Counted from the stretch's first letter, positions 1-64,000 are shown. The stretch: 64,000 bases of DNA from Bdellovibrionales bacterium (GCA_050250255.1 JBFWOZ010000002.1:77655-141654); one strand, 5' to 3'. Numbers and translations are program-made. The notes: a model not told the origin generated them from the sequence alone.

Positions 1-570
1 GGTGTCTATGCTGTCATCGAAAGTATAACTTCCCACTTTTGCAAATAGTCCACCGATCAACTGCGGTGTTGTTTTGTACTCTAAAATAACTTTTTTCTTT
101 GTAACTTCTGAAATGAGTTCTTCAATGTTTGTACGCTCTGCGGGACTGAGTTCTGTTGGCGCCTGAACACTGCCGCGAAGCACTCCATTGGCCACATCAC
201 TTTGCTCGACATAGGCGGCAACGATTTCACGTAAATTTTCAATTCTGTTTTTTTGAAGCAGAATCTTAACCAGGGTCACAACTTCTTCCGAAAGCCCCTT
301 GCCCTCAATGGCTGAAAGAAACGTTTGGCTCTTTTCTTCTGCCGATAACAATGGAGAGGCCAGCACCTTTAAACCGTCACCCAAACTTTCCAAGGCGCGG
401 TCGAGATCTCGCATGTCTTTTAAAACTTTTTGATCATTGCCAGCCTCATGGACAACTTGGTAAAGCGCTTTTGCATATTGAACAGCGACCTCACCAAAAG
501 TAACTACTTTTTGCTGAGAGCTTCCTGTATTGCTAGATGTGCCGTTTGTCATTCCATTAGTCGTCGACAT
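1..570 (-). CDS. atpH: F-type ATP synthase delta subunit (OSCP); the last ~10 codons lie beyond the window edge
   Basis: This ORF is not in the ORF track because it runs off the window. Manual minus-strand translation from the ATG at 570 gives MSTTNGMTNGTSSNTGSSQQKVVTFGEVAVQYAKALYQVVHEAGNDQKVLKDMRDLDRALESLG...TPQLIGGLFAKVGSYTFDDSIDT and stays open to base 1. A GGAGA Shine-Dalgarno (SD) sequence lies upstream. It sits directly downstream of two b-type subunit genes. Confidence 0.8.
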   Translation of the reverse strand, partial: MSTTNGMTNGTSSNTGSSQQKVVTFGEVAVQYAKALYQVVHEAGNDQKVLKDMRDLDRALESLGDGLKVLASPLLSAEEKSQTFLSAIEGKGLSEEVVTLVKILLQKNRIENLREIVAAYVEQSDVANGVLRGSVQAPTELSPAERTNIEELISEVTKKKVILEYKTTPQLIGGLFAKVGSYTFDDSIDT

Positions 571-590
571 TTTCTCCGTCTCCCGCTTCT

Positions 591-1160
591 CTAGCTTTCA
601 AGAACGCGAATTTTTTCAGCAAATTCTTTTTGAAGCCTTTTTTGATCGACCTCTTTAATTTGTGATTGAATTTTTTCACGCGCCTGTTGAATCGAGTTTG
701 CAATGACCTCAGAGCGAAGCGCTTGAACCGCTCGGTAAGCCTCCGCACTGATTGTTTTTGTCGCTTCTGATTTCATTTTTTCTGCTTGTTCACGGGACTC
801 TTCGATCAGCTTCGCCTGCAGCACAACCGCATCTTTTTTCGATTTCTCGAAAGATTCATTCGCGGTTGATTGAAGTCGATGAAGTCGCTCTTTTAGATCT
901 TGTCTTTGTTTTTCTGCCTGAATCTTTAGAGCTTCCATTTCGCGAACTGTTTTAAAATACTCGTCGCGTCGCGCCTGAAAGTGAGCCTTCACTTTGGGGA
1001 CCACAATATATCCCAAAATAAGGAGAAGTATTCCAAGATTCAAAGCCTGGAAAAGCACTACGCGAGGAACTTCTGTGGGAACAGGCGCATGCTGCCCGCC
1101 GCCCGCAGCGAAAACAACTTCTGAAAAAAGAAGCGCGAACAAAGAGAGAGGTGATCTCAT
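591..1160 (-). CDS. atpF: F-type ATP synthase F0 subunit b
   Basis: 189 aa. One N-terminal hydrophobic helix is followed by a long charged coiled coil (EKQRQDLKERL, REQAEKMKSEA). It overlaps the upstream b' gene by 4 nt and is followed by atpH. Confidence 0.8.
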   Translation of the reverse strand: MRSPLSLFALLFSEVVFAAGGGQHAPVPTEVPRVVLFQALNLGILLLILGYIVVPKVKAHFQARRDEYFKTVREMEALKIQAEKQRQDLKERLHRLQSTANESFEKSKKDAVVLQAKLIEESREQAEKMKSEATKTISAEAYRAVQALRSEVIANSIQQAREKIQSQIKEVDQKRLQKEFAEKIRVLES

Positions 1161-1615
1161 TTCATAGCCTCTTTTCCGATAAGCTTTTCTGTGATCGCAG
1201 AACCGATTTCTGTCACTTCTGATTTCAACATTTGTTTTGCGGTGGAAATTTCTTTTTCAAGACTTTGTCGAGCGCTTTTTAAAGTGTCTGCAGACTGTTC
1301 ACGAGCTTGAGATAAAATTTGATTTTGTTGTGCTTGTGCCGTTTGTCTTGCTTGATCAAAAACAAGTTTAATTTGATCATTTACTTTGCGTGCTTCTATC
1401 TCATACTGCCCTTGCAACTGAGCGGTATCCGCAACAAGTTGATCTGTTTCTCCCTTGCTGCCGACAGTTCTTTTTTCACGCTCTTCATAGGCGTTGTAGT
1501 AAGGCTTGAAAACAATCCAGTTAAGAATTGCGAAAGTAAAAAGAAAAATCGCGAGCTGCGTCCAGAGAGTAGGGTTGATCCCCAACGAAAGAATAAGTCC
1601 GTTGATTGTTTCCAT
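1157..1615 (-). CDS. F-type ATP synthase F0 subunit b' (second b-type paralog)
   Basis: 152 aa. It has an N-terminal TM helix (LAIFLFTFAILNWIVF), a KPY motif and a Q/A/E-rich coiled coil. It is the first gene of the atpF'-atpF-atpH run. Confidence 0.7.
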   Translation of the reverse strand: METINGLILSLGINPTLWTQLAIFLFTFAILNWIVFKPYYNAYEEREKRTVGSKGETDQLVADTAQLQGQYEIEARKVNDQIKLVFDQARQTAQAQQNQILSQAREQSADTLKSARQSLEKEISTAKQMLKSEVTEIGSAITEKLIGKEAMK

Positions 1616-1760
1616 TTAATTGAATTTCCTTGCTTTTCGGCTCGAAGAGGTAGCATTCCGCCTCAAGAACCGTCAAGGATAAATAGACTCGGAAATCATT
1701 CATAAAAGGTGCGCGGAAGCGACGACCAAGCAACGTCACAAACACTTTTTTATGGAGGCT

Positions 1761-2162
1761 TTAGCCAACAGGCATTTGGGAGGCGCCTTCAAAGACCACC
1801 CCCTCGTCAATTTGGAGTCGTGGAGTCGTCACGGTGCCTTTTAAAATAGCAGGAGGGTGCATCACAATTCCACGGCGGGCAAAAACGTTTCCCTTCACCG
1901 TGCCGCTAATAATAACGAGGCCGGCTTCAATTTGGGCTTCCACTTCGGCGCCTTCATCAATCACAAGCGTGTCCTGGGTGAAAATTTCGCCTTTAAATCG
2001 TCCACCGATTCGTACGGTTCCCTCAAAGGTCAAAAGCCCCTCAAAGGAAGCTCCTTGATCTAAAAGTGCGGTAATTTGCTCGCCAACCTGCTTTGTAGAC
2101 TCATAGGACTCGAGAGAGTCCTGAGCGCGGTTCGGCTGGGTTTTAGGCTCAACTTCTTTCAT
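1761..2162 (-). CDS. bactofilin (DUF583) polymer-forming cytoskeletal protein
   Basis: 133 aa with the bactofilin beta-helix repeat pattern FEGLLTFEGTVRIGGRFKGEIFTQDTLVIDEGAEVEAQIEAGLVIISGTVKGNV...LKGTVTTPRLQIDEGVVFEG. Its start codon lies 5 nt downstream of the parB stop. Confidence 0.8.
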   Translation of the reverse strand: MKEVEPKTQPNRAQDSLESYESTKQVGEQITALLDQGASFEGLLTFEGTVRIGGRFKGEIFTQDTLVIDEGAEVEAQIEAGLVIISGTVKGNVFARRGIVMHPPAILKGTVTTPRLQIDEGVVFEGASQMPVG

Positions 2163-2167
2163 AGAAA

Positions 2168-3133
2168 CTAGATCCTTTTTAACTTCTCAACGATTTTATT
2201 TAATTCTTGATCGCTGTAGAAGTGGAGCACTAGCTTTCCACGTTTGTCTTTGTAGTCAATGCTCACCTTCGTGCCCAAGGTTTTTTGTAGGCCCTCGGTG
2301 ATGCGAGCGATCAGCTGCGCCTCGGGATAAGAGCCGTTACCCTCGCTGACACTCACCTGTGGTGGGCTTAGCTTTTGAGCAACAAGTTTTTCTGTTGCGC
2401 GCACGCTCAGCTTTTTTTCCACCACTTCTTTTGCTAAAGAAATCTGGTCGCTGGCGCTTGGCAGAGAAAGAAGAACCTTTGCGTGCCCAAGGCTAATCGC
2501 TGCCGTCTTCAGCATTTCTTTCACCTCAGACGTGAGCTCGAGAAGGCGGAGGCTGTTCGCTACTGTCGTGCGATCCTTCCCCACCTTTTGCCCAATTTCA
2601 CTTTGGGTCATCTTGAAGTCTTGGGCCAATCGTTGGTAGGCTTCGGCTTCCTCGAGGGGGCCCAAATCTGCGCGCTGAATATTTTCAATCAGCGCCATCT
2701 CGAGAGTGTTTTTGTCGTCGGAGGCCTTAATCAAGACAGGCACCTCACTGAGGCCTGCAAGCTGAGCAGCTCTCCAGCGCCTTTCGCCGGCGACAATTTC
2801 GTAACGACCTTTTTCGCTTGTGGGTCGTACGAGTATCGGTTGCAAAATCCCGCGTTCTTTAATGGAGGCCGCAAGCTCTCTCAGTTTTTCTGCATCAAAC
2901 TGGCGCCGCGGTTGCTTGGGATTTCCCTTAATAAGGGACACATCCAAATTCTGAACTCTGATTCCTTCAGGCCCAGGGATGGTCTGCTCGACATAGTTTT
3001 TCGTGGTCACTTCACTATTGTTATTTGCTGAGATCGGCCCCATCGCATTGTCACCGAGAAGGCTTCCAAGGCCTCGGCCCAATCGACCTTTTTTCGAGAG
3101 ATTTACTTCATAGCTCGACATGTGTAGCTCCAT
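2168..3133 (-). CDS. parB: chromosome partitioning protein ParB
   Basis: 321 aa. It has the GRLGRGLGSLL box, ILQPILVRP, the VAGERRWRAAQLAG arginine patch and an HTH region (QSEIGQKVGKDRTTVANSLRLL). The true start may be the ATG at 3121. It overlaps the parA 3' end. Confidence 0.9.
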   Translation of the reverse strand: MELHMSSYEVNLSKKGRLGRGLGSLLGDNAMGPISANNNSEVTTKNYVEQTIPGPEGIRVQNLDVSLIKGNPKQPRRQFDAEKLRELAASIKERGILQPILVRPTSEKGRYEIVAGERRWRAAQLAGLSEVPVLIKASDDKNTLEMALIENIQRADLGPLEEAEAYQRLAQDFKMTQSEIGQKVGKDRTTVANSLRLLELTSEVKEMLKTAAISLGHAKVLLSLPSASDQISLAKEVVEKKLSVRATEKLVAQKLSPPQVSVSEGNGSYPEAQLIARITEGLQKTLGTKVSIDYKDKRGKLVLHFYSDQELNKIVEKLKRI

Positions 3134-3980
3134 CTCCCGTCGGTATTACAACAGACGAGGCGCGTGCGGAAACTGTCGGGATGGACATCGCTTCTGCCGT
3201 CTGACTTCCAAAAACTCTCTGATCTAATTCTTTTGCTAGGCCCCTATAACGCAACGAGCCAGTGGACTTGGAATCATATTCTAAAATAGATTGACCGTGA
3301 CTTGGAGCCTCACTCAATCGGACATTACGAGGAATAATCGAATTGAAAACCTTGTCTCCAAAATGTGTTCGTATTTCTGACATCACTTGGTGGCTTAGAT
3401 TATTTCGGCCATCGAACATTGTAAGGACAATACCTTCAATTTTTAAATTTGGATTCTGTCCTTTTTTAATAATGCCCGCAGTGTTGAGAAGCTGACTCAA
3501 GCCTTCAAGCGCATAGTACTCACATTGAAGAGGAACAATAAAACTGTCGGCCGCAACGAGAGAGTTTAGCGTCAGTAAGCCGAGTGAGGGAGGACAATCA
3601 ATTATTATATAGTCAAATTTGTGTTTTGATTCTTTGAGTGCTTCTTTGAGTTTAAAAGCACGATTTTCGGCGCCAACCAATTCAATCTCTGCCCCTACAA
3701 GATCCGGAGTAGCCACAATCAGCTTCAGGTTTTTCACTTGGGTATTCGAAACGACTTCGTCTACAGACTTTAGTCCTACCAACATTTCGTAAGTGTTCTT
3801 TTCTTGATACTCGTGAGACTTCATGCCTAATCCACTCGATGCATTTCCTTGTGGATCCATGTCTATGAGAAGAACCTGCCTACCCAATTCTGCCAATGAA
3901 GCTGATAAATTAATAGAAGTGGTGGTTTTTCCTACTCCACCCTTTTGATTCGCTATGCAAATCACTCTTGCTTGCATCAT
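3108..3980 (-). CDS. parA: chromosome partitioning ATPase ParA/Soj
   Basis: 290 aa with the deviant Walker A motif NQKGGVGKTTTSINL and ParA-family motifs throughout. It has a ~35-aa C-terminal extension that overlaps parB. Confidence 0.9.
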   Translation of the reverse strand: MMQARVICIANQKGGVGKTTTSINLSASLAELGRQVLLIDMDPQGNASSGLGMKSHEYQEKNTYEMLVGLKSVDEVVSNTQVKNLKLIVATPDLVGAEIELVGAENRAFKLKEALKESKHKFDYIIIDCPPSLGLLTLNSLVAADSFIVPLQCEYYALEGLSQLLNTAGIIKKGQNPNLKIEGIVLTMFDGRNNLSHQVMSEIRTHFGDKVFNSIIPRNVRLSEAPSHGQSILEYDSKSTGSLRYRGLAKELDQRVFGSQTAEAMSIPTVSARASSVVIPTGDGATHVEL

Positions 3981-4150
3981 CTACCCCCTATTTTGTCAGA
4001 CTTTCCAGTTCCATCTAGTCAGAATGTCTATGCGGAATAGCCGCATGTCTTATTTTGACTACTTTCAATTGTGATTTGCAAAGTAAATGTACTTTTTTTT
4101 GACGAAAACTGAATATCCTGGACCTTTTTTTAACTGTTTTTGGTGATTTG

Positions 4151-4166
4151 TGTTCCACGTGGAACC
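4151..4166. promoter_or_regulatory. parS centromere-like site (TGTTCCACGTGGAACC)
   Basis: It contains a 14-bp perfect palindrome, GTTCCACGTGGAAC. The site lies 171 bp upstream of the parA start. It resembles the conserved parS TGTTNCACGTGAAACA with a symmetric C/G change. Confidence 0.75.
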
Positions 4167-4201
4167 TTTTAGACCTATTCAAACCTGCCGATAAGTAGTC
4201 T

Positions 4202-4705
4202 ATGAGACGTGTATTGATAGTCATGATCGCTTTTTTTGCTATTTCTGCCTGTAAAAGGCCAATTGCAGAGCCTGAAACGATAGATCCTATCTATCGCGCA
4301 CTCAAAAGCGACCTCGATGTATTCAAAAAAGAAGAGGACAACGCTGCAAATGATGTGAAGGCTGCAAAAAAAGAAATTGCTCTCGCGGCTCCACAGACAG
4401 GTGAATACAAGGTGCGTCTGGCGCAGTTTTTTGATGCAGAAAAGAAATTGGCGGAGTTAAAGCAAAAGAGACGCTTTCTCGAGATACATCTTCAAACTCG
4501 CAAAGGTTTTGCTCGAAAATCCTATGAAAAAGCATTCGAGAAGGACATTCCATGGCCAGACCCCGAAGAATATCGGCTTTACCAAGCAAATCGGAAGCTC
4601 GCGAATGATCCCCGAAGCTGGGATGAGCGATTAAGAATATACTTTCAATCACGCGCCCCGGCCGCGAAAAAAGAAGATAAGAAGTCCGCGGGCGGCGGAC
4701 ACTAA
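4202..4705 (+). CDS. hypothetical lipoprotein
   Basis: 167 aa. It has a signal peptide with a lipobox (MRRVLIVMIAFFAISAC). The mature part is charged and helical. I recognise no family. Confidence 0.6.
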   Translation: MRRVLIVMIAFFAISACKRPIAEPETIDPIYRALKSDLDVFKKEEDNAANDVKAAKKEIALAAPQTGEYKVRLAQFFDAEKKLAELKQKRRFLEIHLQTRKGFARKSYEKAFEKDIPWPDPEEYRLYQANRKLANDPRSWDERLRIYFQSRAPAAKKEDKKSAGGGH

Positions 4706-4779
4706 TCACTTACAAAGTCATACTGAGTAAAGCGAAGGAGGGCGCGCCTGCTTCAGACACTCTCACCAGGGGCTACGTG

Positions 4780-5433
4780 TCAGTTAAGAATACTTTTTAC
4801 GATTGTATGATGAATCTTAGATTCTGGCAGTTCATAGTCTGCCACATGGACAGTGTTCCACGTGGAACATAGCTGCTGAGGCAGGGCAACTACTTCAGTG
4901 CTCCACTCGGGGCCTTTAAGGTGAAAGAGACTCGCCTTTGCGTTGCAAGAGCGCCGTAAAGTTAATAACGTTTTTTGAATGCTAGCGAAGCCTCGCGTCA
5001 TACCAAAGTCAATTCGATCTGCACCCATAGACTCTGCGCGCTTCACTAATACTTGAGCATTTTTAAGTTCAAGCGCATTAATGCAGTGTTTCATAAACTC
5101 TGCCTTGCGAGAGTCCGCCTCTACAAGTTTAAATATTTTTTCGGGCGCTAAAAGGCTGGCAACTATGCCTGGGAAGCCATTTCCACTGCCTATATCGTAT
5201 ACAGAGCTCCCCGCGATCATGGGCTCAATGACTCGCCATCCCATAATTGAGTCCGCAATGTGCACCTGGTCTATTTTATCGACTGTTGAGATAGAAATAA
5301 CGGACGTGGTTTTGTTAAAACGAAGCAGTTCCTCGCGAAACTTAAGGATGGCCTCAAGTGTACTTTTATCTAGGTCTGGAAACCAGAGTCCGAGTTTTTC
5401 TGTGATAACATTTTTTTTCGCAACAGCTTCCAA
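4780..5433 (-). CDS. rsmG: 16S rRNA (guanine527-N7)-methyltransferase RsmG (GidB)
   Basis: 217 aa with the SAM-binding motif DIGSGNGFPGI and RsmG-like length and N-terminus. It lies immediately downstream of mnmG. Confidence 0.85.
   Translation of the reverse strand: MEAVAKKNVITEKLGLWFPDLDKSTLEAILKFREELLRFNKTTSVISISTVDKIDQVHIADSIMGWRVIEPMIAGSSVYDIGSGNGFPGIVASLLAPEKIFKLVEADSRKAEFMKHCINALELKNAQVLVKRAESMGADRIDFGMTRGFASIQKTLLTLRRSCNAKASLFHLKGPEWSTEVVALPQQLCSTWNTVHVADYELPESKIHHTIVKSILN
4854..4869. promoter_or_regulatory. parS site, perfect 16-bp palindrome TGTTCCACGTGGAACA, inside the rsmG coding sequence
   Basis: Read directly from the sequence. It has the same 14-bp core as the site at 4151..4166. 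Confidence 0.75.
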
Positions 5434-7310
5434 GATGGCCTCTCCTCGGTCCCCAACTTATGTCCATTTAGATAAACTAAAATGGACTGAACGGCTGAGG
5501 GGTTTACACCACTAATTCGACTCGCCTGTCCCAGTGTCCTGGGCTTAAGACGATCTAGCTTCTCAATCTCTTCGGAAGAAAGGCCCCTAATACTTGAGTA
5601 AGAAATGTCGTCGGGGAGCTTCATATTTTCCATCTTACTGGCCTGTTGAATCAGCTCTTTTTGTCTCGTAACATAGCCTGAATATTTCACTTCTATTTCC
5701 ACGGCTTCAATCACGGCTGGCTCTTCTTTGGTGAAGTTAAAAAACTGTCCAACTTCTTCCCACCCAATTTCTTGTCGTCTCATAAGCGTCTCAAGCTTGG
5801 TCGGTTTTAAAATTGCTGGAGTACCTATCTGCTCTAGTTTTTTTAATGTTTCTTCATTGGGATAAATCGTCTGACTCTTAAGCTCTTCAAGTAAATGAGC
5901 CCGGCGCTCTTTTCTTTTCACATAAAGCTCTTCAACATCACCCTTCACCAGACCAAGATCTAGAGATCTCTGGAAAAGTCGATCCGCAGTGTTGTCTTCG
6001 CGAAGAATCAAGCGGTGCTCTGCTCGAGAGGTGAACATTCGGTAGGGTTCTTGGGTTCCCTTTGTCACAAGATCATCAATCAACACGCCCATGTACGCTT
6101 CATCTCGACGAAGGATAAAAGGTTCCTTTTCGAGAAGTCTATGGGCCGCATTCACACCTGCAAGAAAACCTTGCGCGGCAGCCTCTTCATATCCACTCGT
6201 TCCATTAATCTGGCCCGCAAGAAATAAATTTTTAACGGCCGCCGTTTCAAAATGATGACGAATTTGTGTTGGCTCAATAAAGTCATACTCAACCGCGTAT
6301 CCGTAGCGAATGACTTTGACGTTTTCTAGGCCAGGAATGGTTTTCAAAAATTCATCTTGAACGTCTGCCGGTAAGCTTGTCGAAATTCCCTGAAGATAAA
6401 TCAAATCTGTATCTAAACCTTCGGGCTCCAAGAAAGTTTGATGGCTGGTTTTATCGACGAAGCGATGAATTTTATCCTCTATGCTCGGGCAGTAACGAGG
6501 ACCTATTCCCTCGATACGGCCACAAAACATCGGCGAACGATCCAAATTTTTTCGGATGATGTCGTGGGTTTTTTCATTCGTGCGACTGAGATAACAAGTC
6601 ACCTGCGGCAATTGATATTCTCGGGGACTACGAAAGCTAAAAGGATAAAAAAATTCATCGCCTGGCTGGGGAATAGTTTTTGACCAGTCGATGCTGTCTT
6701 TGTGAAGTCGCGCAGGTGTTCCCGTTTTTAGTCTTCTTACGACAAAACCAAGGGAGCGCAGTTGATCAGAAAGGCCCACAGAGGCTTTGTCTCCTACGCG
6801 TCCGCCCGCCACCTTATCAAGCCCAACGTGCATCACCCCATTCATAAAGGTGCCCGTAGTGATGATTGTTGTGCGTGCACGAACTTCAGCTCCGTCTTCG
6901 AGGGTCACTCCTGCACAAACCTCTTTTTCAAGAAGAAGCGACTTCACTTCCGATTCAAGAATCTGAAGATTTTCTTGATTAAAAATCGTTGATTGCATGT
7001 AAGCCGAATATTTATCTTTATCGCACTGAGTGCGGGTTCCGCGGACCGCAGGACCCTTTTTTGAATTGAGCCGCTTGAATTGGATGCAGGTTTTGTCTGC
7101 GGCAAGTCCCATCTCTCCACCCAAAATATCAAGCTCGCGAACCATGTGCCCCTTGGCGAGGCCACCAATCGCGGGATTGCAGCTCATGTAACCAATGCGA
7201 GATTTGTTTGTTGTCACAAGAAGGGTTTTAAACCCTAAGCGCGAAGTCGCAAGGCAGGCTTCAATTCCTGCGTGGCCCCCTCCAATAACTATGACATCAA
7301 ACTGATTCAT
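5370..7310 (-). CDS. mnmG: tRNA uridine 5-carboxymethylaminomethyl modification enzyme MnmG (GidA)
   Basis: 646 aa. The N-terminus has FAD motif VIVIGGGHAGIEA, and the C-terminus has GQASRISGVNPSAV. A ~35-aa C-terminal extension overlaps rsmG by 64 nt. Confidence 0.95.
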   Translation of the reverse strand: MNQFDVIVIGGGHAGIEACLATSRLGFKTLLVTTNKSRIGYMSCNPAIGGLAKGHMVRELDILGGEMGLAADKTCIQFKRLNSKKGPAVRGTRTQCDKDKYSAYMQSTIFNQENLQILESEVKSLLLEKEVCAGVTLEDGAEVRARTTIITTGTFMNGVMHVGLDKVAGGRVGDKASVGLSDQLRSLGFVVRRLKTGTPARLHKDSIDWSKTIPQPGDEFFYPFSFRSPREYQLPQVTCYLSRTNEKTHDIIRKNLDRSPMFCGRIEGIGPRYCPSIEDKIHRFVDKTSHQTFLEPEGLDTDLIYLQGISTSLPADVQDEFLKTIPGLENVKVIRYGYAVEYDFIEPTQIRHHFETAAVKNLFLAGQINGTSGYEEAAAQGFLAGVNAAHRLLEKEPFILRRDEAYMGVLIDDLVTKGTQEPYRMFTSRAEHRLILREDNTADRLFQRSLDLGLVKGDVEELYVKRKERRAHLLEELKSQTIYPNEETLKKLEQIGTPAILKPTKLETLMRRQEIGWEEVGQFFNFTKEEPAVIEAVEIEVKYSGYVTRQKELIQQASKMENMKLPDDISYSSIRGLSSEEIEKLDRLKPRTLGQASRISGVNPSAVQSILVYLNGHKLGTEERPSWKLLRKKMLSQKNSDSGFQT

Positions 7311-7333
7311 CTATTTCACCAACATTTACGGAC

Positions 7334-8689
7334 TTACTTTCCGATACAAAAATCTTTAAAAATACGGTCGACCACTTTTTCTGAAATATCTCGACCCAAT
7401 AACTCGCTAAATTTTCCAAGTGCCTCTCTCAGTTCCAGCGCAACAATTTCTTCGCCAGCTCCTTGAGTCAGGGCCCTGCGGGCACCCTCCAGCGACACCT
7501 TGATTTGGGAAATACATTCGTAGTGGCGTGCCTGCATGACCTCTGCCGATGTATTCGAGTGCACATCCAAAAGCTCGGCCTTCAATCTCTTCTCAAGTTC
7601 TTCCAAGCCTTTTTTAGTTTTTGTACTCAGGGTCAATTCCTCTTGTGATTCGGTTACCACGAGATCGCTTTTGTTACCTATCTTCATTTTTTTACCAGAG
7701 ATTTTATTCCAATTCTCTTCGTCTTCTACCTGCCATCCCTTATTCAAATCGTAAATATAGAGGGTGAGTTCGGATTGAGAGATGGCGCGGTGACTTCTTT
7801 CAACGCCCTCTCGTTCGATTTCATCAGAGGTTAGCCTAAGTCCCGCTGTATCTACAAAGTTGGCTTTGATCGGGCCTACAAACATTTCCGCATGAATCGT
7901 GTCGCGAGTCGTCCCCGCTACGGGAGAGACAATGGCGCGATCTTCTCGAAGAAGAGCATTGAGAAGACTTGATTTTCCAGCGTTAGGCAGGCCCGCAATT
8001 GCAATGTTCACACCTTCGCGAATCATATGGCCACTTTTGTACGCGCGAATAAGATCTTCGCAACTATCGAGCGCCTCTTCGAGTCGAAACTGTAGGTCCT
8101 CGGTGGAAATTTCCTCAAGTCCTTCGGTCGCAAAATCAATGTTGGCCTCTAGGCGTGAGAGCGTCCAAATAATGTCTTTTTCGATGTCGATAAATTTTTG
8201 GCTCAGGCGACCTTCGAGTTGTCGTTGGGCAAGCTTCGCAGCTTCCAGAGTTTGGCTCTGAATCAGAGACATCACGCCCTCAGCCTGTACCAAATCTAGT
8301 CGCCCATTAAGAAATGCCCGATAAGTGAACTCTCCTCGTTCAGCCGCGCGCGCTCCTTTTTCTGCAAGGCCCGATAAGATTGCAGAAACAATATGCGGAT
8401 TACCATGACAAGAAATTTCGACGGTCTCATCCCCGGTATAGGAGTGTCCTTCGGCAAAATAAGTCATGACGACGTCGTCGAGTTTTTCATTTTCTGAAGA
8501 AAAAAGATCAAGATAGTAAGCCCGATGATCTTCGGGCTGATCAGGAAACTGTGGTGCCAACTCTTTTGCGATCCTTGCGGCCCGCGGACCACAGACCCGC
8601 AAGACAGAGATCCCCGCTCGCCCCTGGGCAGAGGTCAAAGCGCAGATCGTGTCTTCATCTCGACTTAAAAGACTGGCGTTCCAACTCAT
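7334..8689 (-). CDS. mnmE: tRNA modification GTPase MnmE (TrmE)
   Basis: 451 aa with G1 motif GLPNAGKSSLLN and the hallmark C-terminal motif FCIGK. Confidence 0.95.
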   Translation of the reverse strand: MSWNASLLSRDEDTICALTSAQGRAGISVLRVCGPRAARIAKELAPQFPDQPEDHRAYYLDLFSSENEKLDDVVMTYFAEGHSYTGDETVEISCHGNPHIVSAILSGLAEKGARAAERGEFTYRAFLNGRLDLVQAEGVMSLIQSQTLEAAKLAQRQLEGRLSQKFIDIEKDIIWTLSRLEANIDFATEGLEEISTEDLQFRLEEALDSCEDLIRAYKSGHMIREGVNIAIAGLPNAGKSSLLNALLREDRAIVSPVAGTTRDTIHAEMFVGPIKANFVDTAGLRLTSDEIEREGVERSHRAISQSELTLYIYDLNKGWQVEDEENWNKISGKKMKIGNKSDLVVTESQEELTLSTKTKKGLEELEKRLKAELLDVHSNTSAEVMQARHYECISQIKVSLEGARRALTQGAGEEIVALELREALGKFSELLGRDISEKVVDRIFKDFCIGK

Positions 8690-9240
8690 TCGCTCGCGTG
8701 AGCGGAATCTCTGCGGTCACCTTGTCGTTTACGTGGCTCAAGTCCTGCTGGAAAAATTTTGATTTTTTTGTATAAACCATCGCCGATCGATTTGCTCTTC
8801 ACACGAGTGTCGTTGGAAAGATGCTGGTGAATCACCTTGCGATCTTTTGGTGCGAGGGCGCGAATGTAAACCGATTTGTTCTTTTCGATGGCAACTTCTT
8901 TTAACTTATCTGCGAGCTCGATGAGCGCCTGGCTAGATTCTTCACGGTACCCACCAGCATCAAACACAACGTCTGCTTTGAACTCTGGGATGTTGTGCTG
9001 AAGCACTCTTTTCACATAAAATTGAAAAGCATCCATAAGCTGTCCGTCTTTTTCTTTTAATAGCTCTTCATCGCCACCCTGAAGTTCTACCGTAATTTTC
9101 TCAGGGTCTTCAGTAACGGCATGAGTAAGATCAAACTCCCCTACCTTGAAAATTCCATCGAGCGTGCTCTCGATGATTTCGGTCGCTTTGGATCCAGAAG
9201 AAGATTTTCCCCCACCGAATAGTTTTTTAAAAAAGCTCAT
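8686..9240 (-). CDS. jag: Jag/KhpB-type RNA-binding protein (KH + R3H)
   Basis: 184 aa in the conserved position between yidC and mnmE. The C-terminus is R3H-like (RKVIHQHLSNDTRVKSKSIGDG). Confidence 0.75.
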   Translation of the reverse strand: MSFFKKLFGGGKSSSGSKATEIIESTLDGIFKVGEFDLTHAVTEDPEKITVELQGGDEELLKEKDGQLMDAFQFYVKRVLQHNIPEFKADVVFDAGGYREESSQALIELADKLKEVAIEKNKSVYIRALAPKDRKVIHQHLSNDTRVKSKSIGDGLYKKIKIFPAGLEPRKRQGDRRDSAHASE

Positions 9241-9248
9241 TATCCCTC

Positions 9249-10868
9249 CTACGTCTGTGCGCTTGCGGCTTGTGTTGTTAGACTCTTGTCTCTCATAAAC
9301 AGATATTGCTGACAGATCCCAAAAAGCGTACTCACAAAAATATAAAGTGTGAGCCCACTAGGTAGCGTCAGCATAAAAAACGAAAATAAAATTGGCATAA
9401 ATTGAAGCACTTTTGCTTGAGCAGGATCCAGCGTCGACGGGGTGATCTTTTGCTGAACGTACATCGTGATGCCCATGAGAACTGGCAAAATATAATATGG
9501 GTCTTTAAGGCTCAAATCATGAATCCAAAACATAAAAGGCGCTTTGTACAATTCAATGCTGTGATCAAGGACCTGATAAAGGGCAAAGAAAACAGGGAGC
9601 TGTAAAAACATGGGGAGACATCCTCCGATGGGATTCACCTTATGTTCACGCATTAAGTTCATCGTTTCGCGATTCATCGCCTGAGGGTCGTTTTTATATT
9701 TTTCGCGAAGTCTTTGCATGTGCGGCTGAATGGTCTGCATCGCCTTCATTGACTTGTACGACATGATGTTAAATGGAAGGACCACAAATCTTACGAGAAG
9801 CGTGAGTAAAATAATCGCCACACCGTAGTTGAGGGTTATGGAGAAAAACCAATTCATGAGTTTCAAGAGCGGCTCTGCAAGCCAGCTAAAAAACCCAAAG
9901 TCGACGATCTTCACGAACTGTGGGTTTGCCGAATTCAAAAGCTTTAGGTCTTTCGGTCCCGCATAGAATTGGAATTGCAAATCCATTTCTTTAAGTTCGG
10001 GATTTTTTGTATGCGTGAGCTGACCATACATTTTTTCATCTGTCGCATCAGTACCTGTGCGAAATTCCGGCAAAACGCTCGAGCTGTCGAAAAAACCTTG
10101 GGTGAAATAGCGAGAGCTCATGCTTGCAAGCGACACCTGAGTAAAGCCTTTGTCGTAAGGACTATCCTGAGATGAAAAACTTCTGTCTGTCGTGGTCCCG
10201 TGAGCAATGAAAAAGCTCTGCCACTGAGACGTGTCCGTTGCGATGTTTTTTCCTTCGGCCGTCTTGGAATTTTTATGAAGCGTGTCTTCAGATAAAATAT
10301 GAGTAATGCCCGCGATTTGTCCCTGCTGGTCACTCACTTCGGTGCGAACAAAAATGGAATATTTCGCCGAATCTATTTTGAGGGTTTTTGTGATTGTGGC
10401 AGATCCGACCCTTGCAACTCCCACAAATTCTGTCTCTGATTTTTTTTGCAGAGAGAATGGAGGTGGTGTCGCCAGCTCCTTTAATTGAGTCATTAATGGG
10501 AGATATTTTTCCGTGCTTCCAATGATGATCGGTTTTTCGCTACGATCAAAATATCGCTTCAACTGGATCCCCTTAAGGCCCATGCCCAGGCTAGAGATTT
10601 CAAAGCTCCAAATGTCGTCTTCGAACTTCAATGTTTGTTCCGATGCCTTTGCAGGAATGGCTGCCACGGGTGCAGGCGCGCTTGGTGTCGCGGCTTCCGG
10701 TGTGGTCGGTGCCGTTGCTGCTGGTGCTGTCACTGCGGTTTGTTCTGTAGGTTTTGGGCGAGGGTATTTTTTTGTTAAGTAGTTTTGCCAACCAAACCAA
10801 ACGGCGCCCACAAGAATAATTGCAATAATTGTTTTTGGATCTAAGAAGTTTTCGCGCTCTTGGTTCAT
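9249..10868 (-). CDS. yidC: membrane protein insertase YidC
   Basis: 539 aa. An N-terminal TM helix is followed by a large periplasmic domain and a C-terminal 5-TM 60-kDa insertase core (NPIGGCLPMFLQLPVFFALY). Confidence 0.95.
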   Translation of the reverse strand: MNQERENFLDPKTIIAIILVGAVWFGWQNYLTKKYPRPKPTEQTAVTAPAATAPTTPEAATPSAPAPVAAIPAKASEQTLKFEDDIWSFEISSLGMGLKGIQLKRYFDRSEKPIIIGSTEKYLPLMTQLKELATPPPFSLQKKSETEFVGVARVGSATITKTLKIDSAKYSIFVRTEVSDQQGQIAGITHILSEDTLHKNSKTAEGKNIATDTSQWQSFFIAHGTTTDRSFSSQDSPYDKGFTQVSLASMSSRYFTQGFFDSSSVLPEFRTGTDATDEKMYGQLTHTKNPELKEMDLQFQFYAGPKDLKLLNSANPQFVKIVDFGFFSWLAEPLLKLMNWFFSITLNYGVAIILLTLLVRFVVLPFNIMSYKSMKAMQTIQPHMQRLREKYKNDPQAMNRETMNLMREHKVNPIGGCLPMFLQLPVFFALYQVLDHSIELYKAPFMFWIHDLSLKDPYYILPVLMGITMYVQQKITPSTLDPAQAKVLQFMPILFSFFMLTLPSGLTLYIFVSTLFGICQQYLFMRDKSLTTQAASAQT

Positions 10869-10877
10869 TTCTCTTAT

Positions 10878-11186
10878 TTACCTTTTTGTTGCTGGTGCGC
10901 TGACCGGATCATAACCAAAGGATCCGAAGGGGCGACACCGGATGATTCTTTTTAAAATCATCCCCGCTGCTTTCAAGGGTGAGTGTTTTTCTAGCGCCTC
11001 AAGCGCATAGTCCGAACAGCTCGGTTGAAACCGGCAAGCTCCGCCCATCCAAAATGCAGGTAAGGATTTATATGCGAGAACGGTCGCTATCAAAAGCTTT
11101 TTTCCTAGCGGAGCGAATATTTCTCCAGCCCCTCGCCAGAGGCTCTTCAAACTCTTGAAATGTAAGCTTTTTAAGAAAGTCATCAC
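10878..11186 (-). CDS. yidD: membrane protein insertion efficiency factor YidD
   Basis: It carries the signature CRFQPSCSDYALEALEKH...RCRPFGSFGYDPV. The long N-terminus overlaps rnpA by 119 nt, and I found no closer alternative start codon. Confidence 0.8.
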   Translation of the reverse strand: MMTFLKSLHFKSLKSLWRGAGEIFAPLGKKLLIATVLAYKSLPAFWMGGACRFQPSCSDYALEALEKHSPLKAAGMILKRIIRCRPFGSFGYDPVSAPATKR

Positions 11187-11463
11187 CCTGTTCTCTAATC
11201 ACAATATTTAAATAGATAAGCTGGTTTGGGGTCAGCTCTTCTTTACGAAAAAATTCGCGGCACCAGCGTTTCAATTTATTCCTTAAAACAGCTGTGCCCA
11301 CTTTTTTAGGAATGGTCCAGCCAACATGCACGGCCGGCTTCGGATTTTTATCGACAATATAATTGAGAATCATCCATGGCGTGACTTTAAGTCTCTTTCC
11401 GCTACGGGAAAGTCTCAAGAAATCAGACCTCTTTTTGATAGTCTGGTATCGTCTCGCCTGCAT
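11068..11463 (-). CDS. rnpA: ribonuclease P protein component
   Basis: 131 aa, basic, with the RNR-like motif AVLRNKLKRWCRE. It lies directly downstream of rpmH. Confidence 0.85.
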   Translation of the reverse strand: MQARRYQTIKKRSDFLRLSRSGKRLKVTPWMILNYIVDKNPKPAVHVGWTIPKKVGTAVLRNKLKRWCREFFRKEELTPNQLIYLNIVIREQGDDFLKKLTFQEFEEPLARGWRNIRSARKKAFDSDRSRI

Positions 11464-11472
11464 CGCGCAGGA

Positions 11473-11622
11473 TTATTTATGGCTCGTTGTTGCCGCAAGA
11501 CGTTTACGGCCTTTGGCGCGACGTCGTGCAAGAACAGTTCTTCCGCCAGAAGTGGCCATACGAGAACGGAAACCGTGAGTGGTTTTTCTTTTTTTTCTAC
11601 TCGGCTGATACGTACGTTTCAT
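11473..11622 (-). CDS. rpmH: 50S ribosomal protein L34
   Basis: It falls below the ORF-track length cutoff. Manual translation gives [49 protein letters not shown] followed by a stop. A GGAGAG SD sequence lies upstream. Confidence 0.95.
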
Positions 11623-11657
11623 GTGAACTCTCCAAAACTATTCCAATTGTGAGGAGG

Positions 11658-11687
11658 ATAGAACCATGACGCAACACTCACTGTCAA
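11658..11687 (-). promoter_or_regulatory. candidate sigma70-type promoter for rpmH-rnpA
   Basis: On the minus strand there is a perfect -35 TTGACA (11682..11687). An 18-nt spacer separates it from a weak -10 TTCTAT (11658..11663). This is pattern only. Confidence 0.3.
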
Positions 11688-11711
11688 GTTGTTGTAAATC
11701 AAAATGCCGGT

Positions 11712-13295
11712 ATGTTAGACCATTCGATCGTACCAGAGGGGCAATCGTACATGGAAGATACAGAAAACAACCCGAAAAACACCATTTCGGACCAATTTGA
11801 TCTTTTTCTCAACTCACCAGCGGAGACAGCTCCGTTTGGATCTGAGAGTCTTGAGGAGAAGATTCGCGTGCCTTTTGGACCACTTACGGGCACCCAAAAC
11901 GCAGGAATAGGCCCTTTTTCTCTCGAATTTTGGACAAAGCTTAAAATTGATCTCCTGAATAAACATGCCTCGAACAAACCTTTTAAAAATTGGTTTGAAG
12001 CCGTAGAGTTTATCGATACGGATCTCGGGGATTATGGTTATGGCCTTCGTTTGCGGGTTCCTAGCGAGCTCCATAAATACTGGCTTTCTGAGAATGTTCT
12101 TGAAGAGTTAACTTCCGAAATTGCTCAACTTTATCGCGGTCCTTTCCGTGTAGAATTTATCGTTAGTGGCGCGGCTCAGGCTTCCTCCCATTACAGCACT
12201 CCAACCTCTGGAAATATTGAGACGGCCCCTGCGTCAGAAATCGTGGAGACCTCTTCCTCTAGTGGAAATCTCTATTTAAATCCTAATTATACTTTTGGTA
12301 CTTTTGTCGTTGGTCGAAATAACGAATTTGCTCATGCGGCTTGCTTCAATGTGGCCGAGCGCCCAGGAAGTGGATACAACCCTCTTTTTATCTGCGGACC
12401 AACGGGTATGGGTAAAACCCACTTACTCAATGCTGTAGGAAATCACATTCGAGATAAATTTCCTCAGATGAGAATTTGCTACCTTTCTGCAGAACGTTTT
12501 CTTAATGAATGTATCTCTGGAATTCGTCGAAATACGATGGATAAATTCCGACTGCGATATCGTGAAAGATGCGATGTTCTTTTAATTGATGATATTCAAA
12601 CTCTAGGGCGTGGCGAAGCTGTGCAGGATGAGTTTTTTCACACTCTGAATGATTTCTTTGAAACTCGAAGACAGGTCATTGTTGCGAGTGATCGCATGCC
12701 CAATGACATTCATGGTTTAGAAGATCGTATTCAATCTCGCCTCCAGTGGGGTTTGATTGCGGATATTCAGGTTTCTGATATGGAAACGCGTCTGGCGATT
12801 CTACGTTATAAAGCAGAGAAAAAAGGAGTGCGTCTTCCTGACGACGTAGCCAATTACATTGCCAGTATCTCGAAAAAATCGATTCGTGAGCTTGAAGGTA
12901 ACCTGAATCGCGTGACTATTCATATGGAGCTCTATGGTGGTCATTTAGGCCTGGAAGTGGCGAAAAAAGCCCTGATGGCGCAGGCTAGTCAGCTGGATAC
13001 TCTCACGCCTGATCAGATCCAAAAAATGGTGGCTGATGTCTTTAATGTGAAGATTCTCGATTTAAAGTCGAAAAGTCGTGGCCGTCCTTTGGTAACTGCG
13101 CGTCAAACAGCTATGGTTCTCATGAAAAACTATCTGAACCAGAGCGTCACTGATATTGGACGATTCTTTAATAAAGACCACTCAACGGTGATCAACGCAT
13201 TGCAGAGAATTGAGAATCAACGACTTGAAGATCGAAATTTAGATAATGTTATTAAAAACTTAGAGAGCAGAATCCACAATATTCTCGGCTTGTGA
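11712..13295 (+). CDS. dnaA: chromosomal replication initiator DnaA
   Basis: 527 aa with Walker A GPTGMGKTHLL, box VII/sensor motifs and a C-terminal DNA-binding domain (HSTVINA). The conserved N-terminal W...L...W segment starts only at ~aa 70. A GTG at 11868 with an AGGAG sequence 9 nt upstream is an alternative start. Confidence 0.95.
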   Translation: MLDHSIVPEGQSYMEDTENNPKNTISDQFDLFLNSPAETAPFGSESLEEKIRVPFGPLTGTQNAGIGPFSLEFWTKLKIDLLNKHASNKPFKNWFEAVEFIDTDLGDYGYGLRLRVPSELHKYWLSENVLEELTSEIAQLYRGPFRVEFIVSGAAQASSHYSTPTSGNIETAPASEIVETSSSSGNLYLNPNYTFGTFVVGRNNEFAHAACFNVAERPGSGYNPLFICGPTGMGKTHLLNAVGNHIRDKFPQMRICYLSAERFLNECISGIRRNTMDKFRLRYRERCDVLLIDDIQTLGRGEAVQDEFFHTLNDFFETRRQVIVASDRMPNDIHGLEDRIQSRLQWGLIADIQVSDMETRLAILRYKAEKKGVRLPDDVANYIASISKKSIRELEGNLNRVTIHMELYGGHLGLEVAKKALMAQASQLDTLTPDQIQKMVADVFNVKILDLKSKSRGRPLVTARQTAMVLMKNYLNQSVTDIGRFFNKDHSTVINALQRIENQRLEDRNLDNVIKNLESRIHNILGL

Positions 13296-13302
13296 TTTAG
13301 CC

Positions 13303-13311
13303 CGTGGATAA
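13303..13311 (-). promoter_or_regulatory. DnaA box-like 9-mer TTATCCACG (8/9 to TTATCCACA)
   Basis: The plus strand reads CGTGGATAA, 8 nt after the dnaA stop. Confidence 0.55.
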
Positions 13312-13350
13312 CTCTGCTGATAACTCCGTGGGTTTGTTGGTTATTACGAC

Positions 13351-13359
13351 TTTTCCACA
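13351..13359 (+). promoter_or_regulatory. DnaA box-like 9-mer TTTTCCACA (8/9)
   Basis: Read directly. It fits the relaxed consensus TTWTNCACA. Confidence 0.55.
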
Positions 13360-13390
13360 AAACAGAGGGTTGGTTTCACGGTTACTCAGA

Positions 13391-13421
13391 GAAGTAATAA
13401 ACAAAAGAAACTTATTACTTC
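13391..13421. repeat. perfect 10-bp inverted repeat GAAGTAATAA-N11-TTATTACTTC
   Basis: Read directly. A related TTATTAC also occurs at 13341..13347. Confidence 0.7.
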
Positions 13422-13445
13422 TCGATATTTAGGTTATAAGTCCCG

Positions 13446-13454
13446 TAATCCACG
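13446..13454 (+). promoter_or_regulatory. weak DnaA box-like 9-mer TAATCCACG (7/9)
   Basis: Read directly. It has two mismatches to the consensus. Confidence 0.35.
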
Positions 13455-13469
13455 TTACCTACTACAGCT

Positions 13470-13505
13470 ACTAGTATTTATATATATAAGAAACTAGTAA
13501 ATAAG
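13470..13505. other. AT-rich candidate DNA-unwinding element
   Basis: The sequence is CTAGTATTTATATATATAAGAAACTAGTAAATAA. It includes a (TA)n run and two ACTAGTA copies. It lies immediately upstream of the dnaN SD sequence. Confidence 0.45.
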
Positions 13506-13517
13506 GGGGTCCAAAAT

Positions 13518-14620
13518 ATGAAAATCAATGTTGAGAAATCTGACTTACTTTCCCTTATCTCAAAAACTCAGAACATCGTTGAGAAAAGAAATACCATGCC
13601 CGTACTGGCGAACATTCTTTTTGAAGCGAAGGATGATCGACTCAAAGTTTTTGCAACAGATCTTGAAGTGAGTTTAACAGATTCGATTCCAGCAGAGATT
13701 GATCAGCCAGGACAAGTGGCGGTAAATGCAAAAAGTATTTTTGAAATTGTGAGAGAGTTAAGTGAGGGACCCGTTCAACTCACAAAGAATACGAATAACT
13801 GGTTAAGCGTAAAGCAAAAAAAATCAGCATTTAATATTGTGGGAATTTCATCAGAAGAATTTCCTATCTTCCCGACTTACTCTACGAAAGAGTTTATTAA
13901 GATTCAGTCTGATGTTCTCGCCGACATGATTGAGAAAACTCTTTACAGCGTTTCTCATGATGAAACCCGCTACAACCTCAACGGAGTTTATTTTGAACAA
14001 CTTCCTGAAGAGGGAGGAGTTCATTACAGAATGGTGGCGACAGATGGTCACCGTCTCAGTCTTGTGAATCGAAAAACACAATCAATTGCAAAAGAAAAAG
14101 TTCCTGGCGCTTCGAGTGATGGAGTGATTGTTCCCCGTAAAGGTTTACAAGAAATTCGAAAACTTCTAGAAGTATCTAGTGGCGCGATCGAAATGGCGGT
14201 TGAGGGATCACAATTTATTCTTAAGGGCGGATCAACTTTGTTGATGATTCGGTTGATTGAAGGAAAATATCCTAACTACAACCAACTCATTCCAAAAAAT
14301 ATGAAACGACTCGTGACTGTTTCTAAAGAACAACTCACATCTTCACTCAGAAGAGTTTCACTTCTTTCAAATCAAAAGTCGAAGAGTGTAACTCTCACTT
14401 TGAATCCAGGTTTGATGCAAATTTCTTCTAACAACCCAGAAATGGGAGACGCGAAAGAAGAAATCGAAGTGGCTTATAAAGGCGAAGAGATGAAAATTGG
14501 GTTTAACGCAAAATATCTTCTGGATATTCTTAACAGTATCCATGATGAAGAAATCAAAATTGAACTCAACGACCAACTTTCACCGGGGCTCATTCGTCCA
14601 GGACACGATGCTGACTACAC

Positions 14621-14648
<28 letters not shown>
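13518..14648 (+). CDS. dnaN: DNA polymerase III beta sliding clamp
   Basis: 376 aa with a typical DnaN N-terminus (MKINVEKSDLLSLISKTQNIVEKRNTMPVLANILFEA) and C-terminus (...YTCVVMPMRI). An AAGGGGG SD sequence lies upstream. Confidence 0.95.
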
Positions 14649-18305
<3,657 letters not shown>

Positions 18306-18316
18306 GGAGTAGTTCA

Positions 18317-20824
18317 GTGGAACAAGATCAGCCACCAGCACAGCCTGGTGAGGGCAACGGCGGAAATAAAAACATTATTCCTGTCGATATCAATACGGAA
18401 ATGAAAGAGGCTTATCTTCAATATTCGATGAGCGTCATCGTTGGCCGTGCCTTGCCAGACGTACGTGACGGCTTAAAGCCCGTTCACCGCCGAGTTCTCT
18501 TTTCCATGTACGAATCAGGCTACACCCACGACAAGCCTTATAAAAAATCCGCCCGTGTCGTCGGGGATGTGATCGGTAAATACCACCCACATGGTGATTC
18601 TGCTGTTTACGACACCATCGTACGCATGGCTCAAGATTTTTCCATGCGCTATGTGATGATCGATGGACAAGGAAACTTCGGATCCATCGATGGCGATAAT
18701 GCCGCCCACATGCGATACACAGAAGTGCGCATGACAGATTTTGCCGAAGAACTTTTGGCAGATCTCGACAAAGAAACCGTTCCGTTCGGCCCTAACTACG
18801 ACGACTCTCTTCAAATTCCCCATGTGCTTCCGGCGAAATATCCGAACCTCATGGTGAATGGAAGCACGGGTATTGCCGTGGGTATGGCGACAAATATTCC
18901 TCCTCACAACCTGACCGAAGTAGTGAGTGGCTGTATCGCCCTTATTAAAAATCCAGAACTCAGCATCGATGAACTTATTGAGATCATTCCCGGACCTGAC
19001 TTTCCATCTGCGGGCGAAATCTCTGGCCGCGAAGGAATCCTTTCTGCCTACAAAAAAGGCCGCGGAATTATTTCCGTACGCGCCGTTTCGGAAGTCATTG
19101 CGAACAAGCAAGGTCGTGAACAAATCATCGTGACGGAACTTCCGTATATGGTGAACAAAGCACGGTTGATTGAAAATATTGCGGACATGGTGAAGGACAA
19201 AAAAATCGAGGGTATCTCTGATATTCGCGACGAGTCCTCGCGCGAAGGCATGCGTATCGTTTTTGATATCAAGCGTGGTGAAAACGCCGAAGTGATTGCG
19301 AACCGCCTCTACAAATTTACGCAAATGCAGACGAGCTTTGGCATTATCATGCTTGCGCTGGATGCGAAAAATCAGCCCAAAATTTTCAATTTAAAATCCA
19401 TGCTCGCGGCCTTTTTGGATCACCGAAAAGAAGTCGTCACACGCAGATGTATTTTTGAACTCAAGAAAGCCGAAGCCCGCATACATATTCTTAACGGCTT
19501 AAAAATGGCTCTTGATCAGATTGATGCCGTTGTGGCGACGATTCGTGCTTGTAAAGAGCCGAACGAAGCTCGTGTTGCTCTCGTAGAAAAATTTAAATTC
19601 AGCGAAATTCAGGCCCAAGCTATTTTAGAAATGCGCTTACAGCGCTTGACGGGTCTTGAGCGACAAAAAATTCAAGCCGAAATCGATGACCTTGAAAAAA
19701 CTATTTCTTGGCTCAAAAAAGTTTTAGGTGACCCAGAAGAGATCAGCAAGATCATCGTTGGGGAGCTAGAAGAAGTTCGCAAAAAATTTGGCGACGATCG
19801 TAGAACGAAAATCACGGGTGATATGGGCAATATCGACGACGAAGATCTGATCACCGAAGAAGACGTTGTCGTGACGTTTACTCATACGGGCTACATCAAA
19901 CGAATCTCGATCGATGAGTATCGCTCTCAGCGCCGTGGCGGTAAAGGCATCAAGGGCATGGAAACACGAGAGGAAGACTTTGTTTCGAATCTCTTCGTGG
20001 CCAGCACGCTGACCACGCTCCTTGTGTTTACTGATAAAGGCAAAATCTACTGGCTCAAAGTTCATAAGCTGCCGCAAGGAAACCGCACTTCTAAAGGAAA
20101 GTTTATTGCGAACGTCTTAAAACTTGGTGAAACCGAAAAAGTTCAGGCCATTCTCCCTGTTCAGGAGTTTGAAGACGATAAGTTTGTAGTTTTCGTGACG
20201 AAAAAAGGGGTCGTGAAGAAAACACCCCTCAGCGCGTTTTCAAACCCACGCCCATCGGGAATTATTGCTTTAACGATCGATCTCAATGACAGCCTGATCA
20301 GTGCGAAACTCAGCAGCGGCAAAGATGATATCTTTGTTGTAACAAAAGAAGGTATGTCGATTCGCTTCACTGAAGATGATGTTCGTGCCATGGGCCGTGC
20401 GGCTCGCGGAGTGAAAGCCATCAATCTCGTAGGTGAAGATGAAGTTGTTGGGGTTGAAGTTCTTCTGAAGGATTCGAAAAAGGCAATTTTGATTCTCACT
20501 TCTCACGGTTACGGAAAGCGTACAGAGATGGAAGAGTATCGCCCTCAGGGTCGTGGCGGTACGGGTATCATCACTCAGAAAACGACGGATAAAATTGGTA
20601 ATGTCGTGGGTACGCTCATCGTTTCTGATGATGACGACATCATGATCATTACAGACAAAGGGCAAATTATTCGAACTCGATGCAAAGAAATCTCCATGCT
20701 TGGTCGTAACACCCAGGGCGTGAGAGTGATTTCACTCAATGAAGGTGAGCTAGCCTCTTGTGTGGCTCTTGTGGCGGATAATGAAGACGACGAGACAAAA
20801 GCTCCAGGCGAACCAACCCATTAA
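18317..20824 (+). CDS. gyrA: DNA gyrase subunit A
   Basis: 835 aa with a GTG start and an AGGGAG SD sequence. It has RALPDVRDGLKPVHRR and a QRDR-like region (HPHGDSAVYDTIVRMAQ). The active-site Tyr context is AAHMRYTE. The C-terminal domain is a beta-pinwheel. Confidence 0.95.
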   Translation: MEQDQPPAQPGEGNGGNKNIIPVDINTEMKEAYLQYSMSVIVGRALPDVRDGLKPVHRRVLFSMYESGYTHDKPYKKSARVVGDVIGKYHPHGDSAVYDTIVRMAQDFSMRYVMIDGQGNFGSIDGDNAAHMRYTEVRMTDFAEELLADLDKETVPFGPNYDDSLQIPHVLPAKYPNLMVNGSTGIAVGMATNIPPHNLTEVVSGCIALIKNPELSIDELIEIIPGPDFPSAGEISGREGILSAYKKGRGIISVRAVSEVIANKQGREQIIVTELPYMVNKARLIENIADMVKDKKIEGISDIRDESSREGMRIVFDIKRGENAEVIANRLYKFTQMQTSFGIIMLALDAKNQPKIFNLKSMLAAFLDHRKEVVTRRCIFELKKAEARIHILNGLKMALDQIDAVVATIRACKEPNEARVALVEKFKFSEIQAQAILEMRLQRLTGLERQKIQAEIDDLEKTISWLKKVLGDPEEISKIIVGELEEVRKKFGDDRRTKITGDMGNIDDEDLITEEDVVVTFTHTGYIKRISIDEYRSQRRGGKGIKGMETREEDFVSNLFVASTLTTLLVFTDKGKIYWLKVHKLPQGNRTSKGKFIANVLKLGETEKVQAILPVQEFEDDKFVVFVTKKGVVKKTPLSAFSNPRPSGIIALTIDLNDSLISAKLSSGKDDIFVVTKEGMSIRFTEDDVRAMGRAARGVKAINLVGEDEVVGVEVLLKDSKKAILILTSHGYGKRTEMEEYRPQGRGGTGIITQKTTDKIGNVVGTLIVSDDDDIMIITDKGQIIRTRCKEISMLGRNTQGVRVISLNEGELASCVALVADNEDDETKAPGEPTH

Positions 20825-21644
20825 ACTTTTCGGCAGGCACCTCTCTTTTTTTATGGGCCTGCTGCTATTTTGCTCTATGAACAGCTCGTGCAGTTGGTTT
20901 CAGCGCGAGACGGAGATTGAGTCGGCCCAAAAAGATGTCGAGGCGGCTCGTTACGACGAGGCAGTTTTTAAACTCGAAAAACTCGTGAAGAGCCATCCCG
21001 AATCAAAAGATGCTCTAGATGCCGCCCGCATGGGTACAAAAATCACATTTTTAGAAATAAAGAATTACGAAAAGGCCCTTTTTTTCTATAAACACCTTGT
21101 GCTCTACTCCCCGAATGAATCCGAAAGACTAGAATCGCAAAAAAAAGTCGCGGAAATTTATTTCGAACGCCTTTCTGACCATGGGCAAGCCGTCACAGAG
21201 CTCAATAAACTTTTACAGCTAAAACATCATCCGGAAGAAGAGCTGAGGTTCCGTATGAACTTAGCAAAAGCAAACTTTTACCTCAGTCGCTTTCAACAAG
21301 CAGAGGCAGAGGTCGACTTGGTGATGGAAAAAAACATTCCCGCGGATATGCTGTTTGATGCCCAGCTATTAAAAGGGAATATTTATTTTTCAACAAAGCA
21401 GCTGGAAAAAGCGATTGAGATTTTCAAAAAAATCATGGAAACCTCTCCCGAAAAAGCCCGCGATGAACATGTCGGCGTAAGCCTTGCGATTTGTTACGAG
21501 GAAAAAAATGACTTCGCCTCTGCCCGTGAGGTTTTAAATAAGATTAAGCCCACCTACCCAAACCCTGAATTTATCGAAACCAAACTCCGTCGTTTGGAGC
21601 AGAGACAGAACCAGCTTCCGGGAGCCCGGGGTTTAAAGAGGTAA
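20781..21644 (+). CDS. TPR-repeat protein, probable exported or lipoprotein
   Basis: The ORF opens at a GTG at 20760 inside gyrA, so the ATG at 20781 or 20853 is the more likely start. A hydrophobic segment (LSFFMGLLLFCSMNSSC) is followed by several TPR-like units. Confidence 0.6.
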   Translation: MKTTRQKLQANQPIKLFGRHLSFFMGLLLFCSMNSSCSWFQRETEIESAQKDVEAARYDEAVFKLEKLVKSHPESKDALDAARMGTKITFLEIKNYEKALFFYKHLVLYSPNESERLESQKKVAEIYFERLSDHGQAVTELNKLLQLKHHPEEELRFRMNLAKANFYLSRFQQAEAEVDLVMEKNIPADMLFDAQLLKGNIYFSTKQLEKAIEIFKKIMETSPEKARDEHVGVSLAICYEEKNDFASAREVLNKIKPTYPNPEFIETKLRRLEQRQNQLPGARGLKR

Positions 21645-21647
21645 GCT

Positions 21648-21869
21648 ATGGGTGAAAACATCAAGTACTTTGCTCTCGTGACCGAATTGGTAGGCCTGAT
21701 GATTGGGTTTGCCTATTTAGGCGAGTGGCTTGAAAAGAAGTTTGAACTGGGGCGTTATGGCATGTTATCAGGAGTCATCTTCGCCATCGTAATTTGGTTC
21801 ATTCACGCCATTGTCGTGATGAAAAGCCTCGAGAAAAGCTCTGAGGATGGGGATAGAAAAGAGAACTAG
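21648..21869 (+). CDS. AtpZ/AtpI-family small membrane protein (F0F1 operon gene 1)
   Basis: 73 aa with two TM helices (ALVTELVGLMIGFAYLGEWL, GMLSGVIFAIVIWFIHAIVV). It is the first gene of the atp F0 operon. Confidence 0.6.
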   Translation: MGENIKYFALVTELVGLMIGFAYLGEWLEKKFELGRYGMLSGVIFAIVIWFIHAIVVMKSLEKSSEDGDRKEN

Positions 21870-22293
21870 GTCCGTGTCCACCCAAAGCTTCTTTCGCATC
21901 CTATTCGCTTCCTGGTGCCTTTGCCTGCTTATAAGTGTAGGGATTTACTTCAGTTTAGGCGCTCTTAAGGGCCAATCCTATTTTTTCGGGTCGATGGTCT
22001 CTCTCATTAATACGGCCATCTTTGCTTCGCTTTGGAGAGCACATTTTGAGAAAAAAGATGTTGCCCAATTTGCGATTGTCATTGTAATTAAGTACGCGAT
22101 TTTAATGCTGATTATTTATTACACTTTGGTTCTTGGAAACCTCTCGCTAGAGGCTGCAGGAATTGGACTCGTGTCGACAATGATTGTGATTTCCATTGTG
22201 ACCGCTAAGAAAATGGCAGCAGAGAACATTAAATTGAGCGACGAAGAGACCGATAAAAACCCGGAGCAGAACACAGATGGAAGCCCACTTTAG
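21847..22293 (+). CDS. atpI: ATP synthase protein I (AtpI-like membrane protein)
   Basis: 148 aa with four predicted TM helices. It sits directly before atpB. Confidence 0.55.
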   Translation: MGIEKRTRSVSTQSFFRILFASWCLCLLISVGIYFSLGALKGQSYFFGSMVSLINTAIFASLWRAHFEKKDVAQFAIVIVIKYAILMLIIYYTLVLGNLSLEAAGIGLVSTMIVISIVTAKKMAAENIKLSDEETDKNPEQNTDGSPL

Positions 22294-22972
22294 CTGGCTA
22301 TATTTTATTCCAGGCGTAAACCACGACAACATTCATGTGGCAACACTACTTGTCGCCTCATCGCTTTTGATTCTCTTAGGCGCATATGCACGAGTCACTC
22401 TCGGAGCTGGTGAAGTTGCGATTGAACCTGCAAAGGGAATTTCGGTTCGCGGATTTTTCGAACTCATTTACGATTTGATTATTTACCTCATCGACATGGT
22501 GATTGGTCACGACGGTCGAAAGTATGCAACGCTCTTCGCATCCGTTTTTCTTTTCGTGTTGTTCAATAACTTGATCGGCCTTCTTCCGGGAATGACTGCA
22601 GCAACAGATAACTTCAACACGACATTCGCTCTCGGTATTTTTTCTTTCGTGATGTACAACGCCTACGGAATCAAAGCGAACGGTGTTGTGAACTATGTGA
22701 AGCATTTCATGGGCCCCGTTTGGTGGTTGGCCTGGATGATCCTTCCCATCGAACTTCTTTCTCATGCGATTCGACCAGTCACTCTTGGTCTTCGTATTAT
22801 GGGTAACATCCAAGCGGATCACGGCGTATTGAGTATTTTCCTCAATATGGCTCCCTATGGAGTTCCCATGATTTTCTACGCGATGGGACTATTTGTTTGT
22901 TTTATGCAAGCTTTTATTTTTACGTTGTTGTCCATGGTTTATGTATCGATAGCCACGGCCCACGACCACTAA
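22277..22972 (+). CDS. atpB: F-type ATP synthase F0 subunit a
   Basis: 231 aa and polytopic. The essential-Arg region is RPVTLGLRIMGNIQADH. Confidence 0.9.
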   Translation: MEAHFSWLYFIPGVNHDNIHVATLLVASSLLILLGAYARVTLGAGEVAIEPAKGISVRGFFELIYDLIIYLIDMVIGHDGRKYATLFASVFLFVLFNNLIGLLPGMTAATDNFNTTFALGIFSFVMYNAYGIKANGVVNYVKHFMGPVWWLAWMILPIELLSHAIRPVTLGLRIMGNIQADHGVLSIFLNMAPYGVPMIFYAMGLFVCFMQAFIFTLLSMVYVSIATAHDH

Positions 22973-23040
22973 AGAACAAAATTGAAAATCATTTTTTAAA
23001 GAACTGAAACTTTAAAAAGAAAACACAAAAGGAGAAAACA

Positions 23041-23355
23041 ATGAAAAAAATGAATGTAGCTACCGCGTTGGTTGCAACTATGACGGCTCTTCCAGCTTTC
23101 GCACAAGAAGCTCACGCTGCTACTGGCGGTGGTGATGGACTCATCGGTGTTGGCGTTGGTTTGACACTTGGTCTCGCGGCTCTCGGTGGTACTTTCGGTC
23201 AAGGTAAAGCAGTTGCTGCGGCAATGGATGGTATCTCAAGAAATCCATCAGCTCAGCCAAAGATGTTCATCCCTTTGATTCTCGGTCTTGCCCTTATGGA
23301 ATCACTCGTGGTTCTTTCTTGGTTGATCGCGGGTCAACTGATCGGAAAAATGTAA
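23041..23355 (+). CDS. atpE: F-type ATP synthase F0 subunit c with N-terminal signal-peptide-like extension
   Basis: 104 aa. The C-terminal ~75 aa form a c-subunit hairpin ([18 protein letters not shown]...ISRNP...[11 protein letters not shown], with the carboxylate E). The first ~26 aa are [26 protein letters not shown]. Confidence 0.9.
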
Positions 23356-23381
23356 TCTGAAAACTCAGATTCATTGAATGT

Positions 23382-23413
23382 AAAAAAGGCGCTCTTTTTG
23401 TAGCGCCTTTTTT
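23382..23413. terminator. bidirectional intrinsic terminator
   Basis: The sequence is AAAAAAGGCGCT-CTTTTTGT-AGCGCCTTTTTT. It lies between the convergent atpE gene and the 23481..24200 gene. Confidence 0.75.
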
Positions 23414-23480
23414 ATTTTGCGACGAGCCGTAAGCACAACGCATCTTCGCGAGAGGGACTGGGCAATGAGCGGTCTCCGCT

Positions 23481-24200
23481 TTACCGATAGATGTTATGAC
23501 CTGCCGGGATGGAATCTCCCGAAGAGAGCGTTTTTACCATCTGACCAGCCTGGTTTTCAAATATGACAGAATGGGCAAAAACAGGCGAATCTTGGCTTGG
23601 GCCCACTTGCCATCGATAGGTGAATCGGTAGCTGCGAGGCTCCCGGCTGATGAGAATAAGATCATGGCCGCGCCCACTGCCGCCCATACGCCCGGAGACT
23701 CGAGCTTCTTTAATGCCAGACCAAGCGGAGTACTTTTCGGCAACAAAAATAGGATTAAATTTCGGATCAAACCAAAGAGTAATAAAAGAAGAAAAATAGA
23801 TATGAATTTTTTGGGCCAGGATATCTTTGTTCAATTGATCTAACATAGGAATTCCGGTGGTCTTTTGAGTGAGATCAATGTCGCCCTTATTGTCTGCAAG
23901 GGCCTCTAAGGTTTTAATGACTTCAGGATCATTGAAGTGAACAATAATTCTTGAATCACCAAAGGGTCCACCTGCGGCAAAACCAAAAACAGTCGTTCCT
24001 CGTTCGGCTAAATACAGATCAAATATTTTTTTAATATCTTCAGCCGCATTTTTTGCAAGAAGTGCGCTCGTAGGCCGAGTGAGATCTTCCCGGGAGTTGT
24101 TATTATATATGGCAACTCGCGAAAGGAAGTTGAAATCGACCTCTAAGGCAGAAGCTGTAAGAGAGGAAAAGAGCAGAGAGAGGCTTAAAAACAGTTTCAT
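23481..24200 (-). CDS. secreted hypothetical protein
   Basis: 239 aa with a Sec signal peptide (MKLFLSLSLLFSSLTASA). I recognise no family. Confidence 0.55.
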   Translation of the reverse strand: MKLFLSLSLLFSSLTASALEVDFNFLSRVAIYNNNSREDLTRPTSALLAKNAAEDIKKIFDLYLAERGTTVFGFAAGGPFGDSRIIVHFNDPEVIKTLEALADNKGDIDLTQKTTGIPMLDQLNKDILAQKIHIYFSSFITLWFDPKFNPIFVAEKYSAWSGIKEARVSGRMGGSGRGHDLILISREPRSYRFTYRWQVGPSQDSPVFAHSVIFENQAGQMVKTLSSGDSIPAGHNIYR

Positions 24201-24301
24201 TGAAAAACTCCTTATTAATAATAACCAGTGCGTAAGTTAGAGGGAAACCCGATCGCACTCAACATAAAAATTGTTTATCATGAGCATTGTGCTAAATTCG
24301 T

Positions 24302-26854
24302 TTACTGCATTTTAGCGAGGAAGCGGCCAGTGTGGCTCGCTTTGACTTTGGCAACTTGCTCGGGAGTTCCGATCGCAACGATGCTTCCGCCGGCGGAGCC
24401 GCCCTCGGGACCGAGATCAATCACATGATCGCTTGAAGCGATAACGTCAAGATGATGTTCGATCACCACAACGGTGTTGCCTTGATCCACCAGCCCATGG
24501 AGAAGCTCAATTAACTTTCTAACATCATCAAAGTGAAGGCCAGTTGTCGGCTCATCCAAAATATAGAGTGAGTTGCTCGAGCTCACTCTCGAAAGTTCAC
24601 GACTTAGCTTCACGCGTTGGGCTTCGCCTCCAGAAAGCGACGTCGAACTTTGGCCGAGCGTAATGTACTCAAGCCCAACTTTGTTGAGCGTTGCGAGTTT
24701 TCGATGAATAAATTTATGGTTTTCAAAAAACGGCAATGCCTCTTTCACGCTCATGTTGAGAACGTCGGCGATGGACTTTCCCTTGTACTTGATGTTGAGA
24801 GTTTCGCGGTTATAACGCTGTCCTTGGCAAACCTCACACAACACAAAGACGTCTGGAAGAAAATGCATTTCAATTTTGATTTGGCCAGCGCCCATACACT
24901 TTTCACAGCGCCCACCCTTGACGTTAAAGCTGAAGCGGCCGGGTTTGTATCCGCGAATTTTAGAATCGGGATGTTCCGCATAGAGCAGTCGGATGAGAGA
25001 AAAGAGTCCCACATAGGTGGCGGGATTTGATCTTGGTGTGCGCCCAATGGGTCGTTGATTGATTTCAATCACGCGCTCGAGATAAGGAAGGCCTTCTATC
25101 GATTTGTAGGTGGCGGGTTGAATTTTGGGATTATTGAAATGTTTTGCAACAGCCTTGTAGAGAGTATCAATGATCAGCGTACTCTTACCGCTCCCCGAAA
25201 CGCCGGTGACCGCGATGAGCGCGTTCAAAGGAATGTCCACGTCGAGATTTTTTAAATTATTGCCGGAAGCACCGAGAAGACGAAGGCGGGAACGATCTTT
25301 TCCCATGCTGCGTCCCTTTTTTTGGATCACCGTTTCGAGTCCTGAAAGGTAGCGGGCCGTAAGACTATCTTTATTTTTCAAAACCTCTTCGACCATTCCT
25401 TCGGCCATGATGGATCCGCCAAGTATACCCGCGCGCGGTCCAATATCGAGAAGATAATCGGCCGCCCGAATAGTGTCCTCGTCATGCTCTACGAGCAAAA
25501 CGGTATTACCGCGATCACGAAGTGTACGGAGAGTATCGAGGAGACGATGGTGATCTCGAGGGTGAAGTCCGATGCTTGGTTCATCTAGCACATAGAGAAC
25601 GCCGACAAGAGAAGTTCCGATTTGGGTGGCAAGTCTCACGCGCTGAGCTTCGCCACCTGAGAGTGTATGGATGGAACGATTGAGAGATAAATAACCCACC
25701 CCAACCTCATTGAGATAAGAAAGCCTGGAAAAAATTTGTGAAAGAATTTTCTCTGAAACGACGGTTTCTCGCTCAGGCCACTTCGTGTTTTTAAGTCCAT
25801 CTTCCAGATGAGAGATCTGAAGTTCCGACATGTCCATGATGTTTTTGTTATCGATCAGAACCGAAAGGCTCTCTTTTTTGAGTCGTCGGCCCAGGCACGA
25901 GCTACAAACGGTAGCAACCGCTTCATAACCATCACCAGCCTCATCATCAGGATCAATCTCTTCGTCCTCGGGATAGAAAAATCCAATTCCATTACATTCG
26001 GGACATGCACCACGTGGATTGTTGAAACTAAAAAATCTTGGCTCTATTTCTGGAAAGTTAAATCCACACTTTTGGCAGGCGGATTTTAGTGAATAGGTTT
26101 TTATCTCTTTACCGAGAATTTCAATGCTGACCAGACCGCTCGCCAACTTCACAGCCGCACTCACAGCATCGTTCGTACGTTTGCTAAACTCATCGCGCAC
26201 AACGAGTCGGTCGATAATGAGGTCAATGTCGTGCGGGATTGTTTTTTTAAGTTTTCTGGCAGCGGCAAGTTCAATAACCTGGCCATCCACGCGGGCCTTG
26301 GTGTAGCCCATCTTGATCCAGCGAGCGAATTCTTGATGAAACTCTCCCTTTTTCCCACGAGCGACGGGGGCAAGGACAATGAACTTCGTTTCATTTTTGT
26401 TTTCAAAGACAAGTTTGCAGATGTTTTCGACACTTTGTTTGGTAACGGCAATGTGGCAATTAGGACAATGGGGTACGCCCACGCGAGCAAAAAGTAATCT
26501 CAGATAATCGTAAATTTCGGTTACGGTTCCAACGGTAGAGCGTGGATTGACCGAAGAAGTCTTTTGTTCGATCGCGATCGCTGGGGAAAGACCTTTTACG
26601 TAATCGACTTCCGGTTTTTTGAGTTGTTCTAAAAAGTTTCGAGCATAAGCCGAGAGACTCTCGACGTAGCGGCGCTGCCCTTCGGCATAAATGGTGTCAA
26701 ACGCAAGGCTTGATTTCCCGCTCCCACTCAGACCCGTGACGACCGTGATTTTGTTACGAGGAATTTGAACGTCGATATTTTTAAGGTTGTGCTCACGCGC
26801 GCCCTTAACGGTGACGCCGTCAAAGTTCTCTACGATTTTTTTACCCTTACTCAT
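24302..26854 (-). CDS. uvrA: excinuclease ABC subunit A (UvrA) with a truncated insertion domain
   Basis: 850 aa with two ABC modules (GLSGSGKSSL and GVSGSGKSTL), LSGGEAQR signatures and zinc-finger Cys pairs. Only 29 aa lie between CPEC (284-287) and CSSC (317-320). Confidence 0.9.
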   Translation of the reverse strand: MSKGKKIVENFDGVTVKGAREHNLKNIDVQIPRNKITVVTGLSGSGKSSLAFDTIYAEGQRRYVESLSAYARNFLEQLKKPEVDYVKGLSPAIAIEQKTSSVNPRSTVGTVTEIYDYLRLLFARVGVPHCPNCHIAVTKQSVENICKLVFENKNETKFIVLAPVARGKKGEFHQEFARWIKMGYTKARVDGQVIELAAARKLKKTIPHDIDLIIDRLVVRDEFSKRTNDAVSAAVKLASGLVSIEILGKEIKTYSLKSACQKCGFNFPEIEPRFFSFNNPRGACPECNGIGFFYPEDEEIDPDDEAGDGYEAVATVCSSCLGRRLKKESLSVLIDNKNIMDMSELQISHLEDGLKNTKWPERETVVSEKILSQIFSRLSYLNEVGVGYLSLNRSIHTLSGGEAQRVRLATQIGTSLVGVLYVLDEPSIGLHPRDHHRLLDTLRTLRDRGNTVLLVEHDEDTIRAADYLLDIGPRAGILGGSIMAEGMVEEVLKNKDSLTARYLSGLETVIQKKGRSMGKDRSRLRLLGASGNNLKNLDVDIPLNALIAVTGVSGSGKSTLIIDTLYKAVAKHFNNPKIQPATYKSIEGLPYLERVIEINQRPIGRTPRSNPATYVGLFSLIRLLYAEHPDSKIRGYKPGRFSFNVKGGRCEKCMGAGQIKIEMHFLPDVFVLCEVCQGQRYNRETLNIKYKGKSIADVLNMSVKEALPFFENHKFIHRKLATLNKVGLEYITLGQSSTSLSGGEAQRVKLSRELSRVSSSNSLYILDEPTTGLHFDDVRKLIELLHGLVDQGNTVVVIEHHLDVIASSDHVIDLGPEGGSAGGSIVAIGTPEQVAKVKASHTGRFLAKMQ

Positions 26855-28218
26855 AGTAAATCTTTAATTGCCGACTCGAATTCGCCTTGGATTTCTTTTA
26901 ATCCTGCTTCTGTGGAGGATTCAAATCGAAGAACCAAAACAGGTTGTGTGTTGGAAGCTCGAGCAAGGGCCCAGCCATCTTTAAAACTCACACGAACACC
27001 ATCGGTAAAGTCGGCGCGGTAGCGCTCAGACTTGGGAGTGTATTTTTTAATGAGAAAATCCACGATGGAGCGTTTTTTCTGTTCGGTCGTATCAATTCGT
27101 AGTTCCGGCGTGTTGTAAGCGGTGGGGAGTCCTTCAAGAAGTTCAGCAATTGTTTTTCCAGTTCGAGAAAGAATTTCCACAACGCGGATTCCGGCGTAAA
27201 GAGCATCATCATAACCGTAGTTACGATCGGCAAAGAAAATATGCCCGCTCATTTCTCCACCGAAAGGAGATTTTTCTTCTTTGATTTTGTCTTTGATTAA
27301 GCTATGCCCTGTTTTCCACATAATAGGACGACCGCCTAATTTTTTAATATCTGCGTACAGGCGATCAGAGCACTTTACGTCGCCGATGATAGGTTGGCCA
27401 GGCTTTGACTTTAAAATATCACGAGAGACAAGCACCATAAGCTCATCCCCGTAAATCATGCGTCCTGTATCGTCGACAAGACCAATGCGATCCGCATCTC
27501 CGTCAAAACCAATTCCGACAAGTGACTTAGTGGCCTTCACTTCTTTTACGAGTGCAACCAGGTTCTTTTCAACCGTTGGATCTGGATGGTGATTAGGAAA
27601 TAGGCCATCTGGTTCTTCAAAAAGAATTTTTGGCTTTAATCCCACCGCTTCATAAAGTTTGCGAGCGACGCAACCCGCGGCACCGTTTCCGCAATCAAGA
27701 ACAAATGGAATAGATTTTAATCCCGCAAACTCTTCCTTATAGCGGGCGACATAATCATCAAGAATGTCGTGCTTTTCCCAAGAGCCTTTTCCAGAGACAA
27801 AATCTTCGGAATCAATAATGGTCTGAAGTTTTTTAATTTTCTCTCCGAAGATGGTTCCTTTGCCGACGGAAATTTTAAAACCATTATACTCTGGAGGATT
27901 GTGACTGCCCGTCACCATAATTGCGCCATCAACATCCATGTGGAATGTCGAGAAGTAAGAAATCGGCGTGGTGACAAGACCCAGATGATAAACATGGGCA
28001 CCGCTCTCCATATAGCCTTCAACAATCGCTTGGGCTAAAGAAGGAGAAGAGAGTCGCGCATCATGTCCTACGGTGAGGCGAAGAGAAGTTTTGCCCGTTT
28101 GAGCTTTGATGAAAGACACGTGAGCCTTTGCAAGCTGCTTCGCAAAGCTCTCGTCAAAGTCGACTTTGTAAACGCCGCGAATATCATATTCTCTATAAAT
28201 TTCAGGATTCGTTTTCAT
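26851..28218 (-). CDS. phosphomannomutase/phosphoglucomutase
   Basis: 455 aa with the phosphoserine loop TGSHNPPEYNG, Mg site GFDGDADR and sugar loop GGEMSGH. Its TGA stop overlaps the uvrA ATG. Confidence 0.9.
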   Translation of the reverse strand: MKTNPEIYREYDIRGVYKVDFDESFAKQLAKAHVSFIKAQTGKTSLRLTVGHDARLSSPSLAQAIVEGYMESGAHVYHLGLVTTPISYFSTFHMDVDGAIMVTGSHNPPEYNGFKISVGKGTIFGEKIKKLQTIIDSEDFVSGKGSWEKHDILDDYVARYKEEFAGLKSIPFVLDCGNGAAGCVARKLYEAVGLKPKILFEEPDGLFPNHHPDPTVEKNLVALVKEVKATKSLVGIGFDGDADRIGLVDDTGRMIYGDELMVLVSRDILKSKPGQPIIGDVKCSDRLYADIKKLGGRPIMWKTGHSLIKDKIKEEKSPFGGEMSGHIFFADRNYGYDDALYAGIRVVEILSRTGKTIAELLEGLPTAYNTPELRIDTTEQKKRSIVDFLIKKYTPKSERYRADFTDGVRVSFKDGWALARASNTQPVLVLRFESSTEAGLKEIQGEFESAIKDLL

Positions 28219-29206
28219 GCTTCTCCTTAGCCTTTGTTTCGTCGGCTTTGAGCTTGGCTAAATCAATAGCCCATTTCAATGCTTGTATCATAGATTCGGG
28301 GTTGGCGCGATCTTTACCAAAGATGTCCTTTGCGGTGCCGTGATCAACGCTGGTTCTCACAAAAGGAAGTCCCATTGTAATATGTACGCCGGCAAGCCCA
28401 TGAATCATTTTAAAGGGGATTAATCCTTGGTCATGATAGGGACTTACGTAAATGGAATATTTTTTCCAGTTTTGTTTTTGAAATGCGACGTCAGGCACCA
28501 GAGGGCCGTCCACTGGCAACTTTTCTTTTTTCAGCTTTTCGATGAGGGGTAAAAAGTATTTCTGTTCTTCGTTTCCGATAAGGCCGCTCTCTCCTGCATG
28601 GGGATTCAGCCCCACGAGCGCGATGGGCTTAGAGGCTTGTTTCTTGGGAAGCCATTGTCTGAGCGTCATTGAGTGACGTATCGCCGCTTCAAGCCGCTCG
28701 GAAGAAAGTTGTCCTGCAATCTCCTCGACAGCTAAGTGTCCCGTCGCAAGGACTACAGAAAACTGATCGCCCACAAAAGACATGTAAAGAGGATTCGACT
28801 TCGCAATTCTTTTTAAAATTTCGGTGTGGCCTAAATCTTTTTGTCCACCCGCCACGATAGAAGTTTTGGAAAGAGGTGCGGTGGCGATAGCGTCGACATG
28901 CCCGTAAAGACCAGCCTTCGCAGATTCTTCGACCCAACTTCCCGGAGGTCGGTTGGAATTGATATCCACTAAAACCTTTGGAGAATCGAGAGAAACCTTA
29001 AGGGCTTCGGGCCAAGTGAGAACAGTTTGTCGTTTGAAATAAGAATCAAGTCGGCGTAAATATTTTTTTGATGCTTGCGGCGCGCGCCAGAGAAAAAAAT
29101 TGGCACCCACCTTGGGGCCAATCTTGATCAATGCCTTGGCCGTGATTTCGAGCCCGATACCATCCACATCGCCAGTTGTGATGACAATTTTCAGGGGCTT
29201 TTTCAC
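28202..29206 (-). CDS. pdxA: 4-hydroxythreonine-4-phosphate dehydrogenase PdxA
   Basis: It has the motifs GLNPHAGE and GLPFVRTSVDHGTA. The ORF extends to 29275. The GTG at 29206 (VKKPLKIVITTGD) overlaps the upstream TGA in a GTGA arrangement and gives a normal length of about 334 aa. Confidence 0.85.
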   Translation of the reverse strand: MKKPLKIVITTGDVDGIGLEITAKALIKIGPKVGANFFLWRAPQASKKYLRRLDSYFKRQTVLTWPEALKVSLDSPKVLVDINSNRPPGSWVEESAKAGLYGHVDAIATAPLSKTSIVAGGQKDLGHTEILKRIAKSNPLYMSFVGDQFSVVLATGHLAVEEIAGQLSSERLEAAIRHSMTLRQWLPKKQASKPIALVGLNPHAGESGLIGNEEQKYFLPLIEKLKKEKLPVDGPLVPDVAFQKQNWKKYSIYVSPYHDQGLIPFKMIHGLAGVHITMGLPFVRTSVDHGTAKDIFGKDRANPESMIQALKWAIDLAKLKADETKAKEKHENES

Positions 29207-30183
29207 TTGGAATTCATCGCAATGCCGGGCTCGTTGACTCGAATAAAAGATTCTCGTCGCTTCTGATCCAGCCAAAAGCTAAATTGTTTTTTGAAAGCCG
29301 CTTGATAAAGCACTTGGCGAATGCGCTCTTTCTCACCCTCAAGCTTTGGATCTGCAATTAAGCGTCGGTCCAAGAGTTTTAAGATATGAATACCGGTCTT
29401 GGTATAGACAAGACCCGTCACCTGACCAACCTCGACCTTTGCTGCCGCGGACTCAAGCTCTTTTAAAAACTCACCTGTTTTAAATGTTCCAAGCAGACCA
29501 CCGGAAGAAAAATTAGGATCTTCACTGTACTTTGAAGCAAGAGTCTCAAAAGATTCTCCAGAGCGAATGCGCTCAAGAACCTGTTTCGCTTTTCGCTCCG
29601 CATTTTTAAAGGAGCCACCATCATTCATAAAAAGAATGTGCGAAACTTTGTATTCGAAGCTGTCCTTTGCCGTCGCCCCCCCACTTCGATGAGTTAAGTA
29701 GTAGGCCGAAATTTCCTCATCAGAAATTTTAATTTTTGAAGTCACCGATTGTTCGATAATGGACTGACGTTCAAGACGTTTTTTTAAAAACTCCTGATAT
29801 TCAGAAAAACTAGTGCCCTGACTTTTTAGCGCTTCTTTGAGCTGCGTACGATTAATGCCGTTTCGGCTCGTGATTTTACTGATTTCTTTTTCAACCTGCT
29901 CAATCGTGACCGTAAGACCTTTCTTCTTCACTTCCGAATCGATCACCTTTTCATCCACCATATGACGAATGAGAGCTTTGCGATCCTTCAAGAGACCTTG
30001 GCTGTCTTCGGATAAGAGATCATCGACAATCGCGCCGGTTTTGAGTCGTTGGGCAAATCGATCAACATCGGTTTTCAAAATAATATCGTCATTCACAATG
30101 GCAATGACTCGCTCAACAACATCACCGGCTGTGGCGAAAGAAAAGGAGAGAAGGAAAAGAGATGTGATGAATGGCTTTATCAT
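29203..30183 (-). CDS. SurA-like periplasmic chaperone / parvulin PPIase
   Basis: 326 aa. A signal peptide is followed by a SurA-N-like segment (VIAIVNDDIILKTDVDR) and one parvulin domain (HILF...GGLLG...GIHILKLLD). Confidence 0.8.
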   Translation of the reverse strand: MIKPFITSLFLLSFSFATAGDVVERVIAIVNDDIILKTDVDRFAQRLKTGAIVDDLLSEDSQGLLKDRKALIRHMVDEKVIDSEVKKKGLTVTIEQVEKEISKITSRNGINRTQLKEALKSQGTSFSEYQEFLKKRLERQSIIEQSVTSKIKISDEEISAYYLTHRSGGATAKDSFEYKVSHILFMNDGGSFKNAERKAKQVLERIRSGESFETLASKYSEDPNFSSGGLLGTFKTGEFLKELESAAAKVEVGQVTGLVYTKTGIHILKLLDRRLIADPKLEGEKERIRQVLYQAAFKKQFSFWLDQKRRESFIRVNEPGIAMNSK

Positions 30184-31157
30184 TTTTGCCCCTCAGTGTG
30201 CACGTTTACAGAACGAATCAAAGCGTCGTCCTTCAATACTTTGGCACTTTTTGTCTGTTCGCCCAACCATTTTTCAAACATTTCCCGCTCTTTCTGCAGT
30301 CGTAAGTTTTTTATAATAGTTGGTCGTGCGCCTGCAAGGGAGAGTTGCGTGGCGGGCTTTTTTCCAAGCGCTTCAAAAATATGGTAACCATAGGCGCTTT
30401 TAATAATATCGCTGCGGGCGCCCACATTCATTTTAAAGGCGTCGTCGAATACGCCAAGGACGCCTTTTTCCACCCATCCGGTGTCCCCACCCTCTTTTGA
30501 CTCAGGTGCGATAGAAAATTCGCGAGCCATTTTCTCGAGGCCCCCGCCTTGACGAATACGAGCCATCACGCGTCGGGCATCGTCTTCTTTTTCGAGAACG
30601 ACCTGCCGAAGGCGTATGCGTGCCGGTTTTTCAAAGTCCGATTTATGGCTGCTGTAGTATTCTTGCACTTCCTGGTCGGTGGGCCCTGCGACAGACTTCG
30701 ACAATTTTTCGAAGACGAGTCGTTCGTAAAGATTTTGTTTTAAGCCCTCTTTCCAGCGCTCAAAGGTCATTCCCTCTTGAGAAAAAGCATTTCGAAAGGA
30801 AATATCGTCAGGGTAAGAGGAGCGCACGCGATTGATTTCGGCCTGTAGAGCGCTCTCATCGATGGTAATGCCATTCTTGATGGCCCAGGCTTCAGTGAGG
30901 GAAGCGGCAATAAATTCAGAAACGATTTCTTCTTTTACTCGATCCAAACTCTCTTTTTGTTTTGCATAGAGAGCGTCATACTCTTTAATTCGAGAGACCA
31001 CTCTTCGTCCAAACTCTTCCGAAGTCAGTTTTTTTTCATTCACAACGACAAGTGGTTTTTGGGGAAGCTCTTCACTAGAGCGAGTGCAGCCTATTCCTAA
31101 ATAGGAAAAAAGAAAAAAGCCCAAGACATGGGCTTGTAAGATCGAAAGCTTTTTCAT
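30180..31157 (-). CDS. parvulin-type PPIase lipoprotein (PrsA/SurA-like)
   Basis: The track start is a TTG at 31169. The ATG at 31157 gives MKKLSILQAHVLGFFLFSYLGIGC, which has a lipobox. The parvulin domain is RLRQVVL...GDTGWV...YGYHIFE. Confidence 0.75.
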   Translation of the reverse strand: MKKLSILQAHVLGFFLFSYLGIGCTRSSEELPQKPLVVVNEKKLTSEEFGRRVVSRIKEYDALYAKQKESLDRVKEEIVSEFIAASLTEAWAIKNGITIDESALQAEINRVRSSYPDDISFRNAFSQEGMTFERWKEGLKQNLYERLVFEKLSKSVAGPTDQEVQEYYSSHKSDFEKPARIRLRQVVLEKEDDARRVMARIRQGGGLEKMAREFSIAPESKEGGDTGWVEKGVLGVFDDAFKMNVGARSDIIKSAYGYHIFEALGKKPATQLSLAGARPTIIKNLRLQKEREMFEKWLGEQTKSAKVLKDDALIRSVNVHTEGQK

Positions 31158-31171
31158 AGGAAAATCCAAAT

Positions 31172-31990
31172 TTAAAATTTGTTCTTCAGAACTCTAACTT
31201 TGTAGCTGGATTTCAACTTTTCAAAGTATTTGTCGAAAATTTGTTTTCGTTTTTCGTCGAAAACAGCGGCGCGAATTTGTCGCTTGTTTGCTTTTGTGTA
31301 GGGGTTGCGACCCGTGAGCTTTATAATATGAAATCCAAACTCAGTTTCGACTAAGCGAGAAATCGCCCCCACTTTTAGGAGCTCGGCCGTGTTGTAGTAC
31401 GCGGGAACAAGAGTGATTTTAGTCTGCCAGCCGATATCTCCACCCGCTTGTTTTGTTGCGGTATCGTCCGAGTAGAGATTGACGAGTTCTTCGAAGCTGC
31501 GCTTGCTGGATTTCACTTGAGAGTAAATGTCATCAGCACGTTTTTTAGCAGCTGCACGTTCAGTAGCAGAAGAGCCTGGTTTGATCTCAATCAAGATGTG
31601 GCTTGTTCTGATTTCAGGATTTTTTTTATAGTGAGCAACGAGATCGTTCTCGTTAATTTTAATACCTTCGACGGTTTTGCCGAGCTCTTTTTCGATTAAA
31701 CCTTTATAAATTTCCTGCTGAATGCGTTCGGCTACAATCGGATCGTCTTTAATTTTTCGTTTTTCAGCCTCAAGAAGACCAATTTTATAACGAATAAGAT
31801 CTTCTAAGAAGAGTTCACGTGGAGGAGGATTTAATGACTGCTTTCGAACCTCTTCGTAGCGCTTACTAAACTCATCGATCGCGATTTTTTCATCGCCAAC
31901 AGTAGCAATCACTTCGGATTGTGCCTGGGCTGCAAAAGAAAAAAAGATCAATCCAAAGGCAATGTATAGACTCAAAGTAGTTTTCATCAT
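31172..31990 (-). CDS. parvulin-type PPIase, secreted (SurA/PpiC-like)
   Basis: 272 aa with a signal peptide (FSFAAQAQS) and a parvulin domain (TSHILI...GGDIGW...FGFHIIKL). Confidence 0.75.
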   Translation of the reverse strand: MMKTTLSLYIAFGLIFFSFAAQAQSEVIATVGDEKIAIDEFSKRYEEVRKQSLNPPPRELFLEDLIRYKIGLLEAEKRKIKDDPIVAERIQQEIYKGLIEKELGKTVEGIKINENDLVAHYKKNPEIRTSHILIEIKPGSSATERAAAKKRADDIYSQVKSSKRSFEELVNLYSDDTATKQAGGDIGWQTKITLVPAYYNTAELLKVGAISRLVETEFGFHIIKLTGRNPYTKANKRQIRAAVFDEKRKQIFDKYFEKLKSSYKVRVLKNKF

Positions 31991-32017
31991 TTTTACCTCT
32001 AATTTAGAGTATTTAGG

Positions 32018-32674
32018 CTAGCACTGGGCATCAGGAGGCGCAATGAGTTTACGGGCGGCATGTCCCGCAGCGGCAAGTGCAGATTCAAGTCGAGTTGCAA
32101 GCTCAGGATCACGAGGATCCTCACTTGTCACCATTGGCAGGGGCTCACCCCAAACGACAGCGACTTTCGAAAAAGGAAACGGGAGCTGAGCTTTGTTCCA
32201 GGACTTTTCAAAAATATGTTTATGAGAAGCTGCGATGGCGAGAGGGACAATGGGCGCTTCAAGCACTTTTGAAATCTGAAAAACGCCAGGCTTTGCCTTG
32301 TGGTAAGGGCCCTTGGGTCCGTCCACGGCAACGCATGGATTGTAACCATTTTGACTGTGTCGCAAAAGCCCCTTCAGGGCGGTCACTCCTCCGCGAGTCG
32401 AAGAGCCACGTGAGGTTTTTACGCCAAGCCATCTCACGACACGATCAAGAAGTTCGCCGTCTCGGCTGGTGGAAGTCATGGTTGCGACCTTGTAGAAGCG
32501 GGAAAGCGGAATCACGGCGAGCTCGTCACCGTGCCAAAAGGCATAAACCGCAGATCTCTTCTCTCGAAGAAGTTTTTTTAGCCCTTCAGATTCAACAACG
32601 GTGACTCGCCAGGAGCGAGTCCATAAAAAATAAACAACAAAGAGAAGCGGGGGCAAAAAAAATTGGCGGAACAA
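32018..32674 (-). CDS. DUF374-family (lysophospholipid acyltransferase-like) protein
   Basis: 218 aa. The pattern FWHGDE...TSTSRDGELL...RGSSTRGG...AVDGPKGP matches my recollection of DUF374. Confidence 0.6.
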   Translation of the reverse strand: MFRQFFLPPLLFVVYFLWTRSWRVTVVESEGLKKLLREKRSAVYAFWHGDELAVIPLSRFYKVATMTSTSRDGELLDRVVRWLGVKTSRGSSTRGGVTALKGLLRHSQNGYNPCVAVDGPKGPYHKAKPGVFQISKVLEAPIVPLAIAASHKHIFEKSWNKAQLPFPFSKVAVVWGEPLPMVTSEDPRDPELATRLESALAAAGHAARKLIAPPDAQC

Positions 32675-32678
32675 AATT

Positions 32679-33644
32679 TTACCCTAAAACTTTTTTGAAC
32701 TCTTCCGTGAGCTTAGGAAGAACCTCAAACGCGTCGCCCACAATTCCGTAAGTGGCTTTTTTGAAAATAGGAGCTTCAGGATCTTTGTTAATCGCAACAA
32801 TCACTTTACTCGAGCTCATGCCCGCAAGATGTTGGATAGCTCCAGAGATTCCGCATGCGATGTAAAGGCTTGGAGCCACAGTCTTACCTGTTTGCCCAAC
32901 TTGCATAGAGTGAGGAACCCACCCGGCATCCACGACCGCACGCGAGGCACCGACGGTGGCGCCCAGAACGTCAGCCAAATCGTTAAGAAGCTTAAAGTGT
33001 TCTGGGCCCTTCATTCCGCGACCGCCGGAAACAATGATGTTGGCTTCGGAAAGATCGAGTTTTGCGGAGGTTCCGCGAACAATATTTTTCACAATCGTTT
33101 TAAGAGATAAACTTGGTGCTGGCAGAACCTGAACTTGCGGCTTATCAGAGCCCTGAGCCGTCGGTAAAGGAAGTTGGTTGGCTCTCATGAGAACAATTTT
33201 CGTTGGAGAATTTTTAAAGTTCACTTGAGCTGTACATTTCCCAGCGTAGAGAGGTTTTCTTGCTTCAACGTCGCTTCCAGAAAATTTAAGCTCTGTGCAA
33301 TCTGCTGCGAAACCTGCTTTGAGTTGAGCGGCCAGGCGCGGAAGCGCATCACGTGCGCTACTTGAGCCAGAGGCTAAAATCACGTCAGGTGCAACATGGG
33401 CTGCGGCCGTCGTGAGAAGCGAAAGATAAAGCTCGCTGTTGTAATTATTGAGAGTTGCATCATCACATATGAGCGCCGCCTTCACGCCAAAGCCTGCGAG
33501 ATTTTCTGCTGCGGTTTTTGCGCCCGCACCGAGAAAGAGTACCGTGAGCTCCGCGCCAGATTTTGTGCTGACACCCACGAGTTCCAGTGTTGATGTTTTT
33601 ACTTTTCCTTCAGAGTGTTCGCCGTAAACTAAAACTTTTGCCAT
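32679..33644 (-). CDS. etfA: electron transfer flavoprotein alpha subunit
   Basis: 321 aa with the C-terminal FAD-binding motif [16 protein letters not shown]. Confidence 0.9.
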
Positions 33645-33651
33645 ATGTTCC

Positions 33652-34419
33652 TCACACTACCTTTGCTTCTTCACGAAGTAGTTTTACAAGTTCAGCTGAT
33701 TGAGCGGCACTATCGCCAGATAATATTTTGCATGCCGGTCGATCGGGCGGAAGTTGGAAGGATGAATAGCTTACGCGCTGATCTTCAGGGGAAATGGAGA
33801 GAGCTGAAAGAGAAGATTCCTGAAGGGTTTTCTTTTTTGCTTTCATGATTCCCGGTAGGCTCGCGTAGCGAGGAGTGTTCAGGCCCTTGTTTGCGCCAAT
33901 CACTGCAGGCAATGTGAGCTCAAGGGTTTCCTTCGCGCCGCCTTCGGCCTCGCGTTCCACTGTCACCTTGTCTGCGCCCCACTCGAATTTCGAAACAACC
34001 GTTGCGTGTGTGTAGCCAAGCTCTTCGGCCAACATTTGAGTGACGGCCATAGAGTTATCATCGATGGCGGCTTTTCCCGAAAATATAATTTTTGGAGCTT
34101 TAGGTTTGATTGCGGCGGCAAGAGCGCGCGCGGCGGTTAAGTTATCGATATTTTCAGGAGCATCAATCACCATCGCTTCATCAGCCCCCATCGCAAGTGC
34201 TGTGCGGAGAGTTTCCGAAACGCTTTGCTTTGGCCCAACACTCACGACGGTCACTGTAGATCCGGCAACTTGAGTTTTGAGTTTCAAAGCTTCCTCGATG
34301 GCGAACTCATCGTAAGGATTTAGAATCCATTTTGTTCCAGCAAAATCGAGACTGTTACCCGTCACCTTGATCTTTGTTTCGGTGTCGGGAACTTGTTTTA
34401 CACATACGAATATTTCCAT
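33652..34419 (-). CDS. etfB: electron transfer flavoprotein beta subunit
   Basis: 255 aa. The N-terminus is MEIFVCVKQVPDTETKIKV. It lies directly upstream of etfA. Confidence 0.9.
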   Translation of the reverse strand: MEIFVCVKQVPDTETKIKVTGNSLDFAGTKWILNPYDEFAIEEALKLKTQVAGSTVTVVSVGPKQSVSETLRTALAMGADEAMVIDAPENIDNLTAARALAAAIKPKAPKIIFSGKAAIDDNSMAVTQMLAEELGYTHATVVSKFEWGADKVTVEREAEGGAKETLELTLPAVIGANKGLNTPRYASLPGIMKAKKKTLQESSLSALSISPEDQRVSYSSFQLPPDRPACKILSGDSAAQSAELVKLLREEAKVV

Positions 34420-34770
34420 GAATCCTCCAAGGCTAACCGCGCTTCATAGCGGTTCTTATAACGACGCTCTCATGTTGTAATGAGGACCCGTCGAATGTCG
34501 AGCCTGAGATAGCAACTATGATGAGATTAATAACAGGTCAACCAATGATTCAGAATTTGGAGACCGACAAAGGTCTAGAGAAAGCTGGACCAAAGTTTTG
34601 ACTGTGGGGGTTGACCGCGAGCGTTACGGCATTTTTATTTCGTTCACTATTGAACGTGCATAACATGATTTCACTAATGAGTTTGATAAGGGCTTAAGAA
34701 GGATTCTGAGCTCGACACGGATTGAGGAAGTTCGGAGGGAAGCTTTACTCAGTCTTTTCATGGAGGAATC

Positions 34771-36417
34771 ATGAATAAGTTTTTATTTATTGCCACGACT
34801 TTGATGGCATCAGTGGTATTTGCAAAAACGAAAACGCCAGAAGCAGTGCCCGGCGAATTCGTTGTTAAATTGAAGCCAGCATTCGTTTCAATTTCGGCAC
34901 AAGCGTTATCTCAGCAACTGCAAGCTCAAGTAAAAGAAGTGATCAACAGAGAGGGCGATCTCGTACTTGTACAAAAACAAGGTACACGCAAATCCGCAAT
35001 CGCAAGCCTCAGCTCAACGGGCATTGTGGAGTATGCAGAACCAAACTTCATCTACCGCATTGGTGGGATGACACCAGACGATGCTCAGTACAAAGAACTT
35101 TGGGGAATGAAAAACACAGGACAAACTGTGAGTAACGTACCGGGCGTTGCGGGCATTGATATCAATGCAGAAAAAGCTTGGGAAATCACAACAGGCTCTA
35201 AAAATGTGATCGTTGGAGTGATCGATACGGGCGTGGACTTCAATATTCCAGATCTAAAAGCAACAGCTTGGGTGAACGAAGCGGAGGCCAAGGGTCGTGC
35301 TGGCGTTGATGATGACAAAAACGGCTATGTTGATGACATCAACGGATACGACTTTGTAAACAACGACGGCGATCCAACAGATGATCATGGGCACGGCTCT
35401 CATGTTTCTGGAACCATCGGTGGTCAGGGAAATAACGGCATGGACGTTGTTGGTGTAAACTGGAACGTTACTATTATGGGGCTTAAGTTCCTTAGCGCCT
35501 CTGGAAGCGGATCGCTTGCATCTGCAATCAAAGCTATCGATTATGCGACAATGATGGGCGCTCATTTTACGAGCAACTCATGGGGTGGCGGTGGATTTTC
35601 TCAAGCCCTCTTTGATTCCATCAAAAAAGCGAACGACAAAAATATGTTGTTTATCGCTGCCGCTGGAAACAACGGAACAAACAACGATACGACTCCTCAA
35701 TATCCCGCGAACTACCAAATTCCAAACGTGATCTCAGTTGCGGCGATCACCAATACGGGTGCAAAGGCGAGCTTCTCTTGTTATGGCGCGAGAACGGTTC
35801 ACGTAGGTGCTCCAGGAAATTACATTCTCAGCACGATTCCGATGGCGCTTGATGGTCAAGATGGAAAGCGTGATGGTCTTGCGAGCTGGAGAGGAACATC
35901 AATGGCGACTCCGCACGTTTCAGGTGTTGCGGCACTTGTTCTTGCGAAATATCCAGGCATGTCAGCGATGGAACTTAAAGATCGTCTTGTGAAAACGGCA
36001 CGTCCTCTTTCTGGCATGAAGGGTGTTGTGAGTAGCGGTGGCATCGTAGATGCGTACAACGCTCTCACGAATACAATGCCGCCGCCAGATGCGAACGATC
36101 CTGCCAACTGGCCGCAAGTGGATCACATGCTCTCTTCACCACACCCTTATGGCAATAACGTGAATCAAACGTTCACCGTAACGATTCCGGATGCGACAAA
36201 GATTGCGCTCACTTTTTCAAAATTTGAGACAGAAGCTGGGTACGACATCGTGAAATTTTATGATGGCGCGGGAGTAGAGCTTGGTTCGTTTTCTGGAAAC
36301 CACACTGGAGAGTTTTCGCCCGTTGCTATGGGGAATACGATCAAGATGGTTTTCACAACTGACGGAGATGTGACTCAGTACGGGTTTGATATCACGAAGG
36401 TTGCGATTCAGAAGTAA
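34771..36417 (+). CDS. secreted subtilisin-like (S8) serine protease with I9-like propeptide and CUB-like C-terminal domain
   Basis: 548 aa with a signal peptide. The catalytic triad contexts are VGVIDTGVD, HGHGSHVSGTIG and GTSMATPHVSG. The C-terminal 95 aa read SPHPYGNN...IALTFSKFETEAGYDIVKFYDG...MVFTTDGDVTQYGF. Confidence 0.9.
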   Translation: MNKFLFIATTLMASVVFAKTKTPEAVPGEFVVKLKPAFVSISAQALSQQLQAQVKEVINREGDLVLVQKQGTRKSAIASLSSTGIVEYAEPNFIYRIGGMTPDDAQYKELWGMKNTGQTVSNVPGVAGIDINAEKAWEITTGSKNVIVGVIDTGVDFNIPDLKATAWVNEAEAKGRAGVDDDKNGYVDDINGYDFVNNDGDPTDDHGHGSHVSGTIGGQGNNGMDVVGVNWNVTIMGLKFLSASGSGSLASAIKAIDYATMMGAHFTSNSWGGGGFSQALFDSIKKANDKNMLFIAAAGNNGTNNDTTPQYPANYQIPNVISVAAITNTGAKASFSCYGARTVHVGAPGNYILSTIPMALDGQDGKRDGLASWRGTSMATPHVSGVAALVLAKYPGMSAMELKDRLVKTARPLSGMKGVVSSGGIVDAYNALTNTMPPPDANDPANWPQVDHMLSSPHPYGNNVNQTFTVTIPDATKIALTFSKFETEAGYDIVKFYDGAGVELGSFSGNHTGEFSPVAMGNTIKMVFTTDGDVTQYGFDITKVAIQK

Positions 36418-36447
36418 TTCCGAGTTTTAAAGAATACTTGTGTAAAG

Positions 36448-36475
36448 GCCAGGTCACAAAAACCTGGCTTTTTTT
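36448..36475. terminator. bidirectional intrinsic terminator
   Basis: The sequence is GCCAGGT-CACAAAA-ACCTGGC followed by T7, preceded by AAAG. It lies between the convergent protease and hydrolase genes. Confidence 0.75.
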
Positions 36476-37424
36476 ATTCGAGAGCTCGATCAGAATTTTT
36501 TTTTACCTTTGAGCTGCTTTTGGCGGCGGGTTTCTCTGCAGGGTAGTCCACTTGATTCAAAAACTTCTCGATACGCAAGTTTACAAAATCAGGCATATCA
36601 AGTTGAGTGCAGTGGGAGCCATAAGGAACGATAAGGAGTTCACTCCCCTTGATGTTGTTATGCAGAGTTCTTTGGTAGGGGAGTGCGGTCACGGTATCTT
36701 TGTCGCCACCGATAATAAGAGTGGGAGCTTGAATGCGATCAAGTACAAGACGACCGTCGTAAGTCATCATTTGCTCAAAGAGCTGGAGAAACACGTCCAT
36801 TTCGATAGAGGCGACGCCGCGAGCGTAAATCTCAATGTCTTTGAAGCTTGTTAGACTTAAATTAAATCCGCCCGCCCACCCTGTTAATCGAAGCGCAATC
36901 GGATTCGTCACTGCAAACTTCCAAAGGTAAGAAATAGTTTCGGGCATTTGTTCATAACCTTGTTTGAAGGCTTTAAACGCTTGAGTCACAGCATCGAGCC
37001 CGAACATGCCTTGAATCGGATTTGTCGCAAACCCGTTCACTAAAATCATGTTGTGGAAAAGTTGTGGAGCAAGCTCATAAGTGCGTAACAAAATTTGCGC
37101 TCCAAAACTGTGTCCTAAAAAACAGGACTTATCGATTTTCAAATGTTGGCAGAGGGCGGCAACATCTCGAGCAATCGCATCGATAGAGAGATGAGATCGA
37201 TCTTTAGGAATCCCCGACTTGTGATGACCGCGATAATCGAAAGTGATGCAGCTATATTTTTGAGAGAAGGCACGAATTTGGTGTCGCCAATGATTAGATC
37301 CGCAGGCAATTCCGTAGGCAAAAATCAGAGGAAGTCCTTGGCCACGTACTTCGTAGTAGATGGGTGTGCCATCGAAGCTTTCAAAATAACCAGTGCTTTT
37401 GGAGACAGTACTTTTCGTACTCAT
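36474..37424 (-). CDS. alpha/beta-fold hydrolase
   Basis: 316 aa with the nucleophile elbow GHSFGA and a C-terminal PYGSHC histidine region. Confidence 0.8.
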   Translation of the reverse strand: MSTKSTVSKSTGYFESFDGTPIYYEVRGQGLPLIFAYGIACGSNHWRHQIRAFSQKYSCITFDYRGHHKSGIPKDRSHLSIDAIARDVAALCQHLKIDKSCFLGHSFGAQILLRTYELAPQLFHNMILVNGFATNPIQGMFGLDAVTQAFKAFKQGYEQMPETISYLWKFAVTNPIALRLTGWAGGFNLSLTSFKDIEIYARGVASIEMDVFLQLFEQMMTYDGRLVLDRIQAPTLIIGGDKDTVTALPYQRTLHNNIKGSELLIVPYGSHCTQLDMPDFVNLRIEKFLNQVDYPAEKPAAKSSSKVKKNSDRALE

Positions 37425-37441
37425 ATTCGTCGCTTCCGAAG

Positions 37442-38122
37442 CTATTTTAGCAAAACCTTCATTCGTGTTTCAAAAATGGAGATGATATCGCCATCCTTTA
37501 GCTTTTCGGAAGAAACAGGGCTTTCATTAAGAAGTACAGTCTTTTGGTGGAGGGTTTTAAAAATAATATGCCCGCCTTCGTCGGGCGAAAGAGTGAAACA
37601 AAGCGAGGGAGCTCCGGACTCAAGAATGGGACAATCAAAACTATGTGGACCAACGGACCGAGGACCATAAGCGAAGGAGTAAATCTCCCCTTTTTGAGGG
37701 CCCTTAAGAAAATGGAGCTCTAACAGATGTCGAAACCCAAGGGGGCTCCCATTCTTTTTTGGGGGATCGATGGGGGTCTCGGACGCTATGCGTTGGACCG
37801 TAGATCTCCAGCTTTCAACAGAAGCTCTCTCCGAGTCGGGAATTTCTACAACAAAATGGGTGATGCCTATAGAGAACTCCACGCCTTCTTCGAGGGGGAC
37901 CTCTAAAACCTTCCCCCCATTGAAACGGATTTTGTTGGTGGAGCCCAAGTCAACGAGAACATAGGTGTTTTTCCGATTTTCTAAAAGGCGGATCTCCGCA
38001 TGGAGTTGGGAAGCCTTACCGTCTTTCAGGTTAAAGTCAGCCCCCGATCGGCCAATTTTTATACCTGCGCGGATTTCAATTTCATCCCCTTGACGAGGAC
38101 CTTTTGTGATTCTTAATTTCAT
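37442..38122 (-). CDS. protein with two FHA domains
   Basis: The ORF extends to 38203, but the ATG at 38122 (MKLRITKGPRQGDEIEI) is the likely start. FHA-like units are GRSGADFNLKDGKASQLHAEI...VDLGSTNKIRFNG and a second unit at LHFLKGPQKGEIYSF...LNESPV. Confidence 0.7.
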   Translation of the reverse strand: MKLRITKGPRQGDEIEIRAGIKIGRSGADFNLKDGKASQLHAEIRLLENRKNTYVLVDLGSTNKIRFNGGKVLEVPLEEGVEFSIGITHFVVEIPDSERASVESWRSTVQRIASETPIDPPKKNGSPLGFRHLLELHFLKGPQKGEIYSFAYGPRSVGPHSFDCPILESGAPSLCFTLSPDEGGHIIFKTLHQKTVLLNESPVSSEKLKDGDIISIFETRMKVLLK

Positions 38123-38238
38123 TCGAGAATGGCCCTTGTCCAGACCCCCTCCACATGGTAATACTCTGAGCCCAAAATTCGAAACAAGCAACCCGTTCCC
38201 CACATAAGTTTGGGGGACTATTTAACCGAGGGTAGACT

Positions 38239-38817
38239 ATGCAAAAGACCACTGAAGTTGCGTCTAAAGGACGTAAATCATCCACAGGCGCTCAAAAAGA
38301 AGCCGCCGTCAAAGCTTACGAATCTGTGATCATTTTGAATCCAGAAAGTGCTTTGGAAACACAAAAAGATCTTTTTAAGAAAAATAAAAAGATTATTGAA
38401 GAGCATAACGGAAGTGTTCACACCGTTGAAACTTGGGGCAAGCGCATCCTTGCGAACCCTATCGAAAAGTTTGCACGTGGACTTTACTTTCACACCACAT
38501 TCTATGCAGACACAAAAGCTGTGGCGGAACTTGAAAGAACAATGCGTATTAACGACAAAGTTCTTCGTTTCATTCACACTCGCCTAGAAGATGGAACAGA
38601 GCTTGCTCAACATCTTGAAAAATTTAAGACAGAGCTTGCAAACAATGCTCAGCGTGAGCGTGAGCGTGAAGCAAAACAAGCCGAGAAGCGTGCTGCTATG
38701 AAGAGATTTGATGGCGATGGCGATGAAGGCGGCGGTCGCGGCGGCCGTGGCGGTCGTGATGGCGGTCGCGGCGGCGGTCGTTTTGAAGGTAAGTTCGACG
38801 AAGGCGAAGAAGAGTAA
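38239..38817 (+). CDS. rpsF: 30S ribosomal protein S6 with N-terminal extension and C-terminal RGG/acidic tail
   Basis: The core is YESVIILNPE...WGKRILANPIEKFARGLYFH...RFIHTRL. The tail is DGDGDEGGGRGGRGGRDGGRGGGRFEGKFDEGEEE. A GAGGG SD sequence lies upstream. Confidence 0.85.
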   Translation: MQKTTEVASKGRKSSTGAQKEAAVKAYESVIILNPESALETQKDLFKKNKKIIEEHNGSVHTVETWGKRILANPIEKFARGLYFHTTFYADTKAVAELERTMRINDKVLRFIHTRLEDGTELAQHLEKFKTELANNAQREREREAKQAEKRAAMKRFDGDGDEGGGRGGRGGRDGGRGGGRFEGKFDEGEEE

Positions 38818-38834
38818 TTTCGTAGTCAGTAACT

Positions 38835-39722
38835 ATGAGCACAGCACTTCGCGCGCCTCTTAAGGCACTCTTTTTAACTTTGACGACGGTGTTTCTGTCG
38901 CTGGCTACGATTGTGGTTGCGACAGTTCCGCTCGTAATTCTTCGCCGAGAATTCGGCCGAGGAATCTATCTTGCACTTTCGGCAGCGGCGATTGGCGCCC
39001 TGCTCACAAGTCGTCAGGCGGAAACCAGTATCGTGCTGTTTACAGCATTTTTATTGGTCGCTGTTTATGTTGAAGCAAAAGAGTTAGGGTTAAGTCATAT
39101 GTACTCAGGAGCCATAGGCATTTTGTTTGTTGCGGGAAGCCTCTATTGTGCGGGACATTTTTGGCTGCGCAGTCAGGGCTCAAGTTTTACGATGTTTTTC
39201 ACAGAAAAGATCGAAATGTTTTCGCAGCAACTTCAAGCTATGGATCCAAAGATAAAACTCGATACCGCGACACTAGTAGCGCAAACACCCTCTGCGATGA
39301 TCATTCTTCTCGCAGTCAGTATTTGGTTAGCTATGTTGTGGGATGTGCGAATGAACTCTGCGCCAGCCCTTGACGAGGAGGGCCCTCGCGGACTTGAAAC
39401 ATTTCGAGCCCCAGATTGGTTTGTTTGGATTTTTCTGGCTTCGATCTTGGGAAGCTTTCTCGAGTTAAACGTACCGGCTGTGCAAGTGGCCGCTACAAAC
39501 GTTCTGAACATCGCGGTGTTGGTCTATTTTTTCCAAGGGATAGCGATTGTAGGAATGTTTTTTAGAAAGCAAAAAATGGGGCCGTTTTGGCAGGCCTTAG
39601 GATACTTTTTATTGATAGCTCAGCTATTTTTATTCGTGGCGATGTTAGGTTTTATCGATTTGTGGATCGATTTTAGAGCAAAAATGATAAAGAAATCAGA
39701 GCAAAGAACCGGAGAGGTATAA
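38835..39722 (+). CDS. polytopic membrane protein, probable DUF2232 (YybS-like)
   Basis: 295 aa with ~7 TM helices. It sits immediately upstream of rplI-dnaB, the position YybS occupies in Bacillus. The family assignment rests on context and topology. Confidence 0.5.
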   Translation: MSTALRAPLKALFLTLTTVFLSLATIVVATVPLVILRREFGRGIYLALSAAAIGALLTSRQAETSIVLFTAFLLVAVYVEAKELGLSHMYSGAIGILFVAGSLYCAGHFWLRSQGSSFTMFFTEKIEMFSQQLQAMDPKIKLDTATLVAQTPSAMIILLAVSIWLAMLWDVRMNSAPALDEEGPRGLETFRAPDWFVWIFLASILGSFLELNVPAVQVAATNVLNIAVLVYFFQGIAIVGMFFRKQKMGPFWQALGYFLLIAQLFLFVAMLGFIDLWIDFRAKMIKKSEQRTGEV

Positions 39723-39723
39723 A

Positions 39724-40170
39724 ATGAGAGTAATTTTACAAAGTGATGTGAAAAGCTTAGGGAAAGTCGGTGATTTAGTTCGTGTAAAAGACGGCTACGC
39801 ACGCAACTTTCTTCTTCCGCGCAAACTCGCTGTTGAGGCGACAGAAAAACGTGCGAAAGAGTTAGAGCATCTTAAAAAGAGCGCTGACCAGAAAAAGAAA
39901 AAAGCCGTGGCTCAACGAAAAGAGCTCGTAAGTCAGCTTTCAAAAGTGAGCATCACTTTCAAATCTGAAGCGGGTGAAGATTCTGACAAATTGTTCGGAA
40001 CCATCACGACAACCGACATTTCCAATGAACTTGAAAAACAAGGTTACAACATTGATCGTCGAGACATCCATCTCGAAACACCGATCAAGCTCCTTGGTCA
40101 ACACCGCGCAAGCATTAAGCTCGGCGAAGGCTTAGAAGCGACTCTCACCGTTTCTGTTGAGAGGAAGTAA
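39724..40170 (+). CDS. rplI: 50S ribosomal protein L9
   Basis: 148 aa. The N-terminus is MRVILQSDVKSLGKVGDLVRVKDGYARNFLLPRKLA. Confidence 0.95.
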   Translation: MRVILQSDVKSLGKVGDLVRVKDGYARNFLLPRKLAVEATEKRAKELEHLKKSADQKKKKAVAQRKELVSQLSKVSITFKSEAGEDSDKLFGTITTTDISNELEKQGYNIDRRDIHLETPIKLLGQHRASIKLGEGLEATLTVSVERK

Positions 40171-41585
40171 TGCAAGTTCGTGTTCCACCCCATAATAATG
40201 AGGCGGAACAATCGGTACTGGGGGGGCTCATGCTGGAACCCAGTGCTTGGGATAATATTGCCGACATCGTGGGTGAGAAGGACTTCTACCGGACAGCCCA
40301 TCAAAAAATCTTTGTGGCGATTCAGGATTTGAATCGCAAAGGTCAACCAGCAGACGCTCTCGTCGTAACGAGTTTTCTGAAAGACAAACAAGAAATTGAA
40401 GAGGTTGGTGGCGCGGCATACATAGCCGAGCTCCTTTCTCTCACGCCATCTACGGCTTTTATTACGAACTACGCAAAAATTGTTCACGAAAAAGCGGTGC
40501 TTCGTCAGTTGATTCAAGTGACAACCAAGATTTCGGAGCAAGCTTACGAAGCGGATTTTGAAGATCTCGATACATTTCTTGATCAGACCGAGGGACAAAT
40601 TTTTAACGTTTCAGAAAAGAAAACATCGACGGGCTTAACGCCAGTCAAAGAACTTGTGAAGGTGAGTCTCGATATTATCGATGAGCGCTATCATAAGAAG
40701 GCCGCCATTACCGGAATTTCCTCGGGTTATGCCGAACTCGACAAGATGACGGCAGGATTTCAACCGGGCGATTTTATTATTTTGGCGGCCCGTCCTTCTA
40801 TGGGAAAGACGGCCCTTAGCTTAAACATGGCCCAGCACGCGGCTATTCGCGAAAAGAAGAGCGTGGCTTACTTTTCCATCGAGATGGGTAAAGAACAATT
40901 GATGATGAGAATTTTGGCCTCTGAGGCCCGCGTATCGATGTCGAATGTACGACTTGGAAATATTCCTGATGCGGCTTGGCCGAACCTGATTCAATCGGCC
41001 TCTGTGGTGAGCGAAGCGCCGATGTACATCGATGACACCTCTGGTATCAGTCCCTTTGAGATTCGTTCAAAGGCACGCCGTTTAAAGCGCCAATACGGTC
41101 TTGATATGATCTTTATCGATTACTTACAGATCATGGATTTAAAACAAAAGGTTGAGAGTCGCGAAAGAATCGTTTCGGAAATGTCGCGCACGTTAAAGGC
41201 GATTGCACGTGAACTGAAAGTTCCGGTGATTGCTCTTTCTCAGCTGAACCGTTCGGTCGAGGGGCGATCCGAAAGAAAACCAATGCTTTCGGATCTTCGT
41301 GAGTCGGGATCGATCGAGCAAGACGCAGATTTGATTATGATGCTTTATCGCGAAGAGTATTACGATCGAGATAACGTAGAAAACAAAGGGATTGCCGAAG
41401 TCCTCATTCAAAAACAAAGAAACGGTCCGACAGGTTCTGTGAAGCTGAAATGGTTTTCTGAATACGGTCGTTTTGAAAATCTTGAGCCATCTCGAGATAT
41501 ACCGCCGGTGCCTCCCGCACCCACAGGTCCAAGAGGCGCGCCATCTGCTGGCGGTATTAAACGTATTCCTAATTTTGCGCCTTAA
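40170..41585 (+). CDS. dnaB: replicative DNA helicase DnaB
   Basis: 471 aa. The N-terminus is PPHNNEAEQSVLGG, Walker A is ARPSMGKTA, and SQLNR is present. The C-terminal tail is proline-rich. Confidence 0.95.
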   Translation: MQVRVPPHNNEAEQSVLGGLMLEPSAWDNIADIVGEKDFYRTAHQKIFVAIQDLNRKGQPADALVVTSFLKDKQEIEEVGGAAYIAELLSLTPSTAFITNYAKIVHEKAVLRQLIQVTTKISEQAYEADFEDLDTFLDQTEGQIFNVSEKKTSTGLTPVKELVKVSLDIIDERYHKKAAITGISSGYAELDKMTAGFQPGDFIILAARPSMGKTALSLNMAQHAAIREKKSVAYFSIEMGKEQLMMRILASEARVSMSNVRLGNIPDAAWPNLIQSASVVSEAPMYIDDTSGISPFEIRSKARRLKRQYGLDMIFIDYLQIMDLKQKVESRERIVSEMSRTLKAIARELKVPVIALSQLNRSVEGRSERKPMLSDLRESGSIEQDADLIMMLYREEYYDRDNVENKGIAEVLIQKQRNGPTGSVKLKWFSEYGRFENLEPSRDIPPVPPAPTGPRGAPSAGGIKRIPNFAP

Positions 41586-42899
41586 TTATTGCCCTTGCTG
41601 CTTGAGCTTTTCTATTTGCTCGAAAAGTGTTCCCATTTGAGCGTGGGCTGAGGCTTTCACGAGAAAAATGTTCGATGTTAAAGAGACAAAACCTGTTGGT
41701 CCAGACCACACCGCAAGAAAAGATCGTAAGATGTTTAGGCTTTCGGCCACATTGACACTCGGATCTTTGACAGCGAGTAACGCGGCTCTAGCTCGTTTAA
41801 AACTATCGGCCTGAGTGATCCAAAGTTGGTTCAATGTGTTCAGCTGAACAAAAGCTTTTTGAACGGAGGCGGTGGTTTCTCGACGAGCGGTTGCTTCTGA
41901 AAACTGCGCGGACTGTAAAACGCTCAGCTTCGATTGATGGACGGGAATCTGTCCCGGCGATAAACTCCAAGAGAGCGTTACGGAGGTTTGGTTCGTAAGC
42001 ACGTCAGGAATTCCATCAAAAGCATTTTTAGTATCGATACGACCTCGCCCAATCGTAAGGTTTGGAAGCCAAGGCGTGATGCGAGAGGCATTGAGATCGA
42101 CCTTTGCATTGTCGCGCATGAAGCTTGCGGCGAGAACTTGGGGGTTTTTCATCATTGCGATATCGAGAGCCTCTTTCACCGTAGGGAGAGGAAACACGGA
42201 ATCCAAGGTCTTCTTTAGTTTTTCAATGTCATCATCATCGCCTTCAGACGAGCCTGGCGTGGTGGGCGGGAGAAGGATGGGATCTTTACCAACGACCTTT
42301 ACATAATCAATACGCCCAAGCTCCGTCGCTTGGATCGTCTGATTTAAAATATTGTTCATGTCGTTTCGTGCGATGAGTACTTGTTGGTAGTCAGCCTCTT
42401 TTGTTGGCGATTGTCCTGCCTTCACCTTTACCGCGAGCTTATCAAGCTCTTGCAAAAAGTTTTTGTAACTTTGTATTGCGCCTTCTTGGTTATAAAAATC
42501 CAACCAGATGCGAATCAGTTCCAGTGTGATGGCTTGTTTGAGGGCGATGAGACCATTTTTTTGAGCTTGGATGCTGGAACCAAGTCCCTTAAAGGCAAAA
42601 ATTGCGGCGGGAGCAATGGTAAACCCTACTTGGCCAAGCGAATTGAGCGCTCCTCCGTCAACCTCCAGACCCTGCGATTGAATGCGACCAAAAGCTTGTG
42701 TGCGTGAATAGGTAACGGATGCCAAATTGAGAAGCACGCCAACCCTGATAGCTTTTAAACCTTTGAGCTGAGCCTCTGCAGCTTCGATAGAGGGGTTGGT
42801 TCGCATCGCCTCTTCGATGGCTTCTGTGATCTTTGGCACTTGGGCGAAAGAATGTGAGGAAAAAACGAGGGTGGAAAAAAGAACAAAAGCATAATTCAT
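41586..42899 (-). CDS. TolC-family outer membrane efflux protein
   Basis: 437 aa. A signal peptide (SHSFAQ) is followed by OEP-like repeats (ITEAIEEAMRTNPSIEAAEAQL...; VKEALDIAMMKNPQVLAASF...). Confidence 0.7.
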   Translation of the reverse strand: MNYAFVLFSTLVFSSHSFAQVPKITEAIEEAMRTNPSIEAAEAQLKGLKAIRVGVLLNLASVTYSRTQAFGRIQSQGLEVDGGALNSLGQVGFTIAPAAIFAFKGLGSSIQAQKNGLIALKQAITLELIRIWLDFYNQEGAIQSYKNFLQELDKLAVKVKAGQSPTKEADYQQVLIARNDMNNILNQTIQATELGRIDYVKVVGKDPILLPPTTPGSSEGDDDDIEKLKKTLDSVFPLPTVKEALDIAMMKNPQVLAASFMRDNAKVDLNASRITPWLPNLTIGRGRIDTKNAFDGIPDVLTNQTSVTLSWSLSPGQIPVHQSKLSVLQSAQFSEATARRETTASVQKAFVQLNTLNQLWITQADSFKRARAALLAVKDPSVNVAESLNILRSFLAVWSGPTGFVSLTSNIFLVKASAHAQMGTLFEQIEKLKQQGQ

Positions 42900-43060
42900 A
42901 ATTGAGCTCTCCCGGGATTTCCGTCAGAGAGCAAAAGATGTGCCCGCTTCGCAAGGACTACGATGTTTGATTGTTGTTTAAAGGTGTTTACAGGCTTGCC
43001 GCTCGCTATAAATTTTATGTGGAGCGCCCACCTCTCATGTTCGAAAAAATCAACAGCCGT

Positions 43061-43540
43061 CTATTTCCGAGTCGATGGTTTTTTTAGAGTAGCGGTGGGT
43101 GCAGGTCGCGCCGTTGGTAATTCTGCGTCTGTCCACTTGCTGGTTGTTTCACCAACAGCCCACTCTGATGTTACGGGACGGTCGTAGACCGCCTGATGGG
43201 GACCACAGTGTTGGCCAGCGTAATCAAAAAAGTAGAGCGTGTTCCCGCTTTTATAAGCAATTTTATCCATTGAAGTTTGTCCGTTGTTCAGCACAGCGAG
43301 GCCCCAATTTTTATCGGTTGCTCTCAAGATGGTTACCAAGTCTACAAACACGGGATTAGGGGGATAGACTTTTTTTTCACAGTTTTCGTCAAGGTAGGCT
43401 TTCATTGCAACCTGCTGAGCCTTTGTAAGACTTTGCGGTGTTGGTGCTTGTGCCGATACCTCTTGTGACAGACAGAAGCTTGTTAGAAAAAGAGTCGCAA
43501 CAACAGTCTTTAATAAAAATACAGAATTATACATAAGCAC
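43061..43540 (-). CDS. secreted hypothetical protein
   Basis: 159 aa with a signal peptide ending VSAQA. I recognise no family. Confidence 0.5.
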   Translation of the reverse strand: MLMYNSVFLLKTVVATLFLTSFCLSQEVSAQAPTPQSLTKAQQVAMKAYLDENCEKKVYPPNPVFVDLVTILRATDKNWGLAVLNNGQTSMDKIAYKSGNTLYFFDYAGQHCGPHQAVYDRPVTSEWAVGETTSKWTDAELPTARPAPTATLKKPSTRK

Positions 43541-43750
43541 CTCTTCCGAACAGTCTGCCTACTTAATGGTTTCGTCGCAATAGCGTAGCGGCGCTCCCGA
43601 CCTTCGGACTTAACGCATCGTCGCTACCAAAAGGAGCGGCGCACCTTTTGTGAAAGGGCTGGATCAAGGTCCAAATTCTTTGGTCTAGGAGGAAATCTTT
43701 TTTCATTCTATTCACCGGTTGGTCCAATGGGAGGATCTAATAAACACGAC

Positions 43751-43952
43751 CATGGAGGGTGCGGTGGAGAAAGTTTTAGAGCAAATTGCGGAGGCCACAG
43801 GATTACCATCACACCTGGTGATGGGAGAGCTTAAAGGAATGATCGAAAAAGCTGGGCTTGATGCGCAAACAATGAGTATGGATGATCTCCGAAACATTCT
43901 CGCTGAGTATCTTCAGAATGTGATTTTAAATGCGCGTGAGGAATTCAGGTAA
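43751..43952 (+). CDS. small acidic helical hypothetical protein (66 aa from the ATG)
   Basis: The track ORF opens at a TTG at 43719, but the ATG at 43751 (MEGAVEKVLEQIAEATGL...) is more plausible. The frame shows strong G-first-position codon periodicity. There is no clear SD sequence. Confidence 0.4.
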
Positions 43953-43962
43953 GTTAATTCAG

Positions 43963-44000
43963 GGATCCATGTATTCCAGTTAACGAGAATACTTGGATCC
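43963..44000. terminator. 13/14-bp hairpin between convergent genes
   Basis: The sequence is GGATCCATGTATTC-N10-GAATACTTGGATCC. There is no U-tract, so the terminator function is uncertain. Confidence 0.35.
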
Positions 44001-44064
44001 AGGTATTAGAGAAATTGGCGGGCCTAATTCATAGGTGCCGTACTTAGACGACCCGCCTGGTGCA

Positions 44065-44367
44065 CTAATTCAGACTCTTGGCTTGAATCTTATAAACGTG
44101 CATTTTCTTTTTCAATGTATTTCTGTTAATTCCGAGCAGTTGCGCTGTTTTCACCTGATTTCCACGAAAAGCTTTGAGCGCAAGCTCGATCAAGGGACGT
44201 TCTACCTGCTCCATAACAATGTTATAAAGCCCGTTCATATCGGAATCTTTCAAATCTTGTTGGCTAAAAAGCACTTCAAGCTTTGAGCGGACCAACTTTT
44301 CTAAGCTGACCGACTGTAAATTCGCAACGAAAAGATTCTTCGTTAAACTTGTCTGCGTATTGGACAT
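44065..44367 (-). CDS. Fis-family HTH DNA-binding protein
   Basis: 100 aa from the ATG at 44367. The C-terminus PLIELALKAFRGNQVKTAQLLGINRNTLKKKM is a Fis-type HTH. The longer 176-aa track ORF overlaps queE. Confidence 0.75.
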   Translation of the reverse strand: MSNTQTSLTKNLFVANLQSVSLEKLVRSKLEVLFSQQDLKDSDMNGLYNIVMEQVERPLIELALKAFRGNQVKTAQLLGINRNTLKKKMHVYKIQAKSLN

Positions 44368-44371
44368 GAAA

Positions 44372-45010
44372 TCAAACACCCCGTGTGATGTCTGACCAGA
44401 TATACTTATGAAGCTGTAATTGCAACCTTGCAGTGGATTTTGCCGCAAGAATTTTTTCGGCAAGCCATTTTTCCGAGATTTTTTTAAAACTCGGGCTATA
44501 AAAAACGACATGTTTGCTTGACAAGGCATGTGCCTTGACAAAGCGCTCGGTCCATTCGAAATCCTGCTCGGAACAGATAACGAATTTAAATTCATCGTTT
44601 GGTGTACAAAATTTTAAATTCTCCATTAAAAAACTATCGGCTTCACCACTGTTGGGAGTTTTTACGTCCACAATTTTCTTCACGCGCACGTCCACGAGTT
44701 CGCAACTTAAAGAACCTGAGGTTTCAAGCGACACCAAATATTCGCGATCGCAAAGCTGCTTCATGAGTTCGAAGATTTCTTTTTGAAGAAGCGGTTCGCC
44801 TCCCGTAATGCAGATATGCTTTACGGAAAAATTGGAAACCTTCGTAAGAACATCGTCTAGGGAGAGTTTTTGACCTTCGTAAAAGGCGTAGGCTGTATCG
44901 CAATAGGTACAGCGGAGATGGCACCCAGACGTTCGTACAAACACGGTGGGCCAACCGACGTAAGACGACTCTCCTTGAATGCTTTGATAGATTTCATTGA
45001 TCTTCATCAT
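44372..45010 (-). CDS. queE: 7-carboxy-7-deazaguanine synthase (radical SAM)
   Basis: 212 aa. It reads INEIYQSIQGESSYVGWPTVFVRTSGCHLRCTYCDT, which contains the CxxxCxxC cluster. Confidence 0.85.
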   Translation of the reverse strand: MMKINEIYQSIQGESSYVGWPTVFVRTSGCHLRCTYCDTAYAFYEGQKLSLDDVLTKVSNFSVKHICITGGEPLLQKEIFELMKQLCDREYLVSLETSGSLSCELVDVRVKKIVDVKTPNSGEADSFLMENLKFCTPNDEFKFVICSEQDFEWTERFVKAHALSSKHVVFYSPSFKKISEKWLAEKILAAKSTARLQLQLHKYIWSDITRGV

Positions 45011-45108
45011 AATTAGATTCGGTCAAAGACATTGAGCTTTGCTTCCGTCTGGTCAAGGCCTATGAGGCTTTGCTTCCAAAGTCAAATGCACTTCTATAGA
45101 CTGAAATC

Positions 45109-47514
45109 ATGTCATCAACTTTGAAGAAGTTTCGCAGAGATTTCAGCATCATATCGTGGATAGGATTCGGCTCTTTTTTGGCCCTTTCCCTATTAAGTTA
45201 TAACCCACAAGACCCGTCTTTTAGCTCTACCGGCACAGGTCGCAGCGTCGTCAATCTCTGCGGATATGTGGGAAGCTTTCTTTCTGACATTTTTTATCAA
45301 GGGTTTGGTGTGGCCTCTTGGTTTTTTGTCGGCTTTATTTTTTATTGGGGAATTAAAAACCTTCTCCGTCAGGATAAGCCCGCAACCTCTAATATCGTTT
45401 GGGCTTTTTTGCTGATGATTGCCGTTACGGGATTGATTCATCTTTTCATCCCCGACACGCGTATATTTCAAGGACACGTCCTCTTGAGTGGAAGCATTGG
45501 TTTAGGCCTAGCAAAAACTCTTATGGGAGTTCTTAATAAGGCCGGCGCGGCCGTGATTTTACTGAGCTTTACATTTATGGGATTCGTGGCTCTTTTGGAG
45601 GTCACAATCGATCAGTTCATCGAATCACTTACTAAAAAACTTTCAAGCCCTTTCCATGCGGGCCTCGGGAAGCTAGGCGCAGGAGTTATGGCCCTTTCCC
45701 AGAGTTGGTGGGACAGCCTCTTTGAGCTTGGAAAAAAGAAAAAAGTTTTAGCGGCAGCCAAAGCGGTTCCGACTGAGATGGAGGTTTCTGCGAAATCGGC
45801 CAGTCACCGTTTTCTCATTCAAAAAAATGAAATTGAGCCCGTAGATTTTGAAGAACCAGGGATTCATGTTAGCGAAGAGGATGAGGAAGAAGAAGGGGTC
45901 ACAGAGGCTGCGGCGCCAAGAAAGGCATCGCGTGAAACTAGAAGTGTTCTCGATGTAGAAATCGCGCCGATGCAAACGGCGAAACGTGCAGCGGTGAAGA
46001 TTCAGCGGCATATTGAAAATTGGATGTTGCCAAAACTTTCTCTGCTCGTAGATCCACCGGTATCACGTGTGAAAGTGGATGAAAAAGAAATCCGCAATAC
46101 GAGCCACATGCTCGAAGATAAGCTCGCCCAATTTTCGGTGAATGGAAGTGTTGTCGCCGTGAAGCCAGGGCCTGCCGTCACAATGTTTGAATTTAAACCC
46201 AATGCGGATGTGAAAATCTCAAAGATCACTGAGCTTGCAGATGACTTGGCATTGGCTCTGAGCAGTGAATCTATCCGAATTATCGCGCCAGTTCCGGGGC
46301 GTGATGTGGTGGGAATCGAAACTTCCAACGCACAAAGAGAAAAAGTATTTTTAAAAGACATTCTTTCTGATGGTCACTTTTGGGATGATAAGGTCAAGCT
46401 TCCGATCGTGCTTGGAAAACAGGCCAACGGCGCTTCGCGAGTCGTCGACCTTCGCAAAATGCCACACTTACTTGTTGCTGGTACAACGGGTTCGGGAAAA
46501 TCAGTGTTTGTTGTTTCCGTCTTAACGGGCCTCCTCTTTCGTCATTCGCCAAAAACACTGCGCTTAATTCTCGTCGATCCAAAGCAGGTGGATCTCGCCG
46601 CTTTCCAAAATCTCCCGCACTTGCTTCTCCCGCCTGTTCGTGACCCGCGCAAGGCCGTGAGCGCGCTAAAGTGGGCCATTAGTGAAATGGAAAAACGTTA
46701 CCGATCGATGTCAAAGTTTGGAGCGCGCGGCCTTGAAGAATTTAATCAGGTCACGAGCAATCTTTCACGCACTCAAGTGGAAGAATTTGAAAAAGAAAAT
46801 ACAGATCTCGAGGGCGCGTCTAAGCAAAGATCTTATTACTTCACACCACAGCCATACATTGTGATTGTTGTGGAAGAGTTCGGCGATCTCATGTCGGTGG
46901 ATAAGGTGAATGTAGAGCACAACGTTGTGCGACTTGCACAGATGGCTCGCGCTTGTGGGATTCATCTTATTCTAGCGATGCAGAGTCCGCGAAGAGATGT
47001 CATTACAGGCCTTATTAAAACAAACATACCTGGGCGCATCAGTTTCAAAGTGGCAAGCAAAATGGATTCACGAATCATTCTTGATGAATCCGGCGCCGAA
47101 CGACTTCTCGCAAATGGGGATATGCTCTTTTTAGCCCCTGGGGTCGCAAAGCCCGAGCGGCATCATGGAGCGTGGCTCTCGGAAGAAGAAATTAATCAAG
47201 TCGCGGCTTTTTGGTCGGATCAGTCAGAGCCAAACTTTGATGATAATGCCGTCCGTGCCGTTGAAAGTTTTGGTGATGAATCTGGTGGAGACATGATGGA
47301 CGGGGAACTCAATCCTGACGCTGAAGAACGTTATGATGAGATTCTTGATTATGTCAGTTCACAAAGAGAAGTGAGCGCGTCTCTTCTTCAGAGAAAATTT
47401 CGTTTGGGTTACCCGCGGGCGGCCCGAATGATTGAAATTTTCGAAAAAGAAGGTGTTGTGGGGCCTGCGAATGGTAGCAAGCCGCGACAAGTTCTTATTA
47501 ACAAAGCCCCTTAG
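45109..47514 (+). CDS. ftsK: DNA translocase FtsK
   Basis: 801 aa. N-terminal TM helices and an acidic linker precede a motor domain with Walker A GTTGSGKS. The gamma winged helix is SLLQRKFRLGYPRAARMIE. Confidence 0.95.
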   Translation: MSSTLKKFRRDFSIISWIGFGSFLALSLLSYNPQDPSFSSTGTGRSVVNLCGYVGSFLSDIFYQGFGVASWFFVGFIFYWGIKNLLRQDKPATSNIVWAFLLMIAVTGLIHLFIPDTRIFQGHVLLSGSIGLGLAKTLMGVLNKAGAAVILLSFTFMGFVALLEVTIDQFIESLTKKLSSPFHAGLGKLGAGVMALSQSWWDSLFELGKKKKVLAAAKAVPTEMEVSAKSASHRFLIQKNEIEPVDFEEPGIHVSEEDEEEEGVTEAAAPRKASRETRSVLDVEIAPMQTAKRAAVKIQRHIENWMLPKLSLLVDPPVSRVKVDEKEIRNTSHMLEDKLAQFSVNGSVVAVKPGPAVTMFEFKPNADVKISKITELADDLALALSSESIRIIAPVPGRDVVGIETSNAQREKVFLKDILSDGHFWDDKVKLPIVLGKQANGASRVVDLRKMPHLLVAGTTGSGKSVFVVSVLTGLLFRHSPKTLRLILVDPKQVDLAAFQNLPHLLLPPVRDPRKAVSALKWAISEMEKRYRSMSKFGARGLEEFNQVTSNLSRTQVEEFEKENTDLEGASKQRSYYFTPQPYIVIVVEEFGDLMSVDKVNVEHNVVRLAQMARACGIHLILAMQSPRRDVITGLIKTNIPGRISFKVASKMDSRIILDESGAERLLANGDMLFLAPGVAKPERHHGAWLSEEEINQVAAFWSDQSEPNFDDNAVRAVESFGDESGGDMMDGELNPDAEERYDEILDYVSSQREVSASLLQRKFRLGYPRAARMIEIFEKEGVVGPANGSKPRQVLINKAP

Positions 47515-47533
47515 GTCATGCTAGTGTGAATCC

Positions 47534-48388
47534 ATGAAAAAAGTCGTCCTCTTGGCGATCATGGTAGGATTTTTTTTGAGCGCAGTGGCCCCTGCGGCGA
47601 CTCAAGAAACCTACAGAGATATTATCGATAAAGCCAAGAACCTCAGCTTACAAAAAGATCGTTTGCAGGCGACAAAAACCCTCATTCGAGCCGCCCAAAA
47701 AGAAAAAGGCGTAGCACGCAAAGAGCTCATCCAAACTTTGCAGGAACTTTCCGAGATATTTTATACCGAAAAGGGCCAACAGCTCTTTGAATTGGGGCAA
47801 TCTTTAAAGTACGGAGCGACTCCCGACGCCATTGAGAGATTTCAAGATTCTTTGGCGCTTGAGCCAAGCAATGTTCAGGTATTAAAAGCACTTGCGAGGG
47901 CCCATCTTTCTCAGAACACTTGCGAAAAACTTCCCGAGCTTGTGCAGCAGTTAACAGAAAGTAATCCCTTTGAAGAAGAACATGTCCTCCTGAGGCTTCA
48001 ATCCGCACAATGTCTGGCGCAAAAAGAGGTGGCCAAACAAATTATCGACGGAAACGAGATTCGGCGCTCTGATCTTAAAATGTACGTTGATCTTTTGCGT
48101 GCGCAGATGCTCGCGGCTGATGAAAAGCTCAACCAGGCGGAACAGCTGCTAGAAAAGCTTCTTTTGGTAGATAAAAAATTTCCCGAGACAACATACTGGC
48201 TCTACCAAGTGAAGAGGCTTCAGAAAAAAGAATTTACTGAGTTGGGCCGAGCTTACCTTAATCTTTGTAAGAACATCAGCCAGCCGACTAGGAATAAGTA
48301 TCGGTTCGAGCCCCGCATCTGTAATGAACAGAAAAAGGTCGAAGCTGATTTTGAAGAGTTAAAAAATAAAACAGGAGTGGGTGTGTAA
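47534..48388 (+). CDS. secreted TPR-like helical-repeat protein
   Basis: 284 aa with a signal peptide (FFLSAVAPAAT) and repeated helical TPR-like units. Confidence 0.55.
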   Translation: MKKVVLLAIMVGFFLSAVAPAATQETYRDIIDKAKNLSLQKDRLQATKTLIRAAQKEKGVARKELIQTLQELSEIFYTEKGQQLFELGQSLKYGATPDAIERFQDSLALEPSNVQVLKALARAHLSQNTCEKLPELVQQLTESNPFEEEHVLLRLQSAQCLAQKEVAKQIIDGNEIRRSDLKMYVDLLRAQMLAADEKLNQAEQLLEKLLLVDKKFPETTYWLYQVKRLQKKEFTELGRAYLNLCKNISQPTRNKYRFEPRICNEQKKVEADFEELKNKTGVGV

Positions 48389-48618
48389 TGAATGTTGTTA
48401 AATCTTTGCTCGGTCTTGTTTTGATTTTTGTATGTGTGCAATGTGGCGTGAGGGGTGACCCCATTCCGCCAGGAAAAGCTCCTGAGCTCGGAAGAGGAAA
48501 GCCGAACTATAAGAGAGCGACGGAGCCCTTGGCATTCCCCGTGATTCCGCCAATTAGTGAAGAAAACCAAGAAGAAGATTCAGAAAAGAGTGAGAGTGGC
48601 GCTGAATCCGAATACTAA
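48388..48618 (+). CDS. small lipoprotein, LptM/YifL-like
   Basis: 76 aa. A lipobox is followed by CGVRGDPIPPGKAP, resembling the E. coli YifL motif CGLKGPLYFPP, and then a disordered acidic tail. It lies directly upstream of dapF, as in E. coli. Confidence 0.6.
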   Translation: MNVVKSLLGLVLIFVCVQCGVRGDPIPPGKAPELGRGKPNYKRATEPLAFPVIPPISEENQEEDSEKSESGAESEY

Positions 48619-49444
48619 GCTCGAAATTTTTAAACTGGTAGGAACGGGCAACGACTTTGTCTTTGTTGACCTGCGCTCGTCCCAACAGAAAAAATCCTGG
48701 AAGACCCTTTTGCAAAAAAAGAATCGTTCTAAGTTTGCGCAAGAGATTTGTCGTCGTCAAACGGGCGTGGGGTCAGATGGACTTGTGATTTTAGAGCCGC
48801 ATCCGACCTATGATTTTAAATGGGACTTTTATAATTCCGATGGGTCCCTTGCGGAGATGTGTGGCAATGCCGCCCGCTGCGCCGTTTACCTTTTGAATAA
48901 AAAAGAATGTTCGTTTTTAACAAAAGCCGGAGTAGTGAAGGGGAAAATCCTGTCGGCGCTTGATCAATTGGTTCAAGTGGAGCTCGCTCGTCCCGAAATG
49001 AAAAAGGAATCGATGAAAATTTCTGTTGATGGAAAAAACATCGAAGGGGATTTTATCAACTCTGGCGTTCCCCACTTTGTGATCCATACAAAATGGGAAT
49101 TTGAACGACTTCCCGATCGAATGCTCTCTTTAAAAATTCAAAATCACCGAGCTTTCGGCGCGCAGCACACCAATGTTACATATGTCTGCCCCAGAGATCG
49201 TTCTCAAAAAAAATATCGTACGATCACCTTTGAGAGAGGCGTTTGCGACTTTACTCAGTCTTGCGGTACTGGAGCCTTGGCGGCGGGGTTTTCTGTTTCA
49301 AAAAACAAGTCGAACAAAAAAGTATCGCTCAAAACTCCGGGCGGTGAACTTGAAGTTGAATTTTATCAAGATCGAAATGTGTGCCACTTGCGTGGCCCTG
49401 TCCAAAAAACCTTCGCGGGCCACCTGGACATAGGAAGGAAATAA
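48557..49444 (+). CDS. dapF: diaminopimelate epimerase
   Basis: It has GTGNDFVFVD and the catalytic Cys contexts EMCGNAARC and QSCGTGALA. The start is uncertain (GTG at 48557, 48590 or 48596), and all three candidates overlap the lipoprotein gene. Confidence 0.9.
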   Translation: MKKTKKKIQKRVRVALNPNTKLEIFKLVGTGNDFVFVDLRSSQQKKSWKTLLQKKNRSKFAQEICRRQTGVGSDGLVILEPHPTYDFKWDFYNSDGSLAEMCGNAARCAVYLLNKKECSFLTKAGVVKGKILSALDQLVQVELARPEMKKESMKISVDGKNIEGDFINSGVPHFVIHTKWEFERLPDRMLSLKIQNHRAFGAQHTNVTYVCPRDRSQKKYRTITFERGVCDFTQSCGTGALAAGFSVSKNKSNKKVSLKTPGGELEVEFYQDRNVCHLRGPVQKTFAGHLDIGRK

Positions 49445-50323
49445 ATGAGCCAATTTGAACAGACATGGACTGCTCTGATTACCCCCTTCCACAATCAACA
49501 AGTTGATTTTGATTCGCTTCGAAAGTTAGTGAAGTTTCAACTTGATGGCGGCGTCAGCGGTTTTGTGATTAGCGGTACGACGGGAGAAAGTCCTACTCTC
49601 AACACCGAAGAGAAGAAAAAGATTTTTGATTTTGTAAAAAGTGAAGTGGCCGGCGCGGTCCCTCTCATCGTTGGAACGGGCACAAATTCCACCAGTGAAA
49701 CGGTGGAGCTCTCGAAAAAAGCAACGAGCTGGGGAGCCGATGGAATTCTCGTAGTAGTCCCCTATTACAATAAGCCACCACAGCGCGGGCTTGTTCAACA
49801 TTACCAAGCCGTGTCTCAATCTACAAGGCTGCCGATTCTTCTCTACAACGTGCCCGGCCGTACGGTTGCGGCTCTCGCTCTAGATTCGATTTACCAACTT
49901 TCAAAAGAAAAAAACATTGTGGGAATTAAAGAGGCGACGGGCGATGTCGCTTTTGGAAAACAAATTTTAGACAAATGCGGCTCCTCCTTTTTGCTTTCGA
50001 GCGGAGATGACGGAACGGCGATAGATTTAGCGCTTCAAGGTGCGCGTGGAGTGATTTCGGTTCTCTCCCATGTGATACCGAAAGAGTTTTCTGAGCTCTT
50101 TGAACGAGCAACAAAAAAAGACTCGACGGCCTCAGGCGATTTTAAAAAATATAAAGTTCTCACAGATAAACTTTTTTGCGAAGCCAACCCCATCCCTGTT
50201 AAGGCCGCGCTACAGATGATGGGAATCATTAAATCCGATGAATTGCGCCTGCCACTTTCGGCGATGAAAGAGGATTTGCGTAAAGAGCTTCAAAAAGAAA
50301 TGAAAGCCTGCGGTCTTCTATGA
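49445..50323 (+). CDS. dapA: 4-hydroxy-tetrahydrodipicolinate synthase
   Basis: 292 aa with GTTGESPTL, YYNKP and the active-site Lys context IVGIKEATGD. Confidence 0.95.
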   Translation: MSQFEQTWTALITPFHNQQVDFDSLRKLVKFQLDGGVSGFVISGTTGESPTLNTEEKKKIFDFVKSEVAGAVPLIVGTGTNSTSETVELSKKATSWGADGILVVVPYYNKPPQRGLVQHYQAVSQSTRLPILLYNVPGRTVAALALDSIYQLSKEKNIVGIKEATGDVAFGKQILDKCGSSFLLSSGDDGTAIDLALQGARGVISVLSHVIPKEFSELFERATKKDSTASGDFKKYKVLTDKLFCEANPIPVKAALQMMGIIKSDELRLPLSAMKEDLRKELQKEMKACGLL

Positions 50324-50982
50324 AAAAATTAAATGTATGTATTTCGGGAGCGAGCGGTCGAATGGGACAAGAGTTAAAAAAACTCATTGAGTCCGACAAA
50401 AGTCTTCAGTGGGCCGCTCCCTATGATCGAAAAAAGAAAACCCTTGGATCGTCCGATGTGGTCGTCGACTTTTCTTTACCTGAAGGATTTTCGGAGTTGC
50501 TCGCAGCATGCGTGAAATCCAAAACACCTCTTGTATCTGGAACCACGGGCCTTACTGAAAAGCAAAAAAAAGAAATGGAAAAGGCCTCGAAGCAAATTCC
50601 CCTTCTTTGGGCGTCGAACATGAGCTTAGGTGTGACAACATTGAAGCACATGCTGAAGTCACTCAACCAACTTTCGGACTATGAATTTCAAATTGAAGAA
50701 ACTCACCATAAACACAAAAAAGATAAACCCAGCGGAACCGCGATAACACTCCAGCAAAGTTTAGAAAAAGCGGTCGGTAAAAAAGTTCCCGAGCCACTTT
50801 CGGTGAGGGGTGGCGGCGTGTTTGGAATTCACACCGTGCATGTGATGGGCGATGAAGAAACACTCGCGCTCACGCATACGGCTCTGAATCGTACGGTGTT
50901 TGCGCGCGGAGCCCTCATCGCGGCTCGTTGGCTTTCGAAACAAAAATCAGGTCTTTATTCTCTGGATGACTTGTTTACATGA
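50320..50982 (+). CDS. dapB: 4-hydroxy-tetrahydrodipicolinate reductase (short form)
   Basis: 220 aa with GASGRMG and EETHHKHKKDKPSGTA. Confidence 0.9.
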   Translation: MKKLNVCISGASGRMGQELKKLIESDKSLQWAAPYDRKKKTLGSSDVVVDFSLPEGFSELLAACVKSKTPLVSGTTGLTEKQKKEMEKASKQIPLLWASNMSLGVTTLKHMLKSLNQLSDYEFQIEETHHKHKKDKPSGTAITLQQSLEKAVGKKVPEPLSVRGGGVFGIHTVHVMGDEETLALTHTALNRTVFARGALIAARWLSKQKSGLYSLDDLFT

Positions 50983-51503
50983 AGTCCTCTCAGGCGCTCA
51001 TCAGTATTGAATCTCACTTAGGGGATCAGGTAGGTCGCTTAAAATTTGCGGTTCACAAAATTTCTAGAATTTGCGAAATCACTAAAATTTCTTCTATTTA
51101 CGAATTGAGCGAGCAGTCGGAATCGCGTGGTCCCTCCCAAAGCCATCCCCAAGAGCAGCGCTGGGTGAATGGTTTGTCGGTTTCCCTTCTGGTGACGACC
51201 GAATCCTCACCGGGCCAACTTTTGTCCCAACTTCAGAATATTGAACAGCAGGCGAATGGCGCGACTCGATGCGTAGACATAGACTTGCTCGTCTATGGGG
51301 AAACCTCCTGTCTCACGCCCCAGCTCACCCTCCCCCACCCCGAAATGCATCGTCGCCCCCAGGTTTTGATTCCCGCGGCAGAAATTTATGGGGATCACGT
51401 TCATCCTATTCTCAAGGAATCTCTAAAGGATTTAACTCAACGATTTGCGCGTAAGAAATGGGGACAATTCTATTCTGCGGGCCATTCGCTTCTTGATTTT
51501 TGA
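50979..51503 (+). CDS. folK: HPPK-like protein (2-amino-4-hydroxy-6-hydroxymethyldihydropteridine diphosphokinase), divergent
   Basis: 174 aa. The segment IDIDLLVYGE...LTLPHPEMHRRPQVLIPAAEI matches the HPPK C-terminal signature. The N-terminal motifs are degenerate. Confidence 0.6.
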   Translation: MKSSQALISIESHLGDQVGRLKFAVHKISRICEITKISSIYELSEQSESRGPSQSHPQEQRWVNGLSVSLLVTTESSPGQLLSQLQNIEQQANGATRCVDIDLLVYGETSCLTPQLTLPHPEMHRRPQVLIPAAEIYGDHVHPILKESLKDLTQRFARKKWGQFYSAGHSLLDF

Positions 51504-51553
51504 GGTCGACAACAATAAACCTGTGACATCCAACAAATGCCTTTGGAGGCCCA

Positions 51554-52201
51554 ATGAAATTCTATATCGACAGTGCTGACATTCAAGAAATCAAACAAGG
51601 GACTGAGCGCGGATGGGTTGATGGGGTAACTACAAATCCCACACTTGTTGCAAAAACGGGCCGTGATTTTAACAGCGTACTCAAAGACATTTGCGACGTA
51701 GTTGATGGCCCTATCTCTGCGGAAGTTGTGAGCCTTGATTCCAAGGGAATGCTTCGCGAAGGCCAAGAGCTTGCAAAAATCCATAAAAACATCGTTGTGA
51801 AAATTCCCATGAGCGAAGAAGGCCTCGTTGCCGTTAACAAATTCTCTCAAGATGGAATCAAAACAAACGTCACATTGGTGTTTTCTCCCCTTCAGGCTCT
51901 TATGGCGGCCAAAGCTGGAGCGACAATGGTTTCTCCTTTTGTAGGTCGCCTCGACGACGTAGGACAAAACGGAATGGACTTGATCCGTCAAATTCGACAT
52001 ATTTTTGATAATTACGACATCTCCACAAACATTCTTGTGGCTAGCGTGCGTCATCCCATACATGTTCTTGAGTCTGCATTGATCGGCGCCGATATCGTGA
52101 CTTGCCCATTCAAGGTTTTACAACAGCTTTGCACACACCCACTGACAGACAAAGGTATCCAGGCCTTTCTTAAAGACTGGGAAAAGGTCCCCAAAAAGTG
52201 A
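51554..52201 (+). CDS. tal: transaldolase, short TalC/Fsa-type
   Basis: 215 aa. It has [14 protein letters not shown]...GVTTNPTL...VVKIP, the last containing the Schiff-base Lys. Confidence 0.9.
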
Positions 52202-52202
52202 T

Positions 52203-52249
52203 AATGATTCACATGCTTCGCTGCTCGGTCGGGTCGCTTGTGAATCATT
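52203..52249. repeat. perfect 11-bp inverted repeat AATGATTCACA-N25-TGTGAATCATT after tal
   Basis: Read directly and followed by CTCACATTTTG. It could be a terminator or an operator. Confidence 0.5.
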
Positions 52250-52315
52250 CTCACATTTTGGCTATTCAGTCGCTTGGGTAGTCAAAGGTCCTGTTCAGCA
52301 AGGTGGAAAGAGCCC

Positions 52316-52774
52316 ATGAGACTACTCAAACAAGTCAAAACACTTTGGATAGTCACGCTTCTTTTCCTATTCGCGGCTTGCTCAACGGGCCATCGTATTG
52401 AAGACGTGGACTCTACAGTTTCTCAAATCAAATCTACGCTGATCTCATTTTTTCGCGGCAACATTGCAGAATCAAGGCAAGAGAGTCGAGAAATGATTAC
52501 TCAACCTTTTCGACCTCGTATAGCTGCGGGCCGCGTGGAAAAATCGAGAGAGAGTGATGAGTTAAGAGTCGTGGCTCGAATAAGAATTATTGGTAATGAA
52601 AAGCCTTATGTTTTGGATGTATCGGCAGAAATAGAAGAGCGTTCCCCAGATGGTCGTGCTTGGGCTTCTCGAGGTCCTGACAAGCGACTAGCCAAACAGC
52701 TAAGCGAAGCTATCCAAGAATACCTACAAAAGAACAGAAACAAGAACCTTATTGACCATTTCCGCGCATTCTAA
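52316..52774 (+). CDS. hypothetical lipoprotein
   Basis: The ATG at 52316 gives MRLLKQVKTLWIVTLLFLFAAC, which has a lipobox. The track ORF opens at 52274. Confidence 0.6.
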   Translation: MRLLKQVKTLWIVTLLFLFAACSTGHRIEDVDSTVSQIKSTLISFFRGNIAESRQESREMITQPFRPRIAAGRVEKSRESDELRVVARIRIIGNEKPYVLDVSAEIEERSPDGRAWASRGPDKRLAKQLSEAIQEYLQKNRNKNLIDHFRAF

Positions 52775-52790
52775 ATATCCTATATAAGTA

Positions 52791-52811
52791 AGCCAAACGA
52801 TTTGGCTTTTA
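52791..52811 (+). terminator. intrinsic terminator
   Basis: The sequence is AGCCAAA-CGA-TTTGGCT followed by TTTT. It lies 17 nt after the lipoprotein stop. Confidence 0.7.
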
Positions 52812-52886
52812 AAAGATGGCTACTCAATCAGCAAGGATGCGGATTTGAAACTCGATACGACTCAAAGGTTATTAAAATCATTCGTT

Positions 52887-54902
52887 ATGAGTTCACTCAT
52901 AATCACGAGCGTGAGTTTGCTGCCGTCTCAAGCTCGAGATTTTCATTTCAAAAAAATTCCTCTGACAAAACCTTTGGTAATCAAAATTAAAAAATCTTCC
53001 CCGCCAATGGCGATCATTGAAGATCTTCATATGAAAGATCAAGCGGACGAATCTATAGATCTCACGAAGCTTGAACCCGTTGAGCAAAAGATTCGCGTTC
53101 TCGCGGGACTTAAGATTTCTAGAAAAGAAATTCTTCCTGTTGCACCAACCCTAAAGATGCCGATCTATGCAAGTGCTGAAAAAATGTCTCCCGCAACTCA
53201 AGAAGAGTCTAGGCCATTTTCTGAATCGATCCTGACTTCCGTAGAAGAAGTGAATGCTCAATCCGTGCAAACGCTTCAACGATTCTTTGCGCAGGCAGCA
53301 GATGACACTGTGAGATCTGAGGCGCCTGCTCGTGAAGTGGCCAGTAAAGAAACAGAGTCTATGGATCTAGCGCCTCTTACGGTTGCGACGATTCACAACC
53401 TAAAAAAACCTTCAGCAGGCGAAACGCCGGCGACTCCATCGACACCCGATCAATCTCTCGCCTCAACAGAGGCTAGCACTATTCTTTCTGGCCTTGTGGA
53501 AGTCATGGGCGTTGGTCTCACCGGACAAGAGTCCGTAGTCGTTTACCGTGAAATGAGTGGACGCCGAATCGAAGAAGGCTCTGTGGATATTCAGCGTGGA
53601 GAATTTTCTCTTCAGGCGAAAGAAGCAAAAGGTTTCTTAAGAGCCGAAGTTCTTGCGGCAGACGGTACTCCGCTCGGTGATGGCGAAATTTGGCTTAACA
53701 GTTTAAAGACACCTTCAAAACGCATCTCGGGACTCAAAATTAAAATAGATCAAAAAAGTTCTAGCAGCTTTGTGGGAACAGCAAGCTCCGCGTACGGAAC
53801 GGATGAAAGTGAACACCCCGTACTTGGAGCGAAGCTGAGCTACACGTCTTCAGTCCCCGGCGTCACCACAAATAAGGTTGGACGATTTGAAGCCCATGGG
53901 ATTCATCCAAAATCTTCTGTGGTCTTAACGGCGGAGAAAAAAGGTTATTGGAATTCTCTCGTACTGACATCAGCCCAACATCGTGCGGCCGTGACTTTAT
54001 ATCCGCAATCGATGATCAGCGCTCTTCAACAAACTATCGCCAAAGACTTTGGCTTAAAGGCTGATGATTTACAAAATGGTGGAATTGTTTGGGGTCGCGT
54101 CCTTAAAGGAAGAAAACCTATTGAAGGAGCGGTCGTCGAATCGGCGGGCTCTCAAGGAATTGGTCCGATCTATTTTAACTCGCTTCATTTGCCTGATACG
54201 AAATTACAGGCGACAAGTAACAATGGATTATTTGTGTTCCTTAATCTTCCATCAGGAACGCAGTCTATCCGCGCTCAAGTGCGGGGGCGCTATTTGCCAG
54301 CAAAGATTTTGCCTGTGGAAGATCGTCACGTCACTCCGGTTGAGATTGTTTCTGGAAAAAAATCTGTGGCGATTGTACAATCCTTCGATGCCCTCTCTCG
54401 AGAGTCTGTGCCGACGACGATACGTTTCGCCGCCTCTCCAAAATCCATTCGTACGAACATGGCGGGCCTCGCAAAGGTGAGTGTCGCCCAAACAGAAGAG
54501 CCCTTGTTTCTTGAAGCGGATCCAACAGGAGATTATCTCCCGATTCGCATGAGCTTTGATCGTCGCGATAAACATATGTTTCTTCCGCAGATCAGAGGCG
54601 AGTGGTTAAACACGCTTCGACTCAATCGATTTCCTAACACGGGCATGATTGTGGGAATCGTAGAGGGCAAACGATACGATGTGTTCCTCGATATTAACGG
54701 GAAACCTCACAACGATATTTTATATTTCAATGCTTCAGGAGAAATAACGCCGATGCCTCTCGCGGGTGGCGGGTTCCTGATCTACAACGTGCCTCACGGA
54801 ATTCGCACGGTTTCGATCGTGAGCGAAGGCGCGGACAACATTTACCACCAGGTGGTCTCGGTCGACGACGAGTACGTCGCAGTTGTTGCACACGTCCCAT
54901 AA
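52887..54902 (+). CDS. large secreted protein with a disordered N-region and repeated CarboxypepD_reg-like beta-sandwich modules
   Basis: The track ORF opens at a TTG at 52845. The ATG at 52887 gives MSSLIITSVSLLPSQA. Segments such as GGIVWGRVLKGRKPIEGAVVES and MIVGIVEGKRYDV resemble carboxypeptidase-regulatory folds. Confidence 0.6.
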   Translation: MSSLIITSVSLLPSQARDFHFKKIPLTKPLVIKIKKSSPPMAIIEDLHMKDQADESIDLTKLEPVEQKIRVLAGLKISRKEILPVAPTLKMPIYASAEKMSPATQEESRPFSESILTSVEEVNAQSVQTLQRFFAQAADDTVRSEAPAREVASKETESMDLAPLTVATIHNLKKPSAGETPATPSTPDQSLASTEASTILSGLVEVMGVGLTGQESVVVYREMSGRRIEEGSVDIQRGEFSLQAKEAKGFLRAEVLAADGTPLGDGEIWLNSLKTPSKRISGLKIKIDQKSSSSFVGTASSAYGTDESEHPVLGAKLSYTSSVPGVTTNKVGRFEAHGIHPKSSVVLTAEKKGYWNSLVLTSAQHRAAVTLYPQSMISALQQTIAKDFGLKADDLQNGGIVWGRVLKGRKPIEGAVVESAGSQGIGPIYFNSLHLPDTKLQATSNNGLFVFLNLPSGTQSIRAQVRGRYLPAKILPVEDRHVTPVEIVSGKKSVAIVQSFDALSRESVPTTIRFAASPKSIRTNMAGLAKVSVAQTEEPLFLEADPTGDYLPIRMSFDRRDKHMFLPQIRGEWLNTLRLNRFPNTGMIVGIVEGKRYDVFLDINGKPHNDILYFNASGEITPMPLAGGGFLIYNVPHGIRTVSIVSEGADNIYHQVVSVDDEYVAVVAHVP

Positions 54903-54949
54903 GGTGCTCTCGCAGGCCGCTATCCATGGGACCTCAGGAATCATACACA

Positions 54950-56347
54950 TTAAAGTTTCTTTTCGCTCGCTTTGGTCGCTCGCTGGGAGATGCTTGTTGG
55001 CAAGCTGTCGTAGTAAGCCTCAAGCTTTTGCGCATTCTCTGCAGGCAACAGTAAGCGGAATCCGCTAGGGAGTTTGCGATTTTTTGAAATCGCTTGTTTG
55101 CGAATGTCGAGATTGAGCTTCAGGAAATCTTCCCAAGCAAGACCTGCGGCTTCGGCAATCTTTTTCATCGGAAGAGATTTGCGAACAGGGGAGGCAGTCA
55201 GCTGTAAATGTTCGTGTCGTGGGATCTCACCAAAAACTTCTTTTTGATACTTTTCTACGTGGAGGGCGGCGAGGAAGCTGCAGTAGAAGTTAGAAGAAGC
55301 AAATCCAAAGGAACGACTTGAGTAGTTTTCGATAATCACGCCGATGTCGTCTGACTTCACCTTCTTAGAAGCTTTAATAATCCCACCAGGTCCATGATTG
55401 TAAGCCGTGAGAGCAAGTGGCCACTTCTTTAAGATCTGAAGATTTTGTTTTAAAAGTTTTGCGGCGGCCTCAGTTGCTTTTAGTGGAGAGTTCCTCTCAT
55501 CGATCACGCTATCTACATATAAAAAGTGTCTTCCGATTTTAGGCATCAGCTGCCAGATTCCACTGGCGCCCACTTTGCTGACGGCGGCTTCATTAAAACT
55601 ACTTTCAACAAGTGGAAGACGGGTGATTTCTGTGGGTAAACCTTTTTCGGCAAACGTCTTTTCCATTGTAGGGAGGTACTTTCCACTTGTGTGGAGGCCC
55701 GAGAGCATAAAGTCTTTTTGTCCAAGCTGGCCGCGGATGTTATAGGCGGCATGCTTAAACACCTTTGGTCGCGACCCCGGAACATCCTTCATCAAGTCAA
55801 AATACTTTTGTTCTTCTTCGCTAAGATTTGCATAATTTTTTTTCTTAGCAAGCTTCAAAAGCATTCTTTGTACACGCTTTTTCTCCAGGCTTACGGCCGC
55901 GCGTGTTTTATGATATTTTGTCCAACGGTTTCCCGCGGCATCGGCAATCGCTTTTTCGTTATAAATTGAAAATACAATCCAAGGATAGTCTACGTGATGA
56001 ATCACATGCTCAGAGGCCGAGTATTTAGAGTAGATGTCGAACCAAAAGCCTACGCGTTTTTTAAGATTCTCTGGGATTTTAAAATCGGCACTGAGACGAT
56101 TTTGATGATCCGCTATGATTTCATCCTTTATTGTCGGAGAAACTTGTGAGGCCTCGACGCCGGCTTGTTCCACATTGCTCGCCGCAAAGCTGCGTCCGGC
56201 GGCCACTAGAATGGTGGCAAATAAGAGGATTGTAAGCGCATAAAGGAGAGGGGATTTTTTAGGCTTGCTCACTTTTTGAAAAACGACTTTGTCATTTAAT
56301 AAATTTGTATTCATCATGAAAGTCGTTAAGAGCAAAGCCAGTGCCAC
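54950..56347 (-). CDS. lytic murein transglycosylase (SLT domain, MltD-like)
   Basis: 465 aa. The SLT catalytic motif is LVESSFNEAAVSKVGASGIWQLMP and AYNHGPGG is also present. The C-terminal segment is LysM-like. Confidence 0.8.
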   Translation of the reverse strand: MALALLLTTFMMNTNLLNDKVVFQKVSKPKKSPLLYALTILLFATILVAAGRSFAASNVEQAGVEASQVSPTIKDEIIADHQNRLSADFKIPENLKKRVGFWFDIYSKYSASEHVIHHVDYPWIVFSIYNEKAIADAAGNRWTKYHKTRAAVSLEKKRVQRMLLKLAKKKNYANLSEEEQKYFDLMKDVPGSRPKVFKHAAYNIRGQLGQKDFMLSGLHTSGKYLPTMEKTFAEKGLPTEITRLPLVESSFNEAAVSKVGASGIWQLMPKIGRHFLYVDSVIDERNSPLKATEAAAKLLKQNLQILKKWPLALTAYNHGPGGIIKASKKVKSDDIGVIIENYSSRSFGFASSNFYCSFLAALHVEKYQKEVFGEIPRHEHLQLTASPVRKSLPMKKIAEAAGLAWEDFLKLNLDIRKQAISKNRKLPSGFRLLLPAENAQKLEAYYDSLPTSISQRATKASEKKL

Positions 56348-56599
56348 GGTGAATCCAAAGGTCTTAAAAGAACGTGAGCCTAAAAAGCTTATTGAAGAGC
56401 TCAGGTTTTATGCACGAAAGGCGCCTTTTTACGGCCACACCCGTCAAGACAGAACACACACGGATCACCTAATATAAGGAGAGATCGGATGCTGTCTCAA
56501 AATGAGACATTTGAAAAAACCAGACCTTTTATAGGCGGGCCTTCATAAGCTATAAACCGATATGTTAAAGAAGGAAGCTTCGCGAGAAGAGAGCATGAG

Positions 56600-58096
56600 T
56601 TGAAACAGATTTTATTTAGTGATGATTTCAAAAAGAGTGATTACACCGCGATTATAAGCGATTTGCACTTGTGCGAGGCGGAGCCAATCCACTCGAAGTT
56701 CCCGCTCTGGAAAAAATTTAAAACCAAAGAATTTTTTTACGACACCAAGTTTCAGCAATTTTTGGAACACATACAAAAACAAGCTCACGGAAATTCTGTT
56801 GAGCTCATTTTGAATGGAGATATTTTCGATTTTGACAGCGTCGTGGCTCTTCCAGATAGGCCACCTTATCGTATTAGTTGGCTCGAAGCTTCGCGCGGAA
56901 TGTTTCCCCAGGAGCCAAAGTCTCTTTTCAAAATTCAGAAAATCATTGAAGACCACCCCACGTGGTTTGCCGCCCTTTCCGACTTTGTGAAAAATGGAAA
57001 TCGCGCCGTTTTCGTGATAGGGAATCACGATCTGGAATTACATTATCTGAAAATTCAAGCGGAGATTGTCGACGCATTAAAGCTGAACGATGAAGAAAAA
57101 AAACATGTTCGTTTCAACGAATGGTTTTACGTGAGTAATGGAGATTCTGTGATTGAGCATGGGAACCAGTACGACCCTTACTGCGTTTGTCAAAATCCGG
57201 TGAATCCGCTGATTCAGAAATACAATCAGATAGAAATTCGCCTTCCTTTTGGAAATCTGGCGAGCCGTTACATGATCAATGGAATGGGATTTTTTAATCC
57301 CCATGCGGATTCGAACTACATCATGTCTTCTCGAGAGTATTTAAACTTTTTTACGAATTACCTTTTAAAATCGCAGCCCTTTATTATCTGGGCATGGTTT
57401 TGGGGAGCGATGATGACGCTTCTTCAATCATTTACGGATCGTCTTCGTGCCGAGCTTAAAGATCCTCTCACGATTGAGGACAAGGTCAACGACATCGCTC
57501 GCCGCGCGAACGCCACGCCGAGAATGGTGCGGGAGCTTGCGGAGCTTCGTGTGCATCCGGCTTCGAGCGATCCTATGATCATCGCACGTGAATTGTGGCT
57601 CGATCGCGCACTTCTTGTCGTGATCGCTTTTGTTCTGACTTACATTCTCTTTATGCAGATTAAACTCATTTGGAATATTTCTCTCTTCTGGATGTTTATT
57701 CCACTTTTTCTTTATTTTCCATTTTTTACCTTCTACGCAAAATCGATCACACCTAAGACGGTGCAGTATAAAGAACCCAAAGAAAGAATTCTTTCAATCG
57801 CGGGTCAAATCACCAACACTCGTCGCGTGATTTATGGTCACACACATGTAATTCGCCATGAGTGGGTCGGTGAAATCGAACATCTTAACAGTGGTACGTG
57901 GTCGCCAGCATTTCTCGATGTGGAATGCACGAGGCCCGTCGGCAAAAAAGCCTACGTATGGCTTGAGCCTGGTGAGAATAACGAACGTCGAGCTGGTGTG
58001 TATGAATTCTTAGGTACGCATGCTCGGCCGATGTTTGGCGGAATGGGGCGTACTCCAAAAGATCGCCCACGCATCCGCTACGTCAAAGCTACCTAA
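56600..58096 (+). CDS. calcineurin-like metallophosphoesterase interrupted by a membrane-helix insert
   Basis: 498 aa with a TTG start. The motifs are SDLH (20-23), NGDIFD (72-77), GNHD (141-144), EHGN (186-189) and GHTH (413-416). Hydrophobic helices lie at about aa 259-277, 337-353 and 360-380. Confidence 0.7.
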   Translation: MKQILFSDDFKKSDYTAIISDLHLCEAEPIHSKFPLWKKFKTKEFFYDTKFQQFLEHIQKQAHGNSVELILNGDIFDFDSVVALPDRPPYRISWLEASRGMFPQEPKSLFKIQKIIEDHPTWFAALSDFVKNGNRAVFVIGNHDLELHYLKIQAEIVDALKLNDEEKKHVRFNEWFYVSNGDSVIEHGNQYDPYCVCQNPVNPLIQKYNQIEIRLPFGNLASRYMINGMGFFNPHADSNYIMSSREYLNFFTNYLLKSQPFIIWAWFWGAMMTLLQSFTDRLRAELKDPLTIEDKVNDIARRANATPRMVRELAELRVHPASSDPMIIARELWLDRALLVVIAFVLTYILFMQIKLIWNISLFWMFIPLFLYFPFFTFYAKSITPKTVQYKEPKERILSIAGQITNTRRVIYGHTHVIRHEWVGEIEHLNSGTWSPAFLDVECTRPVGKKAYVWLEPGENNERRAGVYEFLGTHARPMFGGMGRTPKDRPRIRYVKAT

Positions 58097-58177
58097 AGGC
58101 GTCTAGTAATGGCAGCCGCCGTTCCTACATGGCTGAATCAATTACAATAATAATTTTATTATTGGTATGCCCGAGCG

Positions 58178-58197
58178 AGCCTGTCTTAAGACAGGCT
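58178..58197. terminator. perfect 20-bp palindrome / hairpin AGCCTGTCTTAAGACAGGCT
   Basis: It lies between the convergent phosphoesterase and GNAT genes and is followed by TGTTCGTT. Confidence 0.6.
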
Positions 58198-58260
58198 TGT
58201 TCGTTCAATGCTTACATTTCAGATCTCAGTGCGTCTGTGAAACAAGTGGTTGATGGCCCC

Positions 58261-58716
58261 TTACTTTTTCCATCTTAAAAGGACATCTGGTTCCTTTTCT
58301 TCGTTTCCAGTCCCGTCAGTCCTCTTTATAACAATGAAACCGTGCTTTTCATAAAAGCATTGCGCAACAAGATTCTTTTGGAATGTCCACAATTCCAGTG
58401 ATTGAGCGTGCTGTTTTGCTAGAGCGAGCAATTTACTACCGAGGCCAAACTTTTGAAACTGGGGCAAAATGTACAGGTGATTCACCCACTCATCTCTGAA
58501 TGCAATGAAACCAATAATTCTCTCGCTCTTGAGTTCAATCGCAACATAAACATGGTTTTCAGCAAAAACCACGTTGGTGAAATAGTCAGCGTCTTCATCC
58601 GAGGTGTGAATTTCTGGCAGAAATGGCATGGCATTCTGTCTAGATGCCTTAAAAACTCGGGCGACCTCAGACATCTGTTGCTTACTCGATTTCTCAATTT
58701 TGATTTTTGTTAACAC
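58261..58716 (-). CDS. GNAT-family N-acetyltransferase
   Basis: 151 aa with the acetyl-CoA motif QFQKFGLGSKLL. Confidence 0.8.
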   Translation of the reverse strand: MLTKIKIEKSSKQQMSEVARVFKASRQNAMPFLPEIHTSDEDADYFTNVVFAENHVYVAIELKSERIIGFIAFRDEWVNHLYILPQFQKFGLGSKLLALAKQHAQSLELWTFQKNLVAQCFYEKHGFIVIKRTDGTGNEEKEPDVLLRWKK

Positions 58717-58776
58717 TGAGGCTCCATGGGCTTCGGTCTAAGGAGCAAAGAAAGCTCCTCGGCGATTCAAAAGATA

Positions 58777-58799
58777 GGGAGATATTGTCAGCATCTCCC
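58777..58799 (-). terminator. intrinsic terminator-like hairpin
   Basis: The sequence is GGGAGAT-N9-ATCTCCC with T/A tracts on both sides. It lies 12 nt downstream of the 58811 GNAT stop. Confidence 0.5.
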
Positions 58800-58810
58800 A
58801 TTTTTTCAAC

Positions 58811-59347
58811 CTAGTTACTAGAGAACTCTTCACTGAAGTGAGCAGCACCCTTCAGTTTAGAGAATCCATCGGCTCCAAGCTCTAGGCCAAGAAATGCTTC
58901 ATCTGGAACTTCAAATGCGCATTTCAGCCCAAATGTCGAAGCCGCCGGCTTAAACCCAAATTTTGGATAATAATCTGGGTGTCCAACCAAGAGTACACCT
59001 TCGAAACCCCGCTCTTTCAAAATTCGCAGTCCCTCTTTTATAAGTTTCGACCCTATTCCCGTTTTTTGCTTTGAAGGTGCAACAGCCATAGGTGCCAAAG
59101 CAACTATCCTGCTATTATTGTCAGCACTACCAAAAGACATTGGGCTGAACGCAATATGACCAACTATCTTATCCTCTTCTAAAGCAACTAGAGATAACGT
59201 TAATTTGCCACGCTTTCTCAGGGTATCTACGATCCTTGCTTCTTCATCAGTTTCGAAGGCGCTTTTATTCAAAGCAAAGATAGCTTCAATATCGTTCTCA
59301 GTTTCAACTCGAATTTTCAAAATTGGTTCCAATCGTTCTATAGACAA
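58811..59347 (-). CDS. GNAT-family N-acetyltransferase (YhbS-like)
   Basis: 178 aa with KQKTGIGSKLI and GHPDYYPKFGF. Confidence 0.8.
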   Translation of the reverse strand: MSIERLEPILKIRVETENDIEAIFALNKSAFETDEEARIVDTLRKRGKLTLSLVALEEDKIVGHIAFSPMSFGSADNNSRIVALAPMAVAPSKQKTGIGSKLIKEGLRILKERGFEGVLLVGHPDYYPKFGFKPAASTFGLKCAFEVPDEAFLGLELGADGFSKLKGAAHFSEEFSSN

Positions 59348-59592
59348 AAAAACTCCGCCTCGATTCAGCGGATCGAAAAAATAACGTGAAATTTCGCTTT
59401 TTTGGCAGGAGCCTAGACAATCATGAAAGAAATTTTGACCAAGCAGTCTGCTTTGTCAAGCACTTGGTCCGAAACCCAATGGTTTGTGGTCACGGTATGA
59501 CCAGAAAAGCGTTGAACAAAAATGTGAGGCGCTTAAGCAAGCTCGGGTGTTTAATAAATCGAGGACCTTCGCCGTGTTCGGGGTAGCGTGTT

Positions 59593-60225
59593 CTATATTG
59601 AGTTGGCAAGCAACTCGAGGAGCGAAGTTTGCAACTCCGAGCCGTGGGGCTTTTGCACAAGGACTTCGTGGTCGCGGATCAGGATGCTCGCATGGACTTT
59701 TGAGGGTTCTACGAATTGGTCGTGCATAGGTTTTACTTGTTGGTTGAATTGGTCGCGGACTCCTTCGGGAGTACGGGCACGTTCGCGGACGTCTCTTTGT
59801 AGTCTTCGTTGGAAGCGAGTGTCTTCATCCGCCTCGAGAAAAATGGATTCGTCGAAAAGGGGTAGGAGGAAATCTTGCGACAGCAGGAGGATTCCGTCGA
59901 CGAGGATATACGCGCGGGGCTCAAACGTAAGACATTCCTTTTTTCGTGTGTGAGTTGAAAAATCGTAAATGGGGACTTGGATACTCTTGTTGTCTTTTAA
60001 TTCTTTGAGATGTTTCTCTAGTAGAGGAAAATCGATGGAGCTTGGATGATCGAAGTTCACTGCACCGCCATCGTGATCAAATTTTTTGCTCTGATCAATG
60101 TAATAACTGTCTTGTCCTAAGATGGCGCACTCTTTAAAGCCTAGGGTCTCTTGAATTTTTTTAGCGAGCGTTGTTTTGCCACAACCACTTCCGCCGGTGA
60201 GGGCTACGATCCAGGGCTTTTTCAT
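59593..60225 (-). CDS. udk: uridine kinase
   Basis: It has the Walker A motif TGGSGCGKTT. The ATG at 60225 (MKKPWIVALTGG) fits Udk better than the track start at 60276, which overlaps upp. Confidence 0.8.
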   Translation of the reverse strand: MKKPWIVALTGGSGCGKTTLAKKIQETLGFKECAILGQDSYYIDQSKKFDHDGGAVNFDHPSSIDFPLLEKHLKELKDNKSIQVPIYDFSTHTRKKECLTFEPRAYILVDGILLLSQDFLLPLFDESIFLEADEDTRFQRRLQRDVRERARTPEGVRDQFNQQVKPMHDQFVEPSKVHASILIRDHEVLVQKPHGSELQTSLLELLANSI

Positions 60226-60241
60226 TTTGTTCTTCCAAAAA

Positions 60242-60868
60242 CTATTGTGTTTTGTAAAGCCTGTCACCGGCATCACCCAAACCAGGAATTAAGTAACCGA
60301 GCTCACTCATCTCGGGCTCTACAGCACAAGCATAGACTTTCACGTCTGGGTGGAAGTGATGAAGTTTTTCAAGTCCGTGTTTAGAAGTCAAAATGCAAAG
60401 AAGAGCGATGGGGCCGACTTCGAATTGTTTTAAACGGTCCACGCAGGCCACGGCCGTATCTCCGGTTGCAAGAAGAGGATCGGCAAGAAAAACGTGTTTC
60501 CCCTTCATAGAGGGTGGAAGCTTAAAATAGTACTCCACCGTATTATTAATAAATTTGTCGCGGTAAATCCCAATATGTCCTGCGGCCGCGAAAGGCATCA
60601 TGCTAAGCAGTCCATCGAGCATTCCATTTCCCGCTCGCATGATGGAAACGATCACCGGCCAATCAAGGATCTTTTCGCACTTCATTTTGGCCATGGGAGT
60701 TTCGATGTCGATGTTGTCGGTCTCCAGATCACGAGTCGCTTCATAGGCAATCAATCGCGCGAGCTCGTTCATGGCTCCTCGAAAGCTTGCGCTGTCTGTA
60801 TTTTTATCCCGTAATTTCGCAAGGGTGTGGCGAACGATAGGGTGATCAACAAGAATTAAATTTTTCAT
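60242..60868 (-). CDS. upp: uracil phosphoribosyltransferase
   Basis: The sequence runs MKNLILVDHPIVRHTLAKLRDKNT...DPLLATGDTA...IPGLGDAGDRLY. The ATG at 60868 has an AGGAGT SD sequence 6 nt upstream. The track ORF opens at 60895. Confidence 0.9.
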   Translation of the reverse strand: MKNLILVDHPIVRHTLAKLRDKNTDSASFRGAMNELARLIAYEATRDLETDNIDIETPMAKMKCEKILDWPVIVSIMRAGNGMLDGLLSMMPFAAAGHIGIYRDKFINNTVEYYFKLPPSMKGKHVFLADPLLATGDTAVACVDRLKQFEVGPIALLCILTSKHGLEKLHHFHPDVKVYACAVEPEMSELGYLIPGLGDAGDRLYKTQ

Positions 60869-60878
60869 ATCCATACTC

Positions 60879-62099
60879 CTAAAAAACCGTTCCATCGCTG
60901 ATGATATTCAAAGGAGGTTCTCCTCCGGGTCGTTTTTCTTTTGCGATTTTTCGCCCTGCGTGCCAGGTGCCCCCCTCGAGAACCTTAGCGAGTGGCAGCT
61001 CTTCTTTGGTCATTTTTAATTTTTCGCGAATTTTGTCTCCGATGAGATCGAGAAGAGAAACCGTTAGGGCTCTCCACTCAATCACCAGATCGGTCTCAGG
61101 TGCGTGCTTCTTTTTTAAAAGCTCAGAATTTCTTAACTCAATAAGACCGGCATCGATGAATAGTCCACCGTTGCGATACTCGGCGAGTCCGGTGAGCTCA
61201 TCAACACCCTCAACGGTGACCCCCATTTCAATAATGGGCACGAGAAGAGAGTAGGTCAGCCATTGAGAAAGTTTATGAAAAGCGACGAGTCCCTCGGTGG
61301 AGTTTGGTTTCCCAAAACCAGAATAATTCCACACGTCTCCCAGGCTCACGGAGCCCAGACGTAAACGAGAAGGCCAAATGTCTCCCAAATAGTTTAATAC
61401 AAAATCTAAAACCTTTACGGCTTTGAGAGTTTTGGAGTTTTCCTGCAAAAGCACATCGAGCATATCCCCAATACGACCATTTTTAAAAATCGTAGGATGT
61501 TTTTCTATAACGACAGCAAGTTGGTTGAGGAGATGGATGCGCCCCTCCACTCCAATGAGGGGGTTAGAAGACGAAATTTGAAAGTGTTTTTCTAGATCGG
61601 CGGGCTTCAGATTTTTTAGACCTGCGCTGTTGGCTTGAAGTGGTTTATTTTTGTCTCCCGAAAAACCGCCGGCAAGAAACATATGGTAACTTGCGACCGC
61701 AAGACCTTCTGAGCGCGCGAAAATTTTCTGTTCGGGACTTTCAACATACTTCCAGTTATCTCCGGCTCCCGCATCGAGCAAAACGGAGACAACGATCAAA
61801 TCAATTTTTGATTTAGCCGCGTCTAAAGCGGAAACAGCACCTAGTTTTTCTACCATTTGCTGAGTGCGGTTCACGCCGCCAGCATTCAGGTGCCCGTTTC
61901 GAGAGTGAAAAGGAATCTTTAGATCTGGATAGTTATCGTGGATCACGGAAAGAACGTAATCAGAGACGGCACCTAGTTTTTCTAAGTTCACCTTAAAGTG
62001 AGTTTTCCCATCCAGAGCCATTTGGAAAATCTTTTTGGTACTTTCTCTTACGGCGCGAGGGCTTAAAATGTAATCAATGTCTTTTTGAGTAAAATTCAT
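60879..62099 (-). CDS. DUF1688-family protein (URC4/urg3-like)
   Basis: 406 aa. The pattern HSRNGHL...DAGAGDNWKY...FHKLSQWLTYSL...LAEYRNGGLFID...EWRALTV...LEGGTWHAGR...ISDGTVF matches my recollection of fungal URC4/urg3. Confidence 0.65.
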   Translation of the reverse strand: MNFTQKDIDYILSPRAVRESTKKIFQMALDGKTHFKVNLEKLGAVSDYVLSVIHDNYPDLKIPFHSRNGHLNAGGVNRTQQMVEKLGAVSALDAAKSKIDLIVVSVLLDAGAGDNWKYVESPEQKIFARSEGLAVASYHMFLAGGFSGDKNKPLQANSAGLKNLKPADLEKHFQISSSNPLIGVEGRIHLLNQLAVVIEKHPTIFKNGRIGDMLDVLLQENSKTLKAVKVLDFVLNYLGDIWPSRLRLGSVSLGDVWNYSGFGKPNSTEGLVAFHKLSQWLTYSLLVPIIEMGVTVEGVDELTGLAEYRNGGLFIDAGLIELRNSELLKKKHAPETDLVIEWRALTVSLLDLIGDKIREKLKMTKEELPLAKVLEGGTWHAGRKIAKEKRPGGEPPLNIISDGTVF

Positions 62100-62107
62100 G
62101 AAACTTT

Positions 62108-63388
62108 TTATTCCTCAAGCTTTCGACCTTTAATGCGATCTAGGTCTTTGCCCTTTTTAATCCGTTTTGTATTTTTTGTGAAATAACCGGCCGCACGTTT
62201 TGCCTCAAGTTCGACTTGCGCATCTTCCGGGATCAGGTGATCGGGAATTTCAAAACGATTCACAACTTCAATTCCAGAGTTCACGATGGCGTTGTACTTC
62301 ATATTACTCATCGACATGAGGTTGTGAATTTTTTTAATTCCAAACCAGTTGAGAACGTCGGGCATAAGCTCTTGAAAACGAGCATCTTCCACACCGGCAA
62401 CACACTGAGTGCGTTTGAAATAAGTGGCGGCAGAATCTCCACCCTCTTGACGCTTTCTTGCGTTATATACGAGAAACTTTGTGACCTCGCCAAGGGCGCG
62501 GCCTTCTTTTCGATAATAAACTATGATGCCGACGCCTCCGCGCTGGGCGGTGCGAACAGCTTCTTCGATTCCGTGAACAAGGTAGGGCCTGCAAGTACAA
62601 ATGTCTGAACCGAAAACGTCGGAGCCGTTACACTCATCATGAACGCGAGCGGTGAGTTCCACCTTTGGGTTGCTCAGATCTTTGTGATCACCAAAAATAT
62701 AAGCGGTCGTGCTTCCAATAGGTGGAAGCATGACCTTTAAGTCGGAGCGAGTGACAAGCTCTGGAAACATGCCGCCGGTTTCAAGAAACAATTTTTTTCT
62801 TAATTCACCCTCGTCAATTTTAATTCTCTTGGCAATTCCGGGAAGATACCAAACAGGTTCAAAGGCCACCTTTGTCACTTTGAGTTCTTTTGTTTTTGTC
62901 ACATGTTCGCCATCAATAGGAATAAGTCCCTTGTCGATAGAATGAATGATCTCAGGAATGGTCAGGTGAGCTTGCGTGACCGCGATAGTTGGGCGAATGC
63001 TAAATCCCTTATCGAGATACTCACTAAAGTTTTCGACGATGTTGGAACCCCATGGATCAATAGAAACAATTTTCTCAGGATCGGTCCATGAAGGGAACGG
63101 ACCAATTTGTGAGGTCACTTGCGTGTTGTGAAGATCTGCTTTGAAATCTTCCGGGTAGTGACCGGCCGCAATTGAAAGCGCACGGTAAACGGTGTAGCCG
63201 CCGCCATGAGAGCCGATGGCATTTCGCAACTGTTGGTTGTTGGTGGTTGCGATAATCGGTCCGCGTTGTTTGGCGTTTTTTGCGCCCCAATTGATTTGCG
63301 GACGATCTTTAAAGATCATGTTTTTGTGAGAGGTTAAAACCACGTGCGAGGGCTTTTTAAACTCTTCTTTTTTAGCTTGCTTTTTCAT
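62108..63388 (-). CDS. GTP cyclohydrolase II-like protein with long N-terminal domain (URC1/urg1-like)
   Basis: The C-terminal half has the GCHII pattern RVHDECNGSDVFGSDICTCRPYL...YYRKEGRALG. The N-terminal ~200 aa lack RibB motifs. The ATG at 63388 overlaps the upstream TGA in an ATGA arrangement. The track ORF opens at 63451. Confidence 0.7.
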   Translation of the reverse strand: MKKQAKKEEFKKPSHVVLTSHKNMIFKDRPQINWGAKNAKQRGPIIATTNNQQLRNAIGSHGGGYTVYRALSIAAGHYPEDFKADLHNTQVTSQIGPFPSWTDPEKIVSIDPWGSNIVENFSEYLDKGFSIRPTIAVTQAHLTIPEIIHSIDKGLIPIDGEHVTKTKELKVTKVAFEPVWYLPGIAKRIKIDEGELRKKLFLETGGMFPELVTRSDLKVMLPPIGSTTAYIFGDHKDLSNPKVELTARVHDECNGSDVFGSDICTCRPYLVHGIEEAVRTAQRGGVGIIVYYRKEGRALGEVTKFLVYNARKRQEGGDSAATYFKRTQCVAGVEDARFQELMPDVLNWFGIKKIHNLMSMSNMKYNAIVNSGIEVVNRFEIPDHLIPEDAQVELEAKRAAGYFTKNTKRIKKGKDLDRIKGRKLEE

Positions 63389-64000
63389 GACATCCAGGTT
63401 GCGTCGTTTTGATTTTGCCATTTTGTTGTTACCTTTTTTATATTTGTCCAAAAATTTAAACTATGATCTCCGGTGATATCACCGTGACCAAATTTCGATT
63501 CGTTAATTCCACCGAAGGAGAAGGGCTCTCTTGGAACGGGAACGCCGATGTTCACGCCAATCATTCCCGCCTTTGCGTTGGCAGAAATAAAATCAGCAAT
63601 GCCACCTGTGTTAGTAAACACGGAGGCCGCATTTCCATAAGGATTTTTATTTTCTACTTCGAGAGCCTCTTTTAGGCCCTTCGTGCGCACGATACTGAGA
63701 ACGGGACCAAAGAGTTCAAGTGTTGCAGCTTCGCTGTCGGGCTCCACCTGATCTAAAATCGTAGGTCCCAGCCAGTAACCACCTTCATACTCTTTGGGTA
63801 CATTTACTTTTCTGCCATCTAAAAGAATGCGTGCGCCAGATTTTTCTGCGCGGTCGATGGCAGATTTTAAAAACTCCAACTGGGTTTTTGAAATGATCGC
63901 GCCCATATCTTCGCCCAGGCGGACCTGAGAGGCGGCGTTCACAATACTTTGAATTTGGTTCTCTGGATTATTCACCGGCAGCAGAACGCTCGCGGCCATA
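63385..64000 (-). CDS. CoA-acylating (methyl)malonate-semialdehyde dehydrogenase-like ALDH, N-terminal part outside the window
   Basis: The C-terminal 204 aa include NPYGNAASVFT and GVNIGVPVPREPFSFGG...KVTTKW. The listed start Met sits in what looks like the ...C-M-A... catalytic-Cys context, so the ORF continues beyond base 64000. Confidence 0.75.
   Translation of the reverse strand, partial: MAASVLLPVNNPENQIQSIVNAASQVRLGEDMGAIISKTQLEFLKSAIDRAEKSGARILLDGRKVNVPKEYEGGYWLGPTILDQVEPDSEAATLELFGPVLSIVRTKGLKEALEVENKNPYGNAASVFTNTGGIADFISANAKAGMIGVNIGVPVPREPFSFGGINESKFGHGDITGDHSLNFWTNIKKVTTKWQNQNDATWMS

Follow-up and report, generated by a model that had tools for sequence, protein, structure and literature searches.

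Bacteria are known to degrade uracil by the Rut pathway (rutA-G) and by the reductive pathway with beta-alanine catabolism; both pass through malonate semialdehyde, a compound also known to be the C3 intermediate on the URC route, and in the Bau route (BauC/MmsA) an enzyme of the methylmalonate-semialdehyde dehydrogenase (MMSDH) type makes acetyl-CoA. The URC pathway acts on a nucleotide whereas the Rut and reductive routes act on the free base, its nitrogen is released as urea rather than as ammonia or carbamate, and its ring-opening enzymes are not homologous to theirs. In yeast, URC1 and URC6 turn uracil into ribosylurea and 3-hydroxypropionate, after which URC4 forms urea from the ribosylurea (PMC7530994). 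The genes urg1, urg2 and urg3 are uracil-induced and genomically clustered (PMC2174524). URC1, URC4 and their genomic organisation with uracil phosphoribosyltransferase (UPRT) are conserved in many bacteria according to Andersen 2008, as cited in PMC3869809; PMC12507026 gives 'UTP cyclohydrolase' (Zhang 2021) as a reference for the URC pathway, and the enzyme UrcA is described as hydrolysing UTP in two steps during uracil breakdown (PMC9499338).

The window analysed here, a 64-kb stretch (64,000 nucleotides) of the genome of a predatory, Bdellovibrio-like member of the Bdellovibrionales, contains what is, with a probability of about 80%, a five-gene URC-type pyrimidine catabolic operon (Table 1). 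It is an ordinary member of its kind: publications already cover the pathway, its occurrence in bacteria and the step at which UTP is hydrolysed by a cyclohydrolase. A sequence-only reading had arrived at the same identification, and its gene map proved accurate: all five co-directional ORFs are present on the minus strand and belong to the families it described, with homologues of URC1, URC4, UPRT and uridine kinase preceded by an MMSDH-type aldehyde dehydrogenase (ALDH). The novelty it attached to the bacterial cluster did not survive, the clustering having been reported in 2008 according to PMC3869809, and the 406-aa protein itself being already assigned to the URC4/urg3 family in its NCBI name.

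Table 1. Features of the URC-type operon and its surroundings, in window coordinates.
Feature	Position	Strand	Basis
MMSDH-like ALDH, 3' part, 204 codons	63385..64000, start outside window	-	PF00171, TIGR01722
ATGA overlap, ALDH TGA stop and URC1 ATG	63385..63388	-	sequence reading
URC1/UrcA-type cyclohydrolase (predicted UTP cyclohydrolase), 426 aa	62108..63388	-	PF12471 + PF00925, NF005536
URC4/urg3 (DUF1688) protein, 406 aa	60879..62099	-	PF07958, NCBI name
AGGAGT Shine-Dalgarno sequence of upp	60875..60880	-	sequence reading
upp, uracil phosphoribosyltransferase, 208 aa	60242..60868	-	PF14681, TIGR01091
udk, uridine/cytidine kinase, 210 aa	59593..60225	-	NF004018, PF00485
Weak hairpin followed by a T-run, candidate operon terminator	59354..59372	-	pattern scan

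The genes are ordered ALDH-URC1-URC4-upp-udk, with ALDH first, and are separated by spacers of -4, 8, 10 and 16 nt. At the first junction the ALDH stop codon shares bases with the URC1 start codon in the ATGA at 63388-63385, as the earlier reading had noticed; an overlap of this type is read as translational coupling, and the homologues of URC1, URC4, UPRT and uridine kinase that follow are likewise predicted to be translationally coupled. The 8-nt gap between URC1 and URC4 (ATG at 62099) and the strong AGGAGT before upp (60880-60875) were also borne out; this Shine-Dalgarno sequence overlaps the TAG stop codon of URC4 and lies 6 nt on the 5' side of the upp ATG at 60868, and the udk ATG is at 60225. 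A pattern scan located a hairpin about 220 nt on the 3' side of the udk stop codon, which is a possible operon terminator; the evidence for it is not strong: hairpin and T-run sites are no more numerous than shuffling predicts, and the fold z-score is -0.07.

In fungi (URC1-6, URC8 and URK1 of Lachancea kluyveri; urg1/urg2/urg3 of Schizosaccharomyces pombe) the genes of the URC pathway are also clustered, the expected products are also urea and a C3 unit, and homologues of URC1, URC4, URC6/urg2 and uridine kinase are shared with the operon. In contrast to the fungal genes, those of the bacterium appear to form a single translationally coupled operon, to which urea amidolyase (URC3,5), the Zn-finger regulator (URC2) and the permease are not linked; and the C3 aldehyde, which the yeast URC8 reductase takes to 3-hydroxypropionate, would be taken to acetyl-CoA by an MMSDH-type dehydrogenase.

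Most likely, the operon serves to degrade uracil and uridine, with urea, ribose phosphate and acetyl-CoA as the end products. Uracil and uridine would be converted to UMP by Upp and Udk, respectively, both of which score above curated family cut-offs, and UMP to UTP by housekeeping PyrH and Ndk encoded elsewhere. UTP would then be hydrolysed by the URC1-like zinc enzyme, in two steps according to the literature on its family; to judge by the GTP cyclohydrolase II reaction and by the metabolites of yeast, this would release pyrophosphate, ribosylurea-5'-phosphate and malonate semialdehyde. URC4, with its Qng1-like HhH-glycosylase fold, may split ribosylurea-5'-phosphate at its N-glycosidic bond into urea and ribose-5-phosphate, and the MMSDH-type ALDH may convert malonate semialdehyde, CoA and NAD+ to acetyl-CoA, CO2 and NADH. 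The operon had earlier been called self-contained, which goes too far: the kinases that take UMP to UTP are not among its genes, and genes for urea use (urease, urea amidolyase) were found neither in the operon, nor in the 64-kb window, nor within 10 kb on either side of 80 related loci. No nucleobase transporter or regulator is linked to the cluster either. Because neither urease, nor urea amidolyase, nor a nucleobase transporter is linked, a role in nitrogen acquisition is unproven.

The arrangement of the five genes is far beyond chance, and the same order is present in dozens of species-level genomes. A survey of gene neighbourhoods for DUF1688 with the cyclohydrolase-like gene and upp, which the sequence-only reading had proposed, showed their linkage to recur in dozens of genomes, and clustering of the ORFs of 80 loci returned only the ALDH, URC1, URC4, upp and udk families as recurrent. 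Members of the Bdellovibrionota keep the order ALDH-URC1-URC4-upp-udk, with URC1 in 46/46 loci, upp in 45/45, ALDH in 36/38 and udk in 37/42. In the Myxococcota udk is missing but the order is otherwise the same, and ALDH is present in all four of their loci. Clusters of Cyanobacteria and Alphaproteobacteria consist of just URC1, URC4 and upp, and those of Pseudoalteromonas are without ALDH.

The 406-aa protein, which ends in ISDGTVF, matches the DUF1688 profile PF07958 over its full length (E=4e-145), in agreement with its earlier assignment to that family, and is named 'URC4/urg3 family protein' by NCBI. Its AlphaFold model (pLDDT 93.7) had as its sole significant matches in the PDB, by Foldseek, the structures of Qng1 (E=7.5e-10; TM-score 0.63 query-normalised and 0.78 target-normalised). 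Qng1/QNG1 (DUF2419, PF10343) is a queuosine-5'-monophosphate N-glycosidase of the HhH-glycosylase fold, which URC4 is predicted to share. Profile alignment to QNG1 with hhalign gave a probability of 88% (E=3e-6) and a score of 52, as against 16.8 +/- 3.1 (maximum 24.6) in column-shuffle controls, and sub-threshold matches to PF10343 occur in 36/58 members of the URC4 family (best E=8.8e-5). At 11.9 bits (E=0.16) against a PF10343 gathering score of 25, URC4 itself is not a member of that family. On the strength of these profile and model comparisons, URC4 and the queuosine-5'-phosphate N-glycosidase Qng1 are remote homologues, a relationship that is new here.

The two families have in common a conserved HhH lysine, the motifs [D/E]-Y-[K/R] and E-x-R, and an aromatic residue that is invariant at the C-terminus. 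The motifs of URC4 and Qng1 pair as FHK/FYK, A-E-Y-R/A-D-Y-R and E-W-R/E-I-R, such that URC4 K276 corresponds to QNG1 K207 and E307-Y308-R309 to D239-Y240-R241; the conserved residues of URC4 are K276, E307-Y308-R309, E341/R343 and the C-terminal F406, a position at which Phe is found in 59/60 diverse members. In StQng1, D231 is the nucleophile, Y232 stacks on the ribose and K233 contacts the phosphate, and the terminal carboxylate of the protein sits in the active site (PMC9881137). By this correspondence E307 of URC4 would act as catalytic acid, the ribose would be held by K276 together with the terminal carboxylate of F406, and R309 would hold the phosphate. The differences are considerable: sequence identity is about 14-17%, URC4 is longer by about 80 residues, the catalytic acid is Asp in Qng1 but a putative Glu in URC4, and in the base pocket URC4 has Ala/Gly where Qng1 has its general acid, an Asn, which is expected if the leaving group of URC4 is urea and not queuine. 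The likeness in fold, profile and motifs therefore suggests that URC4 may hydrolyse ribosylurea-5'-phosphate to urea and ribose-5-phosphate, its predicted substrate being, like that of Qng1, an N-ribosyl 5'-phosphate. A domain of unknown function is thereby given a specific hypothesis on its reaction, the phosphorylation state of its substrate and its catalytic residues, and this is testable with a single purified protein and three of its point mutants.

The pathway might instead run as proposed but with the nucleoside ribosylurea, or a ring-opened ribosyl-ureido intermediate, as the substrate of URC4. Ribosylurea is said to build up in urc4 mutants of yeast, a result attributed to Bjornberg in 2010, and that build-up would favour the nucleoside. 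Models of the yeast pathway also have URC4 degrading ribosylurea itself to urea (PMC7530994). Yet chemistry of the GTP cyclohydrolase II type leaves the 5'-monophosphate on the ribosyl product, and Qng1, the sole structural relative, favours the 5'-monophosphate over the nucleoside (PMC9881137). Moreover, where Qng1 contacts the phosphate (StQng1 K233, human R241), the aligned residue is R309, which is invariant in 60/60 URC4 sequences, and ORF clustering of the 80 loci found no linked phosphatase gene. Either of these substrates is considered unlikely.

Assignment of the ALDH depends on orthologues as well as on the window. The 204-aa fragment matches PF00171 (E=2e-39), and its best NCBIfam model is TIGR01722, CoA-acylating methylmalonate-semialdehyde dehydrogenase, at 153 bits against a cut-off of 448.5 bits that applies to the whole protein; the malonate/methylmalonate-semialdehyde dehydrogenase likeness noted earlier thus stands for the fragment. 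The position of the catalytic Cys is just outside the window, and the visible fragment begins right after it. In the closest relative the ALDH is 492 aa long and the genes upstream of it are unrelated. The full-length orthologue of Bdellovibrio bacteriovorus Bd16 (L006) reaches 455.9 bits, above the cut-off, with MMSDH far ahead of other ALDH families (456 bits versus 287 for the next), whereas the orthologue in another locus (L003) scores 414.4 bits, below it. Because only 204 residues lie in the window and the L003 protein falls short (414 versus 448.5), CoA-acylating chemistry is not assured. The ALDH could lie outside the pathway, oxidise the C3 aldehyde to malonate without CoA or act on another aldehyde, its position being a lineage-specific accident; the fragmentary gene in the window, the sub-threshold orthologue and the lack of ALDH in cyanobacterial, alphaproteobacterial and Pseudoalteromonas clusters would all be compatible with this. 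These readings are improbable, given the ATGA overlap with URC1, the place of the ALDH as first gene in 36/38 Bdellovibrionota and 4/4 Myxococcota loci although the flanks are unrelated, the wide lead of MMSDH over other ALDH families and the standing of malonate semialdehyde as a known C3 intermediate. An MMSDH-type ALDH as the conserved first gene fits conversion of malonate semialdehyde to acetyl-CoA, the fate that the sequence-only reading had foreseen for the C3 product. The ALDH-led operon would then be a bacterial variant that yields acetyl-CoA in place of 3-hydroxypropionate, and the MMSDH gene, conserved and translationally coupled in Myxococcota as well as in Bdellovibrionota, lends independent genomic support to malonate semialdehyde as the C3 product.

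The 426-aa protein, called with the same extent by NCBI and named 'GTP cyclohydrolase II' by both NCBI and JGI, combines PF12471 (GTP_CH_N, E=4e-74) with PF00925 (GCHII, E=1e-15) and scores 699 bits against NF005536 (cut-off 403). As had been predicted, the zinc pattern (C253-x10-C264-x-C266) is in the C-terminal part and the N-terminal part is not RibB: profile search found no PF00926 (DHBP synthase) domain, and instead GTP_CH_N. The protein also falls below the cut-offs of the ribA model TIGR00505 (52.4 bits versus 205.85), of NF001591 (62 versus 148) and of the RibBA models (40-54 versus 486-764). PDB entries 7EJ3/7EEV match it end to end (E=6e-167, residues 14-425 versus 15-422), E. coli RibA merely at E=1.6e-7. 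These entries presumably represent UrcA, the UTP cyclohydrolase reportedly described from bacteria by Zhang et al. (ACS Catal 2021;11:8895, cited in PMC12507026). The 426-aa protein shares the two-domain architecture and zinc Cys triad of UrcA over its full length; it differs in its source organism, in that its UTP activity is predicted, and perhaps in its ALDH and udk context. On profile evidence it is clearly not RibA. It is a predicted UTP cyclohydrolase with UTP rather than UMP as substrate, because the UrcA family is described as hydrolysing UTP (PMC9499338). Two earlier statements are thereby overtaken: that the chemistry of URC1 was unresolved and its bacterial homologues uncharacterised, given the 7EJ3/7EEV match and the UrcA literature (PMC9499338 and PMC12507026), and that UMP would be the substrate for assays. 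That the protein is instead the housekeeping GTP cyclohydrolase II of riboflavin synthesis, the cluster serving salvage and cofactor synthesis rather than catabolism, has its database name, its PF00925 domain and its conserved Cys triad to recommend it, but is highly improbable in view of the ribA and RibBA scores, the PF12471 domain in place of DHBP synthase, the contrast between the 7EJ3/7EEV and RibA matches and the fact that, across dozens of genomes, URC1 is invariably linked to upp and DUF1688.

A broader proposal, tentative and somewhat short of even odds, joins two ideas: that DUF1688/URC4, the last URC enzyme without assigned chemistry, is a divergent HhH-glycosylase that would use Glu307, Lys276, Arg309 and the C-terminal carboxylate on N-ribosylurea-5'-phosphate, and that the ALDH-led operon, kept by Bdellovibrionota and Myxococcota as the two principal predatory lineages, may burn prey-derived pyrimidine nucleotides as a source of carbon and energy, with acetyl-CoA and recycled ribose-phosphate as the gain and urea excreted, rather than scavenge nitrogen as in yeast. 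B. bacteriovorus, which is culturable and genetically manipulable, would be a tractable host.

The salvage genes on the 3' side of the DUF1688 gene are upp and udk, as described earlier. The Upp protein matches PF14681 (E=2.5e-63) and TIGR01091 (221 bits, cut-off 208), and Udk matches PF00485 and NF004018 (216 bits, cut-off 180). The start of udk is most likely at 60225 rather than at 60276, which would give the longest ORF, and that of upp most likely at 60868 rather than at 60895: the match to the family profile starts with the Met encoded there. Both starts agree with the gene calls on a Logan contig.

Five co-directional open reading frames on the minus strand at 59593-64000 encode an ALDH, a URC1-like protein, a DUF1688/URC4 protein, Upp and Udk (see table). 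As read from the sequence, the TGA of the ALDH gene overlaps the ATG of the URC1-like gene (ATGA at 63388-63385), and 8 nt separate the TAA of the latter from the ATG of the DUF1688 gene. The TAG of the DUF1688 gene is overlapped by AGGAGT (60880-60875), with the upp ATG 6 nt downstream, and 16 nt lie between the upp stop codon and the udk ATG. The starts of upp and udk given in the table differ from those of the longest open reading frames; for both genes they are the starts indicated by family profiles as well as by a separate gene call. Every feature of this five-gene layout that had been reported in a sequence-only reading was recovered by ORF calls, Pfam and NCBIfam searches and inspection of the junctions, and profile searches bore out its recognition of DUF1688 in the 406-aa protein and of a GCHII-like domain in the 426-aa protein. 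A pattern scan for internal promoters and terminators gave site counts not above shuffle expectation, and an Rfam scan of the entire window returned zero matches.

Coordinates, strand and family assignments of features in the window
Feature	Coordinates	Strand	Family assignment
ALDH fragment	63385-63999 and beyond	-	best family TIGR01722, CoA-acylating methylmalonate-semialdehyde dehydrogenase (MMSDH) (Pfam, NCBIfam)
URC1-like protein, 426 aa	62108-63388	-	PF12471 GTP_CH_N (E=4e-74), PF00925 GTP_cyclohydro2 (E=1e-15)
DUF1688/URC4 protein, 406 aa, C-terminus ISDGTVF	60879-62099	-	PF07958 (E=4e-145)
upp, 208 aa	start 60868	-	TIGR01091, 221 bits (cut-off 208)
udk, 210 aa	start 60225	-	NF004018, 216 bits (cut-off 180)
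Spacer 3' of udk, 245 nt	59348-59592	-	
Promoter-like TTGACA-16-CAAAAT in spacer	59459-59432	-	
Weak hairpin and T-run in spacer	59372-59354	-	
Two GNAT acetyltransferase genes	58261-59347	-	GNAT
Chromosomal replication origin region	1-21000		
Likely oriC spacer	about 10.9-11.7 kb		
dnaA	11712-13295	+	
Three consecutive peptidyl-prolyl isomerase genes	29203-31990	-	SurA/PPIC type
Subtilase	34771-36417	+	Peptidase_S8

By sequence comparison the 426-aa protein is not RibA. RibA and RibBA were rejected as identities, the ribA and ribBA models scoring 40-62 bits against curated cut-offs of 148-764, and E. coli RibA matches with only E=1.6e-7. NF005536 scores 699 bits, PDB 7EJ3/7EEV aligns end to end (E=6e-167), and the zinc triad C253-x10-C264-x-C266 is conserved. 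The 7EJ3/7EEV structures presumably belong to the Zhang 2021 study of UTP cyclohydrolase. UrcA, the bacterial UTP cyclohydrolase of the URC1 type, hydrolyses UTP in two steps during uracil breakdown, according to a review (PMC9499338). Because UrcA is described there and the structural match is end to end, the earlier statement that the chemistry of URC1 is unresolved and its bacterial homologues uncharacterised is out of date, and the assay substrate suggested with it, UMP, should be UTP in light of the same review. The 426-aa protein and the 406-aa protein are each identical to an NCBI protein from a Bdellovibrionales metagenome-assembled genome, and NCBI names the former 'GTP cyclohydrolase II'; URC1/UrcA-type proteins carry this name throughout NCBI and JGI, as does NCBIfam NF005536, which probably means that UTP cyclohydrolases are systematically misannotated.

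The 406-aa protein, named 'URC4/urg3 family protein' by NCBI, is a remote homologue of the queuosine-5'-phosphate N-glycosidase Qng1 (DUF2419, PF10343) with the same catalytic apparatus. Its single sequence had no match among PDB sequences, and a profile of 58 closely related URC4 sequences found only noise there, with Qng1 not among the matches. An AlphaFold model built with the 58 homologues (pLDDT 93.7, pTM 0.92) was compared with the PDB by Foldseek, which returned eleven Qng1 chains (E from 7.5e-10 to 3.7e-8, TM score 0.63 query-normalised and 0.78 target-normalised) and a next match of E=1.5, so that Qng1/DUF2419 is the sole significant PDB fold match of the predicted structure. PF10343 (Q_salvage) is second among the Pfam matches of the URC4 protein in the window (E=0.16) and matches 36 of the 58 family members (best E=8.8e-5); with a score under the gathering threshold, URC4 does not count as a PF10343 member. 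The precomputed Pfam list of a vertebrate QNG1 cluster, P0355, includes PF07958 besides PF10343, a hint from sequence profiles of reciprocal kinship. Profile-profile alignment by hhalign was marginal with the shallow 58-sequence profile (E=0.012, score 27 versus a shuffle maximum of 24), the clear signal coming only from a diverse profile of 60 URC4 sequences, 38-55% identical, which aligned with 20 vertebrate QNG1 sequences at a probability of 88% (E=3e-6, score 52). Forty column-shuffled controls scored 16.8 +/- 3.1 (maximum 24.6), and the reversed profile scored 18.3.

The hhalign alignment pairs F274-H275-K276 of URC4 with F205-Y206-K207 of QNG1, A306-E307-Y308-R309 with A238-D239-Y240-R241, and E341-W-R343 with E277-I-R279. 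Of the corresponding residues in S. thermophilus Qng1, two act on the ribose, K199 by setting its orientation and Y232 by stacking against it; D231 has been proposed as the nucleophile, K233 makes contact with the 5'-phosphate, and Y323, the invariant terminal residue, contributes its C-terminal carboxylate to the active site (PMC9881137). Among the 60 diverse URC4 sequences, K276 and E307 are each conserved in 57, Y308 in 58 and R309 in all 60, and the terminal residue is Phe in 59. The two families have in common the lysine, the [D/E]-Y-[K/R] motif, the E-x-R motif and a C-terminal aromatic residue, but the Asp of the QNG1 motif (D239) is Glu in URC4 (E307). Since Qng1 acts as an N-glycosidase without need of a metal and has a preference for a 5'-monophosphate, queuosine-5'-monophosphate (PMC9881137), URC4 is proposed, on the strength of fold and profile homology, to be an N-glycosidase that would cleave ribosylurea-5'-phosphate to urea and ribose-5-phosphate. 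No mention of a link between URC4 and Qng1 was found in the searchable literature, where full-text matches for 'DUF1688' were unrelated to it, and the Qng1 structure paper mentions neither URC4 nor urg3 (PMC9881137).

Only the last 204 codons of the ALDH gene are in the window, starting directly after the expected catalytic Cys. The orthologue in B. bacteriovorus scores 455.9 with the MMSDH model (cut-off 448.5; next family 287), and one from Bacteriovoracaceae scores 414, under the cut-off. The stop/start overlap with URC1 ties the ALDH to the pathway, as does its retention at the head of the operon in two phyla where the flanking genes are unrelated. Given its family and its linkage, it likely converts malonate semialdehyde, CoA and NAD+ to acetyl-CoA, CO2 and NADH.

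DUF1688 is a large family, with at least 8000 matches in a word-indexed search, 2330 clusters at 50% identity in an exhaustive search, and at least 597 loci among GTDB species representatives, the best 80 of which were compared by tblastn with the five window proteins (see table).

Neighbours of DUF1688 genes among the best 80 loci
Group	URC1 adjacent	upp	ALDH	udk
Bdellovibrionota	46/46	45/45	36/38	37/42
Myxococcota	4/4	4/4	4/4	0/4
Alphaproteobacteria	3/3	3/3	0/3	0/3
Cyanobacteria	17/24	13/25	0/23	0/24

The gene order is ALDH-URC1-URC4-upp-udk in Bdellovibrionota, including B. bacteriovorus Bd16, Bacteriovorax and Halobacteriovorax, and ALDH-URC1-URC4-upp in Myxococcota (Archangium, Cystobacter, Vitiosangium). 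In Pseudoalteromonas denitrificans (L082, 6074-9921) the order is UPRT-URC1-URC4-UPRT, two upp paralogues flanking the pair with no ALDH or udk. The closest relative among the loci listed (68% identity) shares all five genes and the neighbours downstream of them; its ALDH gene (492 aa) is preceded by the unrelated ligA and gatCAB, which indicates that the operon starts at the ALDH. In ORF clustering over the best 80 loci, these five families alone recur, with no urease, urea carboxylase, permease, regulator, phosphatase or URC8-like reductase as a conserved neighbour; nor were such genes found by Pfam scans in the window or in the flanks of the Bdellovibrio, Bacteriovoracaceae and Myxococcota loci, which consist of unrelated genes. 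Unlike the 26 cyanobacterial loci, L031 (CAYFGW010000127.1, labelled Candidatus Sericytochromatia) has the full Bdellovibrionota-type ALDH-URC1-URC4-upp-udk, for which mis-binning of the contig or horizontal transfer might account.

Family assignments and conserved gene order support the interpretation of the operon as URC-type. In S. pombe, uracil induces a cluster of urg1 (GCHII-like), urg2 (UPRT) and urg3 (DUF1688) (PMC2174524). In L. kluyveri, ribosylurea and 3-hydroxypropionate are formed from uracil by URC1 and URC6, and URC4 forms urea from the ribosylurea (PMC7530994). Bacterial URC clusters are not new: NCBI already recognizes the URC4/urg3 family, and conservation in bacteria of the organisation of URC1 and URC4 with UPRT is stated in another publication (PMC3869809). 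The main value of the operon lies in the function inferred for URC4 and in a conserved bacterial variant that, by proposal, ends in acetyl-CoA, whereas the C3 product of the fungal pathway is 3-hydroxypropionate. In the proposed pathway, Upp would form UMP from uracil and PRPP, and Udk from uridine and ATP; housekeeping kinases encoded outside the operon would convert UMP to UTP; UrcA would release PPi, ribosylurea-5'-phosphate and malonate semialdehyde; and URC4 and the ALDH would act on the latter two, with the ribose phosphate recyclable to PRPP. The supposed self-containment of the operon is not supported, since these kinases are not among its five genes and scans of the window and flanks found no urea-handling genes nearby. 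Bdellovibrionota and Myxococcota, in which the ALDH-linked form was found among the best 80 loci, are both predatory lineages, and this distribution raises the possibility that the ALDH-linked operon harvests carbon and energy, not nitrogen, from prey pyrimidines.

Within the spacer 3' of udk are a promoter-like sequence and, 7 nt ahead of the TTG that starts the next gene, a weak hairpin followed by a T-run. That gene is the first in a pair encoding GNAT acetyltransferases, neither of which is present at the locus of the closest relative; the spacer has no Rfam match and a fold z-score of -0.07. The remainder of the window consists of housekeeping genes around the chromosomal origin (parAB, gidAB, mnmE, yidC, dnaA, dnaN, recF, gyrBA, dnaB, ftsK and dap genes), and Pfam scans found no ribA, ribBA, urease, urea carboxylase or nucleobase permease within the 64 kb. 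In the origin region, two atpF-like genes, parB, parA, rsmG, mnmG, mnmE, a jag-like R3H gene and yidC are on the minus strand, and dnaA, dnaN, recF, gyrB and gyrA are on the plus strand. The three peptidyl-prolyl isomerase genes lie beside pdxA; such a tandem of paralogous periplasmic chaperones is unusual. The subtilase combines a fervidolysin-like prodomain with a CUB domain at its C-terminus, a domain uncommon in bacteria, and the predator may secrete this protease.
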